This document shows positions 1-16,659 of a stretch of 16,659 nt of DNA, piece after piece. The notes under the pieces are model-generated. The model saw nothing but the letters and a program-made list of their open reading frames with translations. It was not told where the DNA came from and ran no database searches. How positions within the stretch are numbered: the first letter of the stretch is position 1; the number at the start of each line of letters is the position of its first letter. A program made the position numbers and the translations under genes. Source of the DNA: a virus (lineage: Duplodnaviria; Heunggongvirae; Uroviricota; Caudoviricetes); the IMG/VR virus record IMGVR_UViG_2548876696_000013. One strand, given 5' to 3'.

Positions 1-1461
1 ATGAAAAAATTACTGCGTCTTTTTTTCCCGCTCTCGCTGCGGGTACGTTTTCTGTTGGCAACGGCAGCGGTAGTACTGGTGCTTTCGCTTGCCTACGGAA
101 TGGTCGCGCTGATCGGTTATAGCGTCAGTTTCGATAAAACTACGTTTCGGCTGTTACGTGGCGAGAGCAATCTGTTCTATACCCTTGCGAAGTGGGAAAA
201 CAATAAGTTGCATGTCGAGTTACCCGAAAATATCGACAAGCAAAGCCCCACCATGACGCTAATTTATGATGAGAACGGGCAGCTTTTATGGGCGCAACGT
301 GACGTGCCCTGGCTGATGAAGATGATCCAGCCTGACTGGCTGAAATCGAATGGTTTTCATGAAATTGAAGCGGATGTTAACGATACCAGCCTCTTGCTGA
401 GTGGAGATCATTCGATACAGCAACAGTTGCAGGAAGTGCGGGAAGATGATGACGACGCGGAGATGACCCACTCGGTGGCGGTAAACGTCTACCCGGCAAC
501 ATCGCGGATGCCAAAGTTAACCATTGTGGTGGTGGATACCATTCCGGTGGAGCTAAAAAGTTCCTATATGGTCTGGAGCTGGTTTATCTATGTGCTCTCA
601 GCCAATCTGCTGTTAGTGATCCCGCTGCTGTGGGTCGCCGCCTGGTGGAGTTTACGCCCCATCGAAGCCCTGGCAAAAGAAGTCCGCGAACTGGAAGAAC
701 ATAACCGCGAATTGCTCAATCCAGCCACAACGCGAGAACTGACCAGTCTGGTACGAAACCTGAACCGATTGTTAAAAAGCGAACGCGAACGTTACGACAA
801 ATACCGTACAACGCTCACCGACCTGACCCATAGTCTGAAAACGCCACTGGCGGTGCTGCAAAGTACGCTGCGTTCTCTGCGTAGTGAAAAGATGAGCGTC
901 AGTGATGCTGAACCGGTAATGCTGGAGCAAATCAGCCGCATTTCACAGCAAATTGGCTACTACCTGCATCGTGCCAGTATGCGCGGCGGGACATTGCTCA
1001 GCCGCGAGCTGCATCCGGTCGCCCCACTGCTGGACAATCTCACCTCGGCGCTGAACAAAGTGTATCAACGCAAAGGGGTCAATATCTCTCTCGATATTTC
1101 GCCAGAGATCAGCTTTGTCGGTGAGCAGAACGATTTTGTCGAGGTGATGGGCAATGTGCTGGATAATGCCTGTAAATATTGCCTCGAGTTTGTCGAAATT
1201 TCTGCAAGGCAAACCGACGAGCATCTCTATATTGTGGTCGAGGATGATGGACCCGGTATTCCATTAAGCAAGCGAGAGGTCATTTTCGACCGTGGTCAAC
1301 GGGTTGATACTTTACGCCCTGGGCAAGGTGTGGGGCTGGCGGTAGCCCGCGAAATCACCGAGCAATATGAGGGTAAAATCGTCGCCGGAGAGAGCATGCT
1401 GGGCGGTGCGCGGATGGAGGTGATTTTTGGTCGCCAGCATTCTGCGCCGAAAGATGAATAA
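1..1461 (+). CDS. phoQ: Sensor histidine kinase PhoQ, complete (486 aa)
   Basis: Full-length ORF. Translation shows two TM segments flanking a periplasmic sensor domain with the acidic patch EDDDDAE, an H-box ([10 protein letters not shown]) and ATP-binding G-boxes ([15 protein letters not shown]). Recognised from memory as enterobacterial PhoQ; not verified by search. Confidence 0.95.
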
Positions 1462-1583
1462 ATATGTCCTTTTATCATTACACCAGGTCAAGTCATTGAT
1501 TTAATTAAACAATTATCATTGAAAAAGTGCCAAAAATCGCAAATTGACTACACCATTAACTACACCGTTCGGTGCACTGTATG

Positions 1584-1609
1584 AAACAACGTGGAACAAA
1601 TAGACACAA
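1584..1609 (+). repeat. Three 10-bp-phased NNACAA hexamers (AAACAA-cgtg-GAACAA-atag-ACACAA); candidate recombination-directionality-factor or regulator binding array near the island terminus
   Basis: Hexamers at 1584, 1594 and 1604 with exact 10-bp spacing. The 14-mer ACAACGTGGAACAA at 1586-1599 is identical to the one at 9161-9174. Confidence 0.5.
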
Positions 1610-1895
1610 GAAATATACAGGCGGGTAATCTTTCCAGGGGGAAGCGCACCAATTCATGAGGGGCGTTAATGTCGATATGGGGATCCCCATAACGGGGCTA
1701 CCGGATTTTTTTTCCGGTTAACATTTAATCAGGCTGGTGGGTTTTACATACCCTTGATCACCGTAATGATGATCCAGATGTGCACCTTTTCCACCAATGG
1801 CGGAAAGCTCCAACCGTAACGATGATCGCTATGGTTGCCTCGATGGCCTGCGTGGTCATTATGACCATTCAGAATGTGAGGGATGATGTTTCCGC

Positions 1896-2291
1896 TCTCC
1901 TCAAATTGAGGTTACCGGAAATATCAACTACTTAACGATAAACTGGCGAGTAATTAAACTGCGAAAATTTCGTAGCTTGTGACTATCTGAAAGATCGTCG
2001 GTTGTTCCGGCCTCAACCGTTGGCTGTTTCCGAGAATATCAACGGGTTAGCAAAGCGCAATTTTGCACTTTGCTTTAAGTTCAACCAGTTACCGCCAGCT
2101 TCCCCCAATGGGGGATTGTGGAATAATCAACGGTTTAGGCCTTAATCATCTGCGTAAACATAAGTAATCATAATGATCATTCAGCCAGCGCAAATTTGAG
2201 CTTTGCTTTAAGTTCAGCGAGTTACAGCGCCGACTTCCTCAAATTGAGGTTGCCGGAAATATCAACCAGTTACGAGGCTCAAAATTGAGCC
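1896..2291. repeat. Terminal non-coding repeat cluster: palindromes of the form CTCAA-A-TTGAG and degenerate copies of a 12-mer GGAAATATCAAC
   Basis: Palindromes CCTCAAATTGAGG at 1899-1911 and 2237-2249, GGCTCAAAATTGAGCC at 2276-2291, degenerate GCGCAAATTTGAGC at 2188-2201. 12-mer copies at about 1917, 2031, 2118 and 2255. Two roughly 40-45 bp segments are duplicated (1896-1937 vs 2234-2275; 2051-2096 vs 2185-2228). No ORF of 60 aa or more lies in 1462-2308. Confidence 0.6.
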
Positions 2292-2308
2292 GCCTTTAAA
2301 TCAACACG

Positions 2309-2590
2309 TTACCGCCGTAACCGCTCCGGCTTCTTCCAGTGATACGTGATTTTCTCCTTCTCCCGATACAGTTCAACGCGGCGATTGTAGGCCAGCATTT
2401 CCAGAACGCGGATCCGTATGTCGCGCATATCCGCATCATTAAGCTGGATACCATCACGGCGCATCACCTCAGCAACAACACGCGCATAATTTTCGGCTGT
2501 CACGCTGTCCGGCTGCGTGGTCTGTTCGTCAGCCTGCTGGCTGATTCCAGAGACGCGGCGGATTAATCGCAGTATTTCGGCTTCTGTCAT
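2309..2590 (-). CDS. Hypothetical protein (93 aa), last gene of the packaging operon
   Basis: ORF begins 13 nt downstream of the TerL stop on the same strand, with a GAGG motif 9 nt upstream of the ATG. No family recognised. Confidence 0.55.
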   Translation of the reverse strand: MTEAEILRLIRRVSGISQQADEQTTQPDSVTAENYARVVAEVMRRDGIQLNDADMRDIRIRVLEMLAYNRRVELYREKEKITYHWKKPERLRR

Positions 2591-2603
2591 GCTGCTGACC
2601 TCA

Positions 2604-4265
2604 TTACACCCCGCTAAATTCTTCCAGTTTCTGGCGGTGGCTGTCGCTTATATCAAAAGCAAAATCCTCATGCTCTGCCTGGAATGTACCAAACGCCATC
2701 AGCGCCGCTACGCTCGGGTCTATCTTGTTCGGTGATTTTTTCTTGTTCGGCTTGATATTGGCGTTCGCGTCACTCTGCATCACGACGTTACTCATCGACC
2801 AGGACAACACCGGATCGCCACGATGCACAATCACCCTGCGGTTAACAAAAACTTCGAACGATTTCGCCGCCGGACTGAATCTGAGGTAGGTTTGCGGGAA
2901 CGGCTCCACCTCAAAACCAGCCCCCTGTAATTGCGTCCTGAGATGCGTGGCGTTCCACGTATCAAAGCCCACCAGCCTGATATTAAATTTCTCCGCATCC
3001 TGCATGATGTCATCTCTGATCCGGTCGTAATCAATGCAGTCACCTGGCGTTGTGCGTATCCAGCCCGCTTTAGCCCACTGGCGATAGACAGCGCGGTTTT
3101 TATTGGCGGGGTTCTGTAGCTGGAACTCCGGCAGATAATGACGGGAAACCAGCATGATATTTTTACCGACCGGAAAGGCATAGCACACGCTGGAAATATC
3201 GCTGGTTGATGATAAGTCCAGCCCCGCGTAACACTCCTGCCCGTGTAAATCTTCCTCCGTGAACGTTCCGGCACACTCAGCCCATGCGCCGTTACCCATC
3301 CACGGGGTAGCCCCCTGGCACCAGATATTAAATCGCTTTGTCATCATCTCCACCCATTGCGACGGAATACCCCGCGCTTTCTGGATGGTTGAGGCCAGTT
3401 TTTCACGATCCACGGAAACATCGATGTTAGGGTTAGCCTTTATCCACATCGCCGGATCATCAACCTCGTTTTCGTCGTCCAGCTCGTAAATCAGCACAAA
3501 AATTGAATCGTTGACCTCTTCGCCGTCCAGGATCTGGCAGCAATAATCATAGTGCTGTTTACAGGTTGAAACGACGTTACTGCCCGATGTGGTAATGGCA
3601 AATAACAGCCCTTCGGGACGTGCGCCCATCCCCAGCTCAAGCGCGGAATAAACGCCGTTATCGGGGTGTAGGTGGTATTCGTCCACGATGGAAAGGCTGG
3701 GGTTTGTTCCCTCGATGGTTGCCGCTTTTGCTGCCAGCGGCTTTAACAGGCTGTTGCTTTTCGGGTGCATCACCTTGTGGGCCTGAATATTCACCCGCCT
3801 GCGTAACGGTCGGGATAAAAGGCACATCTGACGCGCATCATCAAAAACGATCCGCGCCTGGTCACGGCTCACCGCTGCGGTGTAAATATCCTGCTGCCCG
3901 TTCTCCATAATCAGAAACCAGTTAGCCAGAATCGCGGCGGTCGTGGATTTCGCATTTTTGCGCGGCACTTCGATAAAGGCGCTCGTGTATTTGCGCCGTC
4001 CGGTGGCCTTAACCTTAAAGCCGAGGATGCACGCAAAGGCGAACTGCTGCCACGGCTCCAGCTCAATGGGTCTGCCACGCATCGGCCCTTTTACGTGCGG
4101 GCACACCCTGGAAAAGGCAATAAACCGCTCCACAACCTCACGATCGAACGTGTAAAGGGGGCTTTCAAGGTCCGAAAAGTACCGTTTAACGGCCTGTTTC
4201 AGCCGTTTACAGGCCGGAATTTTGCCCGTTTTTACGTCTTCTGCGTACTTATTCCAGGCGGTCAA
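2604..4265 (-). CDS. terL: Terminase large subunit (553 aa)
   Basis: N-terminal ATPase with Walker A-like VPRKNAKST and a C-terminal nuclease region; its start overlaps the 3' end of the TerS gene. Confidence 0.9.
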   Translation of the reverse strand: MTAWNKYAEDVKTGKIPACKRLKQAVKRYFSDLESPLYTFDREVVERFIAFSRVCPHVKGPMRGRPIELEPWQQFAFACILGFKVKATGRRKYTSAFIEVPRKNAKSTTAAILANWFLIMENGQQDIYTAAVSRDQARIVFDDARQMCLLSRPLRRRVNIQAHKVMHPKSNSLLKPLAAKAATIEGTNPSLSIVDEYHLHPDNGVYSALELGMGARPEGLLFAITTSGSNVVSTCKQHYDYCCQILDGEEVNDSIFVLIYELDDENEVDDPAMWIKANPNIDVSVDREKLASTIQKARGIPSQWVEMMTKRFNIWCQGATPWMGNGAWAECAGTFTEEDLHGQECYAGLDLSSTSDISSVCYAFPVGKNIMLVSRHYLPEFQLQNPANKNRAVYRQWAKAGWIRTTPGDCIDYDRIRDDIMQDAEKFNIRLVGFDTWNATHLRTQLQGAGFEVEPFPQTYLRFSPAAKSFEVFVNRRVIVHRGDPVLSWSMSNVVMQSDANANIKPNKKKSPNKIDPSVAALMAFGTFQAEHEDFAFDISDSHRQKLEEFSGV

Positions 4266-4605
4266 GCTCGTCCTCTTCTTCTGTTTCCGGTGGATTTTTA
4301 CGGCGGCTTATCGGGTCAAAACCGAGCAAAGAGGCCATTTTTATCATCACTCTTTCAGCGTCGGATTTTGCGCTTAATGCGGGGTTTCTGCTCTCGCCGC
4401 CCTGACTGTTAACAATGCTGAACCCGCGCGCCGCAAGGTCTGCAACGGCTTTCCGGTAAATGGAGTAGTTGACACAATACAGTTCCAGATTGCTCCAGTC
4501 GGCGGGGGTCAGGTCTCCCCGTTCCGCAAGCTGCCTAGATTTTTCCCGCCACTGCTTCACGGCGATATCATCCAGGTAGGCGGGGGCTTTCGGTGGTCTT
4601 GCCAT
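4249..4605 (-). CDS. terS: Terminase small subunit, P27-like family (118 aa)
   Basis: Small basic protein immediately upstream of and overlapping TerL. Sequence pattern resembles the P27 small-terminase family (from memory). Confidence 0.75.
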   Translation of the reverse strand: MARPPKAPAYLDDIAVKQWREKSRQLAERGDLTPADWSNLELYCVNYSIYRKAVADLAARGFSIVNSQGGESRNPALSAKSDAERVMIKMASLLGFDPISRRKNPPETEEEDELDRLE

Positions 4606-4893
4606 GCTTATTTTTCGCCAGATTATTTTTCAAAAAATTCCCGTGCATAAAAATTTGAGGAGGCGTTCGGTGCCCGGCGGGGTCGGGTTTGTCCTGAAAA
4701 CGCCCCCCACCCCGTCATACAGCCTCATCAGCGATTGCGGAAACATTCCATAACCTCGCGGTCACGGTCGGTTAATCGCTTCGCTGTGATGCGTTCTGCG
4801 CGTCCTGACGCTTTATCTTTATGCCCTGTTTCCTGTGTCTTCCATGCGTCACGCTGCCTTATAAGTCCACGGATAAGGCGGTTTTGTTCCCGC
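4606..4893 (-). other. Candidate cos / packaging-initiation region (non-coding gap between HNH and terS)
   Basis: 288-bp gap in an otherwise tightly overlapping operon. Contains a GC-rich stretch (4664-4720: gtgcccggcggggtcgggtttgtcctgaaaacgccccccaccccg). In HK97-like cos phages the cos site sits between the HNH gene and terS. Confidence 0.35.
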
Positions 4894-5334
4894 TCATTCA
4901 TCGGCGTCATACATCCAGTTATTGCGGTTAGCGGCCCGTTCTTCCTCTTCACGAAATCCACCTGCGGCACGCTTGCTTTTTGTTGCCGGATCAAGCCATT
5001 TCGTTTTCTGGTTATGACACGCCTGGCACAATGGCTGATGGTTCCATTCGGGCCAGAAGAGAACATCATCACCGCCATTAATCGGGATAATGTGATCCAC
5101 CACCACGGCGGGCGTATATATCCCCTTCTCAAGGCATCGCACGCATAACGGGTTTTTACTCAGATACATGGCGCGGTATTTGTCCCACTGTCTGGAATAT
5201 CCACGCGCGCGGCGGTGTCCTCGTCTGGCATCCTCTGCACGCCATGCCGCCCGCCTGTGCTCCTCACACTTGCCGGATTTAACGCGCCTGTTACAGCCTG
5301 GTTCTGTGCATCGTCTTAATGGTTGCCACGGCAT
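4894..5334 (-). CDS. HNH endonuclease, packaging-associated (146 aa)
   Basis: Cys-rich zinc-finger-like segments (CTEPGCNRRVKSGKCEEH, CVRCLEKG, CQACHNQK) and an HNH-like core (VVDHIIPI...WNHQPLC). Position directly upstream of the terminase genes. Confidence 0.85.
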   Translation of the reverse strand: MPWQPLRRCTEPGCNRRVKSGKCEEHRRAAWRAEDARRGHRRARGYSRQWDKYRAMYLSKNPLCVRCLEKGIYTPAVVVDHIIPINGGDDVLFWPEWNHQPLCQACHNQKTKWLDPATKSKRAAGGFREEEERAANRNNWMYDADE

Positions 5335-5630
5335 CAGTACACCCCCACATCACGGTAAGCCGTCCAGAGTGCGCCAATCGTCATGGGTACGCGTGTTTTT
5401 GCGTTATCCGCGACAATCTGGCGATTCTCATACAGGTGAGCGATAAACATCATGCAGCCAATCTTTATGGCTGGCGTGAACTCCAGCCCGTCATCAAAGC
5501 GCCTGCCTATATGTATCTGGCACGCCTCAAGCGATGCGGCAATGTATCCGCTGATTAACTGGTCTTCCTCGTCGCCATCGATACGGCAATGGAGTTTCAC
5601 TTCTTCCAGGGTGATAAGTTCTTCTGTCAT
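5334..5630 (-). CDS. Head-tail connector protein, gp6-like (98 aa)
   Basis: Size, position after the head-closure gene, and N-terminal LEEVKLHCRID motif typical of gp6-like connector proteins. Start overlaps the upstream stop by 4 nt. Confidence 0.7.
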   Translation of the reverse strand: MTEELITLEEVKLHCRIDGDEEDQLISGYIAASLEACQIHIGRRFDDGLEFTPAIKIGCMMFIAHLYENRQIVADNAKTRVPMTIGALWTAYRDVGVY

Positions 5631-5965
5631 TTTTCCGCGCCCTCACGACAAAGAATTTCAAGGCGTGTCCTGGCGGCATCCGGCAGCGGCTGCCCGATGA
5701 TATTCAGTACACGCCCCGCCAGCGGCCCCGTATTGACCTTTATCCGGCTGGTGGCGCTGATGTCCTTCCGGTACCGTATCCAGATCCTTACGGTACCAAT
5801 CGCCAGCTCTGCACCCGATGAAATGGCCTCCTTGCTGCTGACCATGTTCACGCTTGCCCAGAGTGTGTGACTGTCCTCCCACGTTTCGAGTATTTCGCCA
5901 GTTATATCCCTGGTCTGTTTCAGGGTCTGAATCGTTACCCTGTCACGCAGTCGCCCTATGTTCAT
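5627..5965 (-). CDS. Head closure / head-tail adaptor protein (112 aa from the internal start MNIGRLRDRVTIQ)
   Basis: The start chosen is the ATG overlapping the portal stop (ATGA at 5962-5965). The GRLRDRVTIQ motif is typical of this family. The longer ORF reaching 6007 would overlap the portal gene. Confidence 0.65.
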   Translation of the reverse strand: MNIGRLRDRVTIQTLKQTRDITGEILETWEDSHTLWASVNMVSSKEAISSGAELAIGTVRIWIRYRKDISATSRIKVNTGPLAGRVLNIIGQPLPDAARTRLEILCREGAEK

Positions 5966-7173
5966 TCCGGTTTTTCTCCCTCGCTGATTTTTACTTCCTG
6001 TTTCCATGCCTGGCTGAACTCATCACCACCATCACGCGGGGACAGCCCTTCACGTTCGCGGGCTTCGTTCGGGCACATAACGCCGGATTTGATACCGCGC
6101 TCATAGGTGGCAAAGCGTTCGCCAGGTGTGGCCCGTAACAGGTCCGCGCTGTCAAACTCCACCTGATACCGGATACCAGGTACAGGCGAGGCCACCAGCA
6201 GGGCGTTTTTTATCTGCTGCTCAAAGTTCGCCAGCCACGGGCGCATCGTCATGGTGAGAAATGCGCGGCTTGCCTCGCTGAAATTGCTGTAGGTGCTGTT
6301 GCTGTATTCCTGCAAAAAAATCGGCGAGACGTTGAACATTCGGGCGATGTCTTCAATGGTGAAGCGACGGGAGGCCAGCCATTCAGCATCCTGGTTACTC
6401 ATGCCCAGCTGCTGGTAACTCATGCCACCTTCAAGGATGGGCGTTTTTCCGGCGTTTCTGGCCCCTTTATAGCGTTCCAGTGCGGCTAATGCCTGTTTGC
6501 CCTTCACGCCGTCCAGCCATTCGCCTGACGTGATAACCCCTGCCGCCATCATGCCATCACGCATCACGCTCGCGCCGTGGCGTTGTTGGGCCAGCCCAAG
6601 CCCCAGCGATTCGCGGCAGATGGTTACAGGTGAGCGCCCCATAAAACCGTCATCCGTGGAGTAACGAAGGTGGAGAACCTCCCACGGTAAATAGTTGCGG
6701 GTGTTTCCGGTGTAGGCGTCAGTGATGCAGTAGCGCCAGTTATGCTCACCTGTCTGCTCCACGTTCACCGACTGCGGCGGGTAAGGATGTAAAGCCACCG
6801 GAAAACCATCACGCCCCCACTGAATCACCGCATAAGCATTACCGTTTAACAGGCAGTGGCGGATCATCATTCGCTTAAACTGGTAGGGGGTTTGCCATGC
6901 GTTCGGGCGCTCGTTGAGGATGTGATCGACCGGATGAGAATCAAGCCACTCGCGGGCCACCTTCCCCTTCTCATTGCGTACCAGGTACAGGTAACACGGC
7001 ATGGTAGCCACCGCCTCAGAGATGACCGTGACGGCGTTCATGACGGCGGGCAGTGATTCCGCTGTCCCCGATGATACGTACTCACCCGCCCCCGTGTTCG
7101 ATGTGCCAGCCAGCGCCATAAATTCATCAAGCGTCATGCTGCGCTGCTCTTTTTTTCTTCTGAAAGGCCACAT
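5962..7173 (-). CDS. Portal protein, HK97 family (403 aa)
   Basis: Size and position between the protease and adaptor genes; HK97-type portal sequence pattern from memory. Confidence 0.85.
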   Translation of the reverse strand: MWPFRRKKEQRSMTLDEFMALAGTSNTGAGEYVSSGTAESLPAVMNAVTVISEAVATMPCYLYLVRNEKGKVAREWLDSHPVDHILNERPNAWQTPYQFKRMMIRHCLLNGNAYAVIQWGRDGFPVALHPYPPQSVNVEQTGEHNWRYCITDAYTGNTRNYLPWEVLHLRYSTDDGFMGRSPVTICRESLGLGLAQQRHGASVMRDGMMAAGVITSGEWLDGVKGKQALAALERYKGARNAGKTPILEGGMSYQQLGMSNQDAEWLASRRFTIEDIARMFNVSPIFLQEYSNSTYSNFSEASRAFLTMTMRPWLANFEQQIKNALLVASPVPGIRYQVEFDSADLLRATPGERFATYERGIKSGVMCPNEAREREGLSPRDGGDEFSQAWKQEVKISEGEKPE

Positions 7174-7174
7174 A

Positions 7175-7747
7175 TCACACCCCCGCTAAATCCACCCACC
7201 AGCGGCGATTATCCGCACGCGGCATTTTTTCGGGGTGCTGCTCATACAGGGAACGGCGGGCCAGCTCCACGCCGGAATCAGGGTAAGCCGGAACGGATGT
7301 AACGGTAATTTCGTACAGTTCCGCCACCAGCACGGTGCGCACGCATGGTTCTGTTGTGGTATCCCATACATCCTTACGGGAACGAAAGCCAAAGCTCATG
7401 CCGGATATATCACCACGTTTAACCAGTTCGATAACGTCCCGCCCTGTGCTGGTATCCGGTGGGGTCAGTTCAAAGCGTAACCCTGTTTCGTCCTCTTCCA
7501 GTTTCAGCGTGCCGGAACGGGTACGCCCCAGTAACATGCTGTGGTCATGCTCATACAGGCCGCGAACGTCATTACCCGCCGCAAGCCATTCAGTAAACGC
7601 TCCCCGCTGGAATTTTTCGTAAAACTCACCCCATAACAGTTCTGAAAGCTTATCCCAGCGAACAACGTAGCCCGTCAGCGTACCGGCTCCGCTGGTGGTG
7701 ATTTCCGATGACCGGATTTCCATACTCTTCATAATTTTTTCACCCAT
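7175..7747 (-). CDS. Prohead maturation protease, HK97 family (start ambiguous among ATGs at 7747, 7732 and 7723)
   Basis: Conserved protease-family pattern (GYVVRWDK ... HD ... LLGRT ... GLRFE ... ISGMSFGF). The first ATG lies inside the upstream terminator tract, so the true start is probably one of the next two. Confidence 0.8.
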   Translation of the reverse strand: MGEKIMKSMEIRSSEITTSGAGTLTGYVVRWDKLSELLWGEFYEKFQRGAFTEWLAAGNDVRGLYEHDHSMLLGRTRSGTLKLEEDETGLRFELTPPDTSTGRDVIELVKRGDISGMSFGFRSRKDVWDTTTEPCVRTVLVAELYEITVTSVPAYPDSGVELARRSLYEQHPEKMPRADNRRWWVDLAGV

Positions 7748-7756
7748 AAAACACTA

Positions 7757-7776
7757 AAGGGGCTTTTAAGCCCCTT
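7757..7776 (-). terminator. Intra-operon hairpin (GGGGCTT-AAGCCCC) followed by a U-rich tract, between the capsid and protease genes
   Basis: Hairpin directly seen in sequence. On the minus-strand transcript it is followed by UUUAGUGUUUUAU. Likely a partial terminator that sets capsid-to-downstream stoichiometry. Confidence 0.5.
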
Positions 7777-7786
7777 CTGTATGCTG

Positions 7787-8944
7787 TTAATCGTCGTCCT
7801 GTGGCAGTTCCAGAATCTTGATCGCGTTCGAATCCACCACGCCACCGCCTAAATATTTCTGCGTGAAAATTTTGATGAAGCCCGGCTCTGTGAGGTTGTC
7901 CGGTCTGGTGCGAACACCTGTTTCGTGATCAACAATGTAGTAACCGCGTTTGAAGTCACCCAGGGCAATAACGTTATCAGGCATAAACTCCAGATATTCG
8001 ACCGGAAGGCCCAGCAACGTATCAGGATCACCCGCCTGTAAACGGTCGCGCCAGATGTAATCACCGTTCGCGTTCTTCACCTTCTGAAGTTTTGCCGCCG
8101 TCGTGGAGTTAACCACCCAGACCGCGTTTTTGCGGTATTTTTTACGTAATGCAAATTTCAGGTCGATCAACGGGTCCGCAGATGTCCACGCCAGAGATTC
8201 GGAAGGTTTAATTACCTGCAACGTACCAAAATCACGCTCTTTGTCGTTCTTCTCTGCACGGGGTACGGATAAAAAGCCTTTTGCTTTTTTGTCACCGTCG
8301 CCCACAACCAGATCGCTTTCTTCGGTTTCCGTGAAGGTGTCGCCAATCTCACCCGTCAGCCATGAAAGGATGTCCACATCGGAAAAATCCACGATTTCCT
8401 GTGTGGTGCGCGGGTACGCATAGACCGGATACAGCTTAATGCTCACCTCGTTAATCTGCGGGGTGCTGGTCTGTTCGCGTGTCTTACCCTCTTCACCGTG
8501 GTTAACGGTCGCACCGCCAGCGGAAACAAGCTGCTTAAACTCGTTGCTGCTGATTTTCTTCACGGTACAGATGCGGCGCATGGTGGACTCATCCGCCAGC
8601 ATTCGCATGATTTCGGTGTTCAGCTCGGGGATAACGGTATAACCACCATCAGCGGGAACGCCTGTACTTAATGCGCGGGTTTCACCCGTCAGAATGTAGT
8701 TTCGTAGTTCTGCGGGGTCAGTGGTCTGACTGCTTTTACCTGGCTTGCTGCGCTCTTCGTCTGCAATGGCTTCAAGGCGGGAAATGTCTTTATCGAGGGA
8801 TTCAGCTTTAGCGCGTAATTCGTCAAATTTTGCGCCCTCAGCATCGTTAAGACTGCGGTTTTCTTTTTCCGCGTTCTCCAGCATGTCGCGCATCTGATTT
8901 TTAATGGCGGTTTTCTGCTGGCGTAATTCGATTATTCTCGGCAT
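7787..8944 (-). CDS. Major capsid protein, HK97 fold, with N-terminal coiled-coil delta (scaffold) domain (385 aa)
   Basis: N-terminal 100 aa are charged and helical (delta-domain-like), followed by a capsid-like body. First gene of the head operon. Confidence 0.9.
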   Translation of the reverse strand: MPRIIELRQQKTAIKNQMRDMLENAEKENRSLNDAEGAKFDELRAKAESLDKDISRLEAIADEERSKPGKSSQTTDPAELRNYILTGETRALSTGVPADGGYTVIPELNTEIMRMLADESTMRRICTVKKISSNEFKQLVSAGGATVNHGEEGKTREQTSTPQINEVSIKLYPVYAYPRTTQEIVDFSDVDILSWLTGEIGDTFTETEESDLVVGDGDKKAKGFLSVPRAEKNDKERDFGTLQVIKPSESLAWTSADPLIDLKFALRKKYRKNAVWVVNSTTAAKLQKVKNANGDYIWRDRLQAGDPDTLLGLPVEYLEFMPDNVIALGDFKRGYYIVDHETGVRTRPDNLTEPGFIKIFTQKYLGGGVVDSNAIKILELPQDDD

Positions 8945-8981
8945 AAAAAAAGTCCTGGGGTTAAGTAAGGAACTCCAGGAC
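8945..8981 (-). promoter_or_regulatory. Leader hairpin plus 7-nt A/U tract directly abutting the capsid start codon
   Basis: Stem GTCCTGG (8952-8958) pairs with CCAGGAC (8975-8981). On the mRNA the hairpin is followed by U7 and then the AUG at 8944; the only purine-rich SD-like element sits in the 3' arm of the stem. Confidence 0.5.
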
Positions 8982-9157
8982 GCGGCAAAAACTCAACCGT
9001 TTTTCATAAGGGAATCAGCAATCGCACCGATCGTTTTCCCGCCTGGTAATGAATATTGGCGAGCACATTAACAGGCGGGAAAGTGGCCCCAGCGTCCTGG
9101 CACCACGGGCGAGAATAATCATGATTCAGTTCGGGTAAAATATGCCGATCCGCTCAG

Positions 9158-9205
9158 TGAACAACGTGGAACAACCACGAACAAATAATTTACAAAAAAT
9201 AACAA
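9158..9205 (+). promoter_or_regulatory. Array of 10-bp-phased GAACAA hexamers upstream of the capsid operon; candidate activator-binding site
   Basis: GAACAA at 9159, 9169 and 9179 with spacers CGTG, CCAC and ATAA; two weaker ACAA copies follow at 9192 and 9202. Same motif family as 1584-1609 and 15338-15383. Confidence 0.5.
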
Positions 9206-9225
9206 AAAGCCGGATTGCTCCGGCT
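9192..9225 (-). terminator. Rho-independent terminator after the 74-aa gene
   Basis: Hairpin AGCCGGA-ttgc-TCCGGCT (9208-9225) followed on the minus strand by a U-rich tract; the gene's stop codon is at 9236. Confidence 0.7.
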
Positions 9226-9235
9226 GTATGGGTGC

Positions 9236-9460
9236 TCAGTCCCTGATCCCTTTCAGAAATTCTATCAATGCATCTGTCTGTTCAGGATTTACCGCCAGCA
9301 TTTCACCGGATAGCGCGCAACGAACAAAACCATGATGATCCTTTTCAATCAGCGCCCCCGTTTCCAGGAATGCTCGGTAATCAGTGATGTTCATCGTCTC
9401 CATGTTGTCAGCATGGTATTTATCACGCTGTTTTAATATCTCATCAAATTTCGTCGGCAT
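9236..9460 (-). CDS. Hypothetical protein (74 aa), insulated monocistronic gene
   Basis: Start chosen at the internal ATG (9458-9460), which has GAGGA 7 nt upstream. Flanked on both sides by near-identical terminator hairpins. Confidence 0.55.
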   Translation of the reverse strand: MPTKFDEILKQRDKYHADNMETMNITDYRAFLETGALIEKDHHGFVRCALSGEMLAVNPEQTDALIEFLKGIRD

Positions 9461-9554
9461 TGTTTTTTCCTCTGTTGTGTCTGTTTGTTTCAGATAGTAA
9501 CTATGCCGGACCGTGACGAAAAGCCAGTAGTGCGCCATACCATTTCAAATGACG

Positions 9555-9578
9555 CAAAAAAGCCGGATTGCTCCGGCT
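9555..9578 (-). terminator. Rho-independent terminator after the PerC-like gene (same hairpin sequence as 9208-9225)
   Basis: Hairpin AGCCGGATTGCTCCGGCT at 9561-9578 preceded on the plus strand by A6 (U6 on the minus-strand transcript). Upstream stop codon at 9601. Confidence 0.7.
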
Positions 9579-9600
9579 GCGTGGTGTGGTTCTGATATTC

Positions 9601-9849
9601 CTACTCAGCTAATTTGCTCAGCCCCATGTCTGCATAAGTGCGATTTACTGCATTTCTCAGGTCTGCGTAGTTCTCCGTTGGCGGCTCCGGTGGCCTCTGT
9701 GCCTTCCTGGAACATTCCAGCCGTCGCATCGTAACCTGATGCCGTTCCTTGTCTGTCTCCACCAGCTGCATGACTTCACCCCATCGCGCCGCCGCCCTCC
9801 GGTAAAATCCTTTCGCCTCGAGTTCCTCCGCTATGCGGTCATGTACCAT
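9601..9849 (-). CDS. PerC/ANR-like small transcriptional regulator (82 aa from the internal start MVHDR)
   Basis: Start chosen immediately after the SSB stop, with a strong SD (GAGGGGGTGAGG then ATG). The motif AEELEAKGFYRRAAARWGEV resembles the PerC-family core from memory. The longer ORF to 9969 would overlap SSB. Confidence 0.45.
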   Translation of the reverse strand: MVHDRIAEELEAKGFYRRAAARWGEVMQLVETDKERHQVTMRRLECSRKAQRPPEPPTENYADLRNAVNRTYADMGLSKLAE

Positions 9850-9859
9850 CCTCACCCCC

Positions 9860-10270
9860 TCAGAACGGAATACCATCACCGTAAGGGTCATCGCCTCCCG
9901 CTGGTGGCTGATTACCCTGTGTGCCTGTGGTTTTGCGTCTGTTCCCGCCTGGACGTGCCGCGCGGGCACTGATTACGCTGTCTGCGATAACCTGCCAGCC
10001 CTGCCGCGTTTCGCCGTTCTGGCCTGTCCACTGGCTTACCTGCATCGTGCCGGATACGCTGGCAACATCGCCTTTTTGATGTTTAGCCAGGAAGTCGGCC
10101 TGTTTGCCAAATGCGATGACCGATAACCATAACGTCGCCTGTCCGTCCTGTGCCTGGCTGCATGGCAAAGATACCGCCATACGCGCCAGCGTCATCGGTG
10201 TGCCCTTGCTGGTCTGTTTTACCTGCGGGTCGTCCACCAGCCGCCCGTAAGCGGCTATCTGTGCCGTCAT
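9860..10270 (-). CDS. ssb: Single-stranded DNA-binding protein (136 aa)
   Basis: OB-fold-like N-terminus (YGRLVDDPQVKQTSKGTPMTLARMAV), Gly/Pro/Gln-rich linker and acidic C-terminal tip DDPYGDGIPF characteristic of SSB. ATGA overlap with the upstream gene. Confidence 0.8.
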   Translation of the reverse strand: MTAQIAAYGRLVDDPQVKQTSKGTPMTLARMAVSLPCSQAQDGQATLWLSVIAFGKQADFLAKHQKGDVASVSGTMQVSQWTGQNGETRQGWQVIADSVISARAARPGGNRRKTTGTQGNQPPAGGDDPYGDGIPF

Positions 10271-10518
10271 AATTCCACCTCTCCGGTTTTAACGTTGATG
10301 GTTGTTACCTGTTCCGCTTCGGCAATCTCCCGTTCTGTCAGCGTGGCAAAGTTTGCCGCTGCTGTGGTCATGAATGCGCTTATCAGGTCGGGATGTTCTT
10401 TCGCGTATCCTTCCCCCGCGTGGCGGTCTATCGTTCTGATTGCCACCTTTAAGGCGTGCTCTGTCATGTCTAATGCTTTATATTTTGGCGCTGTCTTATC
10501 TCTGGTTTTTCTGTTCAT
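10267..10518 (-). CDS. Hypothetical protein (83 aa), first gene after the origin
   Basis: ORF translationally coupled to ssb (ATGA overlap). Start abuts the iteron array. No family recognised. Confidence 0.5.
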   Translation of the reverse strand: MNRKTRDKTAPKYKALDMTEHALKVAIRTIDRHAGEGYAKEHPDLISAFMTTAAANFATLTEREIAEAEQVTTINVKTGEVEL

Positions 10519-10716
10519 TCCCCACTACTCCCCACTTTTGCTCCCCACTTTTTGAAATTACCCACCGTCTCCCCACCTCTTTTTTTTGTGATTCTAACGT
10601 TATGTTTTTCAATATGTTTTTTACTCCCCACTTTTTTGGGTGTATACAGGTGGGAAAGTGGGTAATTATGTTTCAATTTTGTTAAATTCCCCACTCTCCC
10701 CACTTTTACTCCCCAC
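10519..10716. repeat. Iteron-type replication origin: 8 direct TCCCCAC repeats, 1 variant, 2 inverted copies and an AT-rich spacer
   Basis: TCCCCAC at 10519, 10529, 10542, 10570, 10625, 10688, 10697 and 10710; variant ACCCACC at 10560; inverted copies at 10649-10664; AT-rich stretch at 10577-10624. Lies directly 3' of the replication ATPase gene. Confidence 0.7.
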
Positions 10717-10719
10717 TTT

Positions 10720-12129
10720 TTACAGCGGGCGCACGTCATCACCGTCAATAACGATTACGCCATCATTTTCCAGCTTGTACAGCCAGCGCCGGAAGTGCTT
10801 CATCTCATACCCCAGCTTTTTCATATCATCGCGGAGAAGGGCGATAGTGCACGCCTCCCCGTGTGCTGTTCGTGTTCTGATGCACTGCCATAGCGCGGCG
10901 TGATTCTCCGTCTTGTTCCCTGCCTCCTCGATGCGCTCCAGTTCAACGGGAGGGCGCGGCTTATCCACCACCACCAGCGACGTGATTAACTCCCCGTCAG
11001 CGTCGGTAAAAAGCTCCACCACCCGCAAATCATAGGCAGCCTCTTTGAGTTCCTCCGCGTCCTTCATTTTGGTGCATGAGATAACCAGCGCTTCGCTTCC
11101 TGCGTCCTCCCTGCGTATCCGGTATTCAGCATCCAGTGATGCACGAAATGCACTGGAACCGCGCGCGCCTTTCGTCTCATCCTTGCCGGAATGGTGAACC
11201 ACCAGCACCGTGGCCCCTGTGCGCCGTTTCAGTTCGTCACACCCACGGATAAACGCCCCCATGTCACGGGAATCATTTTCGTCATTGCCGCCAAAGCAAC
11301 GCGCCAGCGTGTCCAGAATAATCATGCGAACAGGTTTACCCGTTTCCCGCTCAACCTGGCTGGCAGCAATAACCAGTTCATCAACATCAAGCGGGACAGC
11401 CGGAAAGATGGGACGGTTTACAAGGTAAAGATTTTTCACCTGCTCCCCGTGCACAACCTCCCAGGCTTTTACACGACGCGGAACGCCAATACCGCCTTCA
11501 CCAACCACATAGAGAACAGCGCCATGCGCCACCCTGCGGCCTCCCCACTGGCGGCCCGTGGAAACGTGACACGCCCACGATCCGGCAAGGAATGATTTAT
11601 AGGAACCGCTCGCCCCGTATATGCTGCAAAGCGACGATGCCGGAATAATCCCCTTTACCACGTAATCAAGCTGTGTGTCGTATCCGGTAGATCCAACGCT
11701 CATCGGTAGCGTGGTTTTTCGCTGGGGGATTTTTTTCATGACCAGGCTTTCCCCGCGTTCCCATGCCTCCCTAAGCCGTGGAAGCTGGTCGTTCCATTCC
11801 TCCAGCAATTCGAAATTTTCAGAAAGTAGCCGCGCCTCCTGGACTCCGGCGATCGCCAGTTTCGTGGCGATGGTTAACAGCTGCGGCTCTTCAATATTTC
11901 CGGCGCGTATCACCGTCGCCCTGTATCGCCCATCATCAACAATCTGGAGGTTATCCAGTTCGCTTAACTGATAACGCCCCAGATAAACGGGAGGGACTGG
12001 ATCGCCTGCTTTTTTGGCCTGTGCAATGATGTAGTGCTCTGCAAATGAGTGCGCATTATTCCCCGCGAAAATAATTGCTTCGGTGTATTTGTCTTTCGGT
12101 AATAGTTTTACGTTCGGTGCAAGTTTCAT
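10720..12129 (-). CDS. Replication initiation ATPase / helicase-like protein, RecA-fold AAA type (469 aa)
   Basis: Walker A motif GASGSYKS, Walker B-like MIILDTLARCF, and a C-terminal putative winged-helix region. Position immediately upstream of the iterons. Confidence 0.8.
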   Translation of the reverse strand: MKLAPNVKLLPKDKYTEAIIFAGNNAHSFAEHYIIAQAKKAGDPVPPVYLGRYQLSELDNLQIVDDGRYRATVIRAGNIEEPQLLTIATKLAIAGVQEARLLSENFELLEEWNDQLPRLREAWERGESLVMKKIPQRKTTLPMSVGSTGYDTQLDYVVKGIIPASSLCSIYGASGSYKSFLAGSWACHVSTGRQWGGRRVAHGAVLYVVGEGGIGVPRRVKAWEVVHGEQVKNLYLVNRPIFPAVPLDVDELVIAASQVERETGKPVRMIILDTLARCFGGNDENDSRDMGAFIRGCDELKRRTGATVLVVHHSGKDETKGARGSSAFRASLDAEYRIRREDAGSEALVISCTKMKDAEELKEAAYDLRVVELFTDADGELITSLVVVDKPRPPVELERIEEAGNKTENHAALWQCIRTRTAHGEACTIALLRDDMKKLGYEMKHFRRWLYKLENDGVIVIDGDDVRPL

Positions 12130-12425
12130 TTTTTACCCCTGAATACGTTCAACATCTTTCTTATTTCCTGAATATTGGCGCGTGCTTTCTCCCTGCTGGT
12201 GGGCACGTTACGCGGTACAGCCTGCACCAGAGAAAAATCACGGTCGAACTGATAAACAGGCATAACGCAATCATATTCGTAGCCTTCACGGCGGTAAGTT
12301 ACGCGCCGTTCCTCCACGCCCTTAATCATTACCGTGCCGCCGTACTGGTCGCGGTAAATATCACCGCGCGTAAATTTAGGGTGAGTGTTGCCACTGGCAG
12401 TTAAGCCAGGATATTTAAGTTTCAT
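12126..12425 (-). CDS. DUF4222-like small protein (99 aa)
   Basis: The pattern GDIYRDQYGGTVMIKGVEERRVTYRREGYEYDCVMPVYQF resembles the DUF4222 family often found next to satellite or prophage replication genes (from memory). ATGA overlap with the rep gene. Confidence 0.55.
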   Translation of the reverse strand: MKLKYPGLTASGNTHPKFTRGDIYRDQYGGTVMIKGVEERRVTYRREGYEYDCVMPVYQFDRDFSLVQAVPRNVPTSREKARANIQEIRKMLNVFRGKK

Positions 12426-12430
12426 TATTT

Positions 12431-12658
12431 TTATTCTCCGGTGTGGGGCGCTTTATTATTTTCGTGAATTGCCATCGCCTTATCCAGTTCATCAATTACA
12501 GGCGATAGTAATGTCTGAACGGCGGCAAATATTAATGATGCAGGTTCTCCACCATCTTCCGGCACGTCTATTAACTTAATTAACAGCGCATTCATTTCAC
12601 GCGCTTTAATTAATGCGTTTTCAGAATGAATAAGAACATCATAGGGTATTTTATGCAT
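12431..12658 (-). CDS. Hypothetical protein (75 aa)
   Basis: ORF whose start overlaps the stop of the upstream small gene by 8 nt (ATGCATAA). No family recognised. Confidence 0.5.
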   Translation of the reverse strand: MHKIPYDVLIHSENALIKAREMNALLIKLIDVPEDGGEPASLIFAAVQTLLSPVIDELDKAMAIHENNKAPHTGE

Positions 12659-12821
12659 GACTCACCCCCTGACGAATACGGGCGACAAAAATCAGATGTG
12701 CGCGCGGCAACTGGGCGCGGGCTTCGCGTTCAGTGGCTGCGGTAACGGTGTAAATATCAATGCTGCTGTGGTGGCACTGCATAAAGCGCCAGACAAAGTA
12801 AGGGCGTGCGGATACAGCCAT
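12651..12821 (-). CDS. Small protein, paralog B (56 aa core; possibly Icd-like). A longer 150-aa form starting at 13115 is also possible
   Basis: Shares FVWRF, TEREAR and ARIRQG motifs with paralog A. A synonymous codon difference in the shared ARIRQG segment supports coding on this strand. Start is ambiguous. Confidence 0.45.
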   Translation of the reverse strand: MAVSARPYFVWRFMQCHHSSIDIYTVTAATEREARAQLPRAHLIFVARIRQGVSHA

Positions 12822-13107
12822 GTGAAAGGCTCCCAGATGAAATTTAAGGAGTCTCGCTACTACGCTGCTAAACGGGGTGGCGAGACGTAACAGGGTTAGC
12901 AGACTGGTCATCTGGAAACCAGCGAGCGCAAAGGCTCCCCCGTTACGCCCCGCCATAATGCGGGTATGGGTAGGTTTACGGACACAAAAAAACCGCTTAT
13001 CGGATATGGGCGGCTGTCCGCCAGATGTATTCAGGCTGCTAAACCCGGTCGCCATGTGGGCGACGGGTGAAGCATACAGCCCCGTTATAATTTTTTGCAA
13101 GCGGCTT

Positions 13108-13305
13108 TTACTCATGATGTGACCCCTGACGAATACGAGCGGCAAATACAGCAACACAACCGGACGGGCAACGGTTACGCGCTTCGCGTTCCGTCCAGGC
13201 GGTGACGTGGATGATTTGAGATTCTCCGGCACTCAGGGCCAGAAAACGCCACACAAAGGCCGTTTGTGTGTGTACAAGGTGTGGTATATGATTTACGGCA
13301 ACCAT
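13108..13305 (-). CDS. Small protein, paralog A (65 aa); possible host cell-division-inhibitor Icd-like protein
   Basis: Strong SD (GAGGAG 6 nt upstream of the ATG). Paralogous to 12651-12821. The Icd-like call rests on an uncertain memory of the family pattern. Confidence 0.5.
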   Translation of the reverse strand: MVAVNHIPHLVHTQTAFVWRFLALSAGESQIIHVTAWTEREARNRCPSGCVAVFAARIRQGSHHE

Positions 13306-13336
13306 AACGGCTCCTCGTTTACGTTGTTGGTTAGAA

Positions 13337-13377
13337 GCCCCGTATGTGTTCCAGCACTGCGGGGTTTCGTCTTTTCT
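13337..13377 (+). terminator. Hairpin (ccccg / cgggg stem, conserved 17-nt loop) with a U-rich tail; plus-strand terminator-like element, copy 1
   Basis: Seen in sequence. A near-identical element, including the loop, occurs at 14083-14124. Confidence 0.45.
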
Positions 13378-13394
13378 GTACCTTGCATCAACAA

Positions 13395-13476
13395 GGTGTA
13401 AGACACAATGTAAAATAACGGTGTCTTACACGTCAACCCTTCAAAATATTTTTTTTTCGTGTATATTGTCTTACAC
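13395..13476. promoter_or_regulatory. Divergent promoter/operator region with three GTCTTACAC sites (one inverted pair and one direct copy)
   Basis: GGTGTAAGACAC at 13395-13406 is the reverse complement of GTGTCTTACAC at 13421-13431; a third copy lies at 13467-13476. A possible sigma70 promoter (TTCAAA, 16-nt spacer, TATATT) sits at 13440-13467. Confidence 0.5.
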
Positions 13477-13497
13477 CAAAAACATGAGGGGTTAAAC

Positions 13498-13677
13498 ATG
13501 GCAACGGGGCCAAAGAATGCAAAATCACAATCTGTAACTGCACGTATTGCCCATGAAATTATTGAAGGCATGGAGAACGTGAAAGAAGAAGGTGAAAGCA
13601 CGGGGCAGTTTATAAACGCAGCCATGCGCGGCGAAATCAAACGCCGCCAGCGTCGCAAGGCCAAAGAATCAGAATAA
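13498..13677 (+). CDS. Ribbon-helix-helix (CopG/Arc/MetJ-like) DNA-binding protein (59 aa); candidate repressor
   Basis: GAGGGG SD 7 nt upstream of the ATG. Beta-strand/helix/helix pattern (QSVTARIAHEIIEGMENVKEEGESTGQFINAAMRGEI) and a basic C-terminal tail. Confidence 0.55.
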   Translation: MATGPKNAKSQSVTARIAHEIIEGMENVKEEGESTGQFINAAMRGEIKRRQRRKAKESE

Positions 13678-13734
13678 TCACTATCAGCGCCGTGGTGTGA
13701 GGTACTACGGCGCATTGCTTTACAGGGCAGTATC

Positions 13735-13962
13735 ATGACCAACAACACACTATCACCAATACAAGACACGCAAACGCAAGATGATGAAATCATCCGGCAA
13801 AGGCAGTCAGAAGCCTGCGCCAGACTTGAGGAAGAACTAACCAGAACAAAAATACCACCACCAGCGCCGCGCTTAGTGCCACCAGAAAAATTTGCCCTTG
13901 AAGATTTTGTCGATAAATACCCACGGCGGCTTAAATCCGGCAAAAACCGACCGCCAGGATGA
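13735..13962 (+). CDS. Small hydrophilic protein (75 aa), partner of the RHH protein, module 1
   Basis: Paralogous to 14420-14623 (both start MTN; shared motif F-x-L-[ED]-[DE]-F-[VL]-x-K-Y-[PS]-R). Weak SD. Confidence 0.4.
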   Translation: MTNNTLSPIQDTQTQDDEIIRQRQSEACARLEEELTRTKIPPPAPRLVPPEKFALEDFVDKYPRRLKSGKNRPPG

Positions 13963-14082
13963 GTGCACAAAACCGAACTATGAAACGGATTATTCCGTTT
14001 CCGGGGCGTTTGTGTGTGTATAAAGAGTAAGCTATGCTCTTTTATAGCCATAATCGTTACCTCAATTAATGGTTTGGTTAGA

Positions 14083-14124
14083 CGCCCCGTATGTGTTCCC
14101 ATCACTGCGGGGCGTTGTTTTTTG
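14083..14124 (+). terminator. Rho-independent terminator-like hairpin (CGCCCCG / CGGGGCG) plus TTGTTTTTTG, copy 2
   Basis: 7-bp stem, 18-nt loop nearly identical to the loop at 13343-13359, then a T-rich tract. Confidence 0.5.
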
Positions 14125-14130
14125 TGCTAG

Positions 14131-14164
14131 TTGTGTGTAATGTGTATATACACATAAACACATT
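14131..14164. promoter_or_regulatory. Operator-like 16-bp perfect palindrome ATGTGTATATACACAT (14140-14155) overlapping a putative -10 element
   Basis: Perfect palindrome seen directly. Possible promoter TTGTGC (14122-14127), 17-nt spacer, TATATA (14145-14150). Confidence 0.45.
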
Positions 14165-14182
14165 ATATGGGGTGTAATTGAC

Positions 14183-14362
14183 GTGTCAACACACAAGAAT
14201 GAAAGGCGTGGTAATCCTCCTTTCCAGTTCCGTTTAGATCCTGACTTACGGGAAAAGATGGAAAAAGCACAACAACAAGACGGTGATGACTCTTTAGCTG
14301 CTTGGATAAAACGAATAATCCGAAAAGAATTACAGCAACGCGGTATTGAACCCAAAGAATAA
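14183..14362 (+). CDS. Arc-like ribbon-helix-helix protein (59 aa, GTG start)
   Basis: Absent from the supplied ORF track because it is only 59 aa. GGGGTG SD 8 nt upstream of GTG at 14183. The pattern PPFQFRLDPDLREKMEKAQQQDGDDSLAAWIKRIIRKEL matches the Arc/RHH fold. Confidence 0.5.
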   Translation: MSTHKNERRGNPPFQFRLDPDLREKMEKAQQQDGDDSLAAWIKRIIRKELQQRGIEPKE

Positions 14363-14419
14363 AAAACATCAGCGCCGTGGCGTGAGGAACTCCGGCGCAT
14401 TGCTTTACAGGTACACACA

Positions 14420-14623
14420 ATGACCAATAAAGAATCAACCAATACACCATCGCAAAAAACGAACAGAGAGCACGAAAATATGGCGCTCGAGCATGAATCA
14501 GAAAGATTCGCTCCATGCGCTTTTGTCCTTGATGAGTTTCTAAAAAAATATTCACGTTCTGAACGGATGAAAATGGCAGCACAATACGGCCCCAACAAGC
14601 AAGGTAATTGCCCACCAGCCTGA
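14420..14623 (+). CDS. Small hydrophilic protein (67 aa), partner of the RHH protein, module 2
   Basis: Paralog of 13735-13962; preceded by the same conserved hairpin element. Confidence 0.4.
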   Translation: MTNKESTNTPSQKTNREHENMALEHESERFAPCAFVLDEFLKKYSRSERMKMAAQYGPNKQGNCPPA

Positions 14624-14697
14624 TAGCGGCTATCATTCCCGTGCTTATGTTTGGGATCACATACACATAAGGCGCAGCAGGTTAATTGTTCAGAAAG

Positions 14698-14726
14698 GCG
14701 GCTCCATATCGGGGCCGCTTTTTTTA
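14698..14726 (+). terminator. Strong Rho-independent terminator (GCGGCTCC-atatc-GGGGCCGC then T7)
   Basis: 8-bp GC-rich stem with one G-U pair, 5-nt loop, seven T's. Ends the plus-strand modules and lies convergent with the alpA 3' end. Confidence 0.75.
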
Positions 14727-14866
14727 TGCCTGAAAAACCCCAATTTTGTTGTTTTTCAGTTTCACCAGGGCGAACGAATCCCCGCCCACGTTCGGGCGCA
14801 TATTCAATCTTCATAGTTATATCTCTGTATTAGTGGATGTGTGGCGACTGTGTGCCGCCAGTCTTT

Positions 14867-15055
14867 TTAGTGAACTGCCTTGCAGCTATCCTTCCAGGCC
14901 AAAACCTCAGATAAAGACCAGCCAACAGAACGCCCACCAAGTTTACGACGTGATGGGAATTGTCCGGCCTTTTCCAGGCGGTAGCGGCATGAGCGGCTAA
15001 GGCCTGTTAGCTTTTCGCATTCTTTTTCACGTATAAACCGATCAGTGCTTAACAC
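14867..15055 (-). CDS. alpA: AlpA-family phage regulatory protein / excisionase-like HTH (62 aa, GTG start)
   Basis: Motif KLTGLSRSCRYRLEKAGQFPSRRKLGGRSVGWSLSEVLAWK is typical of the AlpA/Vis family. SD AAGGGGG lies 7 nt upstream of the GTG. Confidence 0.85.
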   Translation of the reverse strand: MLSTDRFIREKECEKLTGLSRSCRYRLEKAGQFPSRRKLGGRSVGWSLSEVLAWKDSCKAVH

Positions 15056-15214
15056 TATTGCCCCCTTTCGTTTCTTAAAGAGTTATTTCGTGTTCTATTG
15101 CGTTGGGATGTGTCTGATTGTGTCAGGATGATTCAGAGTTGGCAAATGTTGGTGTCGCATGGTTTACAGAAAGAGGAATAATCAGGATAAAATCATTTAA
15201 ATTCATATCAATAC

Positions 15215-15246
15215 AAAGGCATAAAATCTTGTTTTATGCCTTTTTT
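15215..15246. terminator. Bidirectional hairpin terminator between int and alpA (AAAGGCATAAAA-tcttg-TTTTATGCCTTT then T6)
   Basis: 12-bp stem seen in sequence. T-tract on the plus strand and an A/U-rich flank on the minus strand. Confidence 0.6.
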
Positions 15247-15337
15247 CGCACGCTTTAACGCGTAATTCACTAATGTATAAAAAACCAGCTAAGCATTAAA
15301 AATCAGTAACTTATAAATCTGTATTCTTTTTGGCCTC

Positions 15338-15383
15338 TTGTTCGTGATTGTGTCACGTTGTTGCACATTGTTTCACGTTGTAT
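15338..15383 (-). promoter_or_regulatory. Five exactly 10-bp-phased NNACAA hexamers (minus-strand orientation) with CGTG/TGTG spacers
   Basis: Plus-strand TTGTTC, TTGTGT, TTGTTG, TTGTTT and TTGTAT at 15338, 15348, 15358, 15368 and 15378. Located 47-92 bp downstream of the int stop codon. Confidence 0.55.
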
Positions 15384-15429
15384 CTGTGCACTTATCCAGT
15401 ATGCGCATACTGAAAAAACACGAAAAAAA

Positions 15430-16659
15430 TTATTTTATTCTGGTTACTGGTAGCGTGGTTACGTTTTCATGTGTTCCCGCCAGTATCTCCAACCGCTCCA
15501 CCCACATATCAAGCGCATTGCGTTTCGCATCAATATAGCGGGAATGGTTGTACACGCGTTGCATTCCTGGCATCTGGTGGCCTGTAAGCTGCTCCACGAC
15601 GTGAGGATCAACGCCTAAATCGTTCAGCATGGTTGTAAAGGTGCGCCGGATGTCATGCAGTGACCAGTGAGGGTGTTTAAGCCTCCTGTGCACCAATCTG
15701 CCGTACTGCGATACGCTGGTTTCCTGTTTCACTTCCCCCAGCAATAAGCCCGTGTGCCTGTTCTGCTCCACCAGCTGCGTGACGAACGGCAGTATCGCTT
15801 CCGGTATGGGCCGGAATATGGCTACCTTCGTTTTGCTGTGCTCCTTCGGAACGGTCCAGAGCATTTCGGTAAAATCCCACTCGCCGATCTCCGATAACCT
15901 CAGTTCTACTGTCCGGCATCCGAAAACAATCAGGAGGCGGATTAGTGCGACGTAGTAAGGGGAAAATATTTTTTTGTCCAGTGCCTGCAATAATTCGCCA
16001 AGTTCTTTGTTACTTAAGACACGCTCACTTATATCCGGTTTTTTCCCAACGTCCGCCACACTCATATCATCAAGAACGTTGCTGATTGCATAGCGCCGCT
16101 TCCTGCAGAACTTAAGCGCCTGCTTGCATGTCTGTAGCAGGAACCCGGCGGAAACAGGGGCTTTCTTTGCCACCCGATCAAAACAGGCCAGCCAGTGCCG
16201 TAGCTCGCATTTATCCAGCGGCATAGGGCCAATGTGCTGTATTACGTGATTATTTAGCCGCTTTTTCAGTGGGTCATAATCCACACGGTTTTCCTTTGCG
16301 TACGACTCAAGCCAGTAGGTGAGCGCATCGCCAACCGTTACCGGCTTTAACGCTTCCTGTACGGTGTAATTCATTTCATGACGTGGATTTTTCCCCTCTG
16401 CCAGCCATGCGCGACACTGGGCGGCTTTTTCCCTGGCTGATTTCAGGCTCAGATCAGGATAATTTCCCAGCTTAATGCGTTCCGGTGGTGCCCCCCTTCC
16501 CGTTCCGGCCCTGTAAGTGAAATACCAGGTTAAAAGGCCACTGGTTGAATGCCTGACGCTCAGGTTTCCACCGTCATTAAGAAAGGCTGTTTTTTGGGCG
16601 GGTGTGCCGTTGATTTTCCTCAGCTGTGTATCGCTCAGTTTGTTAAGTGCTCTGCTCAT
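15430..16659 (-). CDS. int: Tyrosine site-specific integrase, P4-like (409 aa; start codon is the last three bases of the window)
   Basis: N-terminal arm-binding-like region (LSDTQLRKI ... DGGNLSVRHSTSGLLTWYFTYR) and a C-terminal catalytic region with conserved R, HxxR and Y (HDIRRTF ... YNHSRYID). The upstream RBS is outside the window, so the true start could lie further out. Confidence 0.9.
   Translation of the reverse strand: MSRALNKLSDTQLRKINGTPAQKTAFLNDGGNLSVRHSTSGLLTWYFTYRAGTGRGAPPERIKLGNYPDLSLKSAREKAAQCRAWLAEGKNPRHEMNYTVQEALKPVTVGDALTYWLESYAKENRVDYDPLKKRLNNHVIQHIGPMPLDKCELRHWLACFDRVAKKAPVSAGFLLQTCKQALKFCRKRRYAISNVLDDMSVADVGKKPDISERVLSNKELGELLQALDKKIFSPYYVALIRLLIVFGCRTVELRLSEIGEWDFTEMLWTVPKEHSKTKVAIFRPIPEAILPFVTQLVEQNRHTGLLLGEVKQETSVSQYGRLVHRRLKHPHWSLHDIRRTFTTMLNDLGVDPHVVEQLTGHQMPGMQRVYNHSRYIDAKRNALDMWVERLEILAGTHENVTTLPVTRIK

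Follow-up and report, generated by a model that had tools for sequence, protein, structure and literature searches.

The region between a small RHH gene and the replication operon of a satellite island raises the question of which protein reads the three short repeats found there, and what its binding would do to the two promoters around them. The window, that is, the whole stretch of DNA analysed (16,659 nucleotides), encodes the 3' part of phoQ at its left end and, beyond this, an island on the minus strand. Judged by its gene set, the island is a capsid-forming PICI (cf-PICI) of the EcCIEDL933 type: int, alpA, a replication gene and its own capsid, protease, portal, connector, HNH, TerS and TerL genes are present, each with a Pfam match. 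No tail genes were found in the ORF list of this window, which ends inside int. The insertion between phoQ and int corresponds to the roxA/phoQ site, used by EcCICFT073 and by the EcCIEDL933-type islands. Over the regulatory region, the nearest complete E. coli genome is only 91.7% identical.

The PICIs and cf-PICIs of Gram-negative bacteria are widespread satellites and mobilise virulence and defence genes. AlpA is known as the activator in the Gram-negative PICIs, and their global repressor has been called 'unclear' (PMC6092414). The module described here is of importance because no repressor has yet been identified for Gram-negative satellites of this class. If the RHH protein is that repressor, it would provide a handle on the silence of the island, explain the mosaic 'immunity' types and give a function to an uncharacterised family. 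The relevant part of the island has two tandem small-gene modules on the plus strand, between alpA and the minus-strand operon:

10720-12129, minus strand: RepA-like helicase gene (rep)
12126-12425, minus strand: DUF4222 gene
between DUF4222 and Icd-like B, minus strand: 75-aa gene
12651-12821, minus strand: Icd-like B
13108-13305, minus strand: Icd-like A, the first operon gene (NF033153, 64.8 bits)
13498-13677, plus strand: RHH gene of module 1 (59 aa, YlcI/YnfO family)
14183-14362, plus strand: RHH gene of module 2 (59 aa; phrog_228 'Arc-like repressor', E = 1.5e-6)
14867-15055, minus strand: alpA (PF05930, 65 bits), upstream of both modules on the operon strand
15430-16659: integrase gene, at the right end of the island

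The operon runs from Icd-like A through Icd-like B, the 75-aa gene and DUF4222 to the RepA-like helicase, its remainder beyond Icd-like A spanning 10720-12836. Both this order and the first start codon at 13305 had been given correctly in the initial annotation, although a C4 antisense RNA and its target within the operon were missed. Farther left lie the genes for SSB, capsid, prohead protease, portal, head completion and connector proteins, HNH, TerS and TerL. Between Icd-like A and the first RHH gene, the following sites and promoters were located:

13396-13406: O1, GTGTAAGACAC, inverted relative to O2
13407-13436, minus strand: predicted leftward promoter of the Icd-like/rep operon, TTGACG (13436-13431), 18-nt spacer, TACATT (13412-13407)
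13421-13431: O2, GTGTCTTACAC
13440-13467, plus strand: predicted rightward promoter of the RHH gene, TTCAAA (13440-13445), 16-nt spacer, TATATT (13462-13467)
13466-13476: O3, TTGTCTTACAC, a 10/11 match to the 11-mer

By direct reading as well as by a repeat finder, O1 and O2 are exact reverse complements 14 nt apart, and the perfect 11-bp inverted pair that had been described is thus real. The third copy, said to overlap a plausible -10 element, is also found there; it begins at the last base(s) of TATATT. Shifted by one base, TGTCTTACACC (13467-13477) matches the reverse complement of 13395-13405 exactly. Over the window as a whole, the 11-mer with at most one mismatch occurs at the three sites, within 81 bp, and as one stray match at 8479. 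The chance expectation is 0.15 per 16.6-kb window, and four matches were reached in 0 of 200 shuffles. Allowing two mismatches gave no further matches above chance anywhere in the window, which rules out additional operators elsewhere in the island, i.e., a wider regulon. It was also observed that an inverted repeat, ACCTTG-N6-CAAGGT (13380-13398), abuts O1, and that most related loci carry related CACCTTGA...TCAAGGTG repeats or AAGGTG-core-CACCTT palindromes. This repeat may be an extended O1, an extra half-site or the 5' stem of the operon transcript.

The promoters come from a consensus scan, so that they and their transcript starts are predictions. With respect to these promoters, O2 occupies the spacer of the leftward one and abuts its -35; O1 starts one base past the leftward -10 and covers the predicted start of the icd-operon transcript; and the first bases of O3 are the last bases of the rightward -10. 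In a fixed-register display of 34 loci, the conserved columns were TCAA[g] (the reverse complement of the -35), a T-rich tract, GTATACTG (the -10 of the RHH promoter running into O3), the Shine-Dalgarno sequence and the ATG. The leftward -35, TTGA[CAG], and the 'TA' of its -10 are likewise conserved columns, while the operator cores are not conserved. In all loci, the bases that follow O2 are [GCT]TCAA, which is TTGA[CGA] on the opposite strand. The -10 of the RHH promoter is TATACT in most relatives, preceded by the T-rich tract, and the consensus of O3 across loci reads gTATACTG-N5-CACC.

The protein encoded next to these sites belongs to an uncharacterised family. The module 1 protein matches the NCBIfam model YlcI_YnfO_N (NF041551) with 64.8 bits against a cut-off of 30, as well as phrog_949, a family of unknown function. 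Its predicted topology is that of the RHH superfamily, i.e., a β-strand (residues 10-17, SQSVTARI) followed by two helices (19-28 and 35-58) with a G-x-S/T/N turn between them. In a monomer model, the strand has no secondary structure, as is expected when it is unpaired. Against Pfam-A at E <= 0.1, neither RHH protein of the window matched any family, including the Arc family; a PDB profile search gave 0 matches at E <= 10, and Foldseek gave none. An alignment to Arc by hhalign was in register but weak (E 9e-4, probability 22%); it places KSQSVTARIAHEI on Arc KMPQFNLRWPREV, so that residues 12, 14 and 16 correspond to Q9, N11 and R13 of Arc. These three are the base-contacting residues of Arc. 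Among 108 database relatives across Enterobacterales, Arg16 is invariant and residues 12-15 are among the most variable. In the literature, no functional study of YlcI/YnfO/DUF3950 proteins was found, nor any description of an RHH repressor in these islands.

The family name by itself does not imply the module. In K-12, ylcI (4252-4446 of sequence L037; its RefSeq record is annotated DUF3950) has an RHH-like sequence; it lies in prophage DLP12 close to the cos region, with nohD as its divergent neighbour, and no three-site layout was seen when the sequence upstream of it was read. This context is a different one, and the family is therefore used in more than one.

The question of what reads the sites was approached by a comparison across genomes. 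A scan of other Enterobacterales, with one genome per species, yielded 32 loci from at least 15 genera. In all of them, as well as in E. coli W24 and EcCICFT073, three GTG-N5-CAC sites are found in a shared layout. Counted from the RHH start codon, O3 lies at -32 and O2 at about -77 (-76 to -78) in all loci; O1 lies at -98 to -113, in either orientation. The O1-O2 spacing differs among classes (22-26 or 35 bp), and since both this spacing and the orientation of O1 vary, no defined cooperative geometry is claimed. An Icd-like gene is the first divergent gene in nearly all related loci, and the wider order rep, DUF4222, Icd-like, RHH, alpA, int is recurrent.

The 5-bp core of the sites varies between loci and is near-identical among the three sites of any one locus, with a mean of 0.58 differences out of 5. 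Between loci that share residues 12 and 14, which are predicted to contact bases, the cores differ at 0.32 of 5 positions, versus 3.63 of 5 between loci in which these residues differ; the permutation test of core against residues was not corrected for phylogeny, and related loci are non-independent samples. Altogether, about 13 specificity classes of β-strand and core were recognised, among them the following (strand, then core):

SQSVTARI, TCTTA
S[KR]KLEARV, TCAGC
SQMTT[VI]R[IV], AAATA
SQQLNARF, AATCG
SLQ[VL]SVRL, AACAC
SKRFDVRV, TCGGA

Two further comparisons serve as tests that avoid simple shared descent. IMG/VR was scanned for the O2 and -35 of the window, and about 27 RHH-module loci were obtained. 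All of these encode SQS[VL]TARI and have identical O1 and O3 sites, and the C-terminal halves of their RHH proteins vary. About half of the 16-mer matches in IMG/VR were set aside, as their context was unrelated. The other comparison is with E. coli W24, where the flanks are 98-100% identical to the window on both sides (AlpA and the downstream 75-aa protein 100%, Icd-like A 98%). Between them, about 290 bp differ, from inside the leader hairpin through O1-O3 to codon 45 of the RHH gene, and the divergent cassette is only about 55-60% identical (window 13230-13760 versus 3631-4165 of sequence L001). From the window to W24, all three cores change from TCTTA to TCAGC, jointly with a change of the β-strand from SQSVTARI to SKKLEARV. 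This mosaic points to specificity cassettes that would be exchanged by recombination. Taken together, the covariation of core and β-strand, the IMG/VR loci and the W24 swap speak strongly, if indirectly, for the RHH protein as the reader of these sites. In EcCICFT073, the module is of the module 1 type and divergent from the Icd-like, DUF4222 and primase genes; its RHH protein, annotated only as 'YlcI/YnfO family protein', has the strand SQALKARV and falls into the TGGCC class, and its sites are GTGTGGCCCAC (O1 and O2) and CTGTCCCCCAC (O3).

In view of the above, the three repeats are very probably the binding sites of a small RHH protein that represses the replication operon as well as its own gene. 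With a probability of about 0.7, we take 13395-13477 as the operator core in a bidirectional promoter region that the RHH protein represses, and as part of a specificity ('immunity-like') cassette of this cf-PICI. The device is most likely an autoregulated repressor-operator cassette controlling the head of the early/replication operon. The role of repressor, proposed earlier for the first RHH protein, gains support from the placement of the sites on both promoters, from the covariation of core and β-strand over about 60 loci and from the W24 swap; sequence comparison strongly suggests that the RHH protein binds the sites, represses the Icd-like/rep operon and represses its own gene. Binding, the sign of regulation, the stoichiometry and any link to helper-phage induction are what we infer.

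As for the mechanism, each 11-bp GTG-N5-CAC site would probably be bound by a single dimer of the 59-aa YlcI/YnfO-family protein, whose two-stranded β-ribbon would read the variable 5-bp core; the invariant RHH residues probably contact the constant GTG/CAC flanks. Occupancy of O2, in the spacer, and of O1, at the transcript start, would block RNA polymerase at the leftward promoter of Icd-like A, C4, Icd-like B, DUF4222 and rep. Occupancy of O3, at the -10 and start, would limit the synthesis of the RHH protein itself.

Two alternatives would take the RHH protein out of this scheme in whole or in part. The repeats might be bound by another factor (AlpA, the integrase, a helper-phage or host protein) or be replication iterons, with the RHH gene merely adjacent. 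In favour of this, different repeats of the TGATTGTGTCA type near alpA and int indicate that other DNA-binding proteins act in the island. However, the core tracks the RHH residues over about 60 loci, and the sites are fixed relative to the promoter hexamers rather than to rep. In W24, moreover, AlpA and the 75-aa protein are unchanged (100%) and Icd-like A nearly so (98%), yet the cores and the RHH β-strand change together. Such a reading is very improbable. Equally improbable is a pairing of the RHH protein with the product of the small downstream gene, as a defence or toxin-antitoxin-like system in which the repeats would serve autoregulation only. Two of the three sites are on the divergent promoter, not on the RHH promoter, and the downstream gene belongs to no Pfam, NCBIfam or PADLOC family; PADLOC gave no defence family, and Pfam gave no family for the small downstream partners of the two RHH proteins. 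Among related loci, the downstream gene was found only in W24, and it is this lack of conservation that led to the rejection of the toxin-antitoxin idea.

For module 2, a palindrome in the equivalent position had been pointed out, and the features of this module are as follows:

14134-14189: control region, with a palindrome within an array of TGTGTA/TACACA half-sites
14162-14189, minus strand: predicted leftward promoter with perfect consensus, TTGACA (14189-14184), 16-nt spacer, TATAAT (14167-14162)

The 16-bp palindrome, ATGTGTATATACACAT (14140-14155), is exact as claimed. It is analogous to the module 1 sites but part of a different system, as the RHH protein of module 2 is of the Arc-like subfamily and, of the truncated divergent Icd-like gene, a start-codon remnant at 14053 is all that is left; the palindrome is therefore not a copy from the same system. 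The module 2 protein matches YlcI_YnfO_N only weakly (20 bits, below the cut-off of 30). Across 80 relatives, in which the strand PPFQFRLD is invariant, the conserved form of the operator is TGTAATGTGT..ACACATTACA, and the exact 16-bp palindrome and the perfect TTGACA-16-TATAAT are features of the lineage of the window's module 2. Transcription from the leftward promoter of this module would first enter the truncated Icd-like remnant and then run antisense into module 1; the GTG with which the module 2 RHH gene starts overlaps the -35 of this promoter. In SS17 (O157:H7), whose island is of the EcCIEDL933 type, only a module 2-type module was found, with the strand PPYQMRLP and two GGTAATTACC palindromes upstream. 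The 57-aa Arc-like RHH gene of SS17 (2755-2989 of sequence L034) is unannotated, and PGAP has called an 'Icd-like, incomplete' pseudogene on the opposite strand. RHH modules thus occur in both laboratory models, EcCICFT073 and the EcCIEDL933 type, for which SS17 was examined.

Apart from the RHH module, the operon carries what is, from its sequence, an RNA immunity cassette of the P1 immI/P4 CI type. Two elements make up this second layer of control, and a third element lies in the leader:

12873-12960, minus strand: C4 antisense RNA (Rfam RF01695, 71.6 bits against a gathering score of 45)
13028-13077, minus strand: a1b1 target (RF03163, 44.4 bits, just under the gathering score of 46.7)
13334-13368: conserved hairpin with the operators on one side and the Icd-like ribosome-binding site on the other, terminator-like on the plus strand

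The C4 RNA and the a1b1 target lie between the two Icd-like genes, inside the operon; an isrK-like match (12986-13064, minus strand) overlaps the target, and a PGAP-style long call for Icd-like B overlaps the C4 cassette. Since the C4 RNA sits in the operon, the expression of rep here would also be under a P1/P4-type RNA layer. C4-family RNAs have been noted in Gram-negative PICIs (PMC10111431). The cassette is present only in the window and W24 and is absent from 32 of the 34 RHH-module loci, which rules it out as a part of the core module and makes it an add-on layer outside the RHH-operator module.

The leader hairpin has 9 predicted pairs, 7 of them with compensatory changes among 30 loci, and a fold z-score of -4.4. 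RNA from the plus strand is favoured, since the minus strand would contain 11 C-A cells against 1 G-U; together with the T-rich tail, these counts fit a terminator on the plus strand. Such a hairpin could end a short cis-antisense RNA over the Icd-like start or terminate the transcript of the upstream module. A corresponding hairpin is found at 14081-14116.

The main challenge to the preferred reading, that of an RHH repressor acting through O1-O3, comes from AlpA. Induction of EcCICFT073 and EcCIEDL933 requires AlpA, and in the former its overexpression is sufficient; a requirement for alpA was also reported in the cf-PICI paper. A reporter fusion to 'ORF3', downstream of alpA, was AlpA-dependent. 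The published inducer pathway runs through AlpA and has been explained without any repressor. Transcription probably enters the operon from the alpA side as well, and the minus strand there carries two consecutive long open frames:

14062-14814, minus strand: antisense frame beginning 53 nt past alpA and stopping 9 nt before the ATG at 14053
13293-14105, minus strand: antisense frame, in frame with the ATG at 14053, with its stop 10 nt past the Icd-like A start codon

Overall, the two (13293-14814) connect the alpA end with the Icd-like A start and pass across both RHH modules. In EcCICFT073, there is a single ORF of 428 aa (6767-8053 of sequence L036), which begins 53 nt past alpA, crosses the RHH gene and the operators in antisense and ends in the Icd-like domain; it is probably the published 'ORF3', an equation that we infer. 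The antisense frame has a constant phase and is stop-free within the RHH gene in 36 of 36 modules, as compared with 1 of 36 for each of the other two antisense frames. Across the operator region, roughly 185 nt, the same frame is open in 28 of 36, and the other two minus-strand frames in none (0/36, with 4.8-5.0 stops on average). In 19 of 36, no stop interrupts it in the 300 nt that were scored 3' of the RHH gene. No Pfam domain was found in the long antisense ORFs and no PHROG match for the two ORFs of the window; for the EcCICFT073 ORF, PHROG gave only the Icd-like C-terminus and a Bro-N/Ant remnant. As the middle parts match no protein family, the long antisense ORFs are not claimed to be one.

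The simplest reading of these frames, as a hypothesis, is that translation of AlpA-dependent transcripts proceeds through the antisense RHH module, the RHH-controlled promoter then being an internal, basal one, and that such translation would offer a way to switch the repressor off. Along these lines, it is possible, though doubtful as a full account, that the RHH protein binds its sites merely as a local regulator. It would keep the internal Icd-like promoter and its own gene low, and transcription from the alpA side would induce the island; translated across both RHH modules, this transcription would bypass the promoter under repression, and the RHH gene, which lies antisense to it, may be silenced as a result. 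The AlpA requirement and the ORF3 fusion, the course of the EcCICFT073 ORF, the frame conservation and the lack of operator copies elsewhere in the island are all in its favour. On the other hand, the identity of ORF3 with the 428-aa ORF is our own reading, a plus-strand terminator, possibly bidirectional, stands between alpA and module 2, and local regulation is compatible with the RHH protein being a true immunity repressor rather than exclusive of it. A bolder proposal, likewise tentative, is that of an excludon-like switch, in which the RHH gene and its operators lie antisense inside a selected stop-free frame from alpA to the Icd-like gene. As long as the island is quiescent, the internal operon promoter would be shut by the RHH protein. 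Upon helper infection, AlpA-driven transcription would be translated across the module and hence protected from Rho; it would override the repressed promoter and, through collision or antisense pairing, end the synthesis of the repressor. Independent immunity of co-resident satellites would then be provided by the roughly 13 interchangeable RHH/operator specificities. If true, the 'missing' repressor of Gram-negative PICIs would be found in this switch, and the behaviour of AlpA as an activator would be explained.

Returning to the putative RHH repressor, its gene and the replication operon diverge from a shared operator region, which is the layout of a PICI master repressor of the Stl/Rpr type. 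The rule invoked for this in the initial annotation, that PICIs typically have a divergent repressor, holds for the Gram-positive PICIs; for the Gram-negative ones, the literature calls a global repressor 'unclear' and describes AlpA as an activator (PMC6092414). As a 'master repressor', the RHH protein is only a candidate, given the absence of operator copies elsewhere in the island, the second layer provided by the C4 RNA and the probable transcription from the alpA side.

One close likeness is to immI of P22 (Arc/Mnt, Pant/Pmnt), where small RHH proteins bind operators on divergent promoters, one of them in the -35/-10 spacer, with autoregulation and an additional antisense-RNA layer on the controlled operon. 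Here, however, the protein is of the YlcI/YnfO family (without a Pfam Arc match), the sites are three 11-bp GTG-N5-CAC sequences rather than 21-bp operators, and the controlled operon encodes satellite Icd-like and replication proteins, not an antirepressor. The Stl/Rpr (stl-str) repressors of SaPIs and other Gram-positive PICIs share the arrangement of a repressor gene divergent from the satellite replication operon, with operators between. They are much larger HTH proteins inactivated by helper-phage proteins, in contrast to the 59-aa RHH protein of this island, where the activator AlpA is required and no anti-repressor is known. Similar to OR1-OR3 of the lambdoid cI/cro region, three related operators lie between divergent promoters, and as in lambdoid heteroimmunity, many specificity types arise through co-variation of the recognition element of the repressor with its operators, in cassettes swapped between conserved flanks; the proposed reader here is nonetheless an RHH rather than an HTH protein, the setting is a satellite island, and no second antagonistic regulator was identified.

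With the omega repressor of inc18 plasmids, the module would share one RHH dimer per short repeat, in direct or inverted orientation (O1 varies in orientation here), and the array of TGTGTA half-sites in module 2 is heptad-like. Unlike the contiguous heptads of omega, the sites of module 1 are 14-35 bp apart on individual promoter elements. As in P1 immI (C4 RNA, icd, ant) and P4 CI RNA, the operon of the window has a C4-family RNA, an a1b1 target and Icd-like genes, but the cassette is lacking in 32 of the 34 RHH-module loci and is hence an add-on. The kind of device is thus classical; the family, the roughly 13 specificities and the place in Gram-negative satellites appear to be undescribed. 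The coupled variation of protein and operator also offers a natural series of RHH recognition codes.

A few minor elements were seen around the modules. Direct repeats of the form TGATTGTGTCA(C/G)G at 15108-15127, upstream of alpA, and at 15338-15377, in the int-alpA spacer, are candidate AlpA or integrase arm-type sites. In several related loci, the Rfam int-alpA RNA matches this spacer, and the window scores below its threshold. A strong hairpin with a T-run (AAAGGCATAAAA/TTTTATGCCTTT) lies at 15215-15243 on the minus strand, 3' of int. Another strong hairpin, GGCGGCTCC...GGGGCCGC followed by T7, lies on the plus strand at about 14690-14725, 3' of the module 2 genes and within the antisense open frame. 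Lastly, a 12-bp stem-loop (GCGCCGTGG...CTACGGCGC) is situated immediately 3' of both RHH stop codons (13687-13713 and 14371-14397). It is conserved at the nucleotide level between the otherwise unrelated modules and also in EcCICFT073 and SS17, and lies within the conserved right flank common to the modules and W24.

Follow-up and report, generated by a model that had tools for sequence, protein, structure and literature searches.

Each of the two small operons on the plus strand of this phage satellite's regulatory zone carries, between a ribbon-helix-helix-like (RHH) regulator gene and the partner gene behind it, a spacer of 57 nt that is under some constraint, and its sequence is most simply read as an mRNA hairpin followed by a ribosome-binding site that would tune the second cistron. 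We believe that leaky termination, processing or both may act at the hairpin, which would then form the 3′ end of the RHH mRNA and in this way tune the partner gene down; we give this reading a probability of roughly 0.4. The element is real, yet it is a fairly ordinary kind of regulatory spacer.

The window, that is, the whole stretch of 16,659 nt that was analysed, is a capsid-forming PICI (cf-PICI) or P4-like phage satellite of E. coli that runs from right to left on the minus strand. The following features define its setting:

15430-16659, minus-strand reading of the satellite: integrase
14867-15055: AlpA (Pfam Phage_AlpA, 5e-18)
10720-12129: AAA_25 primase/helicase-type protein
13108-13305 and about 12654-12860, minus strand: two Icd-like ORFs
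13028-13077, minus strand: a1b1/seqA-type target of the C4-type RNA (44.4 bits)
12873-12960, minus strand: C4/P4-CI-type antisense RNA (Rfam RF01695, 71.6 bits; gathering score 45)

Further satellite genes encode a DUF4222 protein, an SSB, a PerC-like activator, a major head protein, a protease, a portal and a large terminase. The two RHH-partner operons, referred to as module 1 and module 2, are the only plus-strand coding in the regulatory ("Bro") zone. The RHH-partner module has the AlpA activator on one side and the C4/icd immunity unit on the other, and it is exchanged like an immunity cassette. Islands of the cf-PICI and P4-like kinds are present in about one-third of sequenced E. coli, EHEC included, and their silencing and induction are only partly understood; in the literature that we searched, we found neither the spacer hairpin nor the RHH-partner module described. 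The genes of the two modules are:

13498-13677, plus strand: RHH1, YlcI/YnfO-family (ribbon-helix-helix-like) regulator, first cistron of module 1 (NCBIfam NF041551, 5e-18; phrog_949)
13735-13962, plus strand: partner 1, 75 aa, second cistron of module 1 (family alignment)
14183-14362, plus strand: RHH2, Arc-like regulator variant, first cistron of module 2 (phrog_228 Arc-like repressor, 1.5e-6)
14420-14623, plus strand: partner 2, 67 aa, second cistron of module 2 (phrog_21027, 2e-12)
14697-14727, plus strand: terminator ending the module 2 operon (-21.7 kcal/mol, z -3.6, then U7)

RHH2 matches NF041551 weakly, and a Pfam search with the RHH proteins gave no match. The AlphaFold2 model of RHH1 (59 aa, pLDDT 88) shows an extended N-terminus followed by helices at residues 19-28 and 35-58; a PDB sequence search and Foldseek returned no match for the fold, which is uninformative for a model of 59 aa. 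The partner family shares the conserved motif ERFAPCAFALExFLKEY / KFALEDFVDKYPR, and the indels in its alignment are multiples of three. Homologues of the partner protein were found in E. coli only, in a search of 5.8 billion proteins. The terminator at 14697-14727 is weak when folded on the minus strand (z -1.1), and the presence of such a strong plus-strand terminator behind a partner gene indicates that transcription of the plus strand is real.

The spacer element occurs twice in the window, with these parts:

13678-13734, plus strand: element copy 1, 57 nt, the whole spacer from the RHH1 stop to the partner 1 ATG
13687-13713, plus strand: hairpin of copy 1, arms GCGCCGUGGU / ACUACGGCGC, 10-11 bp including one G·U, 7-nt loop GUGAGGU
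13724-13726, plus strand: AGG, Shine-Dalgarno core of partner 1, with 8 nt between it and the ATG (columns A50, G51 and G52 of alignment A3, all invariant)
14363-14419, plus strand: element copy 2, 57 nt, with its hairpin at 14372-14398 and its AGG at 14409-14411

A preliminary description of this DNA had placed a conserved element between the RHH and partner genes of both modules, and this is borne out: the copy 1 core, which reads ATCAGCGCCGTGG..CGGCGCATTGCTTTACAGG at 13683-13726, is identical to the copy 2 core at 14369-14412 in 41 of 44 bases (93%), and 75 nt can be matched without gaps at 80% identity (13671-13745 vs 14356-14430). The flanking genes are far more diverged, as had also been claimed, with protein identities of 25% between RHH1 and RHH2 and 36% between the two partners. 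The coding DNA of the two modules can barely be aligned, the unit-to-unit alignment being poor save for three short blocks, which speaks against a recent duplication of uniform identity. The folding energy of copy 1 is -24.3 kcal/mol (z -2.9), and that of copy 2 is -15.8 kcal/mol (z -0.9), a value at the level of shuffled sequence. None of the three differences between the copies is compensatory, and two of them break outer-loop-proximal pairs (U-A to U·C and U-A to C·A), so that copy 2 retains just the 6-bp GCGCCG/CGGCGC core and a few further pairs. The earlier statement that this stem is preserved therefore holds for its core and not for these two pairs of copy 2. In a lenient terminator scan, the hairpin of copy 1 was called terminator-like with the tail ATTGCTTTAC.

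A search of 5426 complete E. coli genomes with a 101-nt query around copy 1 found matches to the element in 1579 of them, at 2084 places; among the matches listed, nearly all the places lie under a gene of the YlcI/YnfO family. For an unbiased sample, loci were anchored on the RHH protein and not on the element (80 IMG/VR loci and 50 loci of other species), and with the addition of a pattern scan the distinct contexts in which the element occurs came to 73. These islands shuffle at least 12 RHH types, among them an Arc-like type and a long form of 114 aa, with at least 10 partner types. The layout of a stop codon, 57 nt and an ATG is nevertheless kept in all 72 contexts that could be annotated, with no indel that alters the length. 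In 2556 pairs, identity within the 42-nt core remains level, at 0.83-0.87, at all degrees of RHH identity, and it averages 0.865 in the 617 pairs in which both genes are less than 65% identical, with shuffled controls at about 52%. The claim that the non-coding segment is conserved above its genes is thus upheld across islands (core about 86%), and the free divergence that would have spoken against a function is not seen in the 73 contexts, where identity is independent of the flanks.

Element identity is 0.95 where the partners are at least 95% identical and 0.77 where they are less than 55% identical. Variants of the element thus track the partner type and not the RHH type, which means that the element belongs with the 5′ region of the partner gene. 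Alignment A3 and 36 unique variants give a constant order of parts: stop codon, 10 nt, the 27-nt hairpin, 10 nt, AGG, 8 nt and AUG. The first 9-10 nt after the stop codon vary and follow the RHH type. The hairpin loop reads GUGAGG in most variants, and the 10-nt stretch between the hairpin and AGG reads AUUGCUUUAC in copy 1 and AUUGCUAUGC, ACUGGGUUAC, ACAGGGUUAC or AUUGUUUUAA elsewhere. Both AGG and AUG are invariant, and the 8 nt between them are variable. AGG lies at a normal Shine-Dalgarno distance, so the 3′ third of the element is the partner's ribosome-binding site. What had been introduced as a conserved hairpin element is consequently a hairpin in part, its last third being the ribosome-binding site of the second gene.

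At the RHH loci of other genera, the element is absent. The sequences downstream of the RHH gene in protein-anchored loci from 50 species of other genera are unrelated to it, and in Salmonella islands the RHH gene is followed by a TumE-type gene pair or immediately by alpA. A covariance model of the element (R1), run over 88 loci (424 kb) of other genera or contexts, found E. coli-type copies only and none that had diverged. Since the partner is also confined to E. coli, the element is a lineage-restricted companion of the partner gene and not of the RHH family. Neither the element nor the upstream hairpins described below match Rfam 15, at the gathering score or at E ≤ 5. Matches in a wider pattern scan of IMG/VR were mostly GC-rich chance. 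The element is a handy, near-invariant marker with which RHH-partner modules can be found and typed.

Such a distribution might have an explanation other than regulation. The block could have no regulatory role beyond its ribosome-binding site and be a recombination joint for RHH/operator and partner cassettes, kept alike by frequent gene conversion between islands and tandem modules. The extensive shuffling of RHH and partner types agrees with this, as do breakpoints inside the element (5′ flank with the RHH type, 3′ part with the partner type), chimeric combinations such as L237 and the restriction of the block to E. coli-type modules; the same zone of these satellites has been described as a site of domain and segment swapping (PMC10111431). 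The explanation does not tell us, however, why this segment alone stays homologous when the adjacent partner codons are at about 50% identity, why its 57 nt are free of indels in 72 contexts, or why changes in the stem lean towards those that preserve pairing on one strand. We consider a joint of this kind unlikely as the whole explanation, and gene conversion or hitch-hiking at the element could explain part of its conservation.

The strand on which the hairpin acts is suggested by the nature of its substitutions. On the plus strand, standard pairs make up 94.2% of the cells in 24 variants. The G20·U32 pair is retained in 23 of these, and the commonest stem changes lead to further G·U pairs (C-G to U·G, G-C to G·U and U-A to U·G). 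Read on the minus strand or as duplex DNA, both the conserved G·U and the G·U-type changes would turn into mismatched A·C, so an RNA of the plus strand is favoured. Minus-strand folds of the two copies are close to shuffled sequence (z -0.5 and -1.1). An antisense RNA of the sar or oop type on the minus strand is not supported, given these folds, the A·C mismatches and the lack of a called minus-strand promoter inside the downstream gene. A double change that keeps pairing is found at one pair (UA to CG, L192 type), and in L109, which has a different gene downstream, an 8-bp hairpin is kept via a G·U/G-C swap. Pairs are broken in other variants, by U·C in five and by C·A or A·A in six; the L067 type has lost three central pairs, and in the L080 and L108 types, with the tail ACUGGGUU or ACAGGGUU and a stem full of G·U, the lowest-energy fold is a different structure. 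Covariation, for which homologous islands had been proposed as a source, is not significant for the spacer hairpin (score 0.097; shuffled alignments average 0.100, and 203 of 500 score at least as high). The pairing potential is conserved, yet the evidence is chiefly conservation of sequence and falls short of structural proof.

The same data bear on a reading of the element as a double-stranded DNA site, in which the palindrome GCGCCG-N15-CGGCGC is bound by a dimeric protein such as AlpA, the integrase or the RHH protein. The perfect 6-bp inverted repeat is nearly invariant, and the loop GGTGTGAGGTAC agrees with the operator of module 1, GGTGTAAGACAC, in 9 of 12 bases. Conservation is asymmetric, however, and reaches 3′ into the ribosome-binding site; the inner stem tolerates G·U-type changes that break the DNA dyad; and the same loop occurs in modules with unrelated operators. 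Since the loop is unchanged where the operators of the module are unrelated, its reading as an RHH operator was rejected, and we regard a DNA-binding site in general as highly improbable. The initial proposal of a functional RNA or DNA element is thus narrowed to a plus-strand RNA in preference to a DNA palindrome, and its version as a canonical attenuator is weakened, the U-tract being unconserved.

The tails behind the stem read ATTGCTTT, ATTGCTAT, ACTGGGTT and ACAGGGTT. By a lenient U-tract test (5 T in 8 nt), ATTGCTTT and ATTGTTTT pass and ATTGCTAT, ACTGGGTT and ACAGGGTT fail. The terminator-type criterion is passed by 7 of 19 element variants, and the stem begins 9-11 nt past the stop. 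Copy 2 and the L067 and L080 types have weaker stems than copy 1.

The location of the hairpin led us to favour a role at the 3′ end of the RHH message. A hairpin 10 nt past a stop codon lies just outside a terminating ribosome. RNase E prefers sites of the type RN|WUU, which the motif GC|AUU, present at the foot of the stem in most variants, resembles. In 27 of 88 RHH homologues without the element, a canonical terminator-like site lies within 90 nt after the stop, which indicates that the hairpin occupies the terminator position of the family, but with a degraded U-tract and with a gene behind it. In the mechanism that we propose, the hairpin would fold in the plus-strand mRNA just beyond the footprint of the ribosome terminating at the RHH stop, and would create or protect the 3′ end of the RHH cistron. 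The route might be leaky intrinsic termination, endonucleolytic cleavage at the GC|AUU motif in the 3′ foot, or both. The autoregulatory RHH protein would thereby be made in excess, and the partner would be translated only from read-through or unprocessed transcripts, via its own modest ribosome-binding site. If the hairpin does set the ratio of RHH protein to partner, it would be part of the maintenance switch of the satellite.

Several observations count against this 3′-end reading, namely the lack of significant covariation, the unconserved tail, the weak stems of some variants and the fold of copy 2 at the level of shuffled sequence. Moreover, since sequence and not only structure is conserved, recognition by a factor or homogenisation by recombination fits at least as well. 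For the former, the hairpin would be a specific site for a trans-acting factor (the partner, the RHH tail, a helper-phage or satellite protein, or an sRNA) that controls translation of the partner or transcript elongation, like a translational operator or a nut/boxB site in the 5′ UTR of a gene for a small basic protein. The primary sequence of the stem, the loop and the G·U is conserved beyond the needs of pairing, many partner variants contain the arginine-rich stretch SPARKRRRRKI, most RHH types end in GEIKRRQRRKAKE, and a hairpin ahead of a small gene recalls the layout of lambda nutL-N. Yet both window partners and RHH2 are devoid of the arginine-rich stretches despite carrying the same element, and changes of RHH operator type are not matched by changes in the loop. 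A lambda-type nut site was itself rejected, as boxA (CGCTCTTA-like) is absent and a 10-bp stem with a 7-nt loop differs in dimensions from the 15-nt boxB pentaloop hairpin. No complementary RNA was found in the island, with chance 9-10-mers only and no stretch of 11 nt or more complementary to the element anywhere in the window. On these grounds a dedicated factor site is in our opinion rather improbable.

Four other pairings or products were tried and rejected. The C4/CI antisense RNA does not appear to target the element, because RNAduplex scores are at the level of shuffles (z +0.42 and -0.57) and the real a1b1 site lies on the other transcript strand. Kissing with the loops of the upstream hairpins gave duplex scores that were inflated by GC stems and inconsistent between modules. 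Sequestration of the start codon by CAUUG:CAAUG is perfect in three partner types and reaches 3-4 of 5 bp elsewhere, and RNAalifold does not recover the pairing. Read-through of the RHH stop into an RHH-linker-partner fusion is conceivable for both window copies, in which the spacer keeps the frame and is open, but L057 and L083 carry in-frame TGA/TAA. Among an attenuator, an RNase site and a protein-binding site, the functions proposed at the outset, the sequence does not separate further.

The opposite strand of both modules is occupied by long open frames:

13293-14105, minus strand: stop-free antisense ORF over module 1, with an internal SD and ATG at 14051
14062-14814, minus strand: stop-free antisense ORF over module 2, starting 53 nt downstream of the alpA stop

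The module 1 antisense ORF ends 11 nt past the icd-like ATG (13305). Minus-strand stops number 0/20/15 by frame at 13296-14105 and 5/0/22 at 14065-14814. The minus frame across the element is stop-free in 73 of 73 contexts, with spans of 231-820 codons, and it is open in 106 of 107 unique RHH genes from many Enterobacterales genera, where synonymous resampling predicts 40%. Stops are avoided via the base before CAN codons, which is T in 1 of 525 cases vs 19.7% expected. The antisense frame is usually in phase with the Icd-like ORF and is fused to it in frame in most other islands. Its features are those of a P4 eta-like ORF: it is long, co-oriented with and downstream of the alpA/vis homologue, spans the leftward promoter and leads into the immunity-RNA region. 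In P4, the long ORF eta is coupled to the homologue of alpA, and when it is translated from the late promoter, immunity-specific termination is prevented (PMC10111431). Stop avoidance with no amino-acid constraint suggests that translation of the antisense ORF may likewise prevent premature termination of leftward transcripts.

These open frames raise the possibility that the element is constrained on the minus strand, within the pass-through ORF of the leftward alpA to icd-like transcript, where it could act as a signal for pausing or structure or encode a peptide (CKAMRRSTSHHGAD). The open frame in every context and the avoidance of stops are in favour of it. However, variable sites within the element are not enriched at third positions of the minus frame (about 4 of 13), amino-acid constraint is absent (transversions at 71% of sites vs a 78% baseline), and the A·C mismatches and poor minus folds noted above argue against a structure on this strand. 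The peptide was rejected as the cause of conservation, for want of third-position clustering and amino-acid constraint, and we judge a minus-strand role very unlikely. For the RHH genes, a transition/transversion test showed that the plus frame is constrained (transversions at 37% of the sites that are twofold in plus and fourfold in minus, vs the 78% baseline). With the plus frame constrained and the minus frame not, the RHH gene is a real gene and the antisense frame is merely held open. PGAP annotates the antisense ORF (247 aa) in EDL933, where it replaces the two real plus-strand genes, and its calls are inconsistent.

A more elaborate model would combine both strands. The RHH-partner operon and the leftward transcript from alpA through the eta-like ORF to icd-like/C4 would form a convergent, fully overlapping sense/antisense switch, with the hairpin as the control point that decides between rightward (maintenance) and leftward (induction) expression, either as a sequence-specific RNA signal read by a factor of the helper or the satellite or as a programmed stop for RNA polymerase moving rightward. 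We hold this to be quite doubtful. If it were true, the hairpin would be a new class of cis-regulatory RNA specific to E. coli satellites, and the open, otherwise unconstrained antisense frame would be a new kind of operon-in-operon embedding.

Upstream of each RHH gene lies a second hairpin:

13334-13377, plus strand: upstream hairpin 1, intrinsic terminator (stem and T-run) between the icd-like start and the RHH1 promoter
14081-14125, plus strand: upstream hairpin 2, the equivalent terminator, lying between the two modules

The upstream hairpins fold with z -4.5 on the plus strand vs -1.4 and -3.7 on the minus strand, and the T-run is found on the plus strand only. In 15 variants, compensatory changes occur at three pairs (A-U/C-G in six sequences, C-G/G-C in two and G-C/C-G in three), and many pairs are G·U. 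The near-identical loop of 17-18 nt, which the preliminary description had noted, is a feature of the two window copies only; across islands the loop varies and the inner helix changes by compensation. A -10-like motif (TGGTATGAT and relatives) is conserved about 45 nt upstream of the hairpins, though the icd-like N-termini differ between islands. An RNA of about 80 nt from this region, at 13299-13377 on the plus strand for upstream hairpin 1, would consist of a 5′ hairpin displaying CUCCUC or CCUC, complementary to the icd-like Shine-Dalgarno, and then the terminator (z -4.4 and -5.0). It looks like a candidate cis-antisense sRNA against the icd-like translation start and has no match among Rfam families. 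The antisense-embedded operon and this candidate anti-icd sRNA are more unusual and of more interest than the spacer hairpin, and together with the inconsistent PGAP calls, the pass-through frame and the candidate sRNA may be of greater consequence for annotation and for modelling how satellites are regulated.

Among known systems, the setting of the element most resembles immunity regions. That of P4 contains vis(alpA)-eta-kil with the CI RNA and seqA (PMC10111431). The window shares with it, and with c4-icd-ant of P1, the C4/CI-type RNA, an a1b1/seqA-like site and Icd-like ORFs, a likeness of context and not of the element. It also shares with P4 the long co-oriented ORF downstream of alpA that crosses a constitutive leftward promoter. 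Unlike eta of P4, the frame here is only held open, with no amino-acid constraint, and a real divergent RHH-partner operon is embedded antisense within it. To our knowledge, such an antisense-embedded operon in an eta-like frame has not been described for P4.

The nutL/boxB site of lambda, a 5-bp stem with a GNRA-like pentaloop, lies upstream of N. Like it, the spacer element is a conserved hairpin within the 5′ UTR of a small gene that is arginine-rich in some variants, and it differs in the missing boxA, in the stem and loop sizes and in window partners that have no arginine-rich motif. In the immI region of P22, arc encodes an RHH autorepressor of the Arc type and is followed by a second gene, ant, and the sar RNA comes from the minus strand and has a promoter and a terminator of its own. 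A conserved intercistronic region likewise follows the RHH gene here, where control of the second gene is putative. Unlike sar, the minus-strand hairpin of the element is weakened by A·C, no U-tract follows it and no conserved promoter was seen; the partner protein is unrelated to Ant.

The closest parallels to the hairpin itself are the operons papBA, malEFG and puf, in which intercistronic mRNA hairpins act as leaky terminators or RNase E processing sites and give unequal expression of the genes of the operon. The element differs from these in that its U-tract is weak and unconserved, its primary sequence is conserved far more than usual and its 3′ end is predicted. It has in common with them a GC-rich stem-loop right behind the stop of the first cistron, which is regulatory here, a partly U-rich tail, an RN|WUU-like foot and a second cistron with its own Shine-Dalgarno.

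In alignments of the partner proteins from the RHH–partner operons (loci L078, L083, L196 and others) the sequences have a mosaic make-up, and their C-termini are interchangeable; the arginine-rich stretch SPARKRRRRKI, common among them, is missing from both window copies. Most types of the ribbon-helix-helix-like (RHH) regulator share the C-terminal end GEIKRRQRRKAKE. In Salmonella loci L254-L256 a TumE (PF20126)/HVO_A0114 gene pair (1818-2463, + strand) follows the RHH gene and replaces the partner gene, while in the Salmonella islands L257 and L258 alpA lies directly after the RHH gene. A search of the phage collection gave no match to the intercistronic element. By contrast, the 106-kb Klebsiella phage P12620-1 (L253, 2001-2077) matches window 14046-14123, the block that contains the upstream terminator plus the icd-like start, at 79.5%, and two short phage records match this block as well.

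Several RNA features lie in and around this zone:

~13287-13377, + strand, candidate cis-antisense sRNA of ~80 nt, opposite the icd-like Shine-Dalgarno sequence and start codon
~14032-14125, + strand, second copy of this candidate (~80 nt), likewise placed
14841-14863, + strand, hairpin plus T-run resembling a terminator, in the interval from the alpA stop codon to the antisense ORF start
12873-12960, - strand, C4/P4-CI-type antisense RNA (71.6 bits)
13028-13077, - strand, c4-a1b1 target (44.4 bits, near threshold)
12986-13064, - strand, weak isrK-like match (36.8 bits)

The candidate sRNA has a conserved -10-like motif TGGTATGAT, a 5' hairpin whose loop contains CCUC, and, on its 3' side, a terminator in which three pairs covary; it matched no Rfam family. 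A direct repeat beginning GCTGCTAAAC occurs at both 12864-12881 and 13035-13052, and its copies would fit seqA/seqC-type target sites flanking the C4-type RNA on both sides.

Probable leftward promoter sequences accompany both modules:

14162-14189, - strand, perfect sigma-70 consensus TTGACA-16-TATAAT, leading out of module 2
13407-13436, - strand, module 1 counterpart TTGACG-18-TACATT

The former overlaps the palindrome TGTGTATATACACA, and the latter is surrounded by three copies of GGTGTAAGACA(C/A). These sequences are probably the leftward promoters under RHH control and their operators.

On the opposite strand, open frames run across the modules:

13293-14105, - strand, antisense frame without a stop codon, module 1
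14062-14814, - strand, antisense frame without a stop codon, module 2
L129 1747-4035, - strand, antisense frame without a stop codon
14002-14051, - strand, Icd-like N-terminal remnant MAIKEHSLLFIHTQTP, cf. MVAVNHIPHLVHTQTA at 13305
L251 2207-2950, - strand, 247-aa antisense ORF of E. coli O157:H7 EDL933 (NZ_CP124740.1, 638259-639002)

The remnant marks the junction of the ~745-bp tandem unit, has its own Shine-Dalgarno sequence and ATG, and now lies within the module 1 antisense ORF as its internal start.

Annotation of the zone is inconsistent between genomes: RefSeq/PGAP calls the EDL933 antisense ORF a hypothetical protein and leaves out the RHH and partner genes, whereas these + strand genes are annotated in other genomes. 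Each RHH–partner module, in L129 as in the window, is enclosed by an antisense frame that is stop-free throughout, shares third codon positions with the + strand genes, and is fused or coupled to the Icd-like ORF. Family-wide, 106 of 107 RHH genes have this open antisense frame, where 40% would be expected. Stops are avoided and amino-acid constraint is absent, and the frame looks like a pass-through ORF of the P4 eta type.

Follow-up and report, generated by a model that had tools for sequence, protein, structure and literature searches.

Recombination directionality factors (RDFs) bind head-to-tail repeats placed one helical turn apart, and some of them, such as Apl and Cox, own a second set of sites at promoters (PMC7498355). 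In brief, Apl of phage 186 binds repeats with a spacing of 10-11 bp, of which att has 5 and pR-pL has 7, and both Apl and Cox are small proteins that bind cooperatively and bend the DNA (PMC7498355). Their promoter operators are situated between face-to-face promoters and serve in repression. The Xis protein of lambda uses three sites, X1-X1.5-X2, in one arm only, where winged-helix monomers are arranged head to tail, each on the next turn, and bend the DNA (cited in PMC7498355). TorI, an RDF with an AlpA-type winged helix, recognizes the 8-bp sites I1-I5, which have a GTTCG core and 10-bp phasing; three of these are contiguous in KplE1 attL, CAGTTCGT-ca-TGGTTCGC-tt-CAGATCGT, and abut the -35 of PintS (PMC2951348). 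The TorI sites are thus in an att arm, and they repress int.

The Vis protein of P4 is both an excisionase and a regulator of Pint (PMC7286903). The attP of P4 carries annotated doubled "attP arm sequence repeats" on both arms, and a phased triple, GGACAA-cctc-GGAAGA-cgca-GGACGA, is found between the int-side pair and the core; we infer that the triple represents Vis sites. The AlpA protein of P. aeruginosa is a positive regulator, a processive antiterminator that needs a DNA element (PMC7969949). This element is a single site in the promoter spacer without att function, and the terminator tB is located between it and the genes (PMC7969949).

AlpA is the master switch of the Gram-negative PICIs. 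In EcCICFT073 it activates a PalpA-lacZ fusion, has no effect on a Pint fusion, and triggers int-dependent excision as well as replication (PMC6092414). The alpA gene is itself induced by helper phages and not by SOS (PMC6092414), and excision of EcCIMP1 requires alpA (PMC11773190). The DNA target of AlpA is nowhere defined in the literature that we found on Gram-negative PICIs.

The window, by which we mean the whole 16,659-nt stretch of DNA that was analysed, contains phoQ (1-1461) followed by an island of approximately 15.4 kb. All genes of the island are encoded on the minus strand. They comprise int, alpA, a DUF4222 gene, an AAA_25 replication helicase, SSB and an HK97-type head module with capsid, protease, portal, connectors, HNH, TerS and TerL. 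By its gene architecture, the island is a capsid-forming PICI (cf-PICI). It is located at the phoQ/roxA site, and its relatives are EcCIEDL933, to which the int-alpA region is 85% identical, and EcCICFT073, which occupies the same chromosomal site. E. coli 05-3629 is identical in sequence to the window and carries the island between phoQ and roxA. The features referred to below are the following, with window coordinates unless stated otherwise.

1460..1469, unstranded: left junction copy of the att core AAATATGTCC, directly after the phoQ stop
1543..1566, plus strand: doubled 12-mer, ATTAACTACACC x2, in the P' arm, a likely Int arm-type site
1584..1609, plus strand: P' arm array, AAACAA, GAACAA and ACACAA at 10 bp, from the exact-chain and PWM scans
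9159..9184, plus strand: late array, GAACAA x3 (read as TTGTTC along the genes), flanked by a terminator (9208-9225) and the capsid operon
14867..15055, minus strand: alpA, encoding a 62-aa protein (Pfam PF05930) with an excisionase-type winged helix
15088..15123, minus strand: proximal degenerate array of four phased units, ACACAA, ACACAT, ACGCAA and ACACGA, overlapping the -10 and the early transcribed region
15117..15145, minus strand: putative PalpA, sigma-70-like, TTGCCA, 17-nt spacer, CACAAT, with TG before the -10
15215..15243, minus strand: hairpin with a 12-bp stem followed by UUUGUAUU, a putative intrinsic terminator or insulator between the distal array and the alpA promoter
15301..15313, plus strand: site AATCAGTAACTTA, resembling the IHF consensus (WATCAANNNNTTR, 1 mismatch), at 25 nt from the distal array
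15338..15383, minus strand: distal (int-alpA) array of five N2-ACAA-N4 units with a spacing of exactly 10 bp; 19 related loci retain it with 5 or 6 units
15430..16659, minus strand: int, encoding a P4-type tyrosine integrase with an arm-binding N-terminal domain
4916-4949 of locus L001: P arm array, just upstream of the int ATG, from the PWM scan

The distal array has TTGT on the plus strand, that is ACAA on the gene strand, at 15338, 15348, 15358, 15368 and 15378. The plus strand from 15338 to 15383 reads TTGTTC gtga TTGTGT cacg TTGTTG caca TTGTTT cacg TTGTAT, which on the minus strand, in the int-to-alpA direction, is ATACAA-cgtg-AAACAA-tgtg-CAACAA-cgtg-ACACAA-tcac-GAACAA. A preliminary description of this DNA had reported five hexamers at exactly 10-bp spacing, as the sequence bears out; the CGTG/TGTG spacers that it also reported are found at three of the four positions, the remaining spacer being TCAC. 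A possible weak sixth unit, ccAAAAagaa at approximately 15324-15333, scores above the PWM threshold. Tandem Repeats Finder reports period 10 with a score of 47 over 15348-15381. The longest period-10 run of any 4-mer in the window is five and is the one in this array; when the window was simulated 1000 times with a first-order Markov model, the maximum was 2 in 759 simulations, 3 in 240, 4 in one and 5 in none.

The array is intergenic and begins 47 nt past int, the stop codon of which is at 15430-15432. In the gene direction it is followed by approximately 95 nt, by the hairpin and then by the alpA start at 15055, in agreement with the earlier placement between int and a hairpin, upstream of alpA. 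The count of three arrays in the window holds as well, since the only other phased ACAA runs of at least three units are at 1586/1596/1606 and 9161/9171/9181. Both of these have ACAA on the plus strand, opposite to the distal array, as had been described. The distal array is likewise inverted relative to the P-arm array.

Of 5426 complete E. coli genomes, 733 have the 681-bp int-alpA region, with identities of 83-100%. We compared 19 loci, namely that of the window, six IMG/VR contigs and 12 others from E. coli or Shigella. At the position of the window array, 17 of them have 4 to 6 exact phased ACAA cores, and the other two each have one core with a single-base variant. Counted as units, each related island has 5 or 6; those of the CFT073 type have six, which directly abut the int stop. 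Between the EDL933-like and CFT073-like groups the flanks are unalignable on both sides, whereas the ACAA cores and their phasing are retained. Within the closer group, variable columns make up 2 of 20 in the core versus 10 of 30 in the spacer, a contrast that is only suggestive (Fisher p = 0.09). The preliminary description had made its reading depend on conservation in homologous islands, and in these 19 loci the array is retained; it is a genuine cis element under conservation.

Microsatellite-like arrays of period 10 abound in large collections of sequences, and the array could in principle be a neutral tandem duplication without function. Against this stand spacers that differ between units while the cores are retained, the survival of the array between flanks that no longer align, and the recurrence of the motif at three other regulatory or recombination sites. 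We disfavour neutral duplication and find it hardly credible.

The pattern ACAA-N6 x5 proved too unspecific as a census tool. It matched at least 120 loci in IMG/VR, mostly exact microsatellites of giant viruses, and only six PICI contigs with AlpA are among the matches listed. A profile search of genome contigs with an AlpA alignment gave 47 loci, only three of them enterobacterial, of which two (Erwinia and Buttiauxella) have a different layout, int-DUF6387-alpA; the search was not informative on covariation. Islands with another AlpA allele (L014 and L015) lack the array directly after int and have a promoter-adjacent array instead.

Exact-chain and PWM scans located arrays of at least three units at four places only: the P' arm, the P arm, the region upstream of the capsid operon and the int-alpA region. 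The consensus unit is RAACAA, often followed by CGTG. In EcCICFT073, arrays are found in both att arms (P and P') and in the int-alpA interval. The att core AAATATGTCC was defined by comparison with the empty K-12 site, and its right copy is approximately 172 nt past the window end. In both att arms the phased ACAA array adjoins a doubled 12-mer, a feature of RDF arrays; the doubled 12-mer of the P' side is approximately 75 nt from the core, and the other precedes the int ATG by 23 nt, immediately beyond the window. The layout is the same as in P4 attP, with doubled 12-mers on both arms and then a phased 10-bp triple or quadruple.

The arm-binding domain of Int and the presence of ACAA arrays in both att arms raise the question of whether the arrays are Int arm-type sites, in which case Int bound between int and alpA by its N-terminal domain would autoregulate or repress alpA. 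Repression of transcription via arm sites is described for P4 Int (PMC7286903) and KplE1 IntS (PMC2951348). However, it is the doubled 12-mers that match the annotated arm repeats of P4 in position and in number (2 + 2 for a tetramer). The 12-mer differs (ATTAAC.. versus AGTGAC..) among islands whose Int N-domains differ (79-100% identity), while the ACAA arrays are unchanged among these islands and their AlpA proteins are 92-100% identical. Because the 12-mer varies with the Int N-domain and the ACAA arrays are constant, we assign the former to Int and the latter to another protein. Two unrelated motifs are not expected for one arm-binding domain. Moreover, sites for such a domain should be in the att arms and co-vary with it; the int-alpA array does neither, and the int-alpA and late copies are far from any att core. 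We therefore regard Int as a very doubtful ligand of the array.

The distance from the int-alpA array to the att cores is approximately 1.3 kb on the right and 13.9 kb on the left. RDF arrays have their sites, which are needed for excision, within approximately 250 bp of an att core, and only the arm copies are so placed here. The preliminary description had allowed for modulation of int expression or excision by the int-alpA copy. At such a distance from the att core, this copy is unlikely to act directly in excision. A role in int expression finds no support: the array is downstream of int, with Pint in the P arm approximately 1.3 kb away, and AlpA is without effect on the Pint fusion of EcCICFT073 (PMC6092414). 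The att-arm copies, on the other hand, are plausible excision sites.

The arrays might also be replication iterons, the int-alpA copy forming a second ori or a crr-like element bound by Rep, as in P4. P4 has iterons for its alpha protein, TGTTCACC, both in crr and upstream of vis; they are spaced by 10-11 bp and resemble TTGTTC. In addition, an unannotated N-terminal domain of approximately 125 aa, 45-46% identical, is common to all three types of Rep in these islands. It should be noted, though, that distinct tandem repeats, CTCCCCACTTTT, are found directly downstream of rep. A rep-ori fragment of EcCICFT073 alone supports replication (PMC6092414), and the ori is downstream of rep (PMC10111431). 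Iterons would be expected next to rep and to be specific to the Rep type, but the array is kept across the AAA_25, DUF927 and D5-primase types of Rep, and arrays within att arms would be unexpected for iterons. A role of the array as iterons is thus highly improbable.

We consider it fairly probable that the ligand of the array is the AlpA of the island. In brief, AlpA matches PF05930 (E = 5e-18) and is 47% identical to P4 Vis. The best PDB fold match of its single-sequence AF2 model (pLDDT 87) is the GIsul2 excisionase (TM 0.79), which is also the sole match in a PDB sequence search with AlpA; further fold matches are RdfS, Pukovnik Xis, TorI and MerR N-domains. The island would thereby encode a small winged-helix RDF, as is characteristic of elements with RDF arrays, and the int-alpA array has the at least three direct head-to-tail repeats at 10-11 bp of that class. 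An AlpA/Vis-type ligand, as first proposed for this DNA, is favoured by the motif in the attP arms, by the winged-helix fold, by the identity to Vis and by the 10-bp phasing shared with TorI. The array is also in the region that controls alpA, in keeping with the other part of that proposal, autoregulation. Among the candidate ligands AlpA ranks first, its binding being deduced from the sequence.

Second sets of repeats at promoters outside att distinguish dual-purpose operators, and the int-alpA array, the proximal units and the late array represent such sets here. The distribution of the four arrays would be typical of a dual-purpose RDF, and the int-alpA array is best read as the operator of one, a class that is already known. 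The likeness to Apl and Cox is in the direct repeats one helical turn apart, found both at att and at a regulatory region; for AlpA, cooperative binding and DNA bending are proposed likewise. Apl and Cox belong to a sequence family other than that of AlpA, their operators are between the promoters that they repress, whereas the island array is upstream and behind a terminator, and AlpA is reported as an activator.

TorI shares with AlpA the type of winged helix and the phasing of its sites. The core in the window is TTGT/ACAA and not GTTCG, and the array is outside att and downstream of int, unlike the TorI sites. However, the other AlpA allele uses GTTCG units, and unit 1 of the int-alpA array is TTGTTCGT. 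Islands at the cspD site, with an AlpA that is 50% identical, have TGTTCGCT-aa-GGTTCGTA-ga-AGCTCGTT upstream of alpA, 7 nt from TTGGCA. P4 resembles the island in the gene that comes first after the regulatory region, vis there and alpA here. It differs in that int and vis are neither adjacent nor co-oriented and in having its ori upstream of vis. The arrangement of Xis on lambda DNA is of the same kind as that proposed for AlpA, but Xis belongs to another Pfam family and is not known to activate transcription of its own gene.

The putative PalpA is the only conserved sigma-70-like promoter in the int-alpA region, the layout of -35, 17 nt and (C/A)ACAAT being retained in all variants. Its -10 hexamer doubles as an ACAA unit of the proximal array, which spans -12 to about +28 and, at 220 bp from the distal array, continues its 10-bp register. 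Variants of the proximal run are separated by an exact 10-bp indel. In variants with different intervening sequence the distance from the last distal to the first proximal core is 220, 221, 223 or 232 bp. That these distances are near whole helical turns hints at a phase constraint. The IHF-like site is, taken alone, near chance expectation; a perfect consensus is present at the same position in ETEC4077 and CFT073.

In the hairpin variants the stem is maintained via G-U pairs in the int-to-alpA direction only, which suggests that the hairpin acts on RNA arriving from upstream. It is most simply read as an int terminator that would insulate alpA.

Several other elements of this region were considered and rejected. 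The promoter candidate TATAAG at 15309-15314 is absent from CFT073-type islands, and TGaCACAAT within the array is absent from EDL933-type islands. On the plus strand, CTGAAA-15-TATTTT at the int stop is conserved, but the 15-nt spacer is too short for a promoter. The LexA box CTGTGCACTTATCCAG (15384-15399) is missing in CFT073-type islands, and induction of alpA is SOS-independent (PMC6092414). The ACAA repeats might also have acted as RNA, within the 3' UTR of int, but a motif that is found again in the att arms and is repeated once per DNA turn speaks against this reading, which was abandoned. Rfam searches of the int-alpA region, at gathering or E <= 1 thresholds, gave nothing beyond sub-threshold noise.

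We suggest that the array binds AlpA and acts in alpA autoregulation, and give this statement as a whole a probability of about 0.5. AlpA monomers, one per helical turn and head to tail, would bind cooperatively and form a short bent nucleoprotein filament, a proposal modelled on Xis, TorI, Apl and Cox. At the arrays of both attP arms AlpA would direct excision, and at the late array it would switch on the packaging (capsid) operon. The int-alpA array would serve alpA autoregulation as an upstream element of high affinity. After alpA transcription has been started by a helper phage, AlpA would occupy the five or six strong distal sites, and these, the adjacent IHF-like bend and the four weaker, in-phase sites at the promoter would together set the level of alpA expression, by positive feedback while AlpA is scarce and possibly by damping when it is abundant.

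The geometry argues in part against AlpA in this role. The distal array is approximately 196 bp upstream of the PalpA -35 with a terminator in between, which is unusual for an activator, and the position of the proximal units looks more like repression than activation. The inversion of the distal array relative to the late and P-arm arrays, and its absence directly after int in islands with the other AlpA allele, also count against this reading. How the array would act on the promoter from this distance, across a terminator, is a matter of speculation: an IHF-assisted bent complex with the proximal units and read-through of the terminator are two candidates.

Published reporter experiments bear on AlpA autoregulation. 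We located the reporter inserts by mapping the published primers onto the EcCICFT073 locus (L067). The PalpA insert, L067 7128-7583, holds the six-unit array (7188-7241), the hairpin and the promoter-proximal units; the fragment activated by AlpA thus includes the array but also the entire intergenic region. The Pint insert, at about L067 5623-6469, includes the P-arm array. AlpA has no effect on Pint even though this array is present, so that occupancy of an array, if any, need not alter transcription. That AlpA brings about excision without raising Pint is consistent with a direct RDF role. AlpA arrays would provide one account of both excision without raised int transcription and activation of island genes. 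Within the published alpA reporter fragment they mark a stretch of approximately 50 bp as a mutable target for AlpA feedback and for the entry of the helper signal.

A terminator downstream of the array also invites comparison with P. aeruginosa, where AlpA shares the name and family of the island protein and acts positively. As in PalpB-tB, the array could be an AlpA-loading site for antitermination: a short transcript from a promoter in or just below the array would stop at the 15215-15243 hairpin, array-bound AlpA would alter RNA polymerase and thereby allow read-through into alpA, and the capsid operon would be under the same control. The hairpin after the array is intrinsic-terminator-like, maintained in the appropriate int-to-alpA direction and placed between element and gene as in ABE-type systems, and downstream of the late array a hairpin with a run of seven T directly precedes the capsid ATG. 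On the other hand, an ABE-type element is positioned between a -35 and a -10, and the stretch from array to hairpin has no conserved -35/-10 pair and is unalignable between the island groups. The P. aeruginosa element is a single site in a promoter spacer, not a phased array of five units, and the P. aeruginosa protein was not returned by the PDB sequence search with AlpA. We consider antitermination from the array unlikely.

Finally, the array could dock a protein from outside the island, either an inducer of the helper phage, perhaps an excisionase of relaxed specificity, or a host factor, and the inducer would switch on alpA. The precedent is P2 Cox, which acts at P4 PLL/vis on upstream Cox boxes. 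P4 has a tandem repeat of 10 bp in three copies, GCTTTAAGTG, approximately 150 bp upstream of vis, and we take these copies to be the P2 Cox boxes. Site X1 of lambda Xis (ACACAACATA) resembles one unit of the int-alpA array and scores 8.7 on the array PWM, within the range of the true units, but X2 scores poorly. The helper-phage inducer of alpA is reported as unidentified (PMC6092414), and cross-talk between PICI and helper-phage excisionases is described (PMC11773190). However, the motif occurs in the attP arms of the island, where its own RDF is expected, and phages as different as lambda, phi80 and HK106 would all have to recognize the array. With the array as query, blastn against 50,697 phage records yielded no meaningful match, and a similar array was found in none of them. 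Docking of a non-island protein is in our view quite unlikely.

A specific form of this idea, which we find equally improbable, is that the array is the cis element by which the helper phage turns the satellite on, via a DNA-binding protein that the helper encodes. In the simplest case the relaxed-specificity excisionase of the helper would fill the phased sites beside the IHF bend, leading to alpA transcription or terminator read-through, and AlpA would then take over for positive feedback. If so, the array would be the PICI counterpart of P2 Cox at its boxes upstream of P4 vis, and the inducer of Gram-negative PICIs, which the literature that we found calls unidentified, would be identified.

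With AlpA as the ligand, the four-site RAACAA set would constitute a candidate AlpA regulon that comprises the att arms on either side, the control region of alpA and the capsid operon. At the capsid operon the late array is 17-19 nt upstream of a -35-like hexamer. Other cf-PICIs retain the three-unit late array although the downstream leader is unrelated, and there it is 17 nt upstream of a TTTACA-16-TATGTT promoter, which is the usual place for an upstream activator site.

Short sequence units upstream of alpA were also found in other islands, in two arrangements:

L014, 2489-2528, and the equivalent region of L015: four units of the GTTCG type, spaced exactly 10 bp apart
L013, 2384-2486, and L017 and L018, approximately 3440-3470: two CGAAC units within a GC-rich hairpin, with a T-run after the hairpin

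L014 and L015 are PICIs at the cspD site, and their AlpA is 50% identical to that of the window. Their GTTCG-type units are located upstream of alpA, 7 nt from a TTGGCA hexamer, and are nearly the same as the sites of TorI, the AlpA-family RDF of KplE1. An array directly 3' of int is absent from these two islands. In L013, L017 and L018, which have the gene layout int-DUF6387-alpA, the hairpin carrying the CGAAC units is located immediately 5' of the alpA start codon.

The attP of P4 contains a comparable element in the stretch that separates its core from the doubled arm repeats:

P4 (X51522), 3984-4009: phased triple GGACAA/GGAAGA/GGACGA

The triple is not annotated in the P4 record, and it is possibly a set of sites for Vis, the P4 excisionase.

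Two further features lie in the int-alpA region or between alpA and the replication genes:

15384-15399: CTGTGCACTTATCCAG, LexA-box-like (CTGT-N8-CCAG)
12873-12960, minus strand: C4 antisense RNA (RF01695; Rfam, 71.6 bits vs a gathering score of 45)

CTGTGCACTTATCCAG is similar to the uvrB LexA box. It is found only in EDL933-like islands, and CFT073-like islands carry another sequence in its place. SOS-independent induction of alpA has been reported (PMC6092414). The RF01695 match, located between alpA and the replication genes, is an immunity RNA of the P1/P7/P4 type.

The replication region has the following features:

10528-10552 and 10696-10720: the 13-mer CTCCCCACTTTT(G/A), present as one tandem pair at each location, directly 3' of rep
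11752-12129, minus strand; L067 (EcCICFT073), 10242-10620; L002, 769-1146: N-terminal domain of island replication proteins, approximately 125 aa

The 13-mers, which bear no relation to the ACAA motif, are likely the iterons of the ori. The N-terminal domain has no Pfam match and is common to three different replication proteins, an AAA_25 helicase, a D5-type primase and a DUF927 protein, with 45-46% identity among the three types.

Where the packaging operon begins, and between the P' arm and the end of terL, we found:

8952-8981, minus strand: hairpin GTCCTGG...CCAGGAC, -14.1 kcal/mol
1898-2316: two repeat families in non-coding DNA

The hairpin is followed by seven T and then at once by the capsid ATG, and could be a terminator, an attenuator or a structure masking the ribosome binding site. 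Approximately 1 kb from the P' arm to the end of terL is devoid of coding sequence. In one of the two families, a 37-mer with a CCTCAAATTGAGG hairpin and GGAAATATCAAC occurs four times; in the other, GCTTTAAGTTCA..GTTAC.GC occurs three times. These repeats may be packaging sites (cos or TerS-binding).
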